A stretch of 64,000 nt of DNA from Candidatus Hikarchaeia archaeon HikBin5 (lineage in GTDB: Archaea; Halobacteriota; Halobacteria; Halobacteriales; Hikarchaeaceae): the NCBI GenBank assembly GCA_009889625.1, contig WTZU01000002.1, positions 12,472 through 76,471 on the forward strand, written 5' to 3'. Within the stretch, counting starts at the first letter, position 1. Each line of letters opens with the position of its first letter. A model generated the notes under the pieces. It ran no database searches. It was not told the origin of the DNA and saw only the letters and a program-made list of their open reading frames with translations. Made by a program: the position numbers and the translations under genes. Positions 1-64,000 of this stretch are shown here, one piece after another.

Positions 1-1
1 G

Positions 2-241
2 TTGAATTCGTACATGGTAGGAGTAGATGGGTCCAGGAAGTGGTTTGAAGTTATTCTTGTAGATCCGAACCATTCTGCTATTCGAAACGATAAAGATCTA
101 AATTGGATTTGCTCAGATGCGCATAGAGGGAGAGCAAATAGAGGACTTACGAGTGCAGGAAAGAGAGGGAGGGGATTGCAGAAGAGGGGCAAAGGATCAG
201 AACATACTAGACCTAGTAGAAGTGCAAACAGAAAGAAGTAG
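2..241 (+). CDS. rpl15e: 50S ribosomal protein L15e, C-terminal part (5' end outside window)
   Basis: ORF open to the window edge. The string [22 protein letters not shown]....[18 protein letters not shown] matches the conserved L15e C-terminus, followed by a basic tail. Confidence 0.85.
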
Positions 242-248
242 TTTTTAG

Positions 249-629
<381 letters not shown>

Positions 630-739
630 AATTCGGCATAATAATTGTCTAAATTTTTTGAAGGAATATCGTAAAAAATGCGTGTTATCGGTGGAGGGTA
701 AATTAGTTACATTTACACGCTAGGGAAGCACATACAGAG

Positions 740-1615
740 ATGATGGATAACAACAGTTCTGACATCGATATTGTTGTATTAACGAAGGGCGTGCCGGACT
801 TTCGAGAAGGAATAGTTTCATTTGATGAGCATGGACACTTGGAGAGGGGCAAAACTCCAACTGTCATGAATCCCAACGACCGCTTTGCTATGAGAGCGGC
901 CCTACAGACAAAAGTTCGTAGTGGTGGGAAAATTACAGTGATGAGCATGGGGCCTCCAGGATACAAAGAAATATTGCAAGAAGCCATGAACATCTATGCT
1001 GACGAATTGTACTTACTATCGGACAGAGAAATGGCAGCAGCAGACACATGGGCCACTGCCATAACCATTTGTTCAGCAGTGGAAAAACTTGACCCCACTC
1101 CAGATATTATTTTTGCGGGTTTTAAAACAGCAGATGGAGAAACGGGACATACGGGCCCCCAAACTAGTTGGGCACTTGAATGGCCAATAATCACACATGT
1201 AGTTAGTTTGGATGTGGATGTGAATGCGAGGAAGATAACAGCAAAAAGACTGGTTCAAGGAGATATTAAAGAGATAGAAACAGTAGAAGTAGATCTGCCT
1301 TGTTTTGTAATACCAGATCCAGAATTTGAAGCGGAATATCCAAGGGCTTCGCATAGGTTAAAATTACAAAATTTGACTGAAGAGACGCAAAAAAGATCTG
1401 AATCTTTTGAAGATACATTAACTATGTGGGACCATAAAGAATTGAATTTAGATCCAGATTTCATTGGCCTAGACGGATCCCCAACTATTGTTGGACGGGT
1501 GGATCCAATTCCAAAGGCGCCTTCAGATAGAGAAGCGAAGGTTCTAGATATAGAAACTAAGGGTGGGTTGGAAGAAGTACTGGGAATAGTAGCGCCTTTT
1601 GCGGGGGAGAAGTAG
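740..1615 (+). CDS. etfB: Electron transfer flavoprotein beta subunit (EtfB/FixA)
   Basis: 291 aa, N-terminal DIVVLTKGVPDF..., an ETF-beta-like fold signature. Its stop lies 1 nt before the etfA ATG. Confidence 0.85.
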   Translation: MMDNNSSDIDIVVLTKGVPDFREGIVSFDEHGHLERGKTPTVMNPNDRFAMRAALQTKVRSGGKITVMSMGPPGYKEILQEAMNIYADELYLLSDREMAAADTWATAITICSAVEKLDPTPDIIFAGFKTADGETGHTGPQTSWALEWPIITHVVSLDVDVNARKITAKRLVQGDIKEIETVEVDLPCFVIPDPEFEAEYPRASHRLKLQNLTEETQKRSESFEDTLTMWDHKELNLDPDFIGLDGSPTIVGRVDPIPKAPSDREAKVLDIETKGGLEEVLGIVAPFAGEK

Positions 1616-1616
1616 C

Positions 1617-3416
1617 ATGACAATTGATCCAAAAAAATTAACTATTGGGAAATTAGTGAAAGAGATTTCAAAGATAGAAAATGTCGAAGAATTGAACAAT
1701 ATACTAGTAGCAGAAGGAGAGGGCAAGGGTCGAAAAGGAGCGATAAGTGCGATTACAGAGCGCATTGGTAGTTTAGGAGATGATGAAATAAAGGAAGGAG
1801 ATATATTTGATCCCACTTCTCATGATATTCGAGAGATAGGTGCTGCGATCAAAGAGATAGAAGATGTAGAGATTTTAAAATCGATTTTAGATCTTGAAAA
1901 ATCGGGTGAGGGTAGAGCGAGTGCGATGGTATTGATCGAGAGTAGGATAAAGAAATTCTCAGAGAAAAATGTAGAAGGTGATCTCGATCTCAAATCGATG
2001 ACAATTGCAGGTATAGCAAATTCAATAAGGGCAATTGAAAGTGCAGATGAATTGAGAGAGTTGCTTACTCAAGAAGAGAGCGGAGAGAACAGAGTTGCAG
2101 TTAAAAAACAAATACAGAATAAAATAGAATCGATAGAAGGGATTGAAATACTCGAACCAATAGAGTATATTGCACCCGAAGAGAAGTACCCATATCTAAA
2201 TCATCCGACAGCAGATAAAAAGCATGTTCGTGCGTTAAAAGAGGGAAAATACGAAGATATGTGGGTGTATTGTGAAACGCAACGTGGGGAACTTATCGAT
2301 GTATCTAGAGAGATGTTAGGGAAGGCCCGGGAAATGATGGACAAATATAATCAGGATTACAAGGCAAAGGAGCGAGTCATAGCCGTTTTAATTGGGAAAG
2401 ATATCGCAGGTTTGGCAGAAGAATGTATTGGGCATGGGGCAGATGTTGTGATATATACAGAACATGATTCTTTGTCTCGTTTTATTCATACCGCCTATAC
2501 AAAAATTTTCTGTGACATGTCTCGTTCCAAACCGGAATGGAAAAAATATGATGAGCCAAGATATGTTATTTTTCCTGCGACAAATAATGGGAGGGATCTA
2601 TCGGCACAAGTACAAGCTGAACTAGATTCAGGTCTAGCTTCAGATTGTTCGGATTTATACATAGAAAACATAGTAATTACAAATCCTGTGAAAACGGGCA
2701 TGCCAGGAGCTAAGAAAAACTTTGAGAGAGTGCTCCATATGAAAAGGCCTGATTTCTCTGGATTTGAGTATTCCACAATCCTTTGTTTAGACAACCCACA
2801 CAGAGAATTTCATCCACAAGGAGCATCAGTCATCCCAAGGAGCTTCCCTGTTGGAGAATTCAATTCTGACAGAAAAGGAGAGGTATTTTGTCATGAGATG
2901 AAAGTTGAAGACGGGTGGGTTGATGTTGCAATCGTCGACAATGAAGAGGTTGAAATGGGGGTGGATTTAGCAGAATATGAAGTCATAGTATGTATGGGAA
3001 GAGGAATTGGAAAGGACCCCACAGGTGGAATTGATCTAGGATTGGAACTTGTAAGTATGTTTGATAATGCAGAATTGGGGATAACGAGAGGGATAGTTAC
3101 GTCCTCATACACCTTCGAAGGGAGAGTGGAACAATATGCAAAAGAAGAGAGACAGATAGGAGAGACTGGTCAGTGGATAAGTCCAAAATTATATATTGGA
3201 CTTGGAGTTTCGGGTGCCATTCAACATAAAACGGGGATGGTAGATTCGGAAATCATAGTCGCAATAAATGAAGATGAAAATGCAGATATTCGGGAGTTTG
3301 CAGATTATTTCATACATGGGGATTTATTTGAAATAATTCCCAAATTGGTAGAAGAGTTGAGTGTAGGGAAAAGTGGCCTAACAAAATTTATAAAGGGAGA
3401 AAAAAATAATGCATGA
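1617..3416 (+). CDS. etfA: Electron transfer flavoprotein alpha subunit (EtfA/FixB) with about 200-aa N-terminal repeat extension
   Basis: The C-terminal FAD-binding signature PKLYIGLGVSGAIQHKTGM and the ETF-alpha domain start near MWVYCETQRGELIDVS. The ATG at 1617 directly follows the etfB stop; the track's start at 1599 is a TTG. The N-terminal third contains three tandem repeats. Confidence 0.85.
   Translation: MTIDPKKLTIGKLVKEISKIENVEELNNILVAEGEGKGRKGAISAITERIGSLGDDEIKEGDIFDPTSHDIREIGAAIKEIEDVEILKSILDLEKSGEGRASAMVLIESRIKKFSEKNVEGDLDLKSMTIAGIANSIRAIESADELRELLTQEESGENRVAVKKQIQNKIESIEGIEILEPIEYIAPEEKYPYLNHPTADKKHVRALKEGKYEDMWVYCETQRGELIDVSREMLGKAREMMDKYNQDYKAKERVIAVLIGKDIAGLAEECIGHGADVVIYTEHDSLSRFIHTAYTKIFCDMSRSKPEWKKYDEPRYVIFPATNNGRDLSAQVQAELDSGLASDCSDLYIENIVITNPVKTGMPGAKKNFERVLHMKRPDFSGFEYSTILCLDNPHREFHPQGASVIPRSFPVGEFNSDRKGEVFCHEMKVEDGWVDVAIVDNEEVEMGVDLAEYEVIVCMGRGIGKDPTGGIDLGLELVSMFDNAELGITRGIVTSSYTFEGRVEQYAKEERQIGETGQWISPKLYIGLGVSGAIQHKTGMVDSEIIVAINEDENADIREFADYFIHGDLFEIIPKLVEELSVGKSGLTKFIKGEKNNA
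1638..2135 (+). repeat. Intragenic tandem protein repeat, three copies of about 45 aa, inside etfA
   Basis: Copy 1: IGKLVKEISKIENVEELNNILVAEGEGKGRKGAISAITERIGSL. Copy 2: IGAAIKEIEDVEILKSILDLEKSGEGRASAMVLIESRIKKF. Copy 3: IAGIANSIRAIESADELRELLTQEESGENRVAVKKQIQNKIESI. Copies are spaced 64 and 56 residues apart. Confidence 0.6.
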
Positions 3417-5070
3417 ATACGAACACTATGAAGCGATAGTAGTAGGAGCAGGCCCAGGTGGTGCTGCTGCTGCTGCGGTATTGACAGAGAATGATATTGA
3501 GACAATTGTGTTGGAAAGGGGAATAGAACCAGGATCAAAAAATGTTTCTGGTGGACTTATATACGCAGAGAATTCTGCCCCATACACTATCGACGGCCTC
3601 TTTCCAGAGTTCAGAAGAGAAGCTACAGAAAGGCCAATAACGGAATACCAACTTCACAATATATCAGGAGAGAAGGTTGCTTCATTTGATTTAAAAGGAC
3701 TTCACGAGTATGATACGAAATGGTGTGATTCGGTGCTTAGGAGGAAAATGGATTCTTGGTTATCAAAAGAAGTGCAAAGTAAAACCCAGGAAACAGGAGG
3801 AGGCCTGATAAATGGAATACATGTAAATGGATTATTGAGAGATGAGAATGGGAAGATTGAGGGAGTGACTTGTGACGAGATAGATCCAATTACAGCAGAT
3901 GTGGTGATTGCAGCGGATGGAGTAACATCTGAATTGGCTCGATCTTCGGGTTTGATGGATTGGGAACGTCCAGAAGAATGGTTCCAGGGTGTGAAAGTGG
4001 TCGTAGATCTAGAAGATGTGGACAATGTATTTGATCTGGAACCAGAAACTGGAATTGCCCACTTATTTTCAGGAGATCTTTTCGAAGGTGTCAGAGGAGG
4101 AGGATTTTTGTATACAAATCGGGAAACTCTATCAATTGGAACTGTATTTCATTTGGACAGTATCATGGAAGAGAAAGCAGAGAGTCATGAATTATTAAAC
4201 AAACTACTAACCCATCCATTATTGGGACAGTGGCTAAACAAGGATTATTGTGAACTAGAATATTCAGCAAAGCTAGTGCCAGATTCCAAAAAGGCCGCGA
4301 ATCCCAGTCCACACTTAGATCGCCTATTGCTTGTAGGAGATGCGGCAGGTCAAATGCAAGCCCAGGGGCCAATAATAAAAGGAATGAATCATGCCGTTAC
4401 AGCTGGTGCACTTGCTTCTGAAGCTTTTGTAGAGATGAAAAAGAAAGGGTCTGTTGAGAAAGCCGGTGAACGGTATGAATTGAAGCTTCGTCAAACAGGT
4501 CTAATGAGTAAACTCAGACCGCCAATGTATAGTGTCGTCAGGGCAGTTGGAGAGAATAGAGTTGCAACTACGATGGTAGATGGAATATTAACATCACCAG
4601 TTGGTAGGGTGGCAATAAGAGCAATAGGAAAGAGAATGGAAAAGTTATACAACATACCCCTTCTTTCAATGGCAATACCAGATACCGCCACCCCATATGT
4701 TACTCTGCCAACAATAATTGGCCAAGAAGTGGGAGAAATAATTAAGATTAAGAATCCAGTAAGCCCCCCAGAATTGGCAGATAGAATTAGTAAATTGGCA
4801 TATGACACAGATATAGGGAAGCCCCACATCGAACTTCTAGATAATTCATATGCAGCAAGTGGCACTGCAGTAACTGCATGTCCGGTTAGTGCTATTGGAT
4901 TTGGAGGAGGGTGTTATCGTATGGAAGAAGTAGAGGTAAACGGGGAGATTGAACTTCGAATTAGTTTAGATACACAACCTTGTATTGAATGTGGTACATG
5001 TGCAGTGACGGCCACAACTGAATGGAGCAATCCAAGAGGAAACAAAGGTGTCGAATTCAAGTACGGATGA
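3409..5070 (+). CDS. fixC: ETF:quinone/ferredoxin oxidoreductase FixC fused to a FixX-like ferredoxin domain
   Basis: N-terminal FAD fold VVGAGPGGAAAAAVL. The C-terminus (CPVSAIGFGGGCY ... QPCIECGTCAV ... PRGNKGVEFKYG) matches the FixX pattern. The gene overlaps the etfA stop by 8 nt. Confidence 0.85.
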   Translation: MHEYEHYEAIVVGAGPGGAAAAAVLTENDIETIVLERGIEPGSKNVSGGLIYAENSAPYTIDGLFPEFRREATERPITEYQLHNISGEKVASFDLKGLHEYDTKWCDSVLRRKMDSWLSKEVQSKTQETGGGLINGIHVNGLLRDENGKIEGVTCDEIDPITADVVIAADGVTSELARSSGLMDWERPEEWFQGVKVVVDLEDVDNVFDLEPETGIAHLFSGDLFEGVRGGGFLYTNRETLSIGTVFHLDSIMEEKAESHELLNKLLTHPLLGQWLNKDYCELEYSAKLVPDSKKAANPSPHLDRLLLVGDAAGQMQAQGPIIKGMNHAVTAGALASEAFVEMKKKGSVEKAGERYELKLRQTGLMSKLRPPMYSVVRAVGENRVATTMVDGILTSPVGRVAIRAIGKRMEKLYNIPLLSMAIPDTATPYVTLPTIIGQEVGEIIKIKNPVSPPELADRISKLAYDTDIGKPHIELLDNSYAASGTAVTACPVSAIGFGGGCYRMEEVEVNGEIELRISLDTQPCIECGTCAVTATTEWSNPRGNKGVEFKYG

Positions 5071-5428
5071 GAGGTTAAACGACTTTTCGGAAAAAATAGA
5101 GATTCTTGGAAAAGAACTTCAGAAAGAAATTGAAGAATGTCAGAATAGAGATTGGGATTCTGCTTTAGAGTGCCTCATGATGGGTTTTGGACCAATTGTT
5201 GCCATGTACTTAGAAGCCAGAATAAAGGGAAAATTGATCCCCATAACTCAGAATCAATTTGAGAAAATTGAATTGATTATGAACGGATGGTTAGAGATAT
5301 ATGCAAGATATTATGGAGAGGAAATTGAAGCAAATTTTAGTGTCAGAGATGCAGCATTATTATTTTTAGAAACTCATGATATTCAAGACGTAGCAGAGAT
5401 ATTGACTAAAATTCCCAATAAGAATTAG
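5048..5428 (+). CDS. Hypothetical helical protein, tail gene of the fix cluster
   Basis: 126-aa ORF with a GTG start overlapping the fixCX end by 23 nt. I recognise no motif. Its codon usage resembles that of its neighbours. Confidence 0.4.
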   Translation: MSNSSTDERLNDFSEKIEILGKELQKEIEECQNRDWDSALECLMMGFGPIVAMYLEARIKGKLIPITQNQFEKIELIMNGWLEIYARYYGEEIEANFSVRDAALLFLETHDIQDVAEILTKIPNKN

Positions 5429-5443
5429 TTCGGAGATTGTGAA

Positions 5444-6106
5444 TTAAATGGGAGAAAGGTAGCTTTCCCATAGATCAAGCGTAATGGAATCTGATTCGGT
5501 GTAAGAAGTCCCCCATAATTCCTGTGCTGAAAATCTGACTTTGTACACTGGTTCGGCCCGGGGAGAACCTTCTACAATAGAATCGGGAAGGGGGAAAGTT
5601 CCGAAAATTTGTTCTATCGTTCCAATTCGTTTCTGTGCATAGGATGGAGACCGGGAATGGCCAAATTTATTGTTGGGGTTTACAAGTACATTATCACCTA
5701 CTTTGAAATTTGGTTTTGTAGATTTTACATCTTTGAGATTGCTTTTTTTGAAAGATTGCAATACTTTTTCAAGTAGATCGGGAATGGATTTATTTTCGAT
5801 AGAGATATCATTCGTGGAATAGAGCTCTATGCGGGAGTTGATCTCAGATTGGGTTAGAATTCCTTTTTCCACCAATAACATTTCAATGCAATCGAGCCAT
5901 TTTTCAAAATAGCTAAGTTGGAGATATCTAGAAGGAGAAATTCGTTCTGCTGCATGTCGTTTTTCATCGACATTGCAAATGCCATGTAATTGAATTATTT
6001 TAGATATTGCAAATGTATCTTTTTCCCATTGTTCGTGGAAGATGGCAGAATCCATTTTGATTGGACCAAATCCATGTGTCCCACCTAAATCATGTATGGC
6101 TTTCAT
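5444..6106 (-). CDS. Nitrile hydratase beta subunit-like protein (no alpha subunit nearby)
   Basis: N-terminus MKAIHDLGGTHGFGPI...FHEQWE, central LVEKGILTQSE, and C-terminal YKVRFSAQELWG...DLWESYLSP all follow the nitrile hydratase beta pattern. Confidence 0.75.
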   Translation of the reverse strand: MKAIHDLGGTHGFGPIKMDSAIFHEQWEKDTFAISKIIQLHGICNVDEKRHAAERISPSRYLQLSYFEKWLDCIEMLLVEKGILTQSEINSRIELYSTNDISIENKSIPDLLEKVLQSFKKSNLKDVKSTKPNFKVGDNVLVNPNNKFGHSRSPSYAQKRIGTIEQIFGTFPLPDSIVEGSPRAEPVYKVRFSAQELWGTSYTESDSITLDLWESYLSPI

Positions 6107-6147
6107 ATATTAGATAAGAAGGCATTGGTGTTTAATAAAATAACTGG

Positions 6148-7284
6148 TTATTTTGGTGGAAGGATAACTTGTCTAATTGCAGCACCACCTTCTTCTAATG
6201 ATTCCATTGCTTCATTTATTTCAGAAAGTGGTCGTTGACTACTGATCATTTCTTTTAAAGACATATGACCCGCTACGACTAAATCTGCCAACATAGGTAT
6301 CGCCGTTTGGAGACTGTAAGATCCGTTAAAAGATCCAATTATAGATTTTTCTCGTACTACCATCTCATATAAATTGAGATTGACAGTATGTTTTTTTGCA
6401 GGAGTGGTCCCAACCAAAACTACAGACCCCATGGAGTGGAGAGAATCTGCCGCTTGCTCTACAACTTTTGGATTTCCAACAACATCGAATGCGTAATCGA
6501 CTCCACGGCCGTCAGTTATTTCTTTAATTCTGCTTACTGGGTCTTCTTCACTTGCATTAATTGTGTGTGTTGCACCCAGGTTTTTTGCTACTTGTAGTTT
6601 TTCTGGAATCATATCTACTACAATGATGGTTACGGCACCACGGACGACTGCTCCTTGTAGTGCGCTTAGGCCGACTCCACCAGCTCCGAAAATGGCGACA
6701 GAGCATCCAGCTTCAATATTGGCAGTGTTCATAACTGCCCCTGCTCCGGTGAACACGCCACACCCTAAAAGTGTTGCTTCTTCCAATGGGAGTTTGTCGT
6801 TTATTTTAATTGCGACTTCTTCAGTTACATTGGTAAATTGTGTGAATGAAGACACCCCGTGGCAATGGTATAGTTGTTCCCCCCCTCTAGAGAACCTACG
6901 TTCTCCAGTTCGGAGAGTCCCTGCATGTCTAGATGTTAGTCTTGCGTTGCATAAATTTGATCTTCCTTGTCGGCAATATTCACAAATCCCGCATGCTGGC
7001 CTTCCAAGAACCACATGGTCACCGGGAGATAAAGTGGTTACAGATTCTCCTACTTGACGTACGATGCCCGCTCCCTCGTGCCCCATTACAAGAGGATATT
7101 GTTCATTTATATTCCCCAATGCCATTGCAACATCGGTGTGGCATAAGCTCCCTGCAACTATTTCTACAAGAACTTCTTCTCCTTTTGGCTCTTCCACTTC
7201 GATTTCGCAAATGGTAGCGGGTTTTGATTCACTAAATACACCGTTTTTGGTTGGTTTTTCTAGGATGGCAGCTATTGATTCCAT
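6148..7284 (-). CDS. Zinc-dependent alcohol dehydrogenase (class III/MDR family)
   Basis: Catalytic zinc motif GSLCHTDV...GHEGAGIV, structural zinc cysteines CGICEYCRQGRSNLC, and the Rossmann motif IFGAGGVGLS. Confidence 0.85.
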   Translation of the reverse strand: MESIAAILEKPTKNGVFSESKPATICEIEVEEPKGEEVLVEIVAGSLCHTDVAMALGNINEQYPLVMGHEGAGIVRQVGESVTTLSPGDHVVLGRPACGICEYCRQGRSNLCNARLTSRHAGTLRTGERRFSRGGEQLYHCHGVSSFTQFTNVTEEVAIKINDKLPLEEATLLGCGVFTGAGAVMNTANIEAGCSVAIFGAGGVGLSALQGAVVRGAVTIIVVDMIPEKLQVAKNLGATHTINASEEDPVSRIKEITDGRGVDYAFDVVGNPKVVEQAADSLHSMGSVVLVGTTPAKKHTVNLNLYEMVVREKSIIGSFNGSYSLQTAIPMLADLVVAGHMSLKEMISSQRPLSEINEAMESLEEGGAAIRQVILPPK

Positions 7285-7365
7285 AAGAGTTTATTTTTCA
7301 TTTAGGAACTTAACTTCGTTCATAACAACGTAAGATGTAGAGTAAGATGGAAAAGTGATAAATAT

Positions 7366-8529
7366 GTGTATGAGTGCAAAGAGAATATGACTCGGTTGAT
7401 TACGGAAGAAGACATAAACGAAAATTTGGAAGTAATGGAGATTATTTCTGCGATAGAGCGAATGTTTGTTGGTTTTGGAGAAGGGATGGCTGCGACAAAT
7501 ACACGGGAAGATATTTTAAGTCCCCAGTCAAGTCCAGATGAGAGTGGCAACACCATGTCACATCTATTAAAGACGATGGGAGGAGTGATTCCAGCTCTAG
7601 AAGTTGGTGCGGTTAGGATTAATTCAAATATACTAAAATGGGAAACAAGAGGTGGCAAAAGAACCAAGAGTAAGATACCAGGAGAAACTGGAAAATATAC
7701 GGGTTTGGTATTATTGTTCAGTACCAAAACTGGAGAGCTTTTGGCCATATTTCCAGATGGGATAATTCAAACATATCGAGTGGCTGTGACAAGCGCCATT
7801 GCGGCGAAATATTTAGCTAATAAGGACAGTAGCCAGATTGGGATTCTAGGTGCAGGTCCACAGGCTAGAGCACATTTACTAGCTTTTGAAGACATATTTA
7901 AGATAGAAAATGTAAAAGTATATTCTCCAACTGTGAAAAGTAGAACATCATTCGTTTCTTCGATGGGGAAAGAAAGTAGTGTTGACATAGTTTCCGTAGA
8001 TGCTCCAGAAAAGGCTTTTGATCAGTCCAACATCATACAATGCGCAACTAACTCTCTTGATCCAGTATTCGAAATAGAATGGATTCCCAAGGGGGCCCAC
8101 ATAGGAGTATTAAATCGAAAGGAACCGCCCGTGGAATTTTTCAAAAAGGGGACATTTGATGTATTTGCGCAATCATGGCCAAAGACTAAGATTTATGAAG
8201 AGATTGGAACAGTTGTCAGGGAACGAGAAATGCCAGTGAAAAATATTAATTATTATGTAGTTGGTGACGAGAGCCAGATACCAGAATTTTCTACTAGTAG
8301 TGATCAAAATAGGGGGCAAGTGAACTGGAGCAAAATTCCAAGTTTACATGAGGTGATTTCAGGAGAGGTAAAACGTGAAAATAAAGAACAAAAAACGGCG
8401 TTTTATAACCGAGGTTTTGGGACCCAATTTGCTGCTGCGGGGTGGGCATTGTATCAATTGGCAGAAAAAGAAGACATAGGTCATGTGTTGCCAACACGAT
8501 GGTTTGAGCAAGAACTACAAGGGACATAA
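7366..8529 (+). CDS. Ornithine cyclodeaminase/mu-crystallin family protein
   Basis: GILGAGPQARAHLLAF Rossmann motif and an overall OCD-like layout. The start could be the ATG at 7387 instead. Confidence 0.75.
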   Translation: MYECKENMTRLITEEDINENLEVMEIISAIERMFVGFGEGMAATNTREDILSPQSSPDESGNTMSHLLKTMGGVIPALEVGAVRINSNILKWETRGGKRTKSKIPGETGKYTGLVLLFSTKTGELLAIFPDGIIQTYRVAVTSAIAAKYLANKDSSQIGILGAGPQARAHLLAFEDIFKIENVKVYSPTVKSRTSFVSSMGKESSVDIVSVDAPEKAFDQSNIIQCATNSLDPVFEIEWIPKGAHIGVLNRKEPPVEFFKKGTFDVFAQSWPKTKIYEEIGTVVREREMPVKNINYYVVGDESQIPEFSTSSDQNRGQVNWSKIPSLHEVISGEVKRENKEQKTAFYNRGFGTQFAAAGWALYQLAEKEDIGHVLPTRWFEQELQGT

Positions 8530-8617
8530 AAAGAGTAGCAAGAGCCGATTATGATCCAATATTGAATGTGCGTATCGCCCCGATAGTTTTTAGTAGGCAG
8601 ATTGATTATCAAGAGCA

Positions 8618-8911
8618 ATGGCGGAGATCTGCTCAACGTGTGGATTACCTGATGAGCTTTGCATTTGTGAGGATGTGGCAAAAGAATCCCAGGAGATAAC
8701 CATTCGGACAGATACTAGGAGATATGGAAAAGCAGTAACAGTCATTCAAGGTTTTGATCCGAAAGATGTAGATTTAGGAAATCTTTCGTCGTCTCTAAAA
8801 GCCAAGTTTGCTTGCGGGGGTACTGTAGAAAATGGGTCGATAGAGCTGCAAGGGGACCATACCACAGGAGTGGTAAAGTTTCTTCGAGATAAAGGATTCA
8901 ACGTGGGATAA
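8618..8911 (+). CDS. sui1: Translation initiation factor aSUI1 (aIF1)
   Basis: [23 protein letters not shown] zinc knuckle followed by [20 protein letters not shown], typical of archaeal SUI1. Confidence 0.9.
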
Positions 8912-9004
8912 AAGCAAGATTGGTTATAGAAATTTTTCTTTCGGAGAGGAATCATTAAAGATTAAATGGGTTAGAGACTAATTTCTGACAGGAATAGTAA
9001 ACTT

Positions 9005-9715
9005 ATGTGTGACGATAAATCATATAGAACAGATGGTGGAAAGGGCATTACCGTCCAGCAAGCAGTGGATGCCGCGTATGAAAAAACATTTAGCGGGAAA
9101 AGAACGTATGTGACAGCTTTAGAAACAGATAGATATGACTATAAAGATGTATGGGAGAGCCTCAGAGATCCAGAGAAAAGATTGATCAGAGGGAGTGAAA
9201 TACCAATGAAAGCCAAATCCTCACCCCCACAAGGGTCTCAAACATGGGGGAAGCAATTTGTGAGGCCATGGTCGGGGATTACTCAATCGTTGCAAATGCA
9301 CTACAGAGTACTTGCCCCAGAGGGACATGGAAAAAAGCACTATCATCAGAATGAGGCTATGTTGTACATTCTAGAAGGAGAAGGGTATGAGATTCATGAT
9401 GGGGAAGAATATAAATGGGAAGCAGGAGATCTTGCAATTATAAGAGGAGGAACAGTTCATCGTCACTACAGTTCAGACCCAGAAAATCTATGCAAAGGTT
9501 TGATTATAAAACCAAAGGCAGTATGTCAATTTTTACATCTTTTATACCAAGGATTTGCAGAAAACTATCCTTCGGAGAGGTGTCGTGTGGATTCTGAATG
9601 GACACCCAATGAATTGTGGACAGATAAAAAGCAATTGTACCATGCAGGAGACTTACTAGATACAATATCACACAAAGAAGATGCACAAAAAGAGCGCGTT
9701 AAGGAGAGGATATAA
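9005..9715 (+). CDS. Cupin-domain protein, large subunit of split-cupin pair, copy A
   Basis: Cupin motif KKHYHQNEAMLYILEGEGYEIHDGEEYKWEAGDLAIIRGGTVHRHY. It is a paralog of 32593..33378. Confidence 0.7.
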   Translation: MCDDKSYRTDGGKGITVQQAVDAAYEKTFSGKRTYVTALETDRYDYKDVWESLRDPEKRLIRGSEIPMKAKSSPPQGSQTWGKQFVRPWSGITQSLQMHYRVLAPEGHGKKHYHQNEAMLYILEGEGYEIHDGEEYKWEAGDLAIIRGGTVHRHYSSDPENLCKGLIIKPKAVCQFLHLLYQGFAENYPSERCRVDSEWTPNELWTDKKQLYHAGDLLDTISHKEDAQKERVKERI

Positions 9716-9716
9716 T

Positions 9717-10319
9717 ATGGCAGATAAATACATACACAAAGAAGAAAGGCTATCCTACAATAAAGGTGAAAAGACTGCTTCATACTATGGTGAGGCAATA
9801 GAAACGTCTAAACAAAACCCCATTGCCCAACATGGAAGTGGGCCTGATAAGAAGGTCATCAAGCCAGAAGAAATGCCTTGGGAATATTCTCAACAGGGAA
9901 TATTGAAACATGTAATAAATGAGAAATTAGCAAAGGAATTGGGTGCTTCTGTGAGAGGGACAGACATATACATGCAAGTCATACCCCCAGGAGGCAGATC
10001 TGGGAAACACCGACATATGAGTGAGGAATTAATTTTTGTGATAGAAGGGGAAGGATATGATCTACATTGGGACCCTACACTGCATGTAGGACAAGATGTT
10101 GCTCATTGGACATATCCAGAAGAAGCACTTAGATTTGATTGGATACCAGAAGATGTCATATATATACCGACAAATACAGTTCATCAACATTTTAATAAAA
10201 GTCAAGAAAAGCCTGCAAGAATTCTATGTTGTCAAAATAGACTTTACAATACACTTGGTTATGGAATGGAAGATCTAGAACAATTTGAAAACTCGCCCGA
10301 ATATGAGGAAAATAATTAA
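9717..10319 (+). CDS. Cupin-domain protein, small subunit of split-cupin pair, copy A (putative metal-dependent dioxygenase-like)
   Basis: Canonical cupin motif 1 GGRSGKHRHMSEELIFVIEGEG and motif 2 IYIPTNTVHQHFN. The ATG lies 1 nt after the upstream stop. It is a paralog of 31904..32587. Confidence 0.75.
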   Translation: MADKYIHKEERLSYNKGEKTASYYGEAIETSKQNPIAQHGSGPDKKVIKPEEMPWEYSQQGILKHVINEKLAKELGASVRGTDIYMQVIPPGGRSGKHRHMSEELIFVIEGEGYDLHWDPTLHVGQDVAHWTYPEEALRFDWIPEDVIYIPTNTVHQHFNKSQEKPARILCCQNRLYNTLGYGMEDLEQFENSPEYEENN

Positions 10320-10681
10320 GATTCGATATAAATTAAATCGTTTTCGATGAGAAGTTTATAGGGCTTTAAGTTCATATCAGGAAAGGATAGGCATTTTCCA
10401 GATGGAATGTGATATTGGAGTTGGTGCCAGGGGCAGCTGACAACTTCTCCTTGGTAATCCCATGTTAAGTTGAAATCATTTTCGCGCTTCCCATAAAGAG
10501 TTCCTTCGTGAATTGCACCGTTGTCACATAGAGGTCCATATTGATGGGGGCAAACATTGGGGATTGCATGGAAATTTCCTTCAATGTTGAACAAGCCTAT
10601 TTCGACCCGCCCTATCCTAACTATTTTATGCCCCCCAATAGGAACATCTTTTGTTTTAGCTACTAGGTGTTTTTTTGCCAT
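10316..10681 (-). CDS. Rieske [2Fe-2S] domain protein (NirD/ferredoxin-like)
   Basis: CPHQYGPLC ... CPWHQLQY Rieske ligand motifs. It starts 5 nt downstream of the amidohydrolase stop. Confidence 0.8.
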   Translation of the reverse strand: MAKKHLVAKTKDVPIGGHKIVRIGRVEIGLFNIEGNFHAIPNVCPHQYGPLCDNGAIHEGTLYGKRENDFNLTWDYQGEVVSCPWHQLQYHIPSGKCLSFPDMNLKPYKLLIENDLIYIES

Positions 10682-10686
10682 GGTGG

Positions 10687-11790
10687 TTAAATACTATAAA
10701 GTTTTTTGGCGTTTAAACCCCAGATATTTTCTTTGGCTTCTTTGGATATGGGCATAGATTGAATTGCACCCGCATCGTCCCAATCATGGTGAGGGATATC
10801 TGTTGCAAATACAGCAGTTTCCTCCCCATTCACTTGTTCGAGGAGAACAGCTAGCTCAGAGGGATTTTCTGGTACTTCAATCGGGTGAGTTCCAATATAA
10901 AATTCATCTATGTACTCAGATGGTCTTTTTTCTAGAAGGGGTGCTTGTTCCCTATGTTGCATGTATTCACGGTCGAGGCGGTACGCAGTCATGGGCATCC
11001 AGGACAGACCAGCTTCAAGAAAAACGAATTTTAGTTCGGGGTAAAGTACAGGGATTCCTTCATTTACTATGTGCATACAGTTTACTACAAGAGATAATTC
11101 ATGGGCGAGTGTGTGTCTTGTCAAATAAGGAAGTTTATGCATATTGAATGGGAATTCGGGGAAATCCACGCCTACGCTATGGAATGCAATTGGTAATGAA
11201 TGCTCAGTTGCTGCTTCCCAAATGGGACGATAGGTGGAATGGCCATATGTTCTATCTAGGCCACCAATTGGTAGAAAAATGGCTTTCATTTGTTTCTCAT
11301 TTGCCACTCTATCAATTTCTTCAGCTGCAGCATGAGGATCGTGTGGAGCTACCGCGATGGCACCTATTAGGGCATCGCTTTGGTCTAGAAATCGGTCGAT
11401 TAAGTAGTCATTGTATGCACTAGCGAAAGCATTGGCATACTCTACGGATTGTAATATGGGGATTTTAAGAGCATTTTCTCCAAAGAGGACTCCAATGTCG
11501 ACATGATATTTTTTTAATTCCCGTTCGGTGTTTTCTCCATTAGTTAAATCGGGACGTTTAGCATGTTTGGATGCAGGAGAATTTCTAAAGATATCCCCCA
11601 ATTTCATTCCAGGCATATAGCCAGGTGTATCACGGTATCGGTAGGATTTCTCATAGCGTCGGACGGCGTCGTCATAAGGAGGTTCAAAATACTTTGCCAT
11701 CAAACCAGGAGGTTCCTCTATATGGACGTCATTATCTACAACGAAGACATCTTCTAGGGGGCTTTTAGAATTGGATTCGGATTTGGCCAT
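10687..11790 (-). CDS. Amidohydrolase-2 (ACMSD/decarboxylase-like) family protein
   Basis: N-terminal VVDNDVHIEEP (DxHxH-type metal site), 367 aa, and a TIM-barrel hydrolase-like pattern with later conserved His/Asp residues (FHSVGV, ATDIPHHD). Confidence 0.7.
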   Translation of the reverse strand: MAKSESNSKSPLEDVFVVDNDVHIEEPPGLMAKYFEPPYDDAVRRYEKSYRYRDTPGYMPGMKLGDIFRNSPASKHAKRPDLTNGENTERELKKYHVDIGVLFGENALKIPILQSVEYANAFASAYNDYLIDRFLDQSDALIGAIAVAPHDPHAAAEEIDRVANEKQMKAIFLPIGGLDRTYGHSTYRPIWEAATEHSLPIAFHSVGVDFPEFPFNMHKLPYLTRHTLAHELSLVVNCMHIVNEGIPVLYPELKFVFLEAGLSWMPMTAYRLDREYMQHREQAPLLEKRPSEYIDEFYIGTHPIEVPENPSELAVLLEQVNGEETAVFATDIPHHDWDDAGAIQSMPISKEAKENIWGLNAKKLYSI

Positions 11791-11873
11791 GGGAATATAG
11801 TTACATAAGAATTTGAGGTATAAATAAATTCTCTAAGGTGTCAGAAATGATTTACAGAGGTCGTTAGATGAGA

Positions 11874-12449
11874 TTAATTTGAGAGTAGATCAGATACTAG
11901 AACTAGTGCATTTTCTCCATCTGCGTAATAACCCGGTGAAGAGTGATGGAATGAAAACCCAAATTTTTTGTAAAGTGATATTGCGGTTGTATTTCCTTCT
12001 CTGACTTCGAGTTTTACTTTCTTGATTTCTCTTAATCTAAAATCGTGTAAAATTCGGGATAGTAGAAAAGTTCCAACTCCTTTTTTGCGCCAATGGGGAG
12101 ATACAGCCAAATCTTTTATATGTCCAAGGGGAAGATTATCTTCCAAAATTACATCTGCGATTATGAATCCAATTGGAGAAGGGTGGGTGTTAGATATAGG
12201 TAAAATATCCCCCACTGATGAATTTTCAGAAGGAGTAGTGGCCACTAAAAATCCAGGCGTTTCAAGGAAATGATTGAAAATATCAAAAGTCCAAGGAGAA
12301 GGACATGAAAGGCGTTCTATTTGAAGTATTTCAAGTAAATCTTCTTGTCTTGCATGCCGGATGGAGATTTGAGTATTGGCAATGTTATGGGAAGTAGATC
12401 CATGGGATATTGAATCTGCGATCAGAGGGGCTATGAAATCCTCCACCAT
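11874..12449 (-). CDS. GNAT family N-acetyltransferase (RimI-like)
   Basis: Acetyl-CoA motif IKDLAVSPHWRKKGVGTFLLSRIL. I prefer the start at the internal ATG 12449 (MVEDF...), because the ORF maximum (12527) would abut the dut start codon. Confidence 0.7.
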   Translation of the reverse strand: MVEDFIAPLIADSISHGSTSHNIANTQISIRHARQEDLLEILQIERLSCPSPWTFDIFNHFLETPGFLVATTPSENSSVGDILPISNTHPSPIGFIIADVILEDNLPLGHIKDLAVSPHWRKKGVGTFLLSRILHDFRLREIKKVKLEVREGNTTAISLYKKFGFSFHHSSPGYYADGENALVLVSDLLSN

Positions 12450-12525
12450 AGTCTCACAGAGTGTTTGTTTGCATGTGATAAAAAAGAAGTGGTATGGAGA
12501 AATTGAGTTCGGCAGGGTTATTTCC

Positions 12526-13008
12526 ATGGCGTCGAACCGAAATCACATGTTTGAATCGGGTGAATTTGTTTCGAAGAATGTAGAACCAATTGCAGACGTC
12601 CAGATACAACCAAATGGTGTTGATCTTACTCTTTGTTGTGTATTTATCCAGACAGGAAAGGGGCGCATAGAGAAAGGAGGGAAAGAAATTGGAGATCGTG
12701 AAGAAGTAGAAGCCAAGAATGGCAAGTATAAATTAAAACCAGGAGGGTACATAATCAGATATTTTGAAACTGTGAGTATTCCGGAAGGGAATGTTGGATT
12801 TATCTACCCACGTTCTTCGATGCTTCGGAATTCATGCATGGTTAATACGGCAGTATGGGATTCAGGATATAAAGGAAAGGGAGAGAGCTTTTTGCAAGTT
12901 TACAGAGAAATTGAGATAGAAAAAGGAGCCAGAGTTGCACAAATAATTTTTGCCCGCGGGGAAAATTCGGGCGTATATGCAGGAGGATATCAAGGAGAAA
13001 ATTTATAA
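12526..13008 (+). CDS. dut: dUTP diphosphatase, archaeal DCD/DUT family
   Basis: About 160 aa from the ATG at 12526. QPNGVDLTL and IYPRSSMLRNSCMVNTAVWDSGYKGKG match the dCTP deaminase/dUTPase fold, and the short length fits Dut. Confidence 0.75.
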   Translation: MASNRNHMFESGEFVSKNVEPIADVQIQPNGVDLTLCCVFIQTGKGRIEKGGKEIGDREEVEAKNGKYKLKPGGYIIRYFETVSIPEGNVGFIYPRSSMLRNSCMVNTAVWDSGYKGKGESFLQVYREIEIEKGARVAQIIFARGENSGVYAGGYQGENL

Positions 13009-15417
13009 TTCCGTCAATCCAGCTTCGACGAGGCGAGGGAGGACATGCCGGGGGGTCAATGGACCCTCGAAAAATCGAATTCCTGTTGCGTCATAAACCG
13101 CGTTTGCAACCGCTGCCGGAACAGGGACAGTAGAACATTCACCAGCTCCCTTTTGGCCATGGGAAGTGGAGGGATCTGGATTCTCAAGCTCGTCTATCTT
13201 AGTGATCATAGGAACGTCTGCAGCAGTGGGGAGGTGATAATCAACCAGAGATCCGTTTTCTAGGTTCCCACTTGAATCATATACCATTTCCTCAAGTAAT
13301 ATTTCACCTAGTCCGTGTATAATCCCACCTTGAGTTTGTCCTTCCAGAAGTTTTGGATTGATCAATTTTCCGACATCTTCACATATTGCTGCATCAACTA
13401 CTTGGACTACACCAGTTCCGGGATCAATCTCCACAATGACCCCAAATGCCCCAAATGTATATCCATGGGATATATTTCCGGTTCCGGTTTCAGGGTCTAA
13501 AAATTCTGCCTCGAGTGTTTCAAACTTGGCTGCACCTACCAGAGACACACCTTTTCTGAAAATTTTTGGACGGTCTTCTGGGTCGCCAAATGTAGCTTTG
13601 TGTGCTAGTTCTTTCATAGTCATTCCATTTTCTGGATTTCCTTTTTCGTGAATTAATCCATTCACGATTTCTACATCTTCATCGTTTATTTTTAAGAGCC
13701 ATGCAGAAAGTGAAACGATGGTTTGTTTTAAATTTTCTGCGGCCATTGCAGCTGAAGTTCCACCCATAATAGTTCCCCTATCCGCCCAGACCCCCATATC
13801 ATCTGGAGTTATATCAGAATCCCCTATAACAGGAGTTACATCTTCTGTAGAGATTCCAAGGACGTCGGCAACGATCTGGCAAAGTGCAGTTTCTGTCCCT
13901 TGTCCTATACTGCAAATGCCAGAAAAGACGGTGACTTGCCCATAATGGTTCATCTGAACTATCGCTGAGGAATAATCAGCCCCTTTTGCACTTTTATTTC
14001 CCGCACGTTTCATAATTGTTGCCATGCCAATTCCGCGAAGTTTACCATCATTGCGTTTGGCATTATTACGTTCTTTATCCCATTCGAGACGGTCGCTGAC
14101 TATCCGGAGACACTCTGGCATGTCAGAATTTACCCATTTGAGACCAGAAGGTGTTCGGAGAGGCATGTCTTCTATTTTAGGAACGTTTTTGAGTCGGAGC
14201 TCGACAGGATCCATCCCCAATTCTTCGGCAGCCATGTCAACTAGTTGTTCTCGAACATAAGTGAATTGTGGATCGCCATACCCCCTTACTGCAGATCCTG
14301 GCATTACGTTGGTATACACGACAGATCCTTTGATGCGTTGATTGGGGATAGGGTAAGGACCAGAACAGGTAGCCATCGCGGAAAATGCTATTGTTTTTCC
14401 GAAGCTCCCATATGCACCGGTGTTTTGGAACATTTCGATGTCCATTCCAACGATGGTACCATCTTTTTTCAAACCTAATTTTGCATCGAATGTCTCAGGA
14501 TGTCTGCCCCGACCTGCTTTTAATTCTTCTATCCTATCGAGAACTATGTTAATTGGTTTTCCAGTCTCCATGGCGAGTACTGACGCACATATTTCATGAG
14601 AAAATAGCTCTAGTTTGACGCCGAAGCCACCTCCAATGTCTGGCATTTTACAGACTACCTGCTCTACTTCTAGACCGAAAATGGTGTCGGCAACATACTT
14701 CCTCAATAGATGTGGCACTTGATTTGAAGACCACAGGGTTAATTTGGGAGCAGCTCGGTCATAATGGGCAACGCAACCGTGGGGCTCTAGGGGAGAGGGA
14801 TTTGTTTTGTGTGTTTTGAAAGATCCTTCCACGATTAGATCTGCTTCTGATAAAGGGTCCTCGTAATTGCCGACGTGAACGTGGCATGTATTTAGCAGAT
14901 TTCCTTTGACTTCGCAAACGGGGTCATCACTTAAAGTGGGGTGGAGAACAGGAGCACCTTCGGCCAATGCATCTTTAATAGTAACAACCGCAGGTAGTTT
15001 TTCATATTCGACATGGACTAAATCTGCTGCTTCGATGGCTATATTTTTAGTTTTTGCCAATACAATGGCAACTTCATCTCCGACGTAACGGACTTTATCG
15101 GATGCTAGAGCCTCTTCATCGGGGCGGGTTAGACTAGGATGGCCGAATGGTTTTACATATGGATCAATATCCTCAGCAGTCCAAACCAACTCAACTCCTG
15201 GGAATGCTTTTGCCTCACTTGTATCGATTGAAATTATCCGTGCGTGGGCATGTGGGCTTCTTACAAATCTTGCATATAGCATCCCAGGGAGATGGAGATC
15301 GTCGATGAATTGTCCTTGTCCTGTGACTAATTTTTTCCCTAGTTTGCTATTGACACGTTTCCCTATCTCACGGCTTTTGAGAATTTCTTCATTGGATAAT
15401 ATGGCTTGGCTACTCAT
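13003..15417 (-). CDS. Molybdopterin-dependent hydroxylase large subunit (xanthine dehydrogenase/aldehyde oxidase/CoxL family)
   Basis: 804 aa. It has an a/b-hammerhead N-terminus (LPGMLYARFVRSPHAHARI), SAVRGYGDPQF, and C-terminal molybdopterin-binding domains. Confidence 0.85.
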   Translation of the reverse strand: MSSQAILSNEEILKSREIGKRVNSKLGKKLVTGQGQFIDDLHLPGMLYARFVRSPHAHARIISIDTSEAKAFPGVELVWTAEDIDPYVKPFGHPSLTRPDEEALASDKVRYVGDEVAIVLAKTKNIAIEAADLVHVEYEKLPAVVTIKDALAEGAPVLHPTLSDDPVCEVKGNLLNTCHVHVGNYEDPLSEADLIVEGSFKTHKTNPSPLEPHGCVAHYDRAAPKLTLWSSNQVPHLLRKYVADTIFGLEVEQVVCKMPDIGGGFGVKLELFSHEICASVLAMETGKPINIVLDRIEELKAGRGRHPETFDAKLGLKKDGTIVGMDIEMFQNTGAYGSFGKTIAFSAMATCSGPYPIPNQRIKGSVVYTNVMPGSAVRGYGDPQFTYVREQLVDMAAEELGMDPVELRLKNVPKIEDMPLRTPSGLKWVNSDMPECLRIVSDRLEWDKERNNAKRNDGKLRGIGMATIMKRAGNKSAKGADYSSAIVQMNHYGQVTVFSGICSIGQGTETALCQIVADVLGISTEDVTPVIGDSDITPDDMGVWADRGTIMGGTSAAMAAENLKQTIVSLSAWLLKINDEDVEIVNGLIHEKGNPENGMTMKELAHKATFGDPEDRPKIFRKGVSLVGAAKFETLEAEFLDPETGTGNISHGYTFGAFGVIVEIDPGTGVVQVVDAAICEDVGKLINPKLLEGQTQGGIIHGLGEILLEEMVYDSSGNLENGSLVDYHLPTAADVPMITKIDELENPDPSTSHGQKGAGECSTVPVPAAVANAVYDATGIRFFEGPLTPRHVLPRLVEAGLTEL

Positions 15418-15534
15418 ATAATACTTCTAATGAATTTTGTGTTTTACGGGTATATGTCTGTTACGCAGTTGGGCAGATATTTGAGCATGGAAAAATGGAT
15501 GATTTTTAGAGAGGGTTGCGATAACAAATTTCAA

Positions 15535-15780
15535 TTACCAAACTTTACATTTTTCACATACATATTGGGTTTCTTCAAGCCAATAGTGTGGAGAATGGGA
15601 ACCACAATTGGTGCAGGTAATCCCGGGTTGAGAGGCTGCATAGACAATAGTAAATAAGGGTTCAGATGAATCCTCGAATGTCTCAGAAGGCGCATCTATG
15701 GAAAGGAGAGGGTCTGACTCTATAGTAGGCGCGGGAGAGTGTGGCTTTTGGAAATCGTCCAAAGATCGGTTGACTGGCAT
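15535..15780 (-). CDS. Small zinc-ribbon protein (hypothetical)
   Basis: C-terminal CTNCG...x17...CEKCK double CxxC. The start is placed at the internal ATG 15780 to avoid overlap with the upstream gene. Confidence 0.35.
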   Translation of the reverse strand: MPVNRSLDDFQKPHSPAPTIESDPLLSIDAPSETFEDSSEPLFTIVYAASQPGITCTNCGSHSPHYWLEETQYVCEKCKVW

Positions 15781-15820
15781 TAACAGGTAATTGATTATAA
15801 GAAGATATAACGTAAAGGTA

Positions 15821-16804
15821 TTACTCCAAGATAGATCCAATTGTGGAAATTGCAAACTCGGGGTCGGGGCCAAGGGGATAACCAACTACAATACTACCAG
15901 TATGTTGGTATATTTCTTCAATTTTTAAAGACACAGTATCCGGAGTTCCAGAAATGCTAAAAGTATTGATCATGTTGTCAGTTACTTTGTCAAAAGCTTG
16001 TTGGAGACTTCCTTTTTTAATTAGATTTTGAATAGAATCTGCAATTGAAAGATCAATGTCATGAGATTGCAAGAGTTTTGAAGATGCACCCGCCACTATA
16101 AAAGCCACAGAGGGACGTGATGCATTTTTTGCCTTATGCGCATCAAGATCGACGCTGATACAGGTATGTGCAGAAAAATCAAAAGTGCCAGGTTTTCTTT
16201 CAGAAAGGGCTATGCAATCATTAGCATATTCCATTGCAATAGATAAATCTTGGAAATGTGCATTGTTGAAAAGAGTCCCATCTGCAATCTCTGTACTTAG
16301 TTTCAAGATATTATTTCCCTGGGTTCCAATGTAAATTGGGAGATGTCCAATGGTGAAATTTAGGCGTGCATTATGAGTAGTTAGATTTGTAAGAGGGCCT
16401 TCATAATTTACTTGTTCCCCACCCCAAAGGGATCGGAGAAGTTCAATTGTTTTGGAGAGATGTAGAAGAGTCTGAGTATGTTTAAGTCCAAAGTGAGAGA
16501 GGGTGGATCTGTCCCCTGCTCCAATGCCAAGAATCGCCCTGCCATCACTTAATTCCCATAGGGTTGCCATCTGAGAAGCTAATGTTAATGGATGAGTAGT
16601 ATAAGGATTCATTATTCCCGGCCCAATTCTTATTGAGTCTGTGGAATTTGCTATGTGAGCTAGTGTAAGGAGAGAATCTCTGTTGTTATAGTGACAGCTC
16701 GTAAAAATCGTGTCAAAGCCAGAAGATTCTGCAATTTCAGAAAGTTTTTTGATTTTCTGAGGAGGCAGGTCGGGGGTCAATTCAATTGCTTTCAAGAATT
16801 CCAC
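15821..16804 (-). CDS. F420-dependent LLM-class oxidoreductase (methylene-H4MPT reductase-like)
   Basis: 327 aa, luciferase-like TIM-barrel pattern (GFDTIFTSCHYN, LGIGAGD). It overlaps the cofE 3' end by 13 nt. Confidence 0.7.
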   Translation of the reverse strand: MEFLKAIELTPDLPPQKIKKLSEIAESSGFDTIFTSCHYNNRDSLLTLAHIANSTDSIRIGPGIMNPYTTHPLTLASQMATLWELSDGRAILGIGAGDRSTLSHFGLKHTQTLLHLSKTIELLRSLWGGEQVNYEGPLTNLTTHNARLNFTIGHLPIYIGTQGNNILKLSTEIADGTLFNNAHFQDLSIAMEYANDCIALSERKPGTFDFSAHTCISVDLDAHKAKNASRPSVAFIVAGASSKLLQSHDIDLSIADSIQNLIKKGSLQQAFDKVTDNMINTFSISGTPDTVSLKIEEIYQHTGSIVVGYPLGPDPEFAISTIGSILE

Positions 16805-17544
16805 CTACGTAGTGTTTTTCGAATTACATCGTCTTCGGGTTTTCGGAATAAGTCTATATTTTCAGGGAAGGGGCCAAATTCCCATCCTCGTATGACGACA
16901 ACGGGAGTTCCACCGTTTCCTTCTCCCATTAATAAATTTGCTGCAGAAGCTAGTTCGTCTACAATACACTCTAGAGTGACTTCCAATTCATATCCTTGTA
17001 AGTCATAGGTTCCCCTCCAGTCTCGATGGGCAGAGATTCCTGCCCAACCAATAGCAACTCCGACTTGGCCATATCGAAATGGCCTGCCACAAGTATCAGT
17101 GATTATCACAGAAACATTGGGTGAAAATTGTTTTTTTAATTCTAATGCACTATTAGAAGGATTAATAGGTAGCAAGAGGAGATCATGAGAACCAGTATTA
17201 GATCTATCTATGCCAGCGTTTACGCAGATATGACCGAAATGGGTCTTGCATAGAAGGAAGGGTTTATCAAGAAGAATTTCTGAGCTTTCGTCGAGAACGG
17301 CTTGTGCAAATCTAGGATCTTTGGGTTTTCCCGTGAGCGACTCAAGAGAACTAGCTATAGAATTTGCGCGAGGGGATGGTGAGAAATCAGAGAGGTTTGC
17401 GGCTCTTCCTTCCGATTTAGATACGATAGTACTAGCTATAAGGATGACATCACCTTCAATTAATTCTATATTTTTTTCGACGTGATGGGGTATGTTATCA
17501 CCAGGTTGGATCTCAGGTATACCATCAACAGCGAAGATTTCCAT
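16792..17544 (-). CDS. cofE: Coenzyme F420-0:L-glutamate ligase
   Basis: VILIASTIVSKSEGR and DTCGRPFRYGQVGVAIG motifs of CofE. I prefer the ATG at 17544 (MEIFAVDG), which has an A/T box about 27 nt upstream. Confidence 0.8.
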   Translation of the reverse strand: MEIFAVDGIPEIQPGDNIPHHVEKNIELIEGDVILIASTIVSKSEGRAANLSDFSPSPRANSIASSLESLTGKPKDPRFAQAVLDESSEILLDKPFLLCKTHFGHICVNAGIDRSNTGSHDLLLLPINPSNSALELKKQFSPNVSVIITDTCGRPFRYGQVGVAIGWAGISAHRDWRGTYDLQGYELEVTLECIVDELASAANLLMGEGNGGTPVVVIRGWEFGPFPENIDLFRKPEDDVIRKTLRRWNS

Positions 17545-17568
17545 AGTGAGATGTGGTTCTGCAAAGAC

Positions 17569-17580
17569 ATAAATTAAAAT
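17569..17580 (-). promoter_or_regulatory. Putative TATA box for a leaderless cofE transcript
   Basis: The minus strand reads TTTTAATTTA about 25-35 nt upstream of the ATG at 17544, consistent with archaeal TATA-to-start spacing for leaderless mRNAs. Confidence 0.3.
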
Positions 17581-17721
17581 GATGGTGCATAGAAAAGAAA
17601 AAGTAAATTTCAAGTAGGAATTAGTGAACGTCGGTGGTTATGACGAAGGTTACCCCCACTAAGCTCAGTGTGGCGAAACTAATTTACCGAGCCACCAATT
17701 AATTATGATAAAAAGAAGATG

Positions 17722-18342
17722 CTATTTAAAAAATTGTAGAAGGTCATCTCTTTTGGATTCGTGTAAAAGATTTTGCAAGATGGAAATCATTGGAGAAATT
17801 TCACCTTTTTTTGCATTGATAGGAGCGATAACATCGGACCATTGTTTCCAAGGAGGGGGCAGGCCAAAACTATGGGATATATCATCCAAAGTGGCATCTA
17901 AATTAGTTATTTTATCTATTTTATTTATTGCTATAATGACTGGAAGTTCCAAATCGATTAAAAAATTATAAAAATCTATGTCATGGGGTAGATCTCCACG
18001 TGAGAAATGACGTTTTATTATTTCCATTGCGCTATTCCCATCGATGACCAAAATTGCTGCCATGATAGAATTTGAATTGGACTCTACATACTGAACTATA
18101 TCTGTTTTTATGGTTTCACGGTATGTAGTTTCCACCCCAGACATAAATCCAAATCCTGGCAAATCAGTGAGCAAAAAATTGTATTTTGGAGAATCGTAAA
18201 AATTTGGTTTTCTAGTGACTCCCGGCTTTTTTCCGGTTTTGAAGGAACGTCCTGTAATCCTCCTCATCAGAGTGGATTTTCCCACATTAGATCTACCAAC
18301 AAGGATAATTTCAGAATCCCTGTTAGGACGTCCCTGGAACAT
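17722..18342 (-). CDS. engB: Ribosome biogenesis GTPase EngB (YihA/YsxC)
   Basis: G1 motif GRSNVGKSTLM, G3 motif DLPGFG, G4 motif NKIDK. Confidence 0.8.
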   Translation of the reverse strand: MFQGRPNRDSEIILVGRSNVGKSTLMRRITGRSFKTGKKPGVTRKPNFYDSPKYNFLLTDLPGFGFMSGVETTYRETIKTDIVQYVESNSNSIMAAILVIDGNSAMEIIKRHFSRGDLPHDIDFYNFLIDLELPVIIAINKIDKITNLDATLDDISHSFGLPPPWKQWSDVIAPINAKKGEISPMISILQNLLHESKRDDLLQFFK

Positions 18343-18398
18343 ACTATTATATGATTCTATCCCTATTGTTAAGAATACCCTGGTTCATAGCAATAGAA

Positions 18399-19418
18399 TT
18401 ATCGAGGAGGGGGATTTTTCCAAAAGTCCGAAGGGGGGATAAGAGAAATGGCTTTTTTGATTAATTGGGAAGGAGATAAGATTTCGGGCGTAATGATGGT
18501 GGACGGAGAGGGGGAAGGAAGGACATCGGAGGGCACATATAAGTAATGATCGGATTCGATATTAGTAGATAGATCGGATTTGCTGCATACAGTATTAAGT
18601 GGGATATTGAATTGTAACTTAATTTCATCTCTCAAACTTAATTGATTAGGCAATGAATAGCCGCAAGTTTCACTAGCATCGATGAAAAATAAAATGCAAT
18701 CTGCCACGTGTCTGAGTGCAGTTATAGCTTGTTTTTCTATATCATTTCGATCAGACATTGGTCGGTCTAACAGTCCAGGAGTATCTATTAATTGATATCG
18801 AAGGTAGTTGTATTCAATATGGCCTACTAGAACTCCACGTGTTGTGAAGGGGTATGAAGCAATTTCATTTCTGGCATTTGTCGTTACATTGACAAAAGAA
18901 GATTTACCAACATTGGGATAGCCAGCTACTACAATTGTTGGCAAATTGGGGTTTATTGTGGGCAAGTTTTTGAGAGAATGTCTAGCTTCAGATAATACTG
19001 TCAATTCATTTGAAATCCCCCGAACGACAGAGGCCATTCGTGCGAATGCTTGTTTCCTAATTATTCTTGATTGTTCAAGGTTTGTGCCTTTGAGTGAGCT
19101 TTGATATTCGCGGCCGATATCTTTTGTTTTGGTAGAGGCCCATTGAATTTTACCTAGACATTTTCTTAGAATGTCCACCTCAACAAGAATATCTGCTAGT
19201 TCATAATAGAAAGGATGGATAGAATCAAAATCTGGCCAGGTTTGTACAATATTATCAAGATTATCAGAAAGAATATTGGAAGATGTTTGAAGCATGGAAC
19301 GTTGGGCTTGTACACCATATTTTGCTTTTCCTGTTCGTGCTGCTTTTGAAAATGCCTTGTCCAAAAGTTCCTCAGAGGTTGGAGTAGTAGGCAGAGATTC
19401 AAACTCCATAAGATCCAT
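18399..19418 (-). CDS. NOG1-like GTP-binding protein
   Basis: An N-terminal NOG1-type helical domain is followed by VVAGYPNVGKSSFVN, DTPGLLDR and CSKSDL. Confidence 0.8.
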   Translation of the reverse strand: MDLMEFESLPTTPTSEELLDKAFSKAARTGKAKYGVQAQRSMLQTSSNILSDNLDNIVQTWPDFDSIHPFYYELADILVEVDILRKCLGKIQWASTKTKDIGREYQSSLKGTNLEQSRIIRKQAFARMASVVRGISNELTVLSEARHSLKNLPTINPNLPTIVVAGYPNVGKSSFVNVTTNARNEIASYPFTTRGVLVGHIEYNYLRYQLIDTPGLLDRPMSDRNDIEKQAITALRHVADCILFFIDASETCGYSLPNQLSLRDEIKLQFNIPLNTVCSKSDLSTNIESDHYLYVPSDVLPSPSPSTIITPEILSPSQLIKKAISLIPPSDFWKNPPPR

Positions 19419-19420
19419 GG

Positions 19421-20560
19421 TTAATCCCCGATTGTGGTTTCTTCGTAACGTGTATTATATTGACGTGCGGTGGTAACAAAAGTAGTACATTTTGAGAGTT
19501 GTTTGAGCTTCCTCGCCCCCACATAGGTGCAGGCACTTCGTATGCCTCCCAAAATGTCTTGGACTGTTTCTTTTACATTTCCTCGGTAGGGAACTAGAGC
19601 GGTCCGACCTTCGGAGGATCGATAATCTTTGAGCCCTCCAAAATGTTTCTCATTTGCGGTTTTAGAACTCATCCCATAGAATTCTATGAATTCTTTTTCA
19701 TGAACTACAGGGATGTAAGTATTAGTCTCTTCATTTAGTTGGTATTCACCGTCGCTGTAATACTTGGTAACTACATCCCCGCCGCCTTCATTATGGCCAG
19801 CTAGCATGCCGCCGATCATAACGAAATCTGCCCCCCCAGCAAAGGCTTTGACGACATCCCCGGGGAAAACGCAGCCACCATCTGCTATGATATGGCCATT
19901 TAATCCATGGGCTGCGTCGGCACATTCAATGACTGCAGAGAGTTGAGGGTAACCAACTCCAGTTTTGATTCGTGTGGTGCATACACTCCCAGGTCCAATC
20001 CCCACTTTAATTATGTCGGCCCCATTGAGGAGCAATTCTTGTGTTTGGTCTGCAGTGACTACATTTCCAGCTATAATTACTACATCAGAGTAAGCGTCAC
20101 GTAGAGATGAAATAAAATCAACAAAACGTTCAGAATAACCATTTGCCACATCTACGCAAACATATTTGAGATTAGTACCCACTGCCGTTTTGACAGAAAC
20201 AAATTTCTCAAGCTCTGGTTTCGTTATTCCAATGCTCATCGCCACAGAGTCTTTGAGATCGGGATGGGTGTTAAAGAAATCAATTAGTTCGTTGGCCCCA
20301 TAGGTTTTGATTAGGCAAGTGAAAAGTTGTTGCGAAGATAAGGCTTTTGCCATGGTAATGGTTCCAACCCCATCCATGTTTGCAGCCATAATTGGAATTC
20401 CATCATAATGTATATCAGTATTACGCACGCCAGTAGATAGGTAGTTTCGAAAACTGAAATTTCGTTTCAGATCAACTTTTTTTCGAGAGCCTAATGTGGA
20501 TCTCTTTGGACGGATTAAAACGTCTTCATATCCAAGTTTTGAATCAGTTTCAATACGCAT
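19421..20560 (-). CDS. guaC: GMP reductase (IMPDH/GMPR family, no CBS pair)
   Basis: MRIETDSKLGYEDVLIRPKRSTLGSRKKVDLKRNFSF and GADIIKVGIGPGSVCTTRIKTGVGYPQLSAVIECADAAHGL closely follow bacterial GuaC as I remember it. I prefer the ATG at 20560. Confidence 0.85.
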   Translation of the reverse strand: MRIETDSKLGYEDVLIRPKRSTLGSRKKVDLKRNFSFRNYLSTGVRNTDIHYDGIPIMAANMDGVGTITMAKALSSQQLFTCLIKTYGANELIDFFNTHPDLKDSVAMSIGITKPELEKFVSVKTAVGTNLKYVCVDVANGYSERFVDFISSLRDAYSDVVIIAGNVVTADQTQELLLNGADIIKVGIGPGSVCTTRIKTGVGYPQLSAVIECADAAHGLNGHIIADGGCVFPGDVVKAFAGGADFVMIGGMLAGHNEGGGDVVTKYYSDGEYQLNEETNTYIPVVHEKEFIEFYGMSSKTANEKHFGGLKDYRSSEGRTALVPYRGNVKETVQDILGGIRSACTYVGARKLKQLSKCTTFVTTARQYNTRYEETTIGD

Positions 20561-20680
20561 GTGGAAATACCTCGGCGTGAATCTCAAGAATGCAGATATA
20601 ATGTTTTATGGAATACATATACCAGGATAAATTAAAGAAAGTGCAAGTATAACTCTACTGGTTCTATTGTGATATAGAAA

Positions 20681-20971
20681 CTAATTTTGTCGGTCTTCTA
20701 GTTCTGTCAATAGGTCATCTATGTGTACGCCTTTCATAGATAAGAGAACCAACAAATGATATACTAGGTCTGCTGCTTCGCAGATCAATTCTTTGTTATT
20801 GTTATTTTTCGCTGCCAAGATCAATTCGGTAGATTCCTCTCCTATTTTTTCTAATACTGCATTTTCACCTTTTTCATGGAGAAATAAAGAGGAGGTATAG
20901 GAATTTTCCGGGAGATCTACTTTGCGCTGTTCGATCACATTGAAAAGTTGATCTAGAACGGATTGTTTCAT
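20681..20971 (-). CDS. hisE: Phosphoribosyl-ATP pyrophosphatase
   Basis: LDQLFNVIEQRK...SYTSSLF...KIGEESTELILAAKN...EAADLVYHLLVLL is the HisE/MazG-like pattern. Confidence 0.8.
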   Translation of the reverse strand: MKQSVLDQLFNVIEQRKVDLPENSYTSSLFLHEKGENAVLEKIGEESTELILAAKNNNNKELICEAADLVYHLLVLLSMKGVHIDDLLTELEDRQN

Positions 20972-21021
20972 GGGCCTGATGAGAATATTCATTCAAAATA
21001 TAATAGATTTTGGAAAATACC

Positions 21022-21645
21022 TTATTGATTGTTTTTTGAATTGGGAGTTGGATTTTCAAAGAATGCTAGATTGTGAATTCGCAAATCTAGAGTTAATTCG
21101 GGGTGGAAGGAAGTCCCCAATATATTGTCTTGACGGATGGCAACGGGTTTTCCTTCATACTCTGCCAGGATTTCTATATTTGGAGATACCTTTTCTACGG
21201 CAGGTGCACGTATGAAAACGGCAGGGAAGGGATCGTCAAGACCAATCACATTTAAATTGGTTTCTAAGCTATCGATTTGTCTGCCGAAAGCGTTGCGATT
21301 GATCGTTACATCCAACAAGTCTAGGGTTTTAACACGGGAGTCATTGGCATTGGAAGATGAGACTATCAATCCGGCACAAGTGACGAGTAGAGGTTTTCCA
21401 GACTGAGCATATGAAATGATTTCTGAATAAATCCCAGTTTGGTTAATGAGCCGAGATATGGTTGTTGATTCCCCACCAGGAATTGCTAAAAAATCACATT
21501 TTGGTATGATTCCTGTTTGTCTGATCGAGAATGTTTCAATAGAGACATTATGATATATTCCAAGTCTAGAAATTGCATCCATATGTTCACTCACATCTCC
21601 TTGGACACCGATTACGCCTGCAACTAGATTTTGTGAAGATGGCAT
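21022..21645 (-). CDS. pdxT: Pyridoxal 5'-phosphate synthase glutaminase subunit PdxT
   Basis: VIGVQGDVSEH, IPGGESTT, TCAGLI (catalytic Cys) and FHPELT motifs. Confidence 0.85.
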   Translation of the reverse strand: MPSSQNLVAGVIGVQGDVSEHMDAISRLGIYHNVSIETFSIRQTGIIPKCDFLAIPGGESTTISRLINQTGIYSEIISYAQSGKPLLVTCAGLIVSSSNANDSRVKTLDLLDVTINRNAFGRQIDSLETNLNVIGLDDPFPAVFIRAPAVEKVSPNIEILAEYEGKPVAIRQDNILGTSFHPELTLDLRIHNLAFFENPTPNSKNNQ

Positions 21646-21681
21646 TGAAGATTAATTAGTATTGAGGGCCACATATAGGGA

Positions 21682-21843
21682 TTAAATTGTCCAATTGAGT
21701 ACTAAGATCCCAAGACCAAATATGATACAAATTGCTAGTGCGGTTTTTGGATCCATTGTGATCGCTGTTTTGGATTCTGCGTCGAAATAGCGGACCAATC
21801 CTGCGCTCGACTGGAGTCCACCTGAGCTTTTTTGCTTTTTCAT
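21682..21843 (-). CDS. secG: Preprotein translocase subunit Sec61-beta (archaeal SecG)
   Basis: My own translation of an alternative frame gives 53 aa: [53 protein letters not shown]. It carries the SAGL(I/V)RY(F/M)D(E) motif and a C-terminal TM helix. The track's 68-aa ORF (21656..21862) is the wrong frame. Confidence 0.75.
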
Positions 21844-21955
21844 ACACATTCATTGGATTCAACTAGCCTAAATCTTTCGGGATGTGTGAATGCTTGACTT
21901 GAATCAGTGGGAAATCCTTATTCGGAGTGGGTGCATTAGCCAAAGGTAGGTAAAA

Positions 21956-22225
21956 ATGACTATAACTGTAAAAGATTTCTACGCTGATTGGTGTGGCCCA
22001 TGTAAAATGCAAGATCCTATTTTAGAAGAGTTAGAGAAGGAATGGGAAGGCAAGGTTATTTTCGAGAAAATCGATGTAGATACTAATCAAGATATTGCCA
22101 ATAAGTACCAAGTGAGATCGATACCAACTATTGTTATAGAAGATGAAGGAGGAGTAATCTCAAGGTTCGTTGGAGTTACTCAAAAAGAAGATTTGTCAAG
22201 TGTTTTTGAACAGAACAGTAATTGA
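21956..22225 (+). CDS. trxA: Thioredoxin
   Basis: WCGPC active site, 89 aa, and RSIPT (cis-Pro loop). Confidence 0.9.
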   Translation: MTITVKDFYADWCGPCKMQDPILEELEKEWEGKVIFEKIDVDTNQDIANKYQVRSIPTIVIEDEGGVISRFVGVTQKEDLSSVFEQNSN

Positions 22226-22235
22226 ACACAAAAAA

Positions 22236-22910
22236 TTACTTGAATTCTACGCCTAGATCTTTCAGATCTTTATTTGATTTGGAGATATTAATCAGGGTAG
22301 GGGTGATGCCCTCTACCTCTGCAGAATTTTCAAGCGCGCCGGCATCTATGGCTCGCAAGCCATTGATTTCATTAGATATCTCGATGACGATCTGTTTTGC
22401 AGAGGCATCATCTCCAACAACGAGTGTGTCAAAATTCAAAGGGTCGTCGAGATTAGATAGTCGGTGGGCAGGGAGTGTATGATATGCCCCAATTAGAGGG
22501 ACCCCATCTGGAGAAGCATCTGCTGCATATTCTGTGACGCTTCGACTAGAAGGAGGAGGAGAAGAATAGAAATTCCCAGCTTCACTTCGTTTTAAGCCGA
22601 CTGCGGGACTGACTATGATAGAAGTAGGAGAGATGGCAGATTCTATCGATTTGATGGTATCTACAATATAATAAGGAGGTACTGAAAGGACAATTATATC
22701 GGCCCCTTCAGTCATTTCACTATTTCCCCCTCCAAGAACAGTTCGTTCTTTTCCACGTTGGGAAAGTTCGGACTCATACTTTGCCGCGCTATCAATTCCT
22801 TTCTGAGGGTCTCGAGATCCTATTCGGATTTCATGATCAGTATCATGGGCCCATCTGAGTGCCAATCCTTCTCCAATATCTCCAGTTCCACCTATTAATG
22901 TGATGATCAT
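22236..22910 (-). CDS. npdG: NADPH-dependent F420 reductase-like protein
   Basis: MIITLIGGTGDIGEGLALRWA N-terminus and the size (224 aa) are typical of NpdG. Confidence 0.75.
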   Translation of the reverse strand: MIITLIGGTGDIGEGLALRWAHDTDHEIRIGSRDPQKGIDSAAKYESELSQRGKERTVLGGGNSEMTEGADIIVLSVPPYYIVDTIKSIESAISPTSIIVSPAVGLKRSEAGNFYSSPPPSSRSVTEYAADASPDGVPLIGAYHTLPAHRLSNLDDPLNFDTLVVGDDASAKQIVIEISNEINGLRAIDAGALENSAEVEGITPTLINISKSNKDLKDLGVEFK

Positions 22911-22979
22911 ATTATTGCTAAAAAGGTGGAGAATATGGACCCACCGGTTTTAATTTGGCCCATATAGGCAAGATGTGAG

Positions 22980-23840
22980 CTAAAAATCTAGCAGAACCTC
23001 GGGCAAATGGTTAATATCTGGAATGACTATGTCTGCTCCATTTTCTTTAAATAATTTTGTTCCAGATTTTCCAGATAGCCCACCAGTTAAAACTCCAATG
23101 GAATGGTAATTTTTAGAAGGATCGACTTTTTTTGCATTGGCTACTGTTTTGATATCATCGATTGTGTCGCCTACGAAAACTATCGAGGAGGAATCGAATG
23201 TTTTGGCTAGAGAGAGGAGCCCTTCTGGAGAGGGTTTTTTAGAAGGAGAATTTTCCATTGCCATTATATGGTTAGAAGGAATTTCGATGGACATATTATT
23301 GAGAACCATATCGACTTCAAAGAGAGGCCTACCGGTCAAAATTCCAACATTGAATTGATTCAAGAGTTTTTCAATTGTATAGGGTGCGATTATAATTTCT
23401 TCAGATAGATGGTAGCCAGGTACGTCAATGATGGGATGCTGTTGGAAACATTCTAAGAATTTATCTTTACCCAAATAGAGAGATTGGAACATGGCCCTTA
23501 CAGTGTGGGGATCCCACTCATCCTCTGCGTCGGACCCTATAGCCTCAGAAATGAGATTTTTAGTAACTGCAAGCCCACCTCCATTTTCTCCTATTTCATG
23601 GATTAAAGAAAGGAGGTCTCCAGGATAGCCATGGCGTATCGCTATAGTACACAGTATTCCCGCATCAGTTAATTCCCAATCGTTGTTAAATCCACCAGCA
23701 TTCTTCAATAATTGGATCCCATCAGGTGGGAATTCTTCACCGCTGAGGCTTTCGATGGTATCTGCAATGGCACGTCGGTATGATTCTGAGACATCCACTA
23801 GGACTCCATCTATATCTAGGATGACAGAATCTATCTGCAT
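22980..23840 (-). CDS. HAD-superfamily hydrolase (subfamily IA-like)
   Basis: Motif I ILDIDGVLVD, GGFNNDWELT, and motif IV FVGDTIDD. Confidence 0.7.
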   Translation of the reverse strand: MQIDSVILDIDGVLVDVSESYRRAIADTIESLSGEEFPPDGIQLLKNAGGFNNDWELTDAGILCTIAIRHGYPGDLLSLIHEIGENGGGLAVTKNLISEAIGSDAEDEWDPHTVRAMFQSLYLGKDKFLECFQQHPIIDVPGYHLSEEIIIAPYTIEKLLNQFNVGILTGRPLFEVDMVLNNMSIEIPSNHIMAMENSPSKKPSPEGLLSLAKTFDSSSIVFVGDTIDDIKTVANAKKVDPSKNYHSIGVLTGGLSGKSGTKLFKENGADIVIPDINHLPEVLLDF

Positions 23841-23882
23841 AATTATACAGATGTCACTTACAGATGTAAGAGTTTTTGATTT

Positions 23883-24431
23883 TTAATTAATTGCCCAATA
23901 GATAGTTTCTCCAGGGATTGTTTCAATTTGAACAGGTATTTCTGGAAAATCGTTTCCCAAAGTGGTAAAGAGGCATTTTGATCCAACTTTGGAAGCGACA
24001 TTAAAAAGTGGTTGGTGCAATTCTGGAGGGAGATTTAATGCATAGATAATTTCAGTATTAGAGTAAATTTCTAGAGTCGGATTGCATATATCATCGATGA
24101 AAAACTGAATTTTCTCGGAGACCTCACATGGATATATGTCCGTGGCGAATACAATCCTATTCTTAGAGAGGGCGTGGGCCACATCCATTCGAGAACCGAT
24201 TCCAACTTCAAGTAAGTTATCAAAGGGGCTAAGAATATTAAATATAGAGGTCGTTGAATCGGGATTCACGTCGGGAAGTTTATCTCTGGGTGATAATATC
24301 TTCTTCGTATGTTGGTCGAAATAATGCCCCTTGGGGATATGGAAGCTTCGATTAAGAGAGAAGTTTCTTCCGCTTTGAGGCATGTTTATGGGATGGAAAT
24401 TTCGTTCCAAGAGACAAGAGAAATGCCACAA
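23883..24431 (-). CDS. UPF0146-family (methyltransferase-fold) protein
   Basis: LLEVGIGSRMDVAHAL....VFATDI....DDICNP..EIY....IIYALNLPPELH fits the UPF0146 pattern. The start is uncertain: the ATG-bounded ORF overlaps divergent amzA, and a downstream GTG (VNPDS...) is possible. Confidence 0.55.
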   Translation of the reverse strand: MWHFSCLLERNFHPINMPQSGRNFSLNRSFHIPKGHYFDQHTKKILSPRDKLPDVNPDSTTSIFNILSPFDNLLEVGIGSRMDVAHALSKNRIVFATDIYPCEVSEKIQFFIDDICNPTLEIYSNTEIIYALNLPPELHQPLFNVASKVGSKCLFTTLGNDFPEIPVQIETIPGETIYWAIN

Positions 24432-24830
24432 ATGTTATATGAAAAATCTAGGAGCCAGTATAGGGCAGAAGGACTTCTAGAATTCATTGCCCAGAATAAG
24501 AAAGCTGATAAAATCATAGGTGTGACTGAAGAGGACATATACTACACAGGGAGGAACTATGTGTTTGGTTTAGCATACCTAGGAGGGAGTGCGTGTGTAG
24601 TATCGACGTATAGGTTAGAAAAGGAAATTCAAAGGGAATTTTCTGATAAAACTGATAAAGAAGTATTCATAGAAAGGACGAGAAAAGAAGTAGTGCATGA
24701 AATTGGCCATACGCTAGGGTTAGAACATTGTAGCAATAATAGATGCGTGATGTCGTTTTCTCCTACAGTATTGGATGTAGATAAAAAAGAAGAATATCTT
24801 TGTGGGGCCTGTAGAAGGGAACTATACTGA
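24309..24830 (+). CDS. amzA: Archaemetzincin
   Basis: HEIGHTLGLEHC zinc site followed by CVM....CGAC (second Cys4 zinc site). Confidence 0.85.
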   Translation: MLVEIMPLGDMEASIKREVSSALRHVYGMEISFQETREMPQMLYEKSRSQYRAEGLLEFIAQNKKADKIIGVTEEDIYYTGRNYVFGLAYLGGSACVVSTYRLEKEIQREFSDKTDKEVFIERTRKEVVHEIGHTLGLEHCSNNRCVMSFSPTVLDVDKKEEYLCGACRRELY

Positions 24831-24844
24831 ACGGAAAAGAAGTA

Positions 24845-26677
24845 TCAGTCAGGGGGCAAATAGTAATATTCTCCAGATTTTATTTGTTCTTTATCTTTCT
24901 GACTACCTGGTTTATTGACACGTGGTCGTTTTGTCCGCTCATCTCTACGGAAAGTAATCCCAAGTTCAGATAGGAATTCATTCATTCCAGTTCTCATGTC
25001 ATTTGGTGTGCTACAAATTCCAAATTCAGAGGGAGTTCCGCTGAAAACCAAGAGTCGGTTGACTAAGAGATCCAACATATAAATATCGTGATCAATTACC
25101 AGTACTGACGCGCCAGTATGTTCGGCGAATCTTCGAATTACCCTAGTGGCTTGGGAGCGTTGTTCAACGTCTAAATGGGCAGATGGCTCATCTAGGAGGT
25201 AGAGATCCGCGCTGGCAGATAGACAAGCTGCTATTGCAACCCTCTGCCTTTCTCCTCCAGAGAGATCTGAAAGGTTTTGACTCATCAATTTGTCCAATTG
25301 TAATGGTAATGCTATTTCCGTATTCCAATATGAAGTGCCAAATTCAGAAGTTATATTGGCCAAATGAGTATCTACTCGAATTGGGTCTTCAAATTCCAGA
25401 TACTGAGGTTTGTAGGAAATGGAAATGCTAGAATCGGAGGAGAATGAATCGGATTTTTGTTCTCCTGCAAGGATATTTGCAAATGTTGATTTCCCAATTC
25501 CATTTGGCCCGACTACACCGAGAACTTCATGTTGGTTGATAGTACCAGGTTCGACTGTTAAAGAAAATCCGGTTTCATAGGTCATTTCAATGCGAGGATA
25601 AGATAAGAGAGAATCGGTGTCTATATTTGTTTTTGGAGCCCTTTGATCGAAAGTTATACTTTGTGGTCGAATGCGCATATTTTCGTTTTTCAGAAAACCA
25701 GCGAGATATTCATTAATACCACTTCGAGTGGATTTTATGTCGGTTATTACTCCAAATGCACCTGCGGAGCCATATGCGATATGAATGGAATCTGCTATTA
25801 AATCAAGGATAGCTAGATCGTGTTCGACAACTAGAATAGATCGGTTTTCAGAAGTGGCCATGTTTCGAATAACATTTGCAGCTGCTACTCGTTGCCGTAT
25901 GTCAAGATACGGAGTTATTTCATCTAAAAAATAGAAGTCCACATCCCGAGCCAATGTTGCAGAAAGTGCGACGCGTTGGAGTTCGCCTCCAGAGAGGGTT
26001 TTAATGTCATTATCTAGTATGGATTTAAGAGATAAATCTTCAACTAACCCTTCCAATGCCCCTCTTTCATCTACATTCTCTAGAAGATTTCGAGCGGTGC
26101 CTTCAAATGCCCGAGGGATGGACTCAACATATTGAGGTTTGTGGGCAACTCGGATTGATTTTTCCTGGAGTCGTTCTAGGTAGTTTTGGAGTGAAGTTCC
26201 TTTATAATTAGAAATCACTGATTCGAAGGTAGCAGGTAAGGAGTAATCCCCTAAATTGGGAATTATACTCCCAGAGAGGACCTGTATAGAAGTTGTTTTT
26301 CCAATTCCATTTGGCCCAAGTAGGCCAATGACATTTCCAGGTTTTGGGGCAGGCAATCCATACAAAACAAATGTATTTTCCCCATATCGATGGATAGGAG
26401 ATTCGTTGAGTTCACTAGGTAGATTTATAATTTCTATTGCATCGAAAGGGCACCTTTTGACACAAATACCGCATTTTTCACCCAAGCAGATATCTTCAGA
26501 TATCCGAATTTGGTCGGGCTTTCCAACAAAAAGATCATTTGATTCATAGAAATCCCCACGGGTGACTATGCAGTCTTTCCCAGTTCTATTGGGGGGACAA
26601 TAATTTGCACATTCGTAATTGCACCTATCGGGTTGACAATGGTCCAGATTAACAACTGCAATCGATTTTTTTACCAT
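24845..26677 (-). CDS. abce1: Ribosome recycling ATPase ABCE1 (RNase L inhibitor homolog)
   Basis: N-terminal FeS domain (CQPDRCNYECANYCP, CGICVKRCP), two ABC cassettes (GPNGIGKTT, GPNGIGKST) and two LSGGE signatures. Confidence 0.9.
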   Translation of the reverse strand: MVKKSIAVVNLDHCQPDRCNYECANYCPPNRTGKDCIVTRGDFYESNDLFVGKPDQIRISEDICLGEKCGICVKRCPFDAIEIINLPSELNESPIHRYGENTFVLYGLPAPKPGNVIGLLGPNGIGKTTSIQVLSGSIIPNLGDYSLPATFESVISNYKGTSLQNYLERLQEKSIRVAHKPQYVESIPRAFEGTARNLLENVDERGALEGLVEDLSLKSILDNDIKTLSGGELQRVALSATLARDVDFYFLDEITPYLDIRQRVAAANVIRNMATSENRSILVVEHDLAILDLIADSIHIAYGSAGAFGVITDIKSTRSGINEYLAGFLKNENMRIRPQSITFDQRAPKTNIDTDSLLSYPRIEMTYETGFSLTVEPGTINQHEVLGVVGPNGIGKSTFANILAGEQKSDSFSSDSSISISYKPQYLEFEDPIRVDTHLANITSEFGTSYWNTEIALPLQLDKLMSQNLSDLSGGERQRVAIAACLSASADLYLLDEPSAHLDVEQRSQATRVIRRFAEHTGASVLVIDHDIYMLDLLVNRLLVFSGTPSEFGICSTPNDMRTGMNEFLSELGITFRRDERTKRPRVNKPGSQKDKEQIKSGEYYYLPPD

Positions 26678-26679
26678 GA

Positions 26680-26976
26680 TTAAAATGAGACATTAGCAGT
26701 TAGTAGGAGAGTCCAAGTAACAAACCACATTGTAAATGTCATGAAGGATACATAGAAATGATCTTTTTTCGAGAATCCCGAAACATCTACTCCAATTAAT
26801 TGCATAATGCCTAGTCCCAAAATTAAACTGGTGATTAATAGGGGCAAGATAGTTAAAATATCAGATGGCCCACTAGAAAATATATGAGTAACTACAGCTG
26901 CAGCTATTCCTACAATTGTAGAAGTCCCTGTTGCTCGAAGGCTTCGGATGTGCGCTGCACGTTTCGAAAGTGTCAT
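26680..26976 (-). CDS. Small membrane protein (hypothetical, 3 predicted TM)
   Basis: 98-aa hydrophobic ORF ending 2 nt upstream of the ABCE1 start, so probably co-transcribed. Confidence 0.45.
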   Translation of the reverse strand: MTLSKRAAHIRSLRATGTSTIVGIAAAVVTHIFSSGPSDILTILPLLITSLILGLGIMQLIGVDVSGFSKKDHFYVSFMTFTMWFVTWTLLLTANVSF

Positions 26977-27090
26977 TAATTATTTGAGGAGTGGACTAGT
27001 AAAAGACCCTTTTTATTATAAAATCAAAGGTCTGAGCAAGGAGAGAAACGGTCTGTTTATTGAAAGGAGAGAACAGCTATAGAGTATTAG

Positions 27091-28599
27091 ATGGTTGAAA
27101 ATAATCAGGAACGGGAAAATGAAAAATCTGTTGTGCTAGTGACAGGCGCCACGGGGTACATAGGAGGGAGACTTATAACGGCAATAGATAGCTCGAAATT
27201 TGATATTCGGTGTCTAGTGAGAAATCCAGATTATATTGAGAAGGGGATGATTGAAGATGTAGAGATATATCAAGGCGATATTTTAGATAAAGAATCACTC
27301 ATCCAGGCAATGGAGGGAGTAGATATTGCATATTATTTAGTTCATTCAATGGGGGGTGAAAGGGAAGATGATTTTGAAGAGATAGACAGAGTTGGTGCGA
27401 CTAATTTTATTGAATGTGCAGATGCGATGGGAATTAAGAAAATAGTTTATTTTGGAGGCCTAGGTGGAAATAATTCGAAGTTATCTCCCCATTTAAGAAG
27501 TAGGCACGAAGTTGGAGAAATATTTAGAACGGGGAGGGCCCAAATTATTGAATTACAAGCTTCGATAGTAATTGGTTCGGGGAGCATATCATTTGAAATG
27601 ATTCGGGCATTAGTTGAGAAATTACCAATCATGATAACACCTCGGTGGGTGGCCACACAGGCTCAACCTATAGCTATCGAAGATGTGTTGCAGTATCTAA
27701 AAAAATCGAGTGAGATCGAATTCAAAAGCAACCAAATTTTTCAGATTGGAGGGGCGGATGTGGTATCTTATGGAAAATTAATGGAAGAATACGCCGAACA
27801 ACGAAAACTGAAGAGAATAATGATAAAGGTACCAATCCTCACTCCACGGTTATCTAGTCTATGGCTAGGGTTGATAACTCCAGTTTATGCGCGGATCGGG
27901 AGAAAATTAGTAGACAGTTTGAGGAATACGAGTGTTGTGGAGAATGGAATTGCAGAAAATGTTTTTGCGATTCAGCCAATGGGAATAAAAGAAGCCATAT
28001 CGAGTGCAATGGTAAACGAAGATCGAGAGTTTGCTCAGACTAGGTGGTCTGATTCAGTTTCATCTTCGGGTTTGGACAGGAGGAACAATGGGGAATTCCA
28101 TGGATCTAGGGTTGTAGAGGTGAGAATGGAAAGAACCCATGTTTCTCCAGAGAGGGCATTTTATCCTGTGAAAGTGATTGGAGGAGAGAATGGTTGGTAC
28201 TATGCGAATTGGTTATGGAAAATGAGAGCATCCATAGACTTACTTGTTGGAGGGATAGGTATCAGACGGGGGAGGAAAAATCCATTTGATTTTGCAGTGG
28301 GAGAGACCGTGGACTGGTGGAGAGTGGAATCCTATGAAGAGGATAAACGGGTTAGATTTAGAGGCGAATTCAAACTTCCAGGTCGCGCATGGCTTGAATT
28401 TGAAGTAGAGAAGGAAGGGAGAGGATCGATTATACGGCAAACGGTGGAATTTGATCCAAAGGGCATATCCGGATTGTTGTACTGGTATGCACTACTACCA
28501 ATACATAGAATGATTTTCAAACGTATGTTGAAGAAGATTGCAGAGGAAGCAGAAGGAGAAGATGATAGAAAAAAGAGTAGCCTTATACAGAATGAGTAA
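27091..28599 (+). CDS. NAD(P)H-binding SDR/NmrA-like protein with C-terminal DUF2867-like domain
   Basis: VLVTGATGYIGGRL Rossmann motif. The large C-terminal domain has the pattern I associate with DUF2867 fusions. Confidence 0.65.
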   Translation: MVENNQERENEKSVVLVTGATGYIGGRLITAIDSSKFDIRCLVRNPDYIEKGMIEDVEIYQGDILDKESLIQAMEGVDIAYYLVHSMGGEREDDFEEIDRVGATNFIECADAMGIKKIVYFGGLGGNNSKLSPHLRSRHEVGEIFRTGRAQIIELQASIVIGSGSISFEMIRALVEKLPIMITPRWVATQAQPIAIEDVLQYLKKSSEIEFKSNQIFQIGGADVVSYGKLMEEYAEQRKLKRIMIKVPILTPRLSSLWLGLITPVYARIGRKLVDSLRNTSVVENGIAENVFAIQPMGIKEAISSAMVNEDREFAQTRWSDSVSSSGLDRRNNGEFHGSRVVEVRMERTHVSPERAFYPVKVIGGENGWYYANWLWKMRASIDLLVGGIGIRRGRKNPFDFAVGETVDWWRVESYEEDKRVRFRGEFKLPGRAWLEFEVEKEGRGSIIRQTVEFDPKGISGLLYWYALLPIHRMIFKRMLKKIAEEAEGEDDRKKSSLIQNE

Positions 28600-29713
28600 C
28601 TTTACGCATGATATCTATGGCTTTTTCTAGTTGAGTTGAATCTACAGTATATGCTATACGTGCACTTCCAGACCCTGAAGCTCCAAATGAACTTCCAGGG
28701 ACAACTATTACACCCTGATCAAGAACATTTTCTACCCACCCAGGAGGAACTGAAGGAAAAGCATAAAAAGCACCTTTAGGCAAGGGTACATCCAATCCCA
28801 TGTCGATTAGACCATCTACAAGGACATCGCGTCTTTGTTTAAATGTATTGACCATTTCGAAAAGGCCATCTTGAGGCCCAGATAGGGCTGCCAACGCCGC
28901 GTGTTGAGACACGGCACTAGCGCAGGCTTGGGCATATTGATGAATTCGAAGCATTTTATCAATTCGTTCGTGAGAACCGGCGACCCAGCCTAATCTCCAT
29001 CCGGTCATGGAGTAAGACTTAGAACAAGTATTGACAATCAAAACATTATTACATTTTGAAAATTCCATAGGAGACCTATGCGATCCTTCAAACACAAAAT
29101 GTTCATAAACTTCATCGGAGATGCAAAGGATATCGTAATCATCTGCAATTCTAGCAAATTCTTTCATATCAGCTTTTGATTGGACGCCTCCCGTGGGATT
29201 TCCAGGGGAATTAACAATAAAAGCGGCCACTCCTTCTGAAATAGAACTTTCTATAGAAGCAGGATCCATTGTTAAATCGTCGCGTAATTTGATAGGTACA
29301 GGAATACCACCAGATATATGGGTAAGTGCACGATAAGAAACAAACCCAGGATCGGGGATCAAGACTTTTTCACCGGGGTTCACATGGGCCTCTATAGCCA
29401 AGTGTAATGCCTCACTCCCACCAGCAGTGGCAATTATATTATCGGGGGAAATATCAAGAGAATTATCACGGGAATGCTTCTGTGAGATTGCACGTCTAAG
29501 GCTCAAAATTCCACTATTAGGAGTATACCTATCAGAATTGCCGTTTTGTATTGAATGAATTGCGGCGTCCCTTATATGGGAAGGAGTGGGGAAATCGGGT
29601 TGTCCAAGGCCTAGATTTATCGCATTGGGCCCTGCGGCATCGAACACTTTTCGGATACCACTGATAGAAACTGAATCTATCCGGGTGGCGAAATTTGTCA
29701 TATGGTAGATCAT
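28583..29713 (-). CDS. Class I/II pyridoxal-phosphate aminotransferase (aspartate aminotransferase-like)
   Basis: GQPDFPTP, NPGNPTG, and SKSYSMTGWRLGW (PLP lysine). The start may instead be the ATG at 29701. Confidence 0.85.
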   Translation of the reverse strand: MIYHMTNFATRIDSVSISGIRKVFDAAGPNAINLGLGQPDFPTPSHIRDAAIHSIQNGNSDRYTPNSGILSLRRAISQKHSRDNSLDISPDNIIATAGGSEALHLAIEAHVNPGEKVLIPDPGFVSYRALTHISGGIPVPIKLRDDLTMDPASIESSISEGVAAFIVNSPGNPTGGVQSKADMKEFARIADDYDILCISDEVYEHFVFEGSHRSPMEFSKCNNVLIVNTCSKSYSMTGWRLGWVAGSHERIDKMLRIHQYAQACASAVSQHAALAALSGPQDGLFEMVNTFKQRRDVLVDGLIDMGLDVPLPKGAFYAFPSVPPGWVENVLDQGVIVVPGSSFGASGSGSARIAYTVDSTQLEKAIDIMRKVTHSV

Positions 29714-29835
29714 CCAGCCAGGGAGAATAAACGTTGAGATCGAAAGGCATCAAATGGGAATTATATATATAGCAACATGAGATACATAAAAAAGTAGTAT
29801 AAAATGCCAAAAGAAGAAGACTAAGGCTTGTCTGA

Positions 29836-29985
29836 CTATTCCAAATCGATAGACACAAAACGGTAAGAACAAACAGGGCACATCCATTTAGTTTTTAACC
29901 CCGATTCTAATGAAGTTCGTGCAATTCGATGAAATGGTCGAATGCATTCACAAACATTACAATGAAGATCGCGGACATATACCAT
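29836..29985 (-). CDS. Small CPxCG-like zinc-finger protein (49 aa, hypothetical)
   Basis: My own translation: MVYVRDLHCNVCECIRPFHRIARTSLESGLKTKWMCPVCSYRFVSIDLE, with two CxxC pairs. It is below the ORF-track length cutoff. Confidence 0.4.
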   Translation of the reverse strand: MVYVRDLHCNVCECIRPFHRIARTSLESGLKTKWMCPVCSYRFVSIDLE

Positions 29986-30081
29986 TATAAAAATATAAAC
30001 TGAGGAGTTAGTTCAACGTTATGATAAAAAAATGCCGAACAAATTCAATAGTTACTTAAACCACATTCTCAAAAATAATCT

Positions 30082-30735
30082 GTGAACGAAGCCATAGAAT
30101 ATGCATCTATTGGCGGGCCATTGGTTGGAGTTATTTTAATTGGTTTTTTAATAGGAGTAGAACATACATTTGAGGCAGATCATATAATAGCGGTTTCCAC
30201 ACTATTGAGTCGAGAGTCAGAGAAAAGTCCGTGGAAGGTTGGAAGTGCATGGGGGATTGGGCATTCAGTGACAACAATGGTAATTGGGGCACTATTGCTA
30301 TTATTAAATATCAAATTACCAGGAAAAATATATGAAGTCGGGGAAATTGCAGTGGGAATCACTCTAATATATTTGGGATTAAAACATTTAGTGTTTAAAG
30401 AGGTAAGAAATGCCCATAAGCATACGCATGGAGGGAGATTTGGCCACCTAAACCCAATGCAAAAGTGGTCTGATTGGAGTTTAATGTCCATATCAGTGGG
30501 TGCGATCCATGGTTTTGCAGGGAGTGGATTTTTAATTTTATTACTGGTAACCACATCGGAAATGATAGAGGGAATTCTATTTTTGAGTTCATTCTGCGCA
30601 TCAATCATAATAATAATGGGGATTGTGAGTCAAATGTGGGGAAAAATCCAAAATATTCATCAAAAAATGGTAGGAAATATTGCAGGTAGTGCAAGTATAG
30701 TGGCAGGAATGTTGCTCATAATAGGATATATTTAG
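30082..30735 (+). CDS. Metal (Ni/Co)-transporter-like membrane protein
   Basis: GTG start. It has an HTFEADHIIAV (HxxxxDH) motif, GIGHS, a His-rich loop NAHKHTHGGRFGH, a second-half GAIHGFAGSG, and about 6 TM segments. Confidence 0.5.
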   Translation: MNEAIEYASIGGPLVGVILIGFLIGVEHTFEADHIIAVSTLLSRESEKSPWKVGSAWGIGHSVTTMVIGALLLLLNIKLPGKIYEVGEIAVGITLIYLGLKHLVFKEVRNAHKHTHGGRFGHLNPMQKWSDWSLMSISVGAIHGFAGSGFLILLLVTTSEMIEGILFLSSFCASIIIIMGIVSQMWGKIQNIHQKMVGNIAGSASIVAGMLLIIGYI

Positions 30736-30781
30736 AACGAAATGTCAAAATAAACAAACAGAAAAGACTAGAAGGGGGTTT

Positions 30782-31072
30782 TCAAGTGTTATTTCGGGGG
30801 ATGAGAAAAGTAAAAAGAGGATGGTAAATCAACCATACAATAAGAAGAAATCCAAATGTTGTCTGGAAATTTTTTGGTTCGTATAAAAATATCAAGATAG
30901 AGGCTATAGAGATTTTAAAAAAAAGGACATATAAGAAACCAAATATGTAGGATTGTTTTTTGGATAAGTGTCCCCAGGTTTTAAAAGAATAATAATCCCA
31001 AAATACCCCCATAGTAAGAGAGTGCGTTACAGCAAGATATAACTTTTGGGGATGAAGAACAAATATAGACAT
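30782..31072 (-). CDS. Hypothetical small membrane protein
   Basis: 96-aa hydrophobic ORF in an AT-rich spacer. No motif recognised. Confidence 0.3.
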   Translation of the reverse strand: MSIFVLHPQKLYLAVTHSLTMGVFWDYYSFKTWGHLSKKQSYIFGFLYVLFFKISIASILIFLYEPKNFQTTFGFLLIVWLIYHPLFTFLIPRNNT

Positions 31073-31224
31073 AAGGCCTATCTATCGATTATAGCATATA
31101 TATAAACTGTATGATGAGATATATAAAAATAAAATGAACTATTAACTTAGAAAACTCATATACTGGCGTAAAATAGAATAGTTAAAACGATGACCCTCCG
31201 TTCAGAAAGGGTAGTAAAAATCAT

Positions 31225-31752
31225 ATGAAAATATATACAAAGAGAGGAGATTCGGGACAGACAGACTTAGTAGGTGGTGAAAGGGTGACAAAAGACCACA
31301 CTAGAGTGGAGTCGTATGGCACTATTGATGAATTGAATTCAGCCATAGGACTGATATCCATAGAGAAATATGAAGACATGGCACAATATTTGGTTGAAAT
31401 TCAGAACCATTTGCATATAATTCAAGCCCAACTGTCACGGGTAGAAGAGGGAGAAATAAAGATAACGTCGAAGCATATTGAATTAATTGAAAATTGGATC
31501 GATGAATATGAGAAAGAATTGGAGCCACTTCATGCATTTATACTACCAGGAGGAAGTAAAGAAGGTGCCAAATTGCATCATGCAAGAGCGATATGTAGAA
31601 GGGCAGAAAGGAGATTGGTAACTCTTTCAATAGAAGGGGCAGAAGTGGGCAGATGCATAGAATACTTAAATAGACTGTCAGACGCCATGTTTGTATTTGC
31701 AAGATTGGTTAATCAACGTGAGAAAGTTGAAGAAATAAATCCATCTTATTAA
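31225..31752 (+). CDS. pduO: ATP:cob(I)alamin adenosyltransferase, PduO type
   Basis: MKIYTKRGDSGQTDL......V..YGTIDELNS and RAICRRAER motifs. Confidence 0.85.
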   Translation: MKIYTKRGDSGQTDLVGGERVTKDHTRVESYGTIDELNSAIGLISIEKYEDMAQYLVEIQNHLHIIQAQLSRVEEGEIKITSKHIELIENWIDEYEKELEPLHAFILPGGSKEGAKLHHARAICRRAERRLVTLSIEGAEVGRCIEYLNRLSDAMFVFARLVNQREKVEEINPSY

Positions 31753-31783
31753 TAGAGGTGGGAAATTAATATGCTTGTAAATA

Positions 31784-31857
31784 GGGTCGGTGGTCTAGTT
31801 GGTTAGGACGTCGCATTCACATTGCGGAGATCGCCAGTTCGAATCTGGCTCGACCCA
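31784..31857 (+). tRNA. tRNA-Val (anticodon CAC)
   Basis: Hand-folded cloverleaf: acceptor GGGTCGG/TCGACCC, D stem GTCT/GGAC, anticodon stem TCGCA/TGCGG with loop TTCACAT, T arm GCCAG-TTCGAAT-CTGGC, discriminator A. No CCA is encoded. Confidence 0.9.
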
Positions 31858-31862
31858 TTTTT
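31858..31862 (+). terminator. Oligo-T tract after tRNA-Val
   Basis: TTTTT immediately follows the discriminator base. Archaeal RNA polymerase terminates on T-runs. Confidence 0.35.
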
Positions 31863-31903
31863 GGTAGAAATTGAAAATATAGAGAGAAAATATCAAGCAA
31901 AAA

Positions 31904-32587
31904 TTATTCTTTGAATTCGGGTGCGTTTTCAAATTGTTCTAGATCGTTGAAGCCGAGTCCTAGGTGATTATAGATGCGTGCATTGCAGCAAAGTAGTCTT
32001 GCTGGTCGGTCTTCACTGGCATTTACATGCTGATGTGCAGTATTAGTCGGGATGAAGATTACATCGTTTGTTTCCCATAGGAATTTTTGAGGTTCTTTTG
32101 GCCATTCCCATATAACTTTGTCCCTCATGACAGCGGTTGGGTCCCAATGGAGATCATATCCCTCTCCATCTAAGACAAATACTAGTTCTTCGCTCATATG
32201 CCGGTGTTTACCTGATTTTCCTCCAGGAGGTATAACCTGCATATACAGATCGGTGTTGACTGCGCCAGTGGGGCCAAGATCCCTTTCCATTTTCTCATTG
32301 AGAAGCCATTTTATTTTACCTTGCGGAGAATCCTCCCATGGCATTTCTTCTGGTTTAATGATTTTATGAAGAGGTCCACGGGGGCCATGTTGAGAAAGTG
32401 GATTCTTTTTGGAATCGTCAAGGAATTCTTGGTAATGAGAAGTAGTAAGAGTTCCACGTTCCCATTCCTCCCGTTCATCCATGTGGATATAGTCGTCTGG
32501 AACCATTTCCTGGGTTCTTTTTCTATGACGAGGTATATGGTCGAATTCGTAATTATGAGGATCTTCAAATTCGGTGTTTTCAGACAT
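31904..32587 (-). CDS. Cupin-domain protein, small subunit of split-cupin pair, copy B
   Basis: GGKSGKHRHMSEELVFVLDGEGYDLHWDP and IFIPTNTAHQHVN. By eye it is roughly 60% identical to 9717..10319 over the core. Confidence 0.75.
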   Translation of the reverse strand: MSENTEFEDPHNYEFDHIPRHRKRTQEMVPDDYIHMDEREEWERGTLTTSHYQEFLDDSKKNPLSQHGPRGPLHKIIKPEEMPWEDSPQGKIKWLLNEKMERDLGPTGAVNTDLYMQVIPPGGKSGKHRHMSEELVFVLDGEGYDLHWDPTAVMRDKVIWEWPKEPQKFLWETNDVIFIPTNTAHQHVNASEDRPARLLCCNARIYNHLGLGFNDLEQFENAPEFKE

Positions 32588-32592
32588 GATTA

Positions 32593-33378
32593 TTATACAC
32601 CAGACCTCTGAGTTGCGGATTTAACTGCTGCCTCTTCCTTGGAGAGCATCTGTCGCATCTGTGCATATTGATCATGGTCCTCTTTGGAATATTCTTCTCG
32701 TCCAACATTCCAATCAAATGGTGGAACCCAATTGGGATCTTTTGCCCGGTCTCCAGGTGTATGTCTAACAGTTCCTTGATATACAAGATGTAAGAAATTA
32801 TAGATGGGGAGAGAGTTGTAAACTAAAAGGCGGCAGGGTTTATCGGGATCAACAGAATAATGTTCGTGGACACATCCACCATGAATCACGATTAAATCCC
32901 CCGCCTCCCAAATATATTCCTCTCCGTCGTGGATTTCATATCCTTTACCTTCCAATACATACATCATCGCTTCATTTTGATGAGAATGTTTTTTATCGTC
33001 CGCTTCAGGTGCAAGTACACGTTCCATAAGAGACATACTTTGAGTCCTTCCTTTCCAAGGGCGAACATAGGATCTTCCCCATGCTTTTGAACCCTCAAGT
33101 AGGGAATTTTCGGTTTTAGACTTGAGTGGGATTTCAGATCCTTTTACAATTCGTTTCGCAGGGTCCCTCAGTGCAGCCCAAACTTCACGGTTGTCAAAAT
33201 GGCGCTCTGCCATTTCTTGTATGAAAATCCTACGATTGCTGTATACCTTGTCTGCAGGGCAATCTACCGCCTGAATAGTTGTTGTGGCCCCGCCGTCTGC
33301 TCTTACTTCTAATAGACCTCTGTGCCGCTTCCCGGCATGATCCGGGTCAGAGGGATGTTTGTGGTTATTTATTGGCAT
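32593..33378 (-). CDS. Cupin-domain protein, large subunit of split-cupin pair, copy B
   Basis: KKHSHQNEAMMYVLEGKGYEIHDGEEYIWEAGDLIVIHGGCVHEHY. It is a paralog of 9005..9715 and keeps the same order relative to the small subunit. Confidence 0.7.
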   Translation of the reverse strand: MPINNHKHPSDPDHAGKRHRGLLEVRADGGATTTIQAVDCPADKVYSNRRIFIQEMAERHFDNREVWAALRDPAKRIVKGSEIPLKSKTENSLLEGSKAWGRSYVRPWKGRTQSMSLMERVLAPEADDKKHSHQNEAMMYVLEGKGYEIHDGEEYIWEAGDLIVIHGGCVHEHYSVDPDKPCRLLVYNSLPIYNFLHLVYQGTVRHTPGDRAKDPNWVPPFDWNVGREEYSKEDHDQYAQMRQMLSKEEAAVKSATQRSGV

Positions 33379-33417
33379 TTTCTATCCTCTATAATAGATA
33401 GTAGATCCTTTTTGTAA

Positions 33418-34629
33418 TTAAAGTTTTATTTTAAAAATATGTTTTATTTTAACTAAAACCAACAAGAAAATGTGAATGAATTCGCGCCAGACATAGAGGA
33501 TTAGTTGGCCAATTTCCCAAATTGGATTGAATTCTTGGGAACTGTCAGGAATAGTTTGTTTCTTTTGGTTCAATCGAATTGAATCCATTGAACCTTCTAA
33601 GGTATTGTTGTCGTTTTTTCCAAGTGAGGATGTTGAACTATTGGGTGATGAACTAGGGGGTTTTGATTCCAATTCTGCTTTTAATTCTAAAATTCGGTGT
33701 TCTAAATCTTTGATCCGGGAATTTTTAGAAGTTAATTCAGTTCTCAGAGTATCTGGATCCAATTCGGGAGGAGGGCCTTCAATGGATCGTAATTGTTCTA
33801 TGAGCTCATTTTGGTCAGATTTAAAATTTGGACGGATGGGATCTGCTTCGTGTGGAGTTGCACCTTCATCAAAGGTTTCTTTTTGCTTTAATAAAATTCG
33901 TCTAGTAGGTTCCCAATCTGTTGCTAAAAATGCTTCTCCAGTTTCGAGAGTGGAAATTTCATTTGCATAATTAGTTCCAAGTGTTTGACTAACTGCTTTA
34001 AAGTCTGTCGCCCATGTAAATCGATGCCAAACGGACCAGTTGCATTGAGTGATAAAATCTTTATCAACAGCAGAAGGCCTTTGGGATATTCCACAGATTC
34101 CGAGTCCGCGTTTTCTTCCTCTTTTGGCGATCCTAATGATATTTTGTGCTAACTTATCGACTCCTCCTTGTTGTGGAATGAATTCGTGTATCTCTTCTAT
34201 TATGATTAAAAACTGTTTTCTATGTTCTTTTTCTTTGTGAAACAGCAAAGTGACTACCTCGTTGATAATCGATTTTGCTTGGTCTGTTTCAAAAGTGGAC
34301 ACATCTAGAATGACAGGTGCCCCCTCAAGTAGAGCGTGGTCGGTGATTAAATCTACTCTATCCAATGTCAATTCTACATCAGACTCCTGTTGTTGACCCA
34401 TATGAATGAGTTCCTTGAATTGCTCTTTCAAGCCACGATATTCACCATCGGTATCGATGATCAAAAGTGGGCATCGATTCTTAAGGAGTTCTTCAATTAC
34501 CACACTAGCTGTGTTAGATTTCCCAGATCCAGATTTGCCTGTAATAAATCCACGTCCAGTGAGAATGGAAGTGATGGGAAGGGTGATACCATCCTCAGTT
34601 ATTGTGATAGTTGTGGAATTTTGGGGCAT
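33418..34629 (-). CDS. HerA/FtsK-like P-loop ATPase (DUF87-type) with coiled-coil and C-terminal hydrophobic anchor
   Basis: Walker A GKSGSGKSNT and Walker B FLIIIEEIHEF. A coiled-coil (IKDLEHRILELKAELES) is followed by a Ser/Pro-rich linker and the terminal hydrophobic helix IGQLILYVWREFIHIFLLVLV. Confidence 0.7.
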   Translation of the reverse strand: MPQNSTTITITEDGITLPITSILTGRGFITGKSGSGKSNTASVVIEELLKNRCPLLIIDTDGEYRGLKEQFKELIHMGQQQESDVELTLDRVDLITDHALLEGAPVILDVSTFETDQAKSIINEVVTLLFHKEKEHRKQFLIIIEEIHEFIPQQGGVDKLAQNIIRIAKRGRKRGLGICGISQRPSAVDKDFITQCNWSVWHRFTWATDFKAVSQTLGTNYANEISTLETGEAFLATDWEPTRRILLKQKETFDEGATPHEADPIRPNFKSDQNELIEQLRSIEGPPPELDPDTLRTELTSKNSRIKDLEHRILELKAELESKPPSSSPNSSTSSLGKNDNNTLEGSMDSIRLNQKKQTIPDSSQEFNPIWEIGQLILYVWREFIHIFLLVLVKIKHIFKIKL

Positions 34630-34697
34630 TAAATAGGAAGTTTTTGGGCGCCATGTATATAGCCTTCCCTCTACTGGAATATAAGAGAGAATAAATT

Positions 34698-35213
34698 ATG
34701 AAAGGTTTCAAAAAGAATAGGAGAATGGGATCAAAAGGTGGGAAAATAAAGATTCCAACAGGAAGTATAGAAATTTCAAAAGGAATTAGACAGATAGTAA
34801 GGTCAATTGGCTTATTAGGAGCAAGTAGATTTGGAAAGCTTGGATTTCAGATAGGGCTATTTACTGTTATTTTTGCATTGGCAGCAGTGGGATTGGTGGA
34901 ATTGGTAGAAGGAAGGGCCGTGGGAAGTGACCAGAGGTTAGGGTTTTATGTTTTGTTTAGTTCAATATTATTTATATTTACTATTTACTCGATAGAAAAG
35001 GCAAAGCGGAGGGATGGGTTTGATGTAATGAAAGTGGTGATTGCAATTACAATCGTTGGATTCATTATAGCATCGCTTTCAGGAGAGGGATTGATCAGAG
35101 TTGTTCAAGGGGCAGGATATACATCTCAAACATATGTCTATTTAATCACAGGAGGCTTGGTTTTTTCAGGAGTGAGTTATTGGGCAATACGGCACTGGAA
35201 AGAATATACATAA
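34698..35213 (+). CDS. Hypothetical 4-TM membrane protein
   Basis: 171 aa with a basic N-terminus and four hydrophobic segments. It is divergent from the ATPase across a 68-bp spacer. Confidence 0.5.
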   Translation: MKGFKKNRRMGSKGGKIKIPTGSIEISKGIRQIVRSIGLLGASRFGKLGFQIGLFTVIFALAAVGLVELVEGRAVGSDQRLGFYVLFSSILFIFTIYSIEKAKRRDGFDVMKVVIAITIVGFIIASLSGEGLIRVVQGAGYTSQTYVYLITGGLVFSGVSYWAIRHWKEYT

Positions 35214-35221
35214 AGGGGGCA

Positions 35222-35809
35222 CTACCATTGAGTTCCTATTTTTTGCCGTGCCCGCACATACTCGGAATGGGTATTCCAACGAATTGATGTGTTGACGTGT
35301 TCGACCGTATAAGGCGATCCACACTTGCGACAACGATAGTAATTGAAAGGGTGAGTTACTGTTTTAGATGCACGGTGTCGAGTGGTTTCCCAATGGCAAT
35401 TTTCATTTGTGCAAATTAAATAGAATCGCGGGGGACAAAATTCATCGCATCGGAGGGGTGCATCTAATTGCTGGGCTTTTTGTTTGAATAAAGAACCATG
35501 AGAGGTTGAACCATATGTTTGATATTCCCATACGTGGATTAATTCGTGGCGTATGATTCCCATAAATTTTTCCCAGCCATAAGCTTGGAAAGCTTTCCAT
35601 GTGAGAGAAATTATAATATCAGGAGAACCGTGTGTGAATTTGCAACAAGCTGCTCGTTTTGTCGCGTGGCGAGAGATAGTCCAATGAATGACAGAGAGGT
35701 CAATAGGTAATTGGATTGTTTTGGAATATTCAATTGCTTGATCTATTAATTCTGAAGGTGTATTTGGGCAGGAGTTGAATGAACAGTCTATGATCGACCC
35801 CATTCCCAT
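35222..35809 (-). CDS. SprT-like zinc metalloprotease with C-terminal zinc ribbon
   Basis: HELIH (HExxH) inside an SprT-like N-domain. C-terminal CTNENC...CRKCG zinc ribbon. Confidence 0.75.
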   Translation of the reverse strand: MGMGSIIDCSFNSCPNTPSELIDQAIEYSKTIQLPIDLSVIHWTISRHATKRAACCKFTHGSPDIIISLTWKAFQAYGWEKFMGIIRHELIHVWEYQTYGSTSHGSLFKQKAQQLDAPLRCDEFCPPRFYLICTNENCHWETTRHRASKTVTHPFNYYRCRKCGSPYTVEHVNTSIRWNTHSEYVRARQKIGTQW

Positions 35810-35812
35810 GAT

Positions 35813-36658
35813 CTAACAATCATCCCGCAAGTCCCTTATTTTTTGAATGTCCCAAGAATGGTCTTTTTCCTCATCTATTGGCGTTTCTAGAACCATTGGG
35901 AGGTCTCTAAAGAGTTTATGGTTGATGAGATTTTTAAAGGGCCCCTCTCCGATTTCTCCATCACCTATATGTTCGTGCTCATCCTTTTTTGACCCGAAGG
36001 GATGCTTCGAATCGTTTAGATGTAAATAATGTACATTTTCAATGCCAATTGTCTCTTCAATTTCACCTATCATCTGAGAGATTTCTTCGTCAGTTCCAAA
36101 TCCATATCCAGCAGAAAATAAGTGGCAAGTATCAAGACATACTCCAATATCTTCATACCCATACGTTGATTCTTCTACCATCGTTTGGAGTTCTGCAAAC
36201 GTCTCCCCTAGAGTGGTGCCTTTTCCAGCAGTATTCTCTAGAAGTAGTGTGACGGATTTTGGTATCTCCAACTGAGAAAGTCGCATGGCTATGTTCTTCA
36301 ATCCTTTCTCAACGCCTTCTCCTGTGTGTGCACCGGGGTGAAAGGTGTAATATGGAATTTCCAACTCTGCCGATGCATCTAACTCTCCTTGGACAGTTAC
36401 AACGGATTTCTCTGCTAATTCTTCTTTTGGCGTTGCTAAATTGATTAGATATGTTCCATGGACTATCCAAGGTCCAACATCTTTTTCCGAGCAGTATTTT
36501 TTAAATAGGTCTGCGCCTTCTTTTTTGACTTCTCCTACTTTCCATCCGCGAGGAGAACCTACAAAAAGTTGGCCACAGTTTCCATTTATTTCCACTTGAC
36601 GGTCGACTGCTTTTTCGACTCCACCTGCTGTTGAAACGTGAGAACCAATTCTGAACAT
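35813..36658 (-). CDS. nfo: Endonuclease IV (AP endonuclease)
   Basis: MFRIGSHVS N-terminus, TIM-barrel metal ligands (HGTYLINL, FHPG, CLDTCH, HLNDS). Confidence 0.9.
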   Translation of the reverse strand: MFRIGSHVSTAGGVEKAVDRQVEINGNCGQLFVGSPRGWKVGEVKKEGADLFKKYCSEKDVGPWIVHGTYLINLATPKEELAEKSVVTVQGELDASAELEIPYYTFHPGAHTGEGVEKGLKNIAMRLSQLEIPKSVTLLLENTAGKGTTLGETFAELQTMVEESTYGYEDIGVCLDTCHLFSAGYGFGTDEEISQMIGEIEETIGIENVHYLHLNDSKHPFGSKKDEHEHIGDGEIGEGPFKNLINHKLFRDLPMVLETPIDEEKDHSWDIQKIRDLRDDC

Positions 36659-36879
36659 GACTCCTCTTAGATTTTCTTAGCAATTATATTATAGGTTTTA
36701 TCATTGGTGAGTTGCAAAGTGATTGCATGACAAAACTATATTCCATTTTAGTTTGCATTCTCCTAATAACAACAGCATTTGCAGAGTATATTGGGGATGT
36801 ACGAGAAGGGAATTGTAGGAGCGAGTGACAATAGACAAGGGTCAAGTTTAATACAGCTGGTCGAGAGAATAAATTAAGT

Positions 36880-37170
36880 ATGCATTCATGGGAAGTTACA
36901 TGTATTGAATTAAGAGAGAATAGTGAGTATGACGATTGTAGGTCCATTGAAAAAATTGGATTCAAAGTTGCAAGCCAGATACAGAAAAGAAATATCGATC
37001 AAGCATATAGCATGATAGAATCGAATCTAACAAATTATCATGTTGTAGTAAATGGAGAAGACATAGCATTAGTTTCCGCCAATGTAGGAGATATAAGGTA
37101 TGTCCGTACAGAAGGGTCAGATACGTCAGAAGACCCACTTATGAAGCTTGGAAAGTGCGAACAAAATTGA
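36880..37170 (+). CDS. DUF3892-like small protein
   Basis: 96 aa. I...IG.......t...A..mI......Y.V...G....V........YVRTE.D....D.L..L..C matches the DUF3892 pattern as I remember it. Confidence 0.55.
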   Translation: MHSWEVTCIELRENSEYDDCRSIEKIGFKVASQIQKRNIDQAYSMIESNLTNYHVVVNGEDIALVSANVGDIRYVRTEGSDTSEDPLMKLGKCEQN

Positions 37171-37188
37171 ATTGGTAAATTTTTCAAT

Positions 37189-38055
37189 TTAAAGAAATTC
37201 TTTTACACAGTTAGTTACTTCAGAGGGAGTTTTTCCAACTGAAGCTCCTGCATTTTCAAGTGCCATGATTTTTGATTGTGCAGTTCCAGTCCCTGTCCCA
37301 GAAACTATGGCGCCTGCATGCCCCATACGTTTTCCAGGTGGGGCAGTTCTACCTGCGATGAATCCAACAACTGGAGTATCCATATTTTCTTTTATGAAAT
37401 CGGCAGCTTGTTCTTCGTCCTCACCACCTATTTCTCCACACATAACTACTACTTTAGTATCAGGGTCTGCTTCAAATAGTTCGAGGCAATCGATGAAGTT
37501 TGTTCCAATTATAGGATCCCCACCTATGCCAACGACAGTTGTTTGTCCGAGATGAGAATTGGTTAGATTTGAAGCAATTTGATAAGTGAGAGTTCCAGAC
37601 CTCGAAACGAGGCCAACGGGACCAGGAGTAAAAATATCACCTGGTAAAATTCCCAATTTGGTTTCCCCAGGAGTTAGAATACCGGGGCAATTTGGGCCCA
37701 ATAGCCGGGTTCCGGGAGGGATGGAAAAATTAACTTTCATCATATCGTGAGAGGGAATTCCTTCTGTGATTGCGACAACTAAATCTAGTGTTGCATCGAA
37801 TGCCTCCAATATAGCATCTGCAGCGAATGCAGGAGGTACGAAAACAACTGAAGCGGTGGCATCATGTTCCTCCATGGCAGTGTTGACGGTATCATAAACA
37901 GGAATGCCATTGAAATCAGATCCACCCTTTCCAGGCACTACCCCTGCAACTACATTGGCACCATAATTTATCATTTGTTCAGTGTGAAACGCACCCTGGC
38001 TACCCGTAATACCTTGAACAATTATTCGAGTATCTTTATTTACCAATATACTCAT
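37189..38055 (-). CDS. sucD: Succinate--CoA ligase [ADP-forming] subunit alpha
   Basis: [24 protein letters not shown], the catalytic His loop MGHAGAI, and a start 1 nt after the sucC stop. Confidence 0.9.
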
Positions 38056-38056
38056 T

Positions 38057-39202
38057 TTAGTTACCTCCTTTTGACGCCAATGCAATTGCCCGTTGAACGG
38101 CAGATTCGAGCGTGGATTCTACAGATAGGTGATCTGTGTTTAGAATTTCCATTCCTTCCTGTGCATTTGTTCCATCTAGACGGACTACAATTGGTTTGGG
38201 GAGTGCATCGAAATTATCAAGAGCATCATTTATTCCACGGGCCACTTCATCGCCTCGAGTTATACCACCAAAAATATTGAAAAGTATCGAATCGACATTT
38301 TCATCTTCAAATAGTATGTCAAGTGCATTTTCAACCCTATCAGAGTTTGCTCCACCTCCAATATCCAGAAAGTTGGCAGGTTTCCCACCATAGTGATCTA
38401 CTAAATCTAGGGTAGTCATGACTAGTCCGGCCCCATTTCCAATGATCCCAATATTACCATCCAAACGAACATAATTAAATCCATATAGATTTGCTTTTGA
38501 TTCAAGTTCGTTGTTATTTCTTGTGTCTCGAAGGTCGGCTAGTTCTGGTTGTCTAAAAAGTGCATCGTCTTCGATATTCAAGACCGCATCGGTGGCAATT
38601 ACACCCCCATTCTTCGAAACCATTAGTGGATTGATTTCAGCCTCTGTTGCATCAGAAGTTTCCCAAATATTGTAAAGGGATAAAAGTATATGCGCTACCT
38701 GATCGGTTAGAGTTGGAGAGATCCCGGCATCGGATACTGCAGTTTTGGCTTGGGAATTAGAAAGACCAAGCAGAGGGTCTATGTAAGTTTTAGATATGGC
38801 TTCGGGAGTAGAGGATGCAACTTGTTCTATATCAACTCCACCTTGAGAAGATACCATAGCAACGGGCATTCCGGAGCTTCGGTCGAGAGTAATTCCAAGA
38901 TAGATTTCATCTATAAAATCAATGGCCTGTTCTACTAAAACTTCATACACAAAATAGCCTTTGAGGTCCATTCCTATTATTTTACTTGCAGCCAATTCTG
39001 CTTCTTCATCATTATGCACTAGAGCGATGCCCCCTGCTTTGCCACGACCGCCAACATGGACTTGTGCTTTAATGACTGTGGGATAGCCTATACGATTGGT
39101 TTCTTCTAGCACTGTTTCAATGGAATTGGCTAGTCCAGAAGGGGGGATTGGGATCCCACCATCTGAGAAAACTGATTTTGCTTGATATTCATGCAAACGC
39201 AT
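38057..39202 (-). CDS. sucC: Succinate--CoA ligase [ADP-forming] subunit beta
   Basis: [10 protein letters not shown]-terminus, an ATP-grasp domain, and C-terminal NIFGGITR. Confidence 0.9.
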
Positions 39203-39270
39203 TGATGTAAAGTGAAACCCTGTTGATGTTAAATCTCATGATTTTGTAAAAGGCCCATTTCATAGACAAT

Positions 39271-40263
39271 ATGACGACTTATCTGCACAGGGGTACTATG
39301 CCGATCATGCAGAAAGTATGCTTCTATGAATATGGAGGGGCGGAAGTTTTACAAGTGGAGGAAATAAAAAATAAGAAACTGAATAGAGGAGATATTAGAA
39401 TCAAAGTTGAAGCAATTGGAGTGAATCCCGTTGACACTTATTTTCGGGAGGGCACATACAAAGTTCCCCGATTTCCATGGACACCTGGATCTGATTTTGC
39501 AGGAGTAATAGAAGAAATAGAATCCGAACATAGTGACCTAAAAGTGGGAGATCGAGTATTTGGAACGGGGTTGGGGAGAGATATCGAGGGGACATATTCA
39601 GATTCCATTGTAGCGCCACGGGAGAATCTAGCCACACTCCCAGATTCGATTGAATTTAAACAGGGGGCTGCAATTGCACTAGTGGGAGTGACAGCTTGGC
39701 GTGCCCTTATCGATCATGCCAATTTGATACCGGGGGAAAAATGTTTAATACATGGCGGGGGTGGAGGAGTAGGGCATGTGGCCATTCAAATCGCCAAACA
39801 AATTGGGGCGGAAGTGACCACAACTGCTAGATCGGAACAGCATACAGAACTTAAAAAATTGGGAGCAAAATATATTTTTGACTACAATGAGAAAAATCTT
39901 CTAGGATTAATTTCAAATACAGGGGGGAAAGATGTCATTCTTGATCACCTATGTGACGAATATGTTGGACTAGATATCCAAGTTGCCAATCCAAATGCCA
40001 GGATAATAGGAATTGGACAGAGGAAGGATCAAGTGAGAATTCCAAAATTTGCAGTTGCGCGTTCGAAGGAACTAGAGTTGTACATGATGAGTATGTTCAA
40101 TACTCCAAAAATTAGTGATATTTTGGAGCAAATATCTAAAATGATGAGTGAAGATTCACTAAAAGTTTTAGTAGAGAGTGAATATCCACTGGAAAAGGCA
40201 AATGAAGCCCAAGAAAGAGTATATGATCGAGAGGGAATTGGAAAAGTTGTGATCATTCCGTAG
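39271..40263 (+). CDS. NADPH:quinone oxidoreductase / zeta-crystallin-type MDR
   Basis: MDR fold lacking the catalytic zinc ligands, with IHGGGGGVGHVAIQIAK. The start may be the ATG at 39298 or 39307. Confidence 0.8.
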   Translation: MTTYLHRGTMPIMQKVCFYEYGGAEVLQVEEIKNKKLNRGDIRIKVEAIGVNPVDTYFREGTYKVPRFPWTPGSDFAGVIEEIESEHSDLKVGDRVFGTGLGRDIEGTYSDSIVAPRENLATLPDSIEFKQGAAIALVGVTAWRALIDHANLIPGEKCLIHGGGGGVGHVAIQIAKQIGAEVTTTARSEQHTELKKLGAKYIFDYNEKNLLGLISNTGGKDVILDHLCDEYVGLDIQVANPNARIIGIGQRKDQVRIPKFAVARSKELELYMMSMFNTPKISDILEQISKMMSEDSLKVLVESEYPLEKANEAQERVYDREGIGKVVIIP

Positions 40264-40425
40264 GGATGTATTGTGATAATCCCATAAATGCGATAAAATT
40301 GCAAGTTATATTTATTGAAAGCAATATATCTTATACCGTATTTGGTCAGGTTTTTAAAAGAGGGGCATAATAAAATGAGTAGAAAGTCGAATTCATCATA
40401 AATTGATGGGTTTTGGTATTTAGAA

Positions 40426-41412
40426 ATGGTATCAGGTGAACAAATAAGTAAAAGTAAGAACATACAGCAGCAAACTGGGAAGACATTCTATTTCGCTACG
40501 TTACTATTGCCAAAGAGAGTCAGGTACGCGACGCATATTTTATATGCATTTTTTAGGATTGCAGATGAAATTGTAGACACCTCGGAAAACAAGGAGTCCT
40601 ATGTGAAGATTGAGCAAATTGATCAGATACAAAAAGCTGTTTTAGGAGAATCTTTAACAGATGAACCATCGTTAAAGGCATTTGAGGAATTGCGCAGGCG
40701 GTATGAGATCCCAACGGGAGAGATAATAGCATTTTTAGATGCTATGCGTATGGATATTTCTAAAAATAGATATGAAACTTTCAGTGAGGTTGAAGAATAT
40801 ATGCGAGGGTCTGCAGTTACAGTTGCGAATATGATGGTTTCTATCATGAAGATTAAAGAAACGGAGAAGATTATTGAAACTGCTGCTGCTTTAGGAAAAG
40901 CATTTCAATTAACCAATTTCCTTAGAGATGTTAGAGAAGACATTATAGAATATAATCGGTCGTATATGCCAAAAGAAACGTTAGACAAATATGGTGTTGA
41001 ATACAAACATATAGAGAATTTAGAATTTTCAAACGAGTTTGCCAAAGTTATGGAAGAAGAGATTAGTAGGGCCGAGGATTTTTATAGAAAAGGGATAGAA
41101 GGGATTGAACATTTGCCAAATGACTGTCAATTTGCAGTACTATTGGCATCAGTTTTGTATGCAGACCATCATCGATTGATTGTAAACCGAAGATATGATG
41201 TTTTGACTCACCGTTCGACGTTGAATATGCAAGATAAAATTATTTGTTTAGTTAAAACTTGGTGGCACTTAAAAGTGACAAAAGATCCCAAGGCTACATT
41301 TTATTTAACGACCGGAATGTTAGATGACAGGGGGGAAAAATACAAAACTGTGCAAAAATCACTTCGACGTGCGTTTAGTATGAAAAAATTGTTGGTTAAT
41401 TTTCAAAAATGA
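40426..41412 (+). CDS. crtB: Phytoene synthase
   Basis: Squalene/phytoene synthase motifs: YAFFRIADEIVD (first Asp-rich box), YMRGSA, and QLTNFLRDVRED (second box). Confidence 0.85.
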   Translation: MVSGEQISKSKNIQQQTGKTFYFATLLLPKRVRYATHILYAFFRIADEIVDTSENKESYVKIEQIDQIQKAVLGESLTDEPSLKAFEELRRRYEIPTGEIIAFLDAMRMDISKNRYETFSEVEEYMRGSAVTVANMMVSIMKIKETEKIIETAAALGKAFQLTNFLRDVREDIIEYNRSYMPKETLDKYGVEYKHIENLEFSNEFAKVMEEEISRAEDFYRKGIEGIEHLPNDCQFAVLLASVLYADHHRLIVNRRYDVLTHRSTLNMQDKIICLVKTWWHLKVTKDPKATFYLTTGMLDDRGEKYKTVQKSLRRAFSMKKLLVNFQK

Positions 41413-42911
41413 CGAAGGAGAATATGCTCGATAAGTCCGCGATCATAATTGGGGCAGGGATTGGAGGGCTATCTTGTGCATGTTTCTTGGCACAACAGGG
41501 GATTCAAGTTACCGTGGTGGAAAAAAATGAACAGATAGGAGGGAGAGCTTCTATTTTGGAGAAGGATGGGTTTAAATTCGACATGGGGCCATCATGGTAC
41601 CTCATGCCAGATGTATTTGAAAGATTCTTTGGATTTTTTGGAAGGAAACCAGAAGATTATTATGAATTGATTCGTCTGGATCCACATTATAGGATCTTTT
41701 TTAAAGATCAAAAAAACGTAGATATAGTGGCAGATTTGGAGCAAAATAAAATCCTATTTGAAGGGATGGAAAGAGGAGCAGGAGATGCACTTGTAAGATA
41801 TCTAGATAACTCGAAAATGACTTATGAATTGGGGATGCAAAAATTTGTATACAAAGACAGGCCTCGGTTGAGAGATTATTTGAGTTTAGATGTGTTGCTA
41901 AATGCCCATAAAATAAGTCTAGTTCGCTCTATGCAAAATCATGTGAACAACTATTTCTCTAACAAAAAGCTCCAACAAATTGTACAATATACATTAGTAT
42001 TCTTAGGAGGATCTCCAAAAAATACTCCCGCATTATATAATTTAATGAGTCACGTTGATTTTAATTTGGGAGTATATTATCCAGAGGGGGGCATTGGCAG
42101 GGTTATTTCATCTATCGCCAAAATGGGGGAAGAATTGGGTGTCGAATATAAGCTAGGTTTTGAGGTAGATTCAATCGAAGAGGAAGGGGGATTATTTGCG
42201 GTGAGGAGTAAAAATGCAGAGATAATAGAAGCAAACATAGTAGTTAGTAATGCCGATTATGGCCATACGGAGCAAGTGTTATTGCCAGAGGACAAAAGAC
42301 AATTTGATGATAAATATTGGAAATCTCGAACATATGCCCCATCTGCATTTTTAATTTACTTAGGGATAGAAGGTGAAATAGACCCATTAATTCATCATAA
42401 TCTGGTTTTACCAATAGACTGGGAGGGTCATTTTGAGGAAATATTCACGGACCCGGCATGGCCGACAGATCCTGCCTATTACATATGCGCGCCTTCAGAC
42501 ACTGACGATTCTGTTGCTCCAAAAGGCCATAGTAATCTATTCATCTTAGTTCCCATATCGGTTGATGTAGAAGATGAAGAACATATGAGGCAAAAATATA
42601 GAGACAAAATATTGGCAGATATTGCAGAAAATGTTGGTGTAGATTTAAGGAATAAAATAGTACTAGAAGAGCATTTCTCGGTGTCAGATTTTGCTAGGCG
42701 GTATAACAGTAGCAAGGGGACTGCATTGGGATTGGCACATACGTTAAAGCAAACAGGCCCGATTAGGCCAGATAACCGTTCGAGGAAATTAAAAGGAATG
42801 TATTTCACAGGAGGATATACCAGGCCCGGTATTGGAGTTCCTATGTGCCTGATAAGTGGGGAGCACACAGCAGAAGCCATCATTAAAGATATTAAAAAAG
42901 AGACAAAATGA
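41409..42911 (+). CDS. crtI: Phytoene desaturase family protein (CrtI or CrtD)
   Basis: IIGAGIGGLSCACFLAQQGIQVTVVEKNEQIGGR dinucleotide fold, C-terminal FTGGYTRPGIGVPM, and an ATGA overlap with crtB. Confidence 0.85.
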   Translation: MTKENMLDKSAIIIGAGIGGLSCACFLAQQGIQVTVVEKNEQIGGRASILEKDGFKFDMGPSWYLMPDVFERFFGFFGRKPEDYYELIRLDPHYRIFFKDQKNVDIVADLEQNKILFEGMERGAGDALVRYLDNSKMTYELGMQKFVYKDRPRLRDYLSLDVLLNAHKISLVRSMQNHVNNYFSNKKLQQIVQYTLVFLGGSPKNTPALYNLMSHVDFNLGVYYPEGGIGRVISSIAKMGEELGVEYKLGFEVDSIEEEGGLFAVRSKNAEIIEANIVVSNADYGHTEQVLLPEDKRQFDDKYWKSRTYAPSAFLIYLGIEGEIDPLIHHNLVLPIDWEGHFEEIFTDPAWPTDPAYYICAPSDTDDSVAPKGHSNLFILVPISVDVEDEEHMRQKYRDKILADIAENVGVDLRNKIVLEEHFSVSDFARRYNSSKGTALGLAHTLKQTGPIRPDNRSRKLKGMYFTGGYTRPGIGVPMCLISGEHTAEAIIKDIKKETK

Positions 42912-43744
42912 GAGGGGGCAAATATATTAAATTGGTTGAGGCATCCAGACCTAGATTTTGGCTTTATCTTGCAGGACCAGCATTAGTTGGTGCCACGTAT
43001 GGAGCAGAGCACGTCCAAGAATTAGTGAGGTTGGATGTTGCGCTCATCATACTATACTTTCTGATCCCGGCTAATTTTCTAGTTTATGGGATTAACGATA
43101 TATTTGATTCTAAGATTGATCAAAAGAATCCAAAAAAGAAAACCAAAGAGATTCGATATAAAGGGGGAAGAAAATTGCCCACTTTGGTCATAATTAGTGC
43201 AATATTAGGGATAGCATTGGGAGGAATTCTCACTGTAAATGCAATTCCATGGATGATTGGTTTTCTCTTTTTAAGTTGGGCATATAGTGCACCTCCCTTT
43301 AGATTTAAAACAAAGCCATTTCTGGATTCTTGTTCAAATATATTATATATATTTCCAGGAATCGTCGGGTACATAGTTGTCTCAGGTTCGATACCCCCTT
43401 TGCTTGCAATAGGAGGAGGTAGTTTGTGGGCGATGGCAATGCACACGTTCTCTGCCATTCCAGATATTGGACCAGATAAAAAATCAGGAATTAAAACATT
43501 GGCTACATCATTGGGCCAAAGTAAAACTTTAGCATATTGTGGGAGCTGTTGGTTTGCTTCTTCGATTTTGTTTGCATTAGTGGATGTCCGACTAGGGATA
43601 TTTCTATCCTCATATTTAGCGATATTGGGAATAATAGTATTGGGAAAAATAGAAGTTGAAGTTGCATATTGGTGGTATCCAAAAATCAATACGATAATTG
43701 GATTTGTTTTAGTAATAGGAGGGATTTGGAGGATCGTAATTTGA
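42908..43744 (+). CDS. UbiA-family prenyltransferase (lycopene elongase LyeJ-like)
   Basis: NDIFDSKIDQKN Asp-rich motif and multiple TM helices. ATGA overlap with crtI. Its position between the desaturase and a CruF-like gene matches the haloarchaeal arrangement. Confidence 0.7.
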   Translation: MRGGKYIKLVEASRPRFWLYLAGPALVGATYGAEHVQELVRLDVALIILYFLIPANFLVYGINDIFDSKIDQKNPKKKTKEIRYKGGRKLPTLVIISAILGIALGGILTVNAIPWMIGFLFLSWAYSAPPFRFKTKPFLDSCSNILYIFPGIVGYIVVSGSIPPLLAIGGGSLWAMAMHTFSAIPDIGPDKKSGIKTLATSLGQSKTLAYCGSCWFASSILFALVDVRLGIFLSSYLAILGIIVLGKIEVEVAYWWYPKINTIIGFVLVIGGIWRIVI

Positions 43745-44547
43745 TAAATAGATTGGAAATATTTGTACGAGAGAATAGGTTATTGTTGGCACTGGTGATG
43801 CCAATTATGGGTGCTGTGTTGCTAGTTGCTAGTAAAGAGATGATACTCCCACCGTGGCTCTCATTTAACCCTTACATTGTTTTGATAGGAACTGCACTGA
43901 TGAGATTGCCGTTAATTGTTGCAATCCTACCTCTGATAAATAGGAAAAATGGAATTTTGTTACTGTTATTAACGGGGTACGTGTATTTTATCGAATACAT
44001 AGGTATAAGATATGGATGGCCATATGGAAATTTCCAATATTTAGTAGAATTGGGACCAATGATTTCTGACATTCCAATGGCACTTCCACTTTTCTTCATT
44101 CCATTAGTGCTGAATGGGTATTTGTTGACATTGTTAATTGTAAATAAATATCCAATAAATCAAAGATTGATAATTCCAATTTCAATCGTGGTAATCATCC
44201 TGATAGATTTAGTATTGGATCCGGCCGCGGTGAGTCTTGGTTTTTGGAGTTATGGAAATGGGGGAGAATTCTATGGAGTCCCATATACAAATTATCAGGG
44301 GTGGTTGCTCAGTGGGGGGATATCAGTGTTGGTAGTAAGCCGTGTGTTTAATAGAAAAAAGCTTCTTGCACGCATTGAAGAGTGTGAATTTGGACTAGAT
44401 GACATGATCAGTTTTGTTTTATTATGGGGATTGGTGAATACATATCATAATAATTGGATTCCAACTTTTATTGTGATAATGCTCATAGCGGGATTATGGT
44501 GGGTGGAGAGAATCGATATTAAGAATATTTTAAATAGAAATAAATGA
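43741..44547 (+). CDS. Carotenoid biosynthesis membrane protein (CruF/DUF422-like hydratase)
   Basis: Polytopic membrane protein with LDPAAVSLGFWSY......YGVPYTNYQGW. The start is uncertain: TTG 43741 overlaps the upstream stop, ATG 43798 is an alternative, and the ORF maximum begins at 43669. Confidence 0.6.
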   Translation: MINRLEIFVRENRLLLALVMPIMGAVLLVASKEMILPPWLSFNPYIVLIGTALMRLPLIVAILPLINRKNGILLLLLTGYVYFIEYIGIRYGWPYGNFQYLVELGPMISDIPMALPLFFIPLVLNGYLLTLLIVNKYPINQRLIIPISIVVIILIDLVLDPAAVSLGFWSYGNGGEFYGVPYTNYQGWLLSGGISVLVVSRVFNRKKLLARIEECEFGLDDMISFVLLWGLVNTYHNNWIPTFIVIMLIAGLWWVERIDIKNILNRNK

Positions 44548-44611
44548 TTTATAGATATAATCGGGAATGAAAAATAGATAGAACTAAAATTTCACAAGGA
44601 TAGTAGATATT

Positions 44612-45913
44612 ATGGATATTAAAAAAAGTAGGAGGGAGATACTTCAAATGTCGGGTTTGGGAATTTTGGGATTGGCAGGTTGTATGGAAGGTTCCAACGA
44701 GGCCAAATGTCCAGATGGTGCCATAGAAAAAGAAAATGAATATCAACCTATCAAGGGTTCGGGTGGGTGGTGGCCACACCCTGGATGTAATCTTACAGGG
44801 GATGGAAAAGGATATGGAATGGATCCAAAATCGGATACTATGGAGATATCATGGGAAGTTCCATTTCCGATGGCAAGTATGCCATCTGTGCGTCCACTAA
44901 TAAGGGATGATACAGCATATGTGGGGTGGCAGCGAATGGGAGGGTTGGGGATGTTGTATTCGTTGGATGTCGAACGGGGAGAAGAGAAATGGGTTGCAGA
45001 ATATGAAGGCGGGGCCTTAGTACCAGGATCGGTTACAAGAGATCAGATATATGCAGGAAGTCCAGACGGATTCCATTCTTTTGACGTGGAGACGGGGGGA
45101 TTATCTATGTCGTTCAAACCAGAGGGAGAATGGAGATTTATAAATGGAGTTCATGGAGGTGATAGATTATACGTTGTAGGAATGGGAGCCGGAGAGGAGG
45201 ATACAATATATGGAATTGATCCAGAAACGGGAGAAATAGAATGGGAATTTAGATCGGATTACATAGCGGGTCTTTTTGCGATCCAAGGAGACTCAGTATA
45301 TATAACGGGGAAAGATAAAATTCACAGGCTTTTGAGAGTAGATGGGTCGGAAGTGTGGTCAGTTTCAGCAGGTCCTGGATATATAAATGACCAAGTCATT
45401 GCAAATGGGGAAATCATATATGGAATTGGCAGATCGGAGTATACAGGAGAACACAAAATATCTGCGATAGAGGATTCCTGTGGAAGTATAGATTGGTCAG
45501 TTGTTTCGGGAGAGAACGGAACGTTCGGTGGAATGGCAGCAAGTGAAAATGCATTATACGTTTCCTCGCAGGTTAAAATTTCGGGGAGGAATGAAGCCAC
45601 CGCTAGAATGATTGCATTAGATCAAAGTGGAGGTTCAAGACTATGGACTTCAGAGGCAGAGAATATGAAATATGCAACTACTGAGTGGGGAAATCCAATA
45701 ATGATAAATGGCCAAATATATGTTGGAGAATTGCAAGATAGAATAAACAGATCGGATATTGCAAGTATGAAAATAATCGATGGAATTACAGGGGAATTAA
45801 TCAGAACTATACAATTATATGAAGCATCTATTTTTCTTGGCCCTTCCTCTGTATCGGCGGGAAAAGATACAATCTATAGTCTAATAGGAGGTACATTGAG
45901 AGCGATTAGATAG
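44612..45913 (+). CDS. Secreted PQQ-like beta-propeller repeat lipoprotein (Tat signal plus lipobox)
   Basis: MDIKKSRREILQMSGLGILGLAGC contains a twin-arginine motif and an LAGC lipobox. The body has repeated Y(V/I)G...G..Y(A/G)(I/L)D propeller blades. Confidence 0.75.
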   Translation: MDIKKSRREILQMSGLGILGLAGCMEGSNEAKCPDGAIEKENEYQPIKGSGGWWPHPGCNLTGDGKGYGMDPKSDTMEISWEVPFPMASMPSVRPLIRDDTAYVGWQRMGGLGMLYSLDVERGEEKWVAEYEGGALVPGSVTRDQIYAGSPDGFHSFDVETGGLSMSFKPEGEWRFINGVHGGDRLYVVGMGAGEEDTIYGIDPETGEIEWEFRSDYIAGLFAIQGDSVYITGKDKIHRLLRVDGSEVWSVSAGPGYINDQVIANGEIIYGIGRSEYTGEHKISAIEDSCGSIDWSVVSGENGTFGGMAASENALYVSSQVKISGRNEATARMIALDQSGGSRLWTSEAENMKYATTEWGNPIMINGQIYVGELQDRINRSDIASMKIIDGITGELIRTIQLYEASIFLGPSSVSAGKDTIYSLIGGTLRAIR

Positions 45914-45926
45914 AAAGGTAGAAATG

Positions 45927-46946
45927 CTATAGATAAACTTGTTTGATATCTGCTGGACCGGCTCTTCGCACTATGGAGCTAATTATGTCAGACGAACCAG
46001 AGAGATTATTAGAATCCCCATCTAGTACCAAAAGTTTAGCTTGTTTGTTAGGTTTAATAACACCGTAATCAAGATCAAAAATTGCTGCTCCAGAAGAAGT
46101 AGCCATTCGCAAGATGTCGCGGGGGTCGATTTCAAAGAGTTTTGAAACAAATGCCATTTCACGGAAGAGAGAAGGACTATTTAGCATCACATTATCCGTT
46201 CCAAGTGCCACAGTGGTATGGTTTAGTAAATCTTCAATGGGAGGGAGCCCAACGCCAGTAACGAGATTGGAACGGGGACATATTACAACCGGAGTATTAG
46301 TATTTTGAAGACTATCAAGATGTTCAGACGTTGGATGAACCATATGGACTATAAAGTCGGGTTCCAATTCCAGTGAAGTGTCTATATCCAGCTTATCACG
46401 TTCTCCAGCATGAATTCCAAACAATTTATTTACTGTTTTTGTTGAATTTCGTTCTTGGGTGAAATCAGAATCCCTAGATCCACTAGCACCGAAACCATCT
46501 GCTATATCTAACACTTCAATGGTATCTCGGCCTAAAACAATTGCATCCACACTAGACTCTAAATTGGCTTTGTGTATCATACGAACACCTTCAATTCCAC
46601 CTTCACGGAAATCGGCGAATGCCGCCACACCGATAGTCCCCATAAGTTGAATGGACCTTTTCATCTGAGAAATTAGATCATCGGGTTTCGCTGAAGAGAG
46701 TAGACGGTGTTTGAGCCCATTAGGAGGTGCGACTAACTCATCGAGGGAAAGTCCAGATCCGGCATCTTTTGCTATTGAATCCCCAATATGAGTATGGGAA
46801 TTTATGAAAGCTGGGAGGATTATGTTCTTGCTAGATGTAGATTCTTCTTCGATTGCGACTATTTGCCCATTTTCAATAATGATAGTACCCTCTATTAGAT
46901 CGAAGTCATATCCAGAGAGGATTGTTCCCTGTAGTTGCATAAACAC
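45927..46946 (-). CDS. Metal-dependent amidohydrolase (chlorohydrolase/deaminase-like)
   Basis: PAFINSHTHIGDS (HxH metal site), later HMVH, and GTDN. Confidence 0.7.
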   Translation of the reverse strand: MFMQLQGTILSGYDFDLIEGTIIIENGQIVAIEEESTSSKNIILPAFINSHTHIGDSIAKDAGSGLSLDELVAPPNGLKHRLLSSAKPDDLISQMKRSIQLMGTIGVAAFADFREGGIEGVRMIHKANLESSVDAIVLGRDTIEVLDIADGFGASGSRDSDFTQERNSTKTVNKLFGIHAGERDKLDIDTSLELEPDFIVHMVHPTSEHLDSLQNTNTPVVICPRSNLVTGVGLPPIEDLLNHTTVALGTDNVMLNSPSLFREMAFVSKLFEIDPRDILRMATSSGAAIFDLDYGVIKPNKQAKLLVLDGDSNNLSGSSDIISSIVRRAGPADIKQVYL

Positions 46947-46986
46947 ACTTTGCTAGGTATGAACTTGAATGAGTCGCTGGGATATT

Positions 46987-48216
46987 TTAAGTCATAAATG
47001 TATCTAGACTGAAATTTTTCTTCGACCTCATAGAAATTAAGTGCCCGTTTGTTTGTAAATTTAATTCTCTTTCTGCCGCACTTCCTACTCGTTCCACGAG
47101 ATTTTCAGGGGCATAAACGCCAAGTCTCCATTGTTCTTTTTGTGCAGCTTGTAGTGCATCGATAAGTGAAGAATGTTCATGGAGCATTCGAGTTGTGTCT
47201 CCAGCTTTGATTTTTATATCCTGTCCAATTGGAAGAGGAAGTTTGGGGATATCTATTATTACAGATTGAACGTCTATATTGAGTTTGGAAGCAATAGTTT
47301 CCTCAAATGAATGGATGGAATCGTAATTGGCATTAATTACATCATCGGGGACGTCTTTCAGTTCTGCCCATATAGCGCGTTTATATAAATTCCTATTAGA
47401 AATCCTTGTTTCAAGGGGAGAGGTTTTTGGGTGCGATCGAAGGGCTGCATGTAGATCGTGGTCATCCATGCTGCGCAAATCGTGTTCTTTTATAATTTTA
47501 GAATCAAGTAAAAATTCGGTTGCTCGTCGAAGTAGTGATTTGGAAATTCGAGCTACATGGTGATTATACACAGTAGGACCCATGAGAGTCCTAGCTAAGA
47601 GTAGGCTTTCAGCAGCCTGGACGTTTCCATTGGAAACGGATAACACTAGTTCACCGTTGGAGAGAGAAAGTTCTCGGACCAATCTTCCGTGATCTATAGA
47701 ACCATAAGGAACCCCGGTATGATGGGCATCGCGGACTAGATAATCCATTCGATCTACATCTATGGAGCTTGAGATTATTTGTCCGTGTTTCCCTTTTCCA
47801 ATGATCAAATCTGCGATAAGATTTGCATCTAAATTATGCTTTTCAAGAAGTACACTCAGAGGAGTAGAAGTGAGTAATTCTAGTATATCGTCATGTTCAA
47901 ATCCAATCCGATGGTTGAGTAAAGGTTCAATGTTATGGCTATAGGGAGAGTGGCCGATATCGTGAAGCATAGCAGCCGCCCGGATATGGTTTGATTCTTC
48001 AGTAGGAATTGAAAGATGGTTAGTGACCTTACATGCTAGATGGTAAACCCCGATGCTATGTTCGAATCGAGTGTGGTTTGCAGATGGATAGACAAGAGAA
48101 ACAGTACCTAGTTGCTTTATGTGTCGTAATCGTTGAACGGCAGGGGAATCCAATAAATCTAAGGCAAGTCCATCAATAGTGATATGGTCATGGACGCTGT
48201 CCTTAATAGTTTTCAT
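46987..48216 (-). CDS. HD-domain phosphohydrolase (dNTP triphosphohydrolase/SAMHD1-like)
   Basis: KDSVHDHI....LDLLDSPAVQRLRHIKQLG, RFEHSIGV and LHDIGHSPYSH motifs. Confidence 0.8.
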   Translation of the reverse strand: MKTIKDSVHDHITIDGLALDLLDSPAVQRLRHIKQLGTVSLVYPSANHTRFEHSIGVYHLACKVTNHLSIPTEESNHIRAAAMLHDIGHSPYSHNIEPLLNHRIGFEHDDILELLTSTPLSVLLEKHNLDANLIADLIIGKGKHGQIISSSIDVDRMDYLVRDAHHTGVPYGSIDHGRLVRELSLSNGELVLSVSNGNVQAAESLLLARTLMGPTVYNHHVARISKSLLRRATEFLLDSKIIKEHDLRSMDDHDLHAALRSHPKTSPLETRISNRNLYKRAIWAELKDVPDDVINANYDSIHSFEETIASKLNIDVQSVIIDIPKLPLPIGQDIKIKAGDTTRMLHEHSSLIDALQAAQKEQWRLGVYAPENLVERVGSAAERELNLQTNGHLISMRSKKNFSLDTFMT

Positions 48217-48318
48217 CTAGGAAGGGATAGAATAGGATAACATATAAGTAATAACATATAGAACGAGAGGGGGAAAAATAAGAGATATAACTTGGAGAAA
48301 ATGAAGAGGAAAAATAAT

Positions 48319-49302
48319 ATGACTACGTTACTTTCTGGAGGGACGGGGACTCCAAAATTATTGTCAGATTTAATGCCAAATTCAGAGATTACAGTGATAG
48401 GGAATACTGGTGATGATATTGAAATGGGAGATCTACTTATTTGTCCAGATTTAGATACAATAATGTATCTTTCAGCAGGTGTATTGAACAAAGATACATG
48501 GTGGGGAATAGAAGGAGATACTTTTGAGACTCATGAATACCTGGTTAGATCGGCAAAAGAAAAAGGTTGGGAGGGGGCCCCAAATTTTCTGGGAAGGGCC
48601 GAACAGATTAATGGAAGGGAAATAGCAAAATGGCGCAGATTTTCGGGAGAGGAAGAATTCATGCAAATTGGAGACATGGATCGGTCCATTCACATGCTGA
48701 GATCACGTTTGATCGACGAAGGGAGAACATTAACAGAAGCCACTGAAAATCTATGTTCATTAATCGATGCCAATATAAGATTACTCCCCATGAGCGACGA
48801 TCCGGTTTCTAGTATTTTAAGTACAAACCGGGGTGAGATGCATTTTCAGGGTTTTTGGGCGGGTTTAAAAGGAGAACCGGAAGTAAAAGATATCGAGTAT
48901 AGAGGGTCGGGGGTGGCAAGAGCAACTAAATTGGTCACCAAAGCACTAGAAAATCAAGTGATCATCGGGCCATCTAATCCAATAACCAGTGTGGGTCCGA
49001 TCCTATCATTAAAAGGAATTAAAAAATTACTTTCCGAAACAAAAGTTGTTGCTGTTTCTCCATTCATAGGTGACAGGGCATTTTCTGGACCAATTAAAAA
49101 GTTGATGAGTGCGAAGGGGCATGAAGCAAATACAGCGGGTTTAATGGAAATGTACCCATTTGTGGATGTATTTGTGATAGACTCTAGTGACAAAATAGAA
49201 ACAGATCGCAAAGTCGTGAAGACAGATATACGTATAAATTCAACAGAAGATGCAAAGAGAGTATATGGATCATGCTTAGAAGCCCTTGAGGAAATTGAAT
49301 AA
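48319..49302 (+). CDS. cofD: 2-phospho-L-lactate transferase
   Basis: MTTLLSGGTGTPKLL N-terminus and IIGPSNPITS, typical of CofD. I prefer the ATG at 48319 over 48292. Confidence 0.85.
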   Translation: MTTLLSGGTGTPKLLSDLMPNSEITVIGNTGDDIEMGDLLICPDLDTIMYLSAGVLNKDTWWGIEGDTFETHEYLVRSAKEKGWEGAPNFLGRAEQINGREIAKWRRFSGEEEFMQIGDMDRSIHMLRSRLIDEGRTLTEATENLCSLIDANIRLLPMSDDPVSSILSTNRGEMHFQGFWAGLKGEPEVKDIEYRGSGVARATKLVTKALENQVIIGPSNPITSVGPILSLKGIKKLLSETKVVAVSPFIGDRAFSGPIKKLMSAKGHEANTAGLMEMYPFVDVFVIDSSDKIETDRKVVKTDIRINSTEDAKRVYGSCLEALEEIE

Positions 49303-49304
49303 AA

Positions 49305-49898
49305 ATGAATAAGTTTCCATTTGAAATTGAAGGAATAGTAGAAGTGATTATAACAACTTTTGATACTTTAGCAGGTTGGAATGTGGCCCTATTAGGATTA
49401 CAAGGAGGGGAAAGGATTACCGCTAGAACGTGGGGAAAAACAAAAACACGCGAAAATTTTCACAAAGGAGGAGATGCATACATTCATTTTACGCGTGACT
49501 CGTTTTTGTTTGTAGAAGCTGCCCTCTGTATTAAAGAGCAAAAAACACCACATATAGAGGGGGCATATGCATGGGGAAAAATTAAAGTAAATTCAATAGA
49601 TAAAGGAAAGGATGGAAAAACAGAATGGGAAGATTGGTCAATTGAGATAATAGAAGAAGAAATAATAAAAAAAGAGATCCCCATAATAAATAGAGGATAC
49701 AATGCAATTATAGAAGCCACTGTCGTGGCATCTAGGTTAAGGATATCCGATAATAGAAGTAAAGACTTGGAATATATTGGAAAATTATTGGAAATTGTAG
49801 AAAGATGTGGAGATGATAGAGATAGAGAGGCAAAGAATCTTATCGAGGAGCTAGTTTTTGGAGTTTGTGAAAAAGATGGCCAAAGAAAAAAGTTTTAA
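49305..49898 (+). CDS. DUF447-like (split-barrel flavin-binding-like) protein
   Basis: It starts 2 nt after the cofD stop. VEVIITT....GWNVA.LG and T..N pattern. The assignment is from memory of the DUF447 family. Confidence 0.5.
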   Translation: MNKFPFEIEGIVEVIITTFDTLAGWNVALLGLQGGERITARTWGKTKTRENFHKGGDAYIHFTRDSFLFVEAALCIKEQKTPHIEGAYAWGKIKVNSIDKGKDGKTEWEDWSIEIIEEEIIKKEIPIINRGYNAIIEATVVASRLRISDNRSKDLEYIGKLLEIVERCGDDRDREAKNLIEELVFGVCEKDGQRKKF

Positions 49899-49946
49899 TG
49901 CTACAAGTTCTCGCAATGATACTAATCGGAGTACTAGGGGAAAGAT

Positions 49947-50297
49947 ATGGGACGTTATCAGGCTACAGTGGAGGGCGAGATGGTTTATATTGAGGCAGAC
50001 TTGGGCCGTATAAAAGTAGGTCCTTTAAGCACCATGTTGGAAATCATAGGAGGTCCTTCCTGGACCATCATATATGATGACATAGATCGAGCCAGGGTAG
50101 ATTTGGATACATCAGATGAAGGCTTGACTATTGATGTGAGAGATACGATTGAGGCCATGACATTTGGTGGGAAATTTCTAATGACTTTGAAATCGCAACC
50201 AGAAATTGTTCCAGGAGGAAGTAATGACACTGTTTCTCCCCGATTGGGATTATTTATGGGACGTTTAATAGAAAATCTGGAGTACGGAGTTAGATGA
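49947..50297 (+). CDS. Hypothetical protein
   Basis: 116-aa acidic ORF with codon usage like its neighbours. No motif recognised. Confidence 0.45.
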   Translation: MGRYQATVEGEMVYIEADLGRIKVGPLSTMLEIIGGPSWTIIYDDIDRARVDLDTSDEGLTIDVRDTIEAMTFGGKFLMTLKSQPEIVPGGSNDTVSPRLGLFMGRLIENLEYGVR

Positions 50298-50363
50298 AAG
50301 GGTCAAATGGCCCCCAATATTCGATTAGATGAGTTTAAGCCAGAGAATTGACAAACCGGAAGT

Positions 50364-50552
50364 ATGCCAATTAAGCCAGCTTATGTCAAGCGTATTTCTC
50401 GGGAATTAATAGAGAGGTATCCTGAAAAATTCTCAGATGATTTTGATGAGAATAAAGAAACAGTTTCTCTTGTCACTAATGTTGAATCTAAAAGAGTGAG
50501 AAATCGAATAGCAGGATATGTAACAAGAAAAAATAAAAAGACTAGTCAATGA
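50364..50552 (+). CDS. rps17e: 30S ribosomal protein S17e
   Basis: MPIKPAYVKRISRELIERYPEKFSDDFDENK....SKRVRNRIAGYVTRK is the S17e pattern. Confidence 0.9.
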   Translation: MPIKPAYVKRISRELIERYPEKFSDDFDENKETVSLVTNVESKRVRNRIAGYVTRKNKKTSQ

Positions 50553-50626
50553 AAGGGCTATGATCTATAATTCTTTGTGTTAGATTATCACAATCGTTTT
50601 GTCCGTTGTCGCACTATCCGATCAGT

Positions 50627-51661
50627 ATGGTAATTTCAGTAGGAATAATTGGGGCCACAGGAGCTGTTGGTCAACGATACATTCAATTGATCCAAAATCA
50701 CCCTGTGTTTGAAATAGAAGTTCTTACTGCAAGTGACAAAAGTGTGGGCAAATTGTATCGAGATGCGGTTAATTGGGGACTAGGTACACCCATGCCTGAT
50801 GAAATATCAAAAATGGAAGTAAAACCTACAATAGGCAAGAGTATTCCAGAGGATGTCGAAATATTATTTTCGGCATTGCCATCCCAAATTGCTTCAAAGG
50901 CGGAAACAAATTTGTGTAAAGAAGGATACATTATTGCATCTAATTCTTCAAACGACAGAATGTGCGAAGATGTTCCATTGGTTATTCCAGAAATAAACCC
51001 AGAACACCTGGGTCTAATTGAAATTCAACGAGAAAATAGAGGGTGGGACGGGGCACTTATAAAAAATCCCAATTGCTCAGTGATAACATTAGCACCTACC
51101 TTGAAAGCGTTGGACATATTTGGACTAGAAAGCATCCACGTTTCAACGCTTCAAGCTGTTTCTGGAGCAGGATATGATGGTGTTAAATCAATGCAAATTT
51201 TAGACAATGTGATCCCACATATCCATAATGAAGAAGAGAAATTGGAGACGGAGCCGCAAAAGATACTTGGTAAACTAGAGGGGAGTGGGATTGAAATGCA
51301 CGGGGTAGAAATATCCGCATCATGTAATCGTGTAGGAGTGATAGACGGGCATCTAGAAAATGTATGGGCTAGAACGAAAGAAAACATCACAATTGAAAAT
51401 GCCAAACGGGCATTTAAACAATTGAAGGGTTTAGATCTTCATTCATCTCCCGAAGTATTAATAGAAGTTTTTGAAGAGGCAGATAGGCCCCAACCTAGAT
51501 TGGATAGAAATAGAGGAGGGGGAATGTCGATTTCAGTTGGCGGGATTAGAAAAACGACAGATGGGATTCAATATAATTGTTTGGCGCATAACACTATTAG
51601 AGGTGCCGCAGGGGCGAGTTTACTTAATGGTGAGTTACTGATCAATAGTAAATGGTTCTAA
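50627..51661 (+). CDS. asd: Aspartate-semialdehyde dehydrogenase
   Basis: VGIIGATGAVGQRY, NPNCS (catalytic Cys) and SGAGY. I prefer the ATG at 50627 over the track's TTG at 50606. Confidence 0.85.
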   Translation: MVISVGIIGATGAVGQRYIQLIQNHPVFEIEVLTASDKSVGKLYRDAVNWGLGTPMPDEISKMEVKPTIGKSIPEDVEILFSALPSQIASKAETNLCKEGYIIASNSSNDRMCEDVPLVIPEINPEHLGLIEIQRENRGWDGALIKNPNCSVITLAPTLKALDIFGLESIHVSTLQAVSGAGYDGVKSMQILDNVIPHIHNEEEKLETEPQKILGKLEGSGIEMHGVEISASCNRVGVIDGHLENVWARTKENITIENAKRAFKQLKGLDLHSSPEVLIEVFEEADRPQPRLDRNRGGGMSISVGGIRKTTDGIQYNCLAHNTIRGAAGASLLNGELLINSKWF

Positions 51662-51763
51662 GAAATTGAATGGACTGTCGTATAAGAAAGATTCTTTATA
51701 GTCCAGTCTGTTGAATTAAATTTTCGATATGACTTAATAGGTTTCAAGAGATATAATCATCTG

Positions 51764-52348
51764 ATGGGCAATAGAAGGAATATCATTCTTCGTGAGATTT
51801 TTGAAAATCAAATGTGCCAATATCCCCTTAGTAACTATATCGGAGATTTTTACATGGCAATAGATGGTTCATACAGGGGGGAAACTAGCGGAATAGGAGT
51901 GATAATACAGACTTACCAGGGAAAAGACATATTGGAGATTTCTCAGCAAGGTGAATTTCCAGATAATAATGCGGCAGAATATGGGGCACTTCGAATTGGA
52001 TTGGAAACATTATTTCGATTTGTAGATCCAGATTGCAAGATAGGAATCATAACAGATCATGATCAACTTTCGTCTAACATTAATGCTATTAGGAGGGAAA
52101 ATGAAATATATTTTCCAGGTAGAATTTCAATTCCAAAGACTGTTAAAAAAGATTGGAGAGAGATACGAGAAATCGTCAATATGTGCCACCAAGTGAAATC
52201 GGTATGTATTAAATCTAAAAAGAATCCAGCACATAGGTTGGCAAACTTAGTTAGAGGACATACAACATATGGATATGCTGAAGAAAGTATTATCCAAATC
52301 CCACCGCCTTCAAGGGCAATTCGAAGAGGGAAAATTAGAGAGACTTGA
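51764..52348 (+). CDS. RNase H type-1-like protein
   Basis: AIDGS (Asp1), NNAAEYGAL (Glu), ITDHD (Asp2), NPAHRLA. The start is uncertain, and an internal ATG giving MAIDGSY is possible. Confidence 0.6.
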
Positions 52349-53651
52349 GTGCTAAATCATTTGCTTTTTGAGATTTTTTGAGCCGGGTTTGAAGAGATTT
52401 TTGATATTCTTTAAGATCAATAGTCTGGCGAGCCACCCCAGATTCCATTGCTGCTTCTGCAACTTTTGGTGCGACTTCAAACAAGACACGAGGGTCAACT
52501 GGTTTTGGGATGATGTAATCAGGACCAAACTCTATTTTATCGCCGCCGTACGCTTGGACAACATCGTCGATGACATCTTTTCGAGCTAGATCGGCTAGTG
52601 CTTGTGATGCGGCTATTTTCATTTCTTCGTTTATATCCTTTGCACGAACATCCAATGCACCTCGGAAAATAAATGGGAATCCAAGAACATTGTTCACTTG
52701 GTTTGGGAAATCGGAACGGCCAGTTGCCATTATCACAGTATCGTCTCTAACGGCTTTGGCTTCATAATATCCTATTTCTGGATCGGGGTTTGCCATGGCA
52801 AATATGATAGGGTCATTGGCCATAGATCGAACCATCTCTTCGCTGACTAACCCCCCGATTGATAAACCCACAAACACGTCAGATCCGTCCATGGCATCGG
52901 ATAGATTTCCTTCTTCTTCGCTTGAAAACTCTTGTTTATATTCATTGATATCGTCGCGTTTATTGGACAGAATTCCTTTAGAATCCACCATAACAATGTT
53001 TTCTTTTTTTGCCCCTAGAGAAACATAGAATTTTGCGGTTGCAATTGCACTTGCCCCAGCTCCAGAGAATACTATCTTTAAATCAGATATGTCTTTAGAA
53101 ATTATATCTGCTGCATTGATCAGAGCCGCTCCCGAGATGATTGCAGTTCCATGTTGATCATCATGGAACACAGGAATATTCAACTGAGATCTCAATTGAC
53201 GTTCGATTTCGAAGCACTCGGGGGCTTTTATATCTTCTAGATTGATCCCTCCAAAAGTGGGTTCAAGGGCTTTGACAGTTGACACTACTTCTTCAACTGT
53301 GGAAGGTGTTATTTCGATATCAAAAACATTGATGTCTGCGAATCTTTTGAAAAGTACCCCTTTTCCTTCCATGACAGGTTTAGAAGCAGAAGGTCCAATA
53401 TCACCTAGTCCTAAAACTGCAGTTCCATTTGAAACGACTGCAACGAGATTGCCCTTTCCTGTGTAAACATAAGAATCCTCTTCATTGTTATGGATTTCCA
53501 TGCAGGGAGCAGCCACTCCGGGGGAATATGCCAATGTCAAATCCCATTGAGTATCTGCCGGTTTTGTAGTAAATATAGATAGTTTTCCAGGAGGATCTAT
53601 TTTATGATAAGTAAGTGCCTCCTCTTGCATAGATTTTTCTTCATTGTCCAT
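52335..53651 (-). CDS. NAD(P)-dependent malic enzyme (malate dehydrogenase, oxaloacetate-decarboxylating)
   Basis: [17 protein letters not shown] and GAGASAIA motifs. I prefer the ATG at 53651. Confidence 0.85.
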
Positions 53652-53752
53652 GATGATATATGAAAAAGGAGGAGTAAAAAGCATTCTATATGCAAAAATA
53701 GTAGATGTCAAGAGAACACATGATAGAAATACTAAATTAATTGGAGATAGAT

Positions 53753-54241
53753 ATGATCATCAGATCAAAGAAAATGACGTCTCAATTTATGAAAATTGTC
53801 ACAGGTTTGACATTTGTTTTGTTGATGGTAGGAGTGTACACGAAAGAGATAGGAGCCGATTTGACTTGTGGCATGAAATGGCCGATGTGTGATGGTGCGA
53901 TATATGGATTGTTTCCTGCAAACCTACCCAGTGCAATTGAATGGTTGCATCGATTTTTGGCACTGGTAGTGGGTATATTAATATTAGTTTGTGCATATCG
54001 GGCTTGGAAGATATACGGAATTGAAGCAAGAATTACAAGGGTCATTTTATTCGCTGTATTATTACTTCCAATTCAAATTGTACTAGGGGCATTGACAGTG
54101 GTAAAATTTGAAGTATTCTCTAGAGAAAATAGAATATTATTTGAACCATTGATAAGCGTATTCCACAATGGGGTCGGTGTGGCCATACTAACTTTACTAG
54201 TTGCTGCAACGTTATGGGAACAAGAAATGGAGATTAGTTAG
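53753..54241 (+). CDS. ctaA: Short (4-TM) heme A synthase CtaA/COX15-like
   Basis: [10 protein letters not shown] cysteine pair, WLHRFLA and HNG histidines, and four TM helices in about 162 aa. Confidence 0.6.
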
Positions 54242-54254
54242 ATAGGGAATTGGA

Positions 54255-55655
54255 TCAAATAAAGTTAGATAAATCGGATTGGGAACGGGGATCTTCGGGG
54301 GGAAGCTCTGGTTCTTCGATAGGATGGGAATCGGGGGGAGAAAATGGCTTGGGAAGAGGTGACTTTTCCATAAGATTTGATGCCTGTCTTAACACGGTTG
54401 CTTCTTCAAGTATATCTTTAATTTTTTTAGTTTTCTTCCCAGATCCGGTTAAATAAGAAAGTGTGTCAATATCTAGTTCATATGCAGCTGCGATATGAAC
54501 TGTTAAGATTCTATTTTTGCAATTCTTGACCATCGTTTTAATCAAAGGTAGTATTTCAATACGAGAGGTCCCAATACTAGTTCCACTAGCTGTAGATATC
54601 GATTCTGCCACACTATCTCGTAGAGCGCGAGAGGATCTAGATGCACCGAGTCTTTGCCAATACCTAGGTGGACCATACCTAGTCCACCCATTTGTTTTGG
54701 AGGGTTTTCTAGAAGCTGCAACTCCAGCTATCATCACATCTCTAGCATATCTCCAGTAAGAATAGTTCTGAGTTAGTCTAGTCCGGGTAAGCCAAGTTTC
54801 AGCACGGGATAAATGTTCATACGCACGAGCTAATTCGGAACTATCGAAATCATTAGGCACGTTTTCATCCACCCAAGAGAGAAGATTATCAGGAGTTTCA
54901 TTAACATCATATGAAGAATATATTGCTTCTTTTGGAGTTAATTTTTTGAAAAGATTGTTTAAAAACTCAAAAATATTTTCCTCTTTGTTTCTAGAACTAG
55001 TTACTATATTCTCACAGTAGACGTGCCCATCAAGAGAAACCGCGGCTTGTAGATCGTTAATTGCCCCTCGTAAATCGCCGCTATTTCGTTCAGAGATTAG
55101 TTCGAGTGCACCTGATTCAAATGAAAATTCCTCTTGTTCGCATATGTGGCGCAAAACTGGCAATATAGACCTAGAAGAGAGATCATTGAATCGTATAGAA
55201 TCGCACGCATTACGGAGGCCCCTACTCATATTGTAATAGTCGTTTGCAATTAGTACAATGGGTTGTGAAGATTCTTTTATTAATTTAGTAAGTGCAGCAG
55301 AACCGCCACGATCGTAAGTCCCATGTAAATTGTCTGCTTCGTCTAGGATTATAAGTTTCCTACCTTGATTGCCTCCAGAAATTGTACCAGTACTAGCGGC
55401 ATTTTTTGCGATTTGGTTTATTATTTTTGCAGTGCGTTGATCGGAGGCATTTAATTCTATTGCATCCCAACCCAGATCCGAAGCGAGAGCATGTGCTGCA
55501 GATGTTTTCCCAACCCCAGGATTCCCATGGAGAACAACAGCTGGAGAATTGGGGAGCCAATTTGATGCCCATTCTAAAAAGGTACCAATCGCTTTATCAT
55601 TTCCACGGATAGAATCTAGCGTTTTTGGGCGATATTTCTCTGTGAGACTTGCCAT
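54255..55655 (-). CDS. rfcL: Replication factor C large subunit
   Basis: LTEKYRPKTLDSIRGN, HGNPGVGKTS, ILDEADN, and the C-terminal PIP-like QSDLSNFI. Confidence 0.85.
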   Translation of the reverse strand: MASLTEKYRPKTLDSIRGNDKAIGTFLEWASNWLPNSPAVVLHGNPGVGKTSAAHALASDLGWDAIELNASDQRTAKIINQIAKNAASTGTISGGNQGRKLIILDEADNLHGTYDRGGSAALTKLIKESSQPIVLIANDYYNMSRGLRNACDSIRFNDLSSRSILPVLRHICEQEEFSFESGALELISERNSGDLRGAINDLQAAVSLDGHVYCENIVTSSRNKEENIFEFLNNLFKKLTPKEAIYSSYDVNETPDNLLSWVDENVPNDFDSSELARAYEHLSRAETWLTRTRLTQNYSYWRYARDVMIAGVAASRKPSKTNGWTRYGPPRYWQRLGASRSSRALRDSVAESISTASGTSIGTSRIEILPLIKTMVKNCKNRILTVHIAAAYELDIDTLSYLTGSGKKTKKIKDILEEATVLRQASNLMEKSPLPKPFSPPDSHPIEEPELPPEDPRSQSDLSNFI

Positions 55656-55737
55656 TGAACGTAATATAGATATCGAGAGGGTTTAGTGATTGCGGAGAAA
55701 GGGGGGACATAAGAAGCTGTGATGTGAAGTAGCCCAT

Positions 55738-55851
55738 ATGTCAGTTAAAAGAAATATATTGAAAGTGATGGGAGGAACAGTGCTCATTTACATAATTCTT
55801 CTATCTGTGTTGGCAATAGTTTTGTTTATAATTCCAACTATATTATTATAG
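55738..55851 (+). CDS. Possible 37-aa single-TM peptide (hypothetical)
   Basis: My own translation: MSVKRNILKVMGGTVLIYIILLSVLAIVLFIIPTILL. It lies in the AT-rich spacer between rfcL and pan. There is no support beyond the ORF and its hydrophobicity. Confidence 0.2.
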   Translation: MSVKRNILKVMGGTVLIYIILLSVLAIVLFIIPTILL

Positions 55852-55913
55852 TAAATATTCGAGCATGGAATGAAAGTTAATAAGAAATGGTAGAATTGGA
55901 AAGAGACTATTGG

Positions 55914-57128
55914 TTATGCATAAATCACAGATTCGGAATCGTCCGATTCACTTGGATCATGAGTCATTAGATCAATAGAGGTGAGGAAATCATCGTTAGT
56001 TATTTCAGTTCTTGTTTCTCGGATTGCAGTCATTCCCGCTTCAGTACAAATTGCTTTTATATCAGCGCCACTGCAACCAGGAGTAAGTTCAGATAGTTGC
56101 TTGAAATCAATTTTATCAGAGAGATTCATATTTTTAGTGTGAATTTCAAAAATCCTTTCCCTAGCTTCTTCTTTTGGATAAGGGATCTCGATTAGTCGGT
56201 CGAACCTGCCGGGGCGTAAAATGGCCTCATCAAGCATATCAAACCGATTGGTTGCCGCAATTAGTCGGATATTACCACGGTCGTCGAAGCCATCCAGGCT
56301 TGCAAGTAATTGCATCATGGTTCTTTGAACCTCTGCATCTCCAGAAGTTTTAGATTCTATACGTTGGGATGCGATCGCGTCTACTTCGTCGATGAAAATA
56401 ATGGCGGGTTCATTTGCTAGAGCAAGTTGGAAGATATCTCGCACTAGGCGGGATCCTTCTCCGATGAATTTGTGCACTAGTTCAGAACCAGCTAGTTTGA
56501 TGAAAGATGCATTTGTCTTATTTGCTACGGCTTTGGCTAAGAGGGTTTTTCCAGTCCCAGGGGGACCATGCAATAGAACTCCTGCAGGAGGTTCGACGCC
56601 AACTGTTTTGAATATTTCAGGGTTTTCAAGTGGTATTTCGACGGCTTCTCGGATTTGTTGGATCTCTTTATCTAGCCCCCCGATATCAGAATAAGTAACA
56701 GTTGGGCATTCGTCTATTTGCATTGCTTGGGCTCTGAGGTCAGTTTCTTCTTCCAATATATGAACGATAGAGAGTGCACTATTAACTGCAACTCTAGATC
56801 CGGGTTTGATTTCTTCTTGGAGTTCGGGGAGAGAGACAGTGATTGCTTCTTGATTATTCCCATGTTGCCGGATGATGATGCCTTCTGGGGAAACCTCTTG
56901 CACAGTGGCTATGAATAGAGGTGGTTGTCGTAATTGTTGATTTTCGTGGTTTAAACGCTCTAGTTTTTGCAGAAACTTACTATTCTCAGCAGTTATATCT
57001 AGTAACTTATCTTGTAACTCGCTGTTTTTATCCCGGAATTCTTGTAATTCTTCATTCAGAATTTCAAGTTGTTGTTCAGGGGGCAGATCATCCTTTGGAG
57101 AGAGGTCCGCACTGTCGGTGGCATCCAT
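55914..57128 (-). CDS. pan: Proteasome-activating nucleotidase
   Basis: N-terminal coiled coil and OB domain, AAA+ module GPPGTGKTLLAKAVA and IIFIDEVDA, and a C-terminal ...VIYA (HbYX-like) tail. Confidence 0.9.
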   Translation of the reverse strand: MDATDSADLSPKDDLPPEQQLEILNEELQEFRDKNSELQDKLLDITAENSKFLQKLERLNHENQQLRQPPLFIATVQEVSPEGIIIRQHGNNQEAITVSLPELQEEIKPGSRVAVNSALSIVHILEEETDLRAQAMQIDECPTVTYSDIGGLDKEIQQIREAVEIPLENPEIFKTVGVEPPAGVLLHGPPGTGKTLLAKAVANKTNASFIKLAGSELVHKFIGEGSRLVRDIFQLALANEPAIIFIDEVDAIASQRIESKTSGDAEVQRTMMQLLASLDGFDDRGNIRLIAATNRFDMLDEAILRPGRFDRLIEIPYPKEEARERIFEIHTKNMNLSDKIDFKQLSELTPGCSGADIKAICTEAGMTAIRETRTEITNDDFLTSIDLMTHDPSESDDSESVIYA

Positions 57129-57304
57129 TATGGCGCGAATAGAAGTTCATTACATATGAGTTTTCGGATGGGGAACGAGGAGGAAGAGGAGGGCATAAAT
57201 TGATTTATTTGAGAATTCATGGGCCATGTTTGGATTAAAAATTATGTTTTTAAGTAATAAAATTGTATCGAAAATATTAATACCAGACATTATGTAGGAG
57301 ATAT

Positions 57305-57565
57305 ATGGGCAAATCTATTGGTAAAAGTTGGAAACCCGGTGAAGTCGGTCCAAATAGGATAGAGGAACTCCCCCCTAGTGCAAAACTTGTATTAAAAGTT
57401 TTAGAATATAATGAGGAATTGACTCAAAGGGAACTAATAGAAGAAACGCTGCTTCCATCACGCACGGTGAGATATGCACTTGCAAGGTTAGAAAAAGCTC
57501 GTTTGATTGAGGTCAGGTTTGCTACATCAGATGCCAGAATAAGGATATATTCCATAATTGCATAG
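57305..57565 (+). CDS. Small winged-helix transcriptional regulator
   Basis: LVLKVLEYNEELTQRELIEETLLPSRTVRYALARLEKARLIEV is a wHTH pattern. The gene lies directly upstream of mre11. Confidence 0.6.
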   Translation: MGKSIGKSWKPGEVGPNRIEELPPSAKLVLKVLEYNEELTQRELIEETLLPSRTVRYALARLEKARLIEVRFATSDARIRIYSIIA

Positions 57566-57631
57566 ACCCGTATAGTTCATGTAGAAAACTAAAGAAAATG
57601 ATTTAGGAATGAAACGATAGTAGATAGACAT

Positions 57632-58837
57632 ATGGGGCGAATAATACATACAGGAGATACACACATTGGGTATCTGCAATATCATTTGCCATCCAGACAA
57701 AGTGATTTTTTAAACGCTTTTAAAAGAGTAGTTCAAGATGCAATAGATGGAGATTTTGATGCAATTGTTCATTCTGGTGATCTTTTTGATAAAATAAATC
57801 CAGATCTAAAAGATATTGCAGGTACTATTGAAATTCTACAATTGGCGAAGGGAAAGGTACCAATTCTTGCAATTGCTGGAAATCATGAGATGAGAAGGGG
57901 AGGGATACAATGGATTGATTTATTCGATAGACTTGGTTTGGTCAAGCATCTTGATGAAAGTCCATACATAATTAAAGATCAAGAAGGAGATATTGCGATA
58001 TACGGGATGGACTATGTACATCAAGATAAAAGAGAAGAGTTAGATTATCAGTTTGAAGATAGTCAATCGAAATACAAAATTCTAGTTTCCCATGGGCAGT
58101 TTACACCATTAGTTCTTGTCCCAGGTAGGAATGCTTGGGACTTAGAAATGGTTTTGGAATCCTCAAATATTAAATTTGATGTTGTTTTACTTGGCGACGA
58201 GCACGGGCAAAAGCAAAAAATGATAGGAGATGTATGGGCAACGTATTGCGGGTCTACAGAGAGAGCATCAATAAAAGAACGTGAAAGAAGGAGTTACAAT
58301 ATCATAGACCTGAAAGATGGAATAAATATTAGCACAAGGAACATCCAAACTCGTGAATTTGTATACATCGAAGAAGAAATTACAGAACAAGATGGTATTG
58401 GTTATTTGTATGATCGGATAAAAGAGGAAGAACATAAATTTGTGGATGCTGTTGTAATTATTACCGTAGAAAATAAAGGAAGAAAAATCCCCATTTCAGA
58501 GATAGAAGAATACTGTAAACAGAGGGGTGCGATTTATGTGCAAATTAAATCAAAAGTTGGAGAAGAAGGAGAAACTAGAGTGGGAGAATGGGTCTCTTTT
58601 GAAGATCCTTCTGAGGCCATAGAATCAGGGATAGAAGCCCTGGGTTTAACTGATATTTCTCGTCAGATCGACCTAATAGTTCGTGATCAAAATATATTAG
58701 ATAGCAATCTCAAAATACATGTGAAAGAATTAATAGAAGAATTCCGGAATGGGATGAAAGGGTTAGAAGAGCCAGGAGTTGAAGACAACGATAAAAATGG
58801 GAAATCAGAAGAATATACTCTCGGTGATTTTTCATGA
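57632..58837 (+). CDS. mre11: DNA double-strand break repair nuclease Mre11
   Basis: Phosphoesterase motifs HTGDTHIG, HSGDLFD, GNHE and SHG. Confidence 0.85.
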   Translation: MGRIIHTGDTHIGYLQYHLPSRQSDFLNAFKRVVQDAIDGDFDAIVHSGDLFDKINPDLKDIAGTIEILQLAKGKVPILAIAGNHEMRRGGIQWIDLFDRLGLVKHLDESPYIIKDQEGDIAIYGMDYVHQDKREELDYQFEDSQSKYKILVSHGQFTPLVLVPGRNAWDLEMVLESSNIKFDVVLLGDEHGQKQKMIGDVWATYCGSTERASIKERERRSYNIIDLKDGINISTRNIQTREFVYIEEEITEQDGIGYLYDRIKEEEHKFVDAVVIITVENKGRKIPISEIEEYCKQRGAIYVQIKSKVGEEGETRVGEWVSFEDPSEAIESGIEALGLTDISRQIDLIVRDQNILDSNLKIHVKELIEEFRNGMKGLEEPGVEDNDKNGKSEEYTLGDFS

Positions 58838-60906
58838 AATTTGATCATTTGCAGCTGAAGAATTTTAAGCCATATAGAGATCTCCAACTAAATTTCAAAG
58901 AAGGAGTAATTATAATATATGGGCCAAATGGATCGGGGAAATCAACGCTATTAGATGCTTGTTTTTTTGCATTGTATGGAAAAGTATCAGCTAGAGGGAA
59001 GTTGGAAGAGATAATCACTAAGGGGGAAGCAAAAACTCAAGTTAACTTGATATTTTCTCAAGGGGAAAATTCATTCAATATTGAAAGGGAAATTACAATG
59101 AGAGGCGGTGCTGCGATAACAACAAAATGTACATTGAAAACGCCTACAGAAATTATATCAGGAAGTGGAATGGTTGGTAAAGAGATTGAAAAGATATTAG
59201 GAATGAGCCATGATGAATTTTTAAATTGTGCATATGTTCGCCAGGGCGAAATAAATAAATTAATAGATGCGACTCCATCTGAGAGGCAACGGTTTATAGA
59301 TGAATTACTACAACTTGGATTGCTTAAAAAATATGAAGATAGAATTTCAAAAGCACGTCTGTCGATAGTAGAGATGGCCTCAGAGCAAAAGGGTGCAATT
59401 GAAGAATTGAATAATCAATTGGGTAAAAAGGATCAGAGTGATCTATCGAAAGAGATCGAACATTTAGAAGAGAATGAGATTAAGATTAATACAGAAATTA
59501 AAAAATTAAATGAGAGCAGTGATCAGAGACGGAATGCCATAATCAAATTGGAAAAAATTATTGAATCTCATGGAGAAATTAAAGATGAAATAAAAAATCT
59601 TGGGATTAATATTAAAAGAAATAGTGAAGAATTAGTAGCATCAAAAAAAGCTTTCTCGAAAAATAATGAAGAAATGGCAAATGAGAGGAATGGAATTCAA
59701 GAAGAAATAAAAAAGGGACGGATTTTAGAAGAAGAAATAGACAACATAATATTGAGAAGTGAAACTGAAATTCAATATAAATTGGGGAGCTTGGAACTAA
59801 TTGAAGATGTATTAAACAATTTAAAAATTGAGATAAAGGCAAGTGAAAACGAAATTGGAAAAATGGAAAAGTTGATACAAGAAGGTAAATGTCCTGAATG
59901 TGGTAAAGAGATAGAAGGGGCACCTAGAATCGCATCGTTGGAAAAAGAGAGAGAGGACCTATCTGAAAAAATCATTTTGTTTGAAGGGTTAAATAAAGAG
60001 TGGATAGAATGTAAAGAATTGAGTCAAAAAATAGGAGATTATAACAAAGTTAGTGTAGAAGTCAGACGGAGGGGTGATCAATTGAATAGGCTAGAGTCTT
60101 CTGGTAAAATAATAAAAGGTGGGATTCAAGTAAAACAAGAATTACTCTTGGAAAATCAAACGAGATTGAAGAAATTGGAAATGGAATCTGGAGAAGATGG
60201 AGAAATAGAGACTATAGAAATGGAGAAGAAATCAGTGGAGAAGGAACTAGAAACTATTAAAAAAGATTTGGGTTCTTTGGAAGTGAAAAGGGAAAAGGTG
60301 AATCTAGAGAAGGTGCAGAAAAAGTTAGAAAGGATAGAAATAAAAGATCTAAAGGAGAGGATAAAAACTCTTGAGAAAGACAAAAGTGATATAGAATTGA
60401 TAATAGACGAAAGTGAAAAGTTGAAAAGTTATTATGGGATGTTAAGGGTAGAATTGAGACAGAAAAATCTTACCCGTCTAGAAATTTTGTTGAATGAAAT
60501 GTTCCAAACAATATATCAAAATGATGCATACGATCAGATTGAACTTGATGAATCATACGATTTATTAGTCTATCAAAAGGACGGAGAATTTTTGAATCCT
60601 AGGCAATTGTCAGGAGGAGAACGTGCGTTGTTCAATTTGAGCCTTAGGTCTGCAATATATAGATTGTTGATAGAAGGCTCTAGAGGAGTGATTCCAATGC
60701 CACCTTTGATATTAGATGAGCCGACCGTGTTCTTAGATGAAGGGCATGTGGGAAAATTGAGTGACTTGATTGAATCAATGCAAAATATAGGAGTGGAGCA
60801 AATTCTAATTGTAAGTCATGATGAAGAATTGCTTGATGCCGGTGGTTCGGTGATTGTAGTTGGGAAAGAATCTACAACTAACCGGTCGGAAGTGACTTTA
60901 ATCTGA
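58834..60906 (+). CDS. rad50: DNA double-strand break repair ATPase Rad50
   Basis: Walker A GPNGSGKST, long Glu/Lys coiled coil, zinc hook CPECG, signature LSGGE, Walker B LILDEPTVFLD and VSHD. ATGA overlap with mre11. Confidence 0.9.
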   Translation: MKFDHLQLKNFKPYRDLQLNFKEGVIIIYGPNGSGKSTLLDACFFALYGKVSARGKLEEIITKGEAKTQVNLIFSQGENSFNIEREITMRGGAAITTKCTLKTPTEIISGSGMVGKEIEKILGMSHDEFLNCAYVRQGEINKLIDATPSERQRFIDELLQLGLLKKYEDRISKARLSIVEMASEQKGAIEELNNQLGKKDQSDLSKEIEHLEENEIKINTEIKKLNESSDQRRNAIIKLEKIIESHGEIKDEIKNLGINIKRNSEELVASKKAFSKNNEEMANERNGIQEEIKKGRILEEEIDNIILRSETEIQYKLGSLELIEDVLNNLKIEIKASENEIGKMEKLIQEGKCPECGKEIEGAPRIASLEKEREDLSEKIILFEGLNKEWIECKELSQKIGDYNKVSVEVRRRGDQLNRLESSGKIIKGGIQVKQELLLENQTRLKKLEMESGEDGEIETIEMEKKSVEKELETIKKDLGSLEVKREKVNLEKVQKKLERIEIKDLKERIKTLEKDKSDIELIIDESEKLKSYYGMLRVELRQKNLTRLEILLNEMFQTIYQNDAYDQIELDESYDLLVYQKDGEFLNPRQLSGGERALFNLSLRSAIYRLLIEGSRGVIPMPPLILDEPTVFLDEGHVGKLSDLIESMQNIGVEQILIVSHDEELLDAGGSVIVVGKESTTNRSEVTLI

Positions 60907-60911
60907 TTCTG

Positions 60912-61121
60912 TTAATTATGGGGAATGTTCCTCTTGGCGATTCGGTAGTATTTCAAAGTGTGGATTGAACCGAAAAGACCTAGAAGTAGTAAAAATATAC
61001 TGACAACATATCTTTGTTCAAACCACCATAAAAGAAATCCAATTGAAATTGAAAAGAACGACAAGTTAAACAAAAATACAATGGTCCAGAACTGTTGTGA
61101 GAGGGGATGATCAGTGAACAT
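60912..61121 (-). CDS. Hypothetical 2-TM small protein
   Basis: 69-aa ORF with two hydrophobic helices, convergent with rad50. Confidence 0.3.
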   Translation of the reverse strand: MFTDHPLSQQFWTIVFLFNLSFFSISIGFLLWWFEQRYVVSIFLLLLGLFGSIHTLKYYRIAKRNIPHN

Positions 61122-61260
61122 GATCGAGGAGAGATTGCCGAAGTAGAAAAGAGACTAGGATGAGAATTCACCTATGGTTTATAATAGAGATATGAATAAT
61201 AGGCGGATTTGAGCGGGATTACAGGGGTTTTTTTAAGAGAGAAGGCCTAATAACCAAAAG

Positions 61261-64000
61261 ATGGGTCAATCAGATTTAAGTTTATTTGGAGAAGAAGTAG
61301 AAATCGGAGGGGGTGTAGATATGGAAATGGGAGAGAAATTAAAAGAAATAAAAACAGAGGTGCAAAAAGGGTTTTTGGAACTAGCTGTTTTTCAGATCAA
61401 CTACACACTTAGGAGAGTTGGAGATGTAGAAAAACCAATCATACATATTTTTGGAAGAACTATAGAAAATGAAGCGGAGCATGTTATTGTTCATGGATTC
61501 CGCCCATATTTGTACACACTAGAATCCACATTCCGTCGAGAGGTTGCAGAGGGAATACCAGGAGTTACTGGATGGGAACGTGAAAATGAAAATGGAGAGG
61601 ATTATATTAGCATCAAGGGGGAAAGGTTGGTCAAAATATATGGCCAGACCCCTAGAGATGTAGGAAAATTTAGAGAAGAATTTGATCACTATGAGGCAGA
61701 CATCCTATTTCCAAATAGATTTCTGATTGACAAGGATATCGGAAGTGGCATACGGATACCGGAACGGAGGAACTCAGAGGGAGATATAGAAGTGGGCTAT
61801 GAAGATGTAGTGGCAGCAGATGTTTCTAGTGATTTGAGAATTAATACTTTTGATATAGAAGTAGAAGACAGGAATGGTTTTCCAGAAAATGGAGAAGAAA
61901 CTATTTTGTGCATATCGAGTCACGATTCATATACAAACGAATACATTGCATGGATACATGGTTGTGATAAGAGCGACGTTGATGTGGAGGAGCACCTATT
62001 AATAGATAAAAATGCATCGGCGAGCACATATATCTTTGAAACAGAAGAAGAAATGCTCGAAGCATTTATAGATTATATCGAAGAGACAGATCCTGATGTA
62101 CTTACTGGATGGAATTTTGTAGATTTCGATATATCATATTTCGTAGCTAGATTGAAAAAATTGGATAAAAACACAGAATTTAGTATTGATTTCAACCGGC
62201 TGTCAAGGATAGAAGAAGTCTGGGAAAATAATTGGAGGGGTCCAAACATCAAGGGCAGAATTGCATTTGATTTATTATACGCTTATAGAAGAACCAATTT
62301 CTCAGAATTGGAATCATATAGGCTTGACGCAGTTGCCATGACAGAATTGGGAATTGGAAAAGAACGATACATTGGGACGATTGGAGCCCTATGGGAAACG
62401 GACCCATCGCAATTATTGAGGTATAATATTAGAGATGTGGAATTGTGTGTTGAGATTGATCGTAAACAAGGGATCATCCCGTTCTGGAAAGAGGTTGCAG
62501 CATTTGTAGGTTGTAAGTTAGAGGATGCGACCACACCGGGAGATACAGTAGATATGTTAGTACTTCACAAAGTGCGGGGGAAATTTGTACTTCCATCAAA
62601 GAGAAGGGCCCAATCGGAGGATTATGAAGGAGGACAAGTTCTCACCCCAACAAAGGGAGTAAGAGAGATGGTGGCTGTTTTGGATTTAAAATCATTGTAT
62701 CCCATGTGCATGGTGACGCTTAATGCTTCTCCAGAAACAAAAGTAGGAGAACAATACGATGGTGAGATCTATACGGCCCCAAATGGACAGGTGTTTCGAA
62801 GAGAACCGATTGGGATAATAAGAGAAATGGTAGATGGCCTATTGAAAGAAAGGGAAGGGAAAAAGGAACAGAGAGAGAAATATGATCGTGAAACTATAGA
62901 ATACGATAGATTTGATCGTCAGCAAGCGGCGGTAAAGGTTATAATGAATTCGCTATATGGTGTTTTAGGATGGGAACGTTTTAGACTATATGACAAAGAT
63001 ATGGCAGATGCAGTTACTGCTACGGGGAGGGAAGTAATCCGGCATACACAGAAGATAGCCAATGAGTTGGGGTATAACGTTGCGTATGGTGATACAGATT
63101 CTATTATGTTGGAACTAAAAAGTCAAGAAATGAATTCCCAAGAAGTGGGAGAGGATTTGTTGAGAGAAAATGCATTAGAAACTGCAATTGAAATTCAAAG
63201 TAAGATAAATGAATCATATGGAAAATTCGCAAAACAAAAATTGAATGCGGATGACCATCACTTCGAGATTGAATTTGAAAAATTATATAGGAGATTTTTT
63301 CAGACAGGTAGAAAAAAAAGATATGCAGGACATATAATTTGGAAAGATGGGAGGGATGTAGATGATATCGACATAGTTGGGTTTGAATATAGAAGATCGG
63401 ATAATTCGCCGATAACTAGAATGACACAACAAGCAGTGATAGAGAAAATAGTTCGGGGGAGATCGTTAGATGAGGTTAAGAAATATATACAAAATGTGAT
63501 AAAGGATTTTGAAAAGGGAAATTTAGATATAGAAGAGATCGGGATACCAGGAGGAATAGGGAAAAAGCTAGAAGAGTATGAAACAGAACCAGCCCATATT
63601 CGAGGTGCAAAATATGCAAATGCAGTATTGGGTACAAATTTTGATCGAGGTTCGAAGCCAAAGCGTGTGTATCTTAAAAGGGTCGATTCAATATTTTTTG
63701 AAAATTATAGGAAAGAAAATTCAGACATATTTCCTGCAGAGGGAGAGATTACAGAGGATCAACGGGGATTAACAGCCGGTCAGAGACAGAAAAGAAAAAC
63801 ATTTACAGAATTTCAAATGAAACAGGATGTGATATCTTTTGAATTTGCCGATCAGATCCCAGATAGTTTTGTAATAGATTGGGAATTGATGCTAGAAAAA
63901 GACATCAAAGGCCCTATTGAAAGAATATTAGATGGGATAGATATGTCGTGGGAAGAAATTAGGAGCGGTCAGCAGCAAACAGGCCTAGGCCAATACATGT
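61261..64000 (+). CDS. polB: Family B DNA polymerase (3' end at or just beyond window edge)
   Basis: My own translation of an open frame from the ATG at 61261 to the window end, absent from the ORF track. It contains Exo I FDIEV, SLYPM, KVIMNSLYG, YGDTDS at 63085..63102, and the terminal QTGLGQYM. Confidence 0.9.
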   Translation, partial: MGQSDLSLFGEEVEIGGGVDMEMGEKLKEIKTEVQKGFLELAVFQINYTLRRVGDVEKPIIHIFGRTIENEAEHVIVHGFRPYLYTLESTFRREVAEGIPGVTGWERENENGEDYISIKGERLVKIYGQTPRDVGKFREEFDHYEADILFPNRFLIDKDIGSGIRIPERRNSEGDIEVGYEDVVAADVSSDLRINTFDIEVEDRNGFPENGEETILCISSHDSYTNEYIAWIHGCDKSDVDVEEHLLIDKNASASTYIFETEEEMLEAFIDYIEETDPDVLTGWNFVDFDISYFVARLKKLDKNTEFSIDFNRLSRIEEVWENNWRGPNIKGRIAFDLLYAYRRTNFSELESYRLDAVAMTELGIGKERYIGTIGALWETDPSQLLRYNIRDVELCVEIDRKQGIIPFWKEVAAFVGCKLEDATTPGDTVDMLVLHKVRGKFVLPSKRRAQSEDYEGGQVLTPTKGVREMVAVLDLKSLYPMCMVTLNASPETKVGEQYDGEIYTAPNGQVFRREPIGIIREMVDGLLKEREGKKEQREKYDRETIEYDRFDRQQAAVKVIMNSLYGVLGWERFRLYDKDMADAVTATGREVIRHTQKIANELGYNVAYGDTDSIMLELKSQEMNSQEVGEDLLRENALETAIEIQSKINESYGKFAKQKLNADDHHFEIEFEKLYRRFFQTGRKKRYAGHIIWKDGRDVDDIDIVGFEYRRSDNSPITRMTQQAVIEKIVRGRSLDEVKKYIQNVIKDFEKGNLDIEEIGIPGGIGKKLEEYETEPAHIRGAKYANAVLGTNFDRGSKPKRVYLKRVDSIFFENYRKENSDIFPAEGEITEDQRGLTAGQRQKRKTFTEFQMKQDVISFEFADQIPDSFVIDWELMLEKDIKGPIERILDGIDMSWEEIRSGQQQTGLGQYM

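Follow-up and report, generated by a model that had tools for sequence, protein, structure and literature searches.

A conserved pair of monocupin genes in a Marine Group IV archaeon: a candidate split bicupin with a putatively catalytic large subunit

The streamlined 1.2-Mb genome of a deep-ocean Marine Group IV (Hikarchaeia) archaeon carries, in the 64,000-nucleotide stretch of DNA analyzed here (the window), two adjacent and paralogous monocupin genes, termed L (large subunit) and S (small subunit), which recur side by side in archaea and bacteria and occur as natural fusions in the same order. Tentatively, we read the pair as a heteromeric split bicupin in which L would be the catalytic subunit and would use O2 to cleave (the ring of) a hydroxylated aromatic or heteroaromatic carboxylate. 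Under this scheme, L and S (monocupins of ~200 aa) would be co-transcribed, translationally coupled, and assembled into one heteromeric metalloenzyme; catalysis would take place at the 3-His metal site of L, to which motif 1 contributes H112 and H114 and motif 2 contributes H152, with His154 in the second sphere, and S would contribute a second barrel with its own 3-His-1-Glu site in an auxiliary role. The ligand arrangement of L is that of the class III ring-cleaving dioxygenases acting on gentisate, salicylate, and 5-nitrosalicylate, and an aromatic or N-heteroaromatic hydroxylated carboxylate may bind the L metal bidentately and undergo O2-dependent C-C (ring) cleavage.

Gene structure and proposed metal sites

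The two genes of the first pair, copy A (Table 1), are in different reading frames, and the single base at position 9716 separates the L_A stop from the S_A start; the one-nucleotide spacing of the initial annotation is thus exact, and with a stop codon and one nucleotide between the ORFs the window pair is not a single-chain bicupin. An alternative ATG at position 9681 gives a longer S_A ORF and is used by the Tara gene call P0028. The start at 9717 is favored since the stop-N-start arrangement with its 1-nt spacing is kept in 6/6 Marine Group IV relatives (S starting with ATG in five and GTG in one), since the 9681 ATG is not conserved (absent in relative L012, replaced by GTG in L010), and since the Shine-Dalgarno-like run AAGGAGAGG lies upstream, within the 3' end of L_A.

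Table 1. Features of the window discussed in the text, with coordinates counted from its first nucleotide.
Feature	Positions	Strand	Evidence and details
L_A, large cupin subunit, 236 aa	9005..9715	+	ATG 9005, TAA 9713-9715; ORF and Pfam Cupin_2
S_A, small cupin subunit, 200 aa	9717..10319	+	ATG 9717, TAA 10317-10319; Pfam Cupin_2, Auxin_BP
Coupling junction	9701..9719	+	AAGGAGAGG 9701-9709, TAA 9713-9715, one base, ATG 9717-9719
Rieske [2Fe-2S] ferredoxin, 121 aa (CPH...CPWH)	10316..10681	-	Pfam Rieske E 9.7e-14
Amidohydrolase-related dinuclear oxygenase (ARO), 367 aa	10687..11790	-	Pfam Amidohydro_2; PDB matches; motif; convergent with the pair
S_B, second small subunit, 227 aa	31904..32587	-	tblastn E 5e-78; junction sequence
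L_B, second large subunit, 261 aa	32593..33378	-	tblastn E 3e-67; ORF; alignment

Both proteins exceed the gathering cut-off of 27.2 bits for Pfam Cupin_2 (PF07883), with 47.1 bits (E 2e-12) for L_A and 45.6 bits (E 5.9e-12) for S_A, and S_A also matches Pfam Auxin_BP (E 1.8e-9). All cupin motifs quoted in the initial annotation were recovered (HYHQNEA, LEGEGY, and GGTVHRHY in L; GKHRHMSEE, EGEGY, and PTNTVHQHFN in S), and with the Cupin_2 scores and the aligned ligands the description of both genes as monocupins with a complete metal-ligand set holds. The two proteins are paralogous to each other (BLASTP E 3e-11; hhalign 99.2%, E 1.4e-19); in the hhalign alignment their homology spans nearly the full length, and S_A has an insertion of ~17 residues, relative to L, between the two cupin motifs.

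The label "copy A" had implied a second pair, which indeed lies at 31904-33378 on the minus strand. L_B is 49% identical to L_A, has the same ligand set (KKHSHQNEA ... GGCVHEHYS), and is kept in the Marine Group IV MAGs L015-L020 and L022; S_B is 58% identical to S_A, starts 5 nt past the L_B stop, and has an N-terminal extension (…PHNYEFDHIPRH…) that is conserved in relatives L018-L020. The retention of two copies by a streamlined deep-ocean archaeon suggests that the substrate is a common marine dissolved organic compound.

Three histidines of L_A (H112, H114, H152) form its proposed metal site, and Ala118 takes the place of the canonical Glu; these ligands and A118 are invariant in 106/106 distinct homologs, as are H154, H131/D132, N116, Y121, R59, and Q182. 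In S_A, H98, H100, E104, and H156 form a proposed 3-His-1-Glu site, accompanied by H158, R99, and Q87. Both S copies of this genome have the full site; over the 70 homologs in which S conservation was assessed, H100 (replaced by Q) and H156 (replaced by S, T, or C) are lost jointly in 10 Burkholderiales-type loci. The initial annotation had assigned each polypeptide its own metal site and had likened the HRH motif to gentisate dioxygenases; the first part stands, as both sites are complete, and the second does not, since the HRH motif of the small subunit belongs to a 3-His-1-Glu site (Glu104), and the dioxygenase-type 3-His site (HYH...A118) sits in the large subunit. The contrast between an S site that is degenerate in one bacterial subclade and an invariant L site indicates that L is probably the catalytic subunit of the pair; the joint loss of S ligands from a gene that still lies beside L fits a non-catalytic partner subunit, and a site that is dispensable in some bacteria points to an auxiliary role, either structural or as a second or regulatory metal site.

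Gene neighborhoods and candidate reactions

Convergent with copy A, and overlapping the S_A stop codon by 4 nt with its 3' end, is the gene for a Rieske ferredoxin of the ARO system, followed by that for the ARO itself, whose best PDB match is 8SM7 (E 4.4e-48), with 8SM8, 8SM6 (SfbO), AibH2, and PtmU3 next. The protein carries the C-terminal ARO motif (DIPHHD), as defined in PMC13154177, and the pairing of AROs with small Rieske ferredoxins has been described (PMC10811679). The ARO gene is syntenic across Marine Group IV, and near the pair in locus L001 lies a homolog with 31% identity; from adjacency only, the ARO is a probable pathway partner of L and S. Housekeeping genes (SUI1, GNAT, dCTP deaminase) interrupt the neighborhood, so that the operon-level link between the pair and the ARO is one of proximity and synteny only; Rfam searches for a riboswitch or leader gave no hits in seven bacterial and archaeal loci, and in the window the one hit was a tRNA. 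The host is an aerobe that, according to its published description, might make use of aromatic compounds (PMC7599335). The aerobic host and the adjoining ARO and Rieske ferredoxin together would make O2-dependent cleavage the most likely reaction.

In other genomes, a census of neighbors based on Pfam-labelled reference proteins, which replaced an all-against-all BLAST clustering that had been overwhelmed by spurious ORFs in alternate frames of high-GC genomes, places the family in catabolic clusters with polycarboxylate transporters (recurrently TctABC), UbiD decarboxylases, Mo-hydroxylase subunits, and AROs. Neighbors of a ring-cleavage-pathway type include FAA_hydrolase together with Abhydrolase_1, RraA-like, Amidohydro_2, and Abhydrolase_1 proteins, and the Mo-hydroxylase subunits. 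Several substrate guesses (purine/ureide, inositol, sulfonate/phosphonate, nicotinate) were discarded, as no locus held a complete pathway gene set; a TPP enzyme, NAD_binding_2, Mo-hydroxylase, NicX-like, and PhnD-like proteins were the neighbors behind them.

The UbiD genes lead to a serious rival explanation, which we consider rather unlikely but well short of improbable: the same split bicupin may act on an unsaturated or aromatic polycarboxylate by O2-independent Lewis-acid chemistry, such as isomerisation/tautomerisation, hydration, hydrolysis, lyase cleavage, or support of (de)carboxylation, with Ni, Co, or Mn as possible metals, and would work beside non-oxidative decarboxylases. UbiD is found near the pair in five loci. 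The pair is embedded in the operons UbiD-L-S-UbiD-MFS in Archaeoglobi JdFR-42 and L-S-DASS transporter-UbiD-CbiM in a Peptococcaceae MAG; one L-S fusion protein is encoded amid three UbiD genes and TctABC, and the S homologs include a Syntrophales protein. UbiD operons in presumed strict anaerobes argue against an obligately O2-dependent reaction throughout the family, although these MAG carriers are taken to be anaerobes on taxonomic grounds, and the carriers of the pair are mostly aerobes. Genes for Ni/Co handling (NicO, CbiM, CobW) also recur nearby, and a NicO-like HX4DH membrane protein is encoded near copy B and in L001, but its Pfam scores are below the curated cut-off; the His-rich tails of some L proteins were demoted to a minor hint of Ni/Co use, as they occur in 3/105 L ORFs, all archaeal. 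Many cupins are non-redox enzymes, and Arg127 of the ring-cleaving enzymes (see below) is missing; against this stand the dioxygenase-type ligand set of L (three His, Ala in place of Glu, a motif-2 HxH) and the O2-dependent ARO hydroxylase system that adjoins the pair in the window. An extended and more doubtful form of the O2-independent explanation would see L and S as an ancient class of heteromeric cupins with two metal centers, perhaps Ni or Co, that is partnered by UbiD in anaerobes and by ARO in aerobes; if so, prFMN/UbiD or ARO would act with L and S in an undescribed catabolism of (hetero)aromatic polycarboxylates in archaea and bacteria. Once its function is solved, the pair could fill a gap in the known turnover of (hetero)aromatic carbon in the sea, and could provide a physiological context for the newly recognised ARO oxygenases.

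Distribution, gene order, and fusions of the pair

The pair is ancient and spans haloarchaea, Nitrososphaerota, Thermoplasmata, Archaeoglobi, Firmicutes, Burkholderiales, and Acidobacteriota. In ~85 loci from many phyla, S directly follows 68 of the 108 L-type ORFs, and 72 of the 74 S-type ORFs adjoin L, which goes far beyond chance; the spacing is tight across domains of life, from overlapping genes to a few nucleotides. All members together amount to ~350 species-level loci with L and more than 3000 S-type proteins. An HMM scan of representatives revealed seven natural, mutually divergent L-S fusions with clean L and S halves (P0149, P0150, P0153, P0158, P0159, P0173, P0207), in which the L half is N-terminal (113-221 bits) and the S half C-terminal (109-249 bits), matching the gene order. 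The 321-aa protein P0084 was rejected as a further fusion; its Arg/Ser-rich middle segment looks out of frame, and it is probably a frameshift artefact. Seven independent fusions in gene order lend good support to the split-bicupin interpretation, which had been proposed initially from the window alone.

The conserved gene order and these fusions also speak against the possibility that L and S are separate homo-oligomeric enzymes that catalyze consecutive steps of one pathway and form no complex, an arrangement that we regard as improbable. It would agree with the full metal sites in both subunits of this genome, and with the usual occurrence of monocupins as homodimers or homotetramers, for example in 5-nitrosalicylate dioxygenase (PMC10306065). 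Lone L genes exist, some flanked by binding-protein genes, as does a lone S (L087), and in some loci a bicupin takes the place of S after L; from these cases, a heteromer of L and S may not be obligate. Against two independent enzymes stand the near-universal adjacency described above and the Burkholderiales-type S proteins, whose genes were retained next to L despite the joint loss of their ligands. The AlphaFold2 (AF2) models add a weak argument in the same direction: S alone is modelled as a cupin β-barrel (pLDDT 78), whereas the model of L alone is poor (pLDDT 50.7) and confident in the barrel core only; the N- and C-terminal segments of L are conserved yet modelled poorly alone, which would fit folding against a partner.

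The textbook cupin dioxygenase is the product of a single gene, being either a homo-oligomer of monocupins or a bicupin. To our knowledge, hydroquinone dioxygenase is the only cupin dioxygenase with two different subunits, one of them dead; its PnpCD and HapCD representatives are encoded by adjacent genes and form α2β2 heterotetramers. Like L and S, these hydroquinone 1,2-dioxygenases consist of two different cupin-containing subunits, with a functional 2-His-1-Glu metal site in one subunit only (PMC10306065); in L and S both ligand sets are complete, and that of L is 3-His. Hydroquinone dioxygenase chains were not among the PDB sequence matches at E up to 1, so that the likeness to PnpCD is an architectural analogy and not a detectable homology. 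In the L/S family the two subunits each have a complete metal site, 3-His in one and 3-His-1-Glu in the other, and the hetero-pair is conserved across groups as far apart as Hikarchaeia and Nitrososphaerota on one side and Burkholderiales and Firmicutes on the other; its fusions, and the decaying S site of one subclade, amount to a natural experiment on the origin of bicupins and on a barrel turning vestigial. The full-text literature on heteromeric, two-subunit, or split cupins and on cupin+UbiD+Tct clusters yielded no description of the pair, and full-text searches found no experimental data on any family member; a "two cupin" match from Advenella was an unrelated mercaptosuccinate dioxygenase.

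Relationship to ring-cleaving dioxygenases and other cupins

The closest characterised or solved relative of both subunits is the gentisate 1,2-dioxygenase of Silicibacter pomeroyi (GDOsp, 3BU7; family-profile E 5.2e-12 for L and 1.7e-11 for S), and PDB sequence and profile searches gave nothing better than E about 1e-11. Similarity to ring-cleaving dioxygenases is remote and limited to the barrel core. Among NCBIfam models the nearest named families are gentisate and 5-aminosalicylate 1,2-dioxygenases, both far below threshold: gentisate_1_2 (TIGR02272) scores 23.7 bits for L and 16.9 bits for the copy-B S against a cut-off of 442.1, and NF049978 (5-aminosalicylate dioxygenase) 24.9 bits for L and 17.5 bits for S against 650. 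Profile and structure searches led to no well-characterised family of known substrate; such an assignment would have counted against the initial annotation, which had left the substrate unnamed.

GDOsp likewise has two metal-competent barrels per functional unit, and shares HxH in motifs 1 and 2 with L and S and Ala at the Glu position with L; it differs in being a single polypeptide of ~370 aa rather than the product of two genes, in lacking the additional Glu ligand of S, and in possessing Arg127. HxH in motif 2 and Ala at the Glu position are features of salicylate and gentisate dioxygenases (PMC10306065). Aligned to 3BU7 and salicylate dioxygenase (SDO), L has the 3-His site without a carboxylate ligand, and S does not. 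The equivalent of SDO His162 is found in both subunits (H154 in 106/106 L, H158 in 68/68 S), and that of the carboxylate-binding Gln108 in S (Q87 in 56/69), while L has E or R at this position (101); at the Arg83 equivalent the alignment is unreliable. Arg127 is essential for catalysis in salicylate and gentisate dioxygenases (PMC10306065); its equivalent, six residues past the second motif-1 His, is absent from both subunits, being F in 85, M in 13, and L in 8 of the large subunits (position 120) and L, V, or I in the small ones (position 106). An accepted member of the class, 5-nitrosalicylate dioxygenase, also lacks this arginine and has Tyr instead (PMC10306065). This 5-nitrosalicylate 1,2-dioxygenase (NaaB, 8CH4) is, like L and S, a ~200 aa monocupin with an N-terminal extension, and has a 3-His Fe(II) site; it is a weak match of L (profile E 1e-3; Foldseek rank 5). 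NaaB is a homotetramer of one subunit type with ~39% identity to the E. coli gentisate dioxygenase, whereas L and S are a far more distant hetero-pair.

Of the gentisate-like ring-cleavage dioxygenase proposed initially, the relationship to 3BU7 and the shared motif-2 HxH remain; with a TIGR02272 score of 23.7 against 442, no Arg127, and the occurrence of the pair in UbiD operons of presumed strict anaerobes, such an identity is not established, and ring cleavage by L and S is something we only infer. A true gentisate (or salicylate/5-aminosalicylate) 1,2-dioxygenase whose bicupin is merely split into two genes would account for the best named matches and for some JGI automatic names ("gentisate 1,2-dioxygenase"), but is very improbable: the scores are ~5% of the curated cut-offs, Arg127 is missing from both subunits and Gln108 from L, the Glu ligand of S is foreign to gentisate dioxygenases, and genes for a maleylpyruvate isomerase or hydrolase are absent from the window.

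Ni/Fe acireductone dioxygenase and Ni/Co quercetinase, which are weak matches of L (E 4e-4), have the same 3-His-1-Glu ligands as S. These enzymes are metal-promiscuous and set a precedent for the use of Ni or Co, at which the NicO, CbiM, and CobW genes near the pair hint; each consists of one type of subunit, acts on an unrelated substrate, and has no family-level match to L or S. In Foldseek searches the PDB matches were hundreds of generic cupins at TM about 0.3-0.5, without a functional lead. The best structural match of S is auxin-binding protein 1 (ABP1, 1LR5; Foldseek E 1.9e-9, TMq 0.53), which is also its second-best sequence match (profile E 3.2e-9); His, His, Glu, and His of ABP1, presumably its Zn ligands, align with H98, H100, E104, and H156 of S, and ABP1 also has an insertion between the motifs. 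Unlike S, ABP1 is a secreted, non-enzymatic, receptor-like plant protein without a partner subunit. The prominence of this non-enzymatic Zn cupin among the structural and Pfam matches of S, and the His-rich tails on some L proteins, could hint at a non-enzymatic pair that binds a small molecule or metal (a sensor, storage protein, or metallochaperone), which we think scarcely credible, as DNA-binding and signalling domains are absent, the pair lies consistently within catabolic or transport clusters, and many invariant non-ligand polar residues lie near the site, as is typical of an active site.

The L–S gene pair and its natural fusions

The monocupin genes for the large (L) and small (S) protein occur twice in the window, as copy A on the plus strand and as copy B on the minus strand, where L_B and S_B lie 5 nt apart. 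The initial annotation had described two adjacent genes with a single-nucleotide gap, had quoted their cupin motifs, and by naming a copy A had implied a copy B; the spacing of one base from the L stop (TAA) to the S start (ATG) is exact, all quoted motifs are found in the translations, the second pair was located, and L and S each score above the Pfam Cupin_2 threshold (L, E 2e-12; S, E 5.9e-12). An S start at 9681, present in the mechanical ORF list and used by the Tara gene call P0028, was rejected in favor of 9717, because a start one base past the L stop is conserved in six of six related Marine Group IV genomes (ATG in five, GTG in one), the ATG equivalent to 9681 is unreliable (missing in locus L012, GTG in locus L010 of the Marine Group IV comparison), and a AAGGAGAGG run lies 8-16 nt 5' of 9717.

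Coordinates of the cupin genes and their neighbors in the window and in related loci
Feature	Locus	Position	Strand	Remarks
L (L_A)	window	9005-9715	+	ORF, 236 aa
S (S_A)	window	9717-10319	+	ORF, 200 aa
L_B	window	32593-33378	-	49% identical to copy-A L
S_B	window	31904-32587	-	58% identical to copy-A S
Candidate ARO/Rieske-ferredoxin pair	window	10316-11790	-	Amidohydro_2 protein, 367 aa; small Rieske protein, 121 aa
Nitrile hydratase β-subunit-like	window	5444-6106	-	NHase_beta N and C domains
Ferredoxin/ETF cluster	window	255-5070	+
Mo-hydroxylase large subunit	window	13003-15417	-	xanthine/CO dehydrogenase family
NicO-like membrane protein	window	30082-30735	+	~217 aa; NiCoT-type HX4DH motif, EHTFEADH
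tRNA	window	31784-31857	+
NicO-like homolog	L001	11902-12558		second archaeal lineage, near L-S pair
UbiD-L-S-UbiD-MFS, second S-L pair, NicX-like gene, TctC	L021	798-9813		Archaeoglobi JdFR-42
NicX-family homolog	L021	7464-8873		beside second pair
L-S-DASS transporter-UbiD-CbiM	L078	7806-15470		Peptococcaceae MAG
NicX-family protein	L090	1352-2581		2,5-dihydroxypyridine dioxygenase family; near L-S fusion
Bicupin B	L003	12482-15213
Bicupin B	L005	4672-7341
Bicupin B	L032
Bicupin B	L037

L and S are paralogs; they align over nearly their full length, including N-terminal arm, barrel and C-terminal segment (BLASTP E 3e-11, 21% identity; hhalign probability 99.2%, E 1.4e-19), with an insertion of ~17 residues in S between its two cupin motifs. 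An exhaustive HMM scan of the L profile against 1.84 billion representative proteins yielded 53 proteins at E <= 1e-30 and 366 at E <= 1e-10, with several of the top matches 325-384 aa in length. Seven proteins, each in a different 50%-identity cluster (P0149, P0150, P0153, P0158, P0159, P0173, P0207), are L-S fusions with clean halves, N-terminal L at 113-221 bits and C-terminal S at 109-249 bits; they are rare (1-3 sequences per cluster), and for P0149 and P0158 the gene in the retrieved contig translates to the query protein. Since these natural fusions, classic Rosetta-stone evidence, join L and S in gene order, they support the view that both would act as one functional unit, and they back the split bicupin that the initial annotation had proposed; we consider an architecture of two subunits and two sites highly probable.

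With each GTDB species represented by one genome, a pattern scan located an L relative at 349 loci; HMMs built from the L and S alignments were run on the best 80 of these 349 and on loci fetched via S homologs, and detected 108 L-type and 74 S-type ORFs. S follows immediately 3' of L on the same strand for 68 of the 108 L ORFs, the reverse order occurs in four loci (all Saccharospirillum), and 72 of the 74 S ORFs adjoin an L. Junctions are tight: start and stop codons overlap in L001 and L007, no base separates the two ORFs in L005, and in Marine Group IV a single base does. The carriers include archaea (the haloarchaea Natrinema and Haloferacaceae, Nitrososphaerota, Thermoplasmataceae, Archaeoglobi) and bacteria (Alicyclobacillus, Paenibacillus, Ammoniphilus, Peptococcaceae, Marinobacter, Caulobacter, many Burkholderiales and Acidobacteriota). 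Some bacterial L genes precede a third paralog, bicupin B, in place of S, others stand alone between binding-protein genes, and a solitary S gene occurs as well; the L/S heteromer is therefore the rule, perhaps not obligate.

Metal sites and relation to known cupin dioxygenases

Residue conservation was compared over 106 distinct L homologs and 70 S homologs. In L, the motif-1 histidines H112 and H114 and the motif-2 histidine H152 (followed by H154) are invariant, as is A118 at the canonical Glu position, four residues past the second histidine; N116, Y121, H131, D132, R59 and Q182 are also invariant. The alignments predict a 3-His site for L, the type that defines gentisate and salicylate dioxygenases (PMC10306065). 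S has H98 and H100, E104 at the Glu position, H156 (plus H158) and an invariant R99, the predicted classic 3-His-1-Glu set, intact in both window copies; the complete metal-binding motifs originally assigned to each subunit thus agree with the predicted ligand sets. In ten Burkholderiales-type loci (L037, L039, L041, L042, L044, L058, L059, L067, L076, L079), S has jointly lost two ligands (H100 to Q, turning HRH into HRQ, and H156 to S, T or C) and L is invariant; therefore the second site can decay while S stays beside L. This subclade is an apparent natural snapshot of a bicupin-like enzyme's barrel turning vestigial, and has parallels in many bicupin dioxygenases, whose C-terminal barrel is vestigial, and in the one metal-free subunit of hydroquinone dioxygenase (PMC10306065). 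Because the S site decays and L stays invariant, L is probably the catalytic subunit, and S would be its partner barrel.

The likeness to gentisate dioxygenase noted at the outset holds to the extent that gentisate and 5-aminosalicylate 1,2-dioxygenases are the nearest named families and that the nearest solved structure to both proteins is 3BU7 (profile E 5e-12 for L, 2e-11 for S), a two-iron gentisate dioxygenase in which the bicupin is one chain rather than two genes. It does not extend to membership: profile scores of 17-25 bits fall far short of the curated cut-offs (442-650), and homolog alignments of L and S contain no equivalent of the essential Arg127 (salicylate dioxygenase numbering); the His162 equivalent is found in both and that of Gln108 in S only. 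On these grounds of score and residue, the pair is not a gentisate dioxygenase, and at most belongs to that class as a remote offshoot. The second-nearest solved structure to S was auxin-binding protein 1, and Foldseek returned generic cupin matches only. To our knowledge, hydroquinone 1,2-dioxygenase is the sole described hetero-subunit cupin dioxygenase; it shares this architecture with the L/S pair, but has one functional 2-His-1-Glu site instead of two, and PDB sequence searches detected no similarity to L or S. The full-text literature searched contained no description of the pair, and source annotations of homologs are generic ("cupin domain-containing protein", "quercetin dioxygenase-like", "mannose-6-phosphate isomerase-like"). 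The L/S family is widespread and distinct from both known cupin dioxygenase architectures.

Genomic neighborhoods and oxygen dependence

A census of 86 loci with Pfam-labeled reference proteins found SBP_bac_1-type ABC binding proteins (46 loci), the ~365-aa bicupin B (40), β-hydroxyacid dehydrogenases (NAD_binding_2; 31), TPP enzymes (27), EutA-like ATPases (22), Amidohydro_2 (20), Abhydrolase_1 (15), TctC (14), OCD/µ-crystallin (14), LigXa-like Rieske oxygenases (12) and RraA-like proteins (8). Bicupin B, not found in the window, lacks the HxH pair in its N-terminal barrel, has an intact C-terminal barrel, and usually adjoins an EutA-like ASKHA ATPase. The Nitrososphaerota operon (L-S-(PhnD-like)-Amidohydro_2-α/β-hydrolase-FAA_hydrolase) and the Marinobacter cluster (RraA-like, Amidohydro_2 and α/β-hydrolase genes, then two L-S pairs with TctABC) resemble lower parts of aromatic ring-cleavage pathways.

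For the aerobic host, we tentatively propose an O2-dependent ring-cleaving dioxygenase. An O2-independent reaction, though rated somewhat less likely, is a strong rival: in presumed strict anaerobes (L021, L078, L091) the pair or fusion lies amid genes for UbiD (prFMN) and di/tricarboxylate transporters, once with CbiM, and the Archaeoglobi and Peptococcaceae examples are UbiD operons. The L091 fusion is surrounded by three UbiD genes, TctABC and Mo-hydroxylase subunits; the nearest solved structure to the UbiD proteins of these three loci is phenazine-1-carboxylate decarboxylase (7PDA, E 1e-88 to 1e-102). The rival stays strong because what the loci of aerobes and anaerobes have in common is the import of polycarboxylates, together with hydroxylases or non-oxidative decarboxylases that act on (hetero)aromatic acids, rather than O2 chemistry itself. 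NicX-family neighbors, including one that adjoins the L090 fusion together with an ABC transporter, hint at N-heteroaromatic substrates.

Suggestive but weak hints of Ni or Co come from neighboring NicO (Alicyclobacillus, Paenibacillus), CbiM (Peptococcaceae) and CobW (Marinobacter), and from His-rich tails on a few L proteins. The NicO-like gene of the window, 1.2 kb from copy B, has homologs near L-S in Marine Group IV copy-B loci; its product (Pfam NicO 20 bits, under the cut-off of 27.7) may connect the cupin pair with the supply of Ni/Co.

Host and neighboring genes in the window

Proteins of Marine Group IV/Hikarchaeia MAGs such as HikBin1 share 93% identity with L, directly 5' of which lies an archaeal aSUI1 gene; the window has 39.7% G+C. 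Hikarchaeia were described as aerobic heterotrophs with streamlined genomes of ~1.2 Mb and possible use of aromatic compounds (PMC7599335); that a genome of this size retains two pairs suggests that L-S matters to the cell. The gene order shared by the window and its Marine Group IV relatives is nitrile-hydratase-β-like, Zn-ADH, OCD/µ-crystallin, aSUI1, L, S, small Rieske and Amidohydro_2 (both convergent), GNAT, dCTP deaminase and Mo-hydroxylase large subunit.

The Amidohydro_2 protein was not accepted as a hydrolase, given its best PDB match to 8SM7 (E 4.4e-48; also SfbO, AibH2 and PtmU3) and the C-terminal motif D-x-P-H-x-D of amidohydrolase-related dinuclear oxygenases (AROs), present as DIPHHD; with its Rieske ferredoxin it is predicted to be such an ARO, a dinuclear (Fe2 or Mn/Fe) monooxygenase. 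AROs were discovered through their pairing with a small Rieske ferredoxin (PMC10811679). Locus L001 contains further ARO/Rieske copies.

The nitrile-hydratase-β-like gene, which in five Marine Group IV loci is syntenic with the Zn-ADH gene and with L-S, has no α-subunit gene nearby; its product could be metallochaperone-like or otherwise diverged. Mo-hydroxylase subunits are again found near L-S in Thermoplasmataceae and Nitrososphaerota, and near the fusion in L091; in the window, the 404-nt gap between the Mo-hydroxylase gene and a luciferase-like monooxygenase ORF contains no ORF of at least 150 aa. The upstream cluster encodes a 4Fe-4S ferredoxin, ETF β, an ETF α of unusual length (605 aa), whose ~220-aa N-terminal extension consists of repeated charged helical segments, and a FixC-like flavoprotein (553 aa) with a Cys-rich C-terminal tail. 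The sole Rfam match within the window is the tRNA gene, which is flanked by a gene for a PduO-type cobalamin adenosyltransferase and by the 3' end of S_B.

Follow-up and report, generated by a model that had tools for sequence, protein, structure and literature searches.

In the 64,000-nucleotide stretch of archaeal DNA analysed here (the window), two inverted operons, copy A and copy B, each carry one gene for a large and one for a small cupin protein, and, to judge from sequence comparison, the two products most likely assemble into a heteromeric split-bicupin metalloenzyme. The large subunit would correspond to the N-terminal barrel of single-chain bicupins and the small subunit to the C-terminal barrel. 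Operons A and B would have split before the sub-lineages of the family's haloarchaeal-type clade separated, and both would since have been passed on by vertical descent within Marine Group IV, with strong purifying selection acting on them. We hold this architecture and this history, taken jointly, with good confidence.

All four open reading frames of the original prediction are present (Table 1), and its account of a shared layout stands for the large-then-small order, the opposite strands and the distance of about 22 kb between the copies; the 5-nt spacer that it assigned to both belongs to copy B only (TAA-TAATC-ATG), the spacer of copy A being 1 nt. The copy A small subunit probably does not start at the upstream ATG at 9681; the corresponding gene call in a related locus (L090) begins 1 nt past the large-subunit stop, and the 200 residues of the protein are matched at 100% identity by a 212-aa gene call from Tara Oceans (P0042). 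A scan for sigma-70 promoters and intrinsic terminators, which is of bacterial type and not applicable to an archaeon, returned background levels.

Table 1. Coordinates of the cupin operons and neighbouring features in the window.
Feature	Position	Strand	Remarks
Copy A large subunit	9005..9715	+	236 aa; ORF
Copy A small subunit	9717..10319	+	200 aa from ATG at 9717
Rieske [2Fe-2S] ferredoxin	10316..10681	-	121 aa; PF00355; directly downstream of ARO-like gene
ARO-like Amidohydro_2 protein	10687..11790	-	copy A neighbour; PF04909; E 4e-48 to PDB 8SM7
Short NiCoT-like membrane protein	30082..30735	+	weak NicO/NicT matches; HX4DH motif (EHTFEADH), His-rich loop
tRNA-Val(CAC)	31784..31857	+	ARAGORN; convergent with operon B
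Copy B small subunit	31904..32587	-	227 aa; ORF; Cupin_2 and Auxin_BP matches
Copy B large subunit	32593..33378	-	261 aa; ORF; Cupin_2 47.6 bits
HerA/DUF87-type ATPase	33418..34629	-	directly upstream of copy B; 39-nt gap with GAGG motif

On alignment, the two loci are true paralogs whose similarity goes well past the generic cupin motifs. The large subunits are 49% identical over 211 aa (E 1e-75) and the small subunits 58% identical over 200 aa (E 6e-88), far above chance; the earlier by-eye values of about 50% and 60% were thus accurate. All four proteins consist of a single Cupin_2 (PF07883) domain, scoring 45.6-47.6 bits against a Pfam gathering cut-off of 27.2, and large and small subunit are in turn distantly paralogous to each other (27% identity, E 4e-15). 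The long DNA-level similarity also proposed at the outset is real in the HMSEEL...GYDLHWD region, which holds the top 60-nt window (82%), but overall nucleotide identity is just 52% for the large and 62% for the small genes, with third codon positions at 33-40%. Since blastn matches (one stretch of 505 nt at 67%, one of 123 nt at 72%) lie within coding sequence, and nothing is alike in the flanks beyond the coding regions, the DNA similarity merely mirrors protein conservation.

Evidence for a single two-chain enzyme comes from relatives of the pair. Of 93 large-subunit genes elsewhere, 79 adjoin a small-subunit gene on the same strand, 73 of them in the order large then small and 6 in the reverse order; six of the 14 exceptions lie at contig ends, and the pair is adjacent in about 91% of cases wherever this is testable. 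The large- and small-subunit distance matrices correlate with r = 0.95, a value reached by none of 500 permutations, and the two trees agree. Furthermore, at least 35 natural fusion proteins (P0077, P0172 and 33 more), 325-356 aa long, join a large-like N-terminal half (30-48% identical to large subunits) to a small-like C-terminal half (27-52% identical to small ones), and neither metal motif varies among them. For fusion P0077, AlphaFold2 predicts two cupin barrels (pTM 0.77), and Foldseek returns bicupins for this model; structure prediction used a fusion-only alignment (A3), since in an alignment that mixed fusions with large and small subunits (A2) MAFFT had aligned the small subunits to the N-terminal half, and A2 was dropped. 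Given the adjacency, the co-varying distances and the fusions, we read the pair as a bicupin split over two genes, and the suggestion that the pair is the functional and inherited unit is borne out. Spacers of 1-5 nt or overlaps of 4 nt suggest translational coupling of the two genes.

We consider it unlikely that the large and small proteins are instead independent homo-oligomeric single-cupin enzymes of the kind of the single-cupin 5-nitrosalicylate dioxygenase, co-regulated in one operon and serving two steps of a pathway. Both metal sites are complete and independently conserved, with many invariant polar residues, homotetrameric single-cupin ring-cleaving dioxygenases do exist (PMC10306065), and four loci (L049, L070, L079 and L080) carry a large-subunit gene without a small partner despite room for one. 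However, the fusions recur with a constant N-to-C order, co-evolution of the subunits is very tight, and the short spacers or overlaps and the adjacency just described argue against two separate enzymes.

In the split bicupin, both barrels keep the full metal-binding set in the family alignment, three His in the large subunit and three His and one Glu in the small. The large-subunit motif of copy B is HSHQNE...H171xH173, in which H131, H133, H171 and H173 are invariant, and the N-terminus of this protein is moderately His-rich; the small-subunit motif is H128-R-H130-x2-E133-E134 ... H185, in which H128, H130, E133, E134 and H185 are invariant. AlphaFold2 models of fusion P0077 and of the copy B small subunit (pLDDT 83.9) are all-beta barrels, the nearest solved fold to the latter being auxin-binding protein 1. 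Foldseek searches with the two models gave generic bicupin and cupin matches (TM about 0.5-0.6), among which oxalate decarboxylase and seed storage proteins (vicilins) rank as high as dioxygenases; therefore, these matches transfer no function to the pair, and a dioxygenase, a decarboxylase, an isomerase or plain binding are all compatible with them.

Common gene order, similar spacing and a separation of just 22 kb within one genome would suit a recent in-genome duplication of copy A into copy B or the reverse, perhaps homogenised by gene conversion. This is extremely improbable. Synonymous sites between A and B are saturated (pS 0.80-0.86), third-position identity is low, and the flanks are without similarity. 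The closest relatives of each copy, in other metagenomes, are much closer to it (64-71% for the large subunit of B, 67-75% for that of A) than the large subunits of A and B are to each other (49%). Neighbour-joining trees on about 180 columns recover the A lineage with 100% and the B lineage with 96-100% bootstrap support, whereas A and B as exclusive sisters receive 0% (large) and 10% (small). Moreover, divergent Marine Group IV genomes already hold both copies. Loci 90-93% identical to those of the window occur in Marine Group IV genome bins, which identifies its source as a Marine Group IV (Hikarchaeia) archaeon; HikBin1 and a second such bin carry A and B inverted on a single contig, with about 22 kb between them. 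Saturation and trees together refute a recent duplication. The two pairs do not fall in unrelated clades either, a result that would have told against their common descent, but within one haloarchaeal-type clade (92-99% bootstrap). The best fit is a duplication, or an exchange between related archaea, that happened long ago. The context of copy A, an amidohydrolase-fold oxygenase and a Rieske ferredoxin, is one that recurs with the haloarchaeal-type clade elsewhere; in 72,556 plasmids, tblastn with a bacterial small subunit as query found only distant, partial matches (at most 41% identity), with no plasmid-borne spread seen.

Because saturation makes dN/dS between A and B not computable, the comparison that had been suggested was run on orthologs. 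Marine Group IV orthologs of the copy B large subunit are 89-93% identical with a dN/dS of 0.027, and those of the small subunit give 0.025-0.045; for the copy A large subunit, orthologs in L017-L019 and L090 are 85-93% identical with a dN/dS of 0.03-0.05. The cupin genes thus span 0.025-0.05 against 0.09-0.15 for neighbouring genes, and by this measure both copies are functional and under strong purifying selection. Their conservation points to a pair of enzymes that differ in substrate or role, not to redundancy.

The original prediction also drew attention to the tRNA-Val gene beside copy B as an insertion hotspot. The distance of 47 nt is correct, from the tRNA 3' end to position 31904, but copy B does not begin there: since 31904 is the end of the small-subunit stop codon, operon B faces the tRNA 3' end with its own 3' end. 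All nine Marine Group IV contigs spanning the site, divergent ones included, share one arrangement, in which tRNA-Val is followed by the small-subunit, large-subunit and HerA-like genes (tRNA-Val adjacency in L010, L011, L012, L014, L094, L095, L097, L098 and L100; HerA-like gene kept in L095, L097, L098 and L100). The tRNA-Val gene is a conserved neighbour of copy B and not evidence of its insertion. The HerA-like gene may be co-transcribed with copy B.

Horizontal acquisition of copy B by integration at the tRNA-Val 3' end, followed by domestication, is accordingly quite unlikely, even though several features point that way. Copy B adjoins the tRNA 3' end on its downstream side; next to copy B are genes for a HerA/DUF87 ATPase, with weak matches of CedD/VirB4 type, and for a SprT-like protein, both of which an integrating element could possibly also have brought; in L091, a B-lineage relative has other surroundings; haloarchaea with tRNA-Val near the adenosyltransferase gene have no cupin pair there; and GC3 of the copy B genes (0.355-0.359) is about 1.6 SD above the window mean (0.314 +/- 0.026). 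This composition shift is mild, however: GC is flat across the window (0.41 in copy B against about 0.40), and copy B does not exceed other short genes in codon-usage distance. No integrase turned up near tRNA-Val when the larger ORFs from 21 to 46 kb were scanned with Pfam, the final 24 nt of the tRNA are unique in the 64 kb even at up to 3 mismatches, and no suitable boundary repeat was found in 31.7-45 kb. The genes beyond copy B are housekeeping genes (AP endonuclease, succinyl-CoA ligase, carotenoid synthesis), the cupin genes are the best conserved of the neighbourhood, and one of the nine contigs with the identical arrangement has an adenosyltransferase only 66% identical. An empty tRNA-Val site was not found in relatives, more distant haloarchaea lacking synteny altogether. 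The sole repeat (20 nt, 31874-31893 and 42593-42612) was rejected as an island boundary; it is AT-rich, lies outside the tRNA and in a phytoene-desaturase-type carotenoid gene, and encloses housekeeping genes.

The neighbours of copy A place it in an oxidative context. The product of 10687..11790 matches, beyond 8SM7, the PDB entries 8SM8, 8SM6 and 8SM9, as well as AibH (6M1W) at E 6e-27; these 8SM and 6M1W entries are amidohydrolase-related dinuclear oxygenases, or AROs (PMC10811679, PMC7782822). AROs were discovered by the signature of a small Rieske protein (<250 aa) encoded at most three genes away from a PF04909 gene (PMC10811679), and they have been reported in halophilic archaea (PMC13154177). 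Genes 10316-11790, with the ARO-like and Rieske genes 5 nt apart, show both this signature and similarity to solved AROs, and the Rieske ferredoxin is presumably the electron donor of the ARO-like protein; no reductase gene was identified for the two. Copy A would act in one pathway with this putative amidohydrolase-fold dinuclear monooxygenase and its Rieske ferredoxin. An ARO-like gene also lies near the cupin pair in L001, L003, L017-L019 and L090, accompanied by a Rieske ferredoxin gene in L001, L003 and L090; the link is seen in three lineages only, and the papers on these AROs contain no mention of a cupin partner. Copy B has none of the catabolic neighbours. At bacterial loci, targeted tblastn within about 10 kb of the pair found an EutA-like ATPase in 36 loci, a 371-aa bicupin in 32, and a Rieske oxygenase and TctA in 13 each; ABC-transporter components and IclR regulators also recur. 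These counts replaced single-linkage ORF clustering, whose clusters merged and were uninformative because of spurious long ORFs in GC-rich loci.

Nickel or cobalt may be involved. The NiCoT-like gene lies 1.2 kb from copy B, a homolog (34% identity, E 7e-28) stands between the cupin pair and the ARO gene in L001, and Firmicute cupin-pair clusters (L174, L175) contain full-length NicO genes; we tentatively count the NiCoT-like protein as part of the cupin system. The same gene sits beside a cobalamin adenosyltransferase gene, which offers an alternative reason for its position. His-rich tails of the large subunit, together with NiCoT-type transporters in four independent neighbourhoods, raise the possibility of nickel/cobalt dependence.

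We infer an O2-dependent, non-heme-metal oxidative catabolic enzyme of broad gentisate- or acireductone-dioxygenase type, the metal of which would be Fe, or possibly Ni or Co. A dioxygenase reaction as such we rate at somewhat under an even chance. That the proteins are small-molecule-binding or regulatory cupins and not enzymes is very unlikely: Pfam matches to AraC_binding (E 7e-6, large) and Auxin_BP (E 2e-8, small) and the auxin-binding fold nearest to the small subunit would fit such a role, but a DNA-binding domain is absent from both proteins, the metal ligands do not vary between archaeal and bacterial members, and the genes occur in catabolic clusters with transporters and oxygenases. 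The pair and its fusions occur in Halobacteria-related archaea, Archaeoglobi, Proteobacteria, Firmicutes, Actinobacteria and Chloroflexi. Our fullest interpretation, which is tentative and rather doubtful as a whole, is that they form an uncharacterised family of two-metal-site bicupins, obligately heteromeric when split and maybe Ni/Co-dependent, in an unrecognised oxidative pathway, with Marine Group IV keeping two specialised versions of the enzyme. The partners in this pathway would be the amidohydrolase-fold dinuclear monooxygenase and Rieske ferredoxin in archaea, and the EutA-like ATPase, a third bicupin and a Rieske oxygenase in bacteria; its substrate would be an abundant small metabolite.

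Two-barrel cupin enzymes are normally single-chain, and hydroquinone dioxygenase, with a single active metal site, is to our knowledge the only heteromeric cupin dioxygenase. The pair described here represents a widespread family, in split and fused forms, with both metal sites conserved and without sequence relationship to hydroquinone dioxygenase. Orphan oxygenase systems, among them the AROs described not long ago, keep recurring beside the family, which provides a handle for assigning substrates to both and is relevant to the question of which compounds deep-sea Marine Group IV archaea oxidise. For annotation, the large and small genes should be treated as one enzyme, and a tRNA neighbour by itself should not be taken as a sign of mobility.

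In the libraries searched, the family had no characterised member, no curated model and no solved structure close to it; neither subunit is covered by an NCBIfam model, full-text literature searches on heteromeric, two-subunit or split cupins returned no description of the family, and searches on Hikarchaeia with cupin or gentisate returned nothing relevant. The best PDB sequence match, itself remote, is gentisate 1,2-dioxygenase 3BU7 (E 2e-12 with the large-subunit and 3e-13 with the small-subunit profile); other solved-structure matches are to acireductone dioxygenase (large-subunit profile) and to auxin-binding protein 1, the latter likewise remote. [quoted passage not shown] Their HxH...H three-His site aligns with H131, H133 and H171 of the large subunit, the N-terminal-equivalent barrel, and the invariant H173, two residues past the third ligand, falls at the position of His162 of SDO. 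In the HMMER alignment to SDO, the position of Arg127 is Met139 in the copy B large subunit, a Met that is nearly invariant in the family. Arg127 and His162 are the substrate-carboxylate and proton-relay residues of SDO, and the single-cupin 5-nitrosalicylate dioxygenase lacks both (PMC10306065). Unlike the single-chain gentisate and salicylate enzymes, the pair is encoded by two genes, and the similarity is confined to the cupin core; scores are 13.9-23.7 bits for TIGR02272 (cut-off 442) and 14.6-31.3 bits for NF049978 (cut-off 650). Locus L003 carries a separate, true gentisate-dioxygenase-like bicupin (TIGR02272 E 4e-65, below that model's cut-off).

The HRH-x2-EE...H motif of the small subunit aligns with the Zn ligands of auxin-binding protein 1 (TM 0.63 on target, 24% identity), and its ligand set is like that of three-His-one-Glu cupins such as acireductone dioxygenase; identity to both is low, and the small subunit is longer by about 80 residues at its N-terminus. 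Among the AROs, AibH1H2/AibG and SfbO have the PF04909 and Rieske arrangement seen beside copy A. Type II hydroquinone 1,2-dioxygenase (PnpCD/HapCD/HqdAB) is an alpha2-beta2 enzyme of two different cupin-containing subunits from adjacent genes (PMC10306065, PMC3222310), the one known ring-cleaving dioxygenase with two different cupin subunits (PMC10306065). Its chains are absent from the 37 PDB matches at E <= 10 to the large-subunit profile and from the top 50 Foldseek matches, and its subunits are of 19 and 38 kDa, whereas those of the pair are of about 27-30 and 23-26 kDa. The gene order of hydroquinone dioxygenase is small then large, opposite to that of the pair. Finally, its metal site, of two His and one Glu, works in one subunit only, whereas the pair has both sites intact.

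The cupin genes of copies A and B (table below) are paralogous pairs, as the original prediction had it. In BLASTP comparisons the large subunits share 49% identity over 211 residues (E = 1e-75) and the small subunits 58% over 200 residues (E = 6e-88); all four proteins contain a single Cupin_2 domain scoring above the Pfam cut-off, and the large and small subunits within one copy are 27% identical (E = 4e-15). The similarity that had been reported at the DNA level holds within the genes, at 52% identity for the large and 62% for the small, but ends at the gene borders. Only 33–40% of third-codon positions are identical, and the proportion of synonymous differences, 0.80–0.86, is saturated. 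What resemblance remains in the DNA reflects conservation of the proteins.

Coordinates and strands of the features discussed
Feature	Position	Strand	Remarks
Nitrile hydratase beta-subunit gene	5444-6106	-	
Copy A large subunit	9005-9715	+	ORF, 236 aa
Copy A small subunit	9681/9717-10319	+	ORF
Amidohydro_2 protein and Rieske ferredoxin	10316-11790	-	367 aa and 121 aa, ferredoxin 5 nt after; convergent with copy A
Short membrane protein	30082-30735	+	217 aa; NiCoT HX4DH motif, His-rich loop; 1.2 kb from copy B
tRNA-Val(CAC)	31784-31857	+	ARAGORN; sole tRNA of the window
Copy B small subunit	31904-32587	-	ORF, 227 aa
Copy B large subunit	32593-33378	-	ORF, 261 aa
HerA/DUF87 ATPase, unassigned 171-aa ORF, SprT-like protein	33418-35809		directly upstream of copy B
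Carotenoid cluster	40426-44547	+	

The proposal that the two genes together form the functional unit is well supported by adjacency, distance correlation, fusions and a structural model. Among 93 large-subunit genes in 88 non-redundant loci, 79 adjoin a same-strand small-subunit gene, with the large gene leading in 73 and the small in 6 (as at the Saccharospirillum loci); of the 14 without a partner, six border a contig end. Over 80 pairs, the pairwise distances of the large subunits correlate with those of the small ones at r = 0.95, a value reached in none of 500 label permutations. Furthermore, 35 natural fusions of 325–356 aa have an N-terminal half closest to large subunits and a C-terminal half closest to small ones, with both metal motifs, HGHQNEA...HxH and H-x-H-x3-E...HQH respectively, invariant. 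The AlphaFold2 model of one fusion, P0077 (pLDDT 75.6, pTM 0.77), has two cupin barrels, with residues 140–195 as a disordered linker, and a Foldseek search with it returned bicupins only. From this we infer that the large and small subunits constitute a split bicupin and would assemble as a physical heteromer. The small subunit has 652 database relatives in bacteria and archaea; the large subunit is more divergent, with 22 relatives by word search and 125 with a profile, or 51, 355 and 986 representative clusters at E of 1e-30, 1e-10 and 1e-3. No characterised member of the family turned up in the libraries searched.

Both copies are kept in Marine Group IV. In a scan with the large-subunit alignment, taking one genome per species, copy B was found at 90–93% protein identity in five metagenome-assembled genomes, which bear the labels Marine Group IV archaeon (HikBin1, HikBin4), Halobacteriales archaeon and euryarchaeote; four genomes of this kind have copy A. 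In HikBin1 (WTZQ01000006.1) and CAZQZO010000009.1 a single contig carries both copies, inverted relative to each other and separated by about 22 kb, as in the window. Among Tara Oceans gene calls, the 212-aa P0042 matches all 200 residues of the copy A small subunit at 100% identity. A metagenome scan, seeded with the cobalamin adenosyltransferase beside copy B, retrieved more divergent relatives (66–75% adenosyltransferase identity). In every far-reaching contig (L094, L095, L097, L098 and L100) the order adenosyltransferase, tRNA-Val, small subunit, large subunit, HerA-like ATPase is kept, and their cupins, 82–93% identical to those of the window, are better conserved than their neighbours. 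The tRNA-Val also adjoins copy B in contigs L010, L011, L012 and L014. In ortholog comparisons dN/dS is 0.025–0.05 in all four cupin genes and 0.09–0.15 in the adenosyltransferase and HerA-like genes. The surroundings of copy A recur in L017–L019 and the more distant L090; their order is nitrile-hydratase-beta-like, Zn-dependent alcohol dehydrogenase, ornithine-cyclodeaminase-like, SUI1, large, small, Rieske, Amidohydro_2, GNAT acetyltransferase and xanthine-dehydrogenase-like. The nitrile hydratase beta-subunit gene scores above the TIGR03888 cut-off (E = 3e-59), with the alcohol dehydrogenase and no alpha-subunit gene next to it, an arrangement shared with L090; it may encode an orphan or accessory beta-like protein. 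Elsewhere in the window, a carotenoid cluster encodes a phytoene synthase, a phytoene-desaturase-type oxidase, a UbiA prenyltransferase and a Caroten_synth protein; clusters of this type make bacterioruberin in haloarchaea, in keeping with the relationship between Marine Group IV and Halobacteria.

How the two copies arose was addressed with neighbour-joining trees of about 180 trimmed columns. Copies A and B fall within one haloarchaeal-type clade (92–99% bootstrap in the large and small trees), to which a Haloferacaceae genome bin and several metagenome contigs from soil and sediment also belong. Within it the A lineage has 100% bootstrap and the B lineage 100% (large) and 96% (small), whereas the two are exclusive sisters in 0% (large) and 10% (small) of replicates. 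The copy A large subunit is 67–75% identical to the related proteins P0016 and P0018 and 58–62% to a third sub-clade, against 49% to its copy B counterpart, which itself is 64–71% identical to P0002–P0004. A recent in-genome duplication is thus excluded by the trees and the raw identities. The large and small trees agree, so both genes have been inherited together. The data fit an ancient event, either a duplication or an exchange among Halobacteria-related archaea, after which Marine Group IV inherited both copies vertically. Other archaea likewise have two pairs on one contig: those of Archaeoglobi JdFR-42 (L020) are on opposite strands with 3 kb between them, and those of the Haloferacaceae bin (L015 and L028) come from different family clades. 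Multiple paralogous pairs are therefore normal for this family, and the A/B duplication is old and ordinary.

The original prediction also took the tRNA-Val, 47 nt from position 31904, for an insertion hotspot. Since 31904 marks the stop codon of the small-subunit gene, operon B and the tRNA point towards each other with their 3' ends. No integrase turned up when the larger ORFs from 21 to 46 kb were scanned against Pfam, and the last 24 nt of the tRNA occur once in the window even when three mismatches are allowed; the sole repeat near it, 20 nt long and AT-rich, has its other copy in a carotenoid gene at a distance of 10.7 kb, beyond a set of housekeeping genes. GC content is flat over the window. 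The copy B genes have a GC3 about 1.6 SD above the window mean, and their codon-usage distance falls among the values of other short genes. With the arrangement, moreover, fixed in nine related contigs, the hotspot proposal is not upheld, and the adjacency to tRNA-Val carries no sign of mobility. A very old integration at this site, towards which the adjoining HerA/VirB4-like ATPase and SprT-like protein might point, is improbable. The HerA/DUF87 ATPase itself has weak CedD and VirB4-type matches and a hydrophobic C-terminus, and the HerA-to-SprT block is kept in Marine Group IV contigs; the 39-nt gap to the copy B large gene, containing a GAGG motif, makes co-transcription with the HerA-like gene possible.

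The Amidohydro_2 protein beside copy A matches PDB entries 8SM7, 8SM8, 8SM6 and 8SM9 and AibH (6M1W, 8FUL), with E from 4e-48 (8SM7) to 6e-27. These are amidohydrolase-related dinuclear oxygenases (AROs), discovered through adjacency to small Rieske ferredoxins (PMC10811679; PMC7782822) and reported in halophilic archaea (PMC13154177); none of the three papers mentions cupins. We regard this Marine Group IV locus as a candidate ARO-type monooxygenase system; no reductase partner was identified for it. The oxygenase–Rieske module lies within a few kb of a cupin pair in contigs L001 (twice) and L003, and archaeal cupin pairs are linked to orphan dinuclear oxygenases. Other recurrent neighbours in the haloarchaeal-type clade are a 3-hydroxyisobutyrate-dehydrogenase-type reductase, MFS/ABC transporters, thiamine-diphosphate enzymes and class II aldolase-type proteins. 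The bacterial pairs are embedded in another conserved module, made up of a third bicupin of 371 aa (32 loci), an EutA-like ATPase of reactivase type (36) and a Rieske oxygenase of LigXa type (13), together with IclR regulators and TctABC or ABC transporters akin to those for 2-aminoethylphosphonate; it was seen in L005, L174, L175 and roughly 30 further bacterial loci. None of these archaeal-clade or bacterial-module genes adjoins copy B.

Many haloarchaeal-type large subunits carry His-rich N-terminal tails in their alignment, often with a Met-Cys start (e.g. HGHGHAHDHGHSHGHDH). The copy B large subunit begins, at 33316–33378, with MPINNHKHPSDPDHAGKRHRG, and copy A lacks such a tail, which may serve in metal capture. 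A homolog of the membrane protein near copy B (34% identity, E = 7e-28) is found in L001 (12573–13229), flanked by the cupin pair and an oxygenase gene, and the Firmicute cupin clusters of Paenibacillus and Alicyclobacillus (L174 and L175) contain NicO transporters of full length. The tails and NiCoT-type transporters suggest nickel or cobalt in the cupin pair; the transporter-like gene in the window also adjoins the cobalamin adenosyltransferase gene.

We file the pair as a bicupin metalloenzyme; an O2-dependent dioxygenase is the likeliest reaction type, and is put forward tentatively. No NCBIfam model covers either subunit, and gentisate and 5-aminosalicylate dioxygenase models give 14–31 bits against cut-offs of 442 and 650. 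The best solved sequence relatives include Silicibacter pomeroyi gentisate 1,2-dioxygenase (E = 2e-12 with the large profile, 3e-13 with the small), salicylate 1,2-dioxygenase (SDO), acireductone dioxygenase and, for the small subunit, auxin-binding protein 1, which is also its nearest fold (TM 0.63 on target); oxalate decarboxylase, vicilins, MncA and salicylate/gentisate dioxygenases match the fusion model about equally. At 571–1647, 4.4 kb from its split pair, contig L003 also encodes a bicupin in one chain that resembles gentisate dioxygenase (TIGR02272, E = 4e-65; 220 bits, with the cut-off at 442), so the split pair is not simply that organism's gentisate dioxygenase. Type II hydroquinone dioxygenase, the only cupin dioxygenase known to combine two different cupin subunits, has one working metal site only (PMC10306065) and is absent from the sequence matches even at E ≤ 10. 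When the large subunit is aligned to SDO, its invariant H131-x-H133...H171-x-H173 falls on the three iron ligands of SDO and its His162; the position of the catalytic Arg127 (PMC10306065) is Met. The small subunit keeps H128, H130, E133/E134 and H185 invariant, a three-His-one-Glu set as in auxin-binding protein 1, along with many polar residues. The interest thus lies in the gene family, a widespread bicupin, split and fused, that has kept two metal sites.
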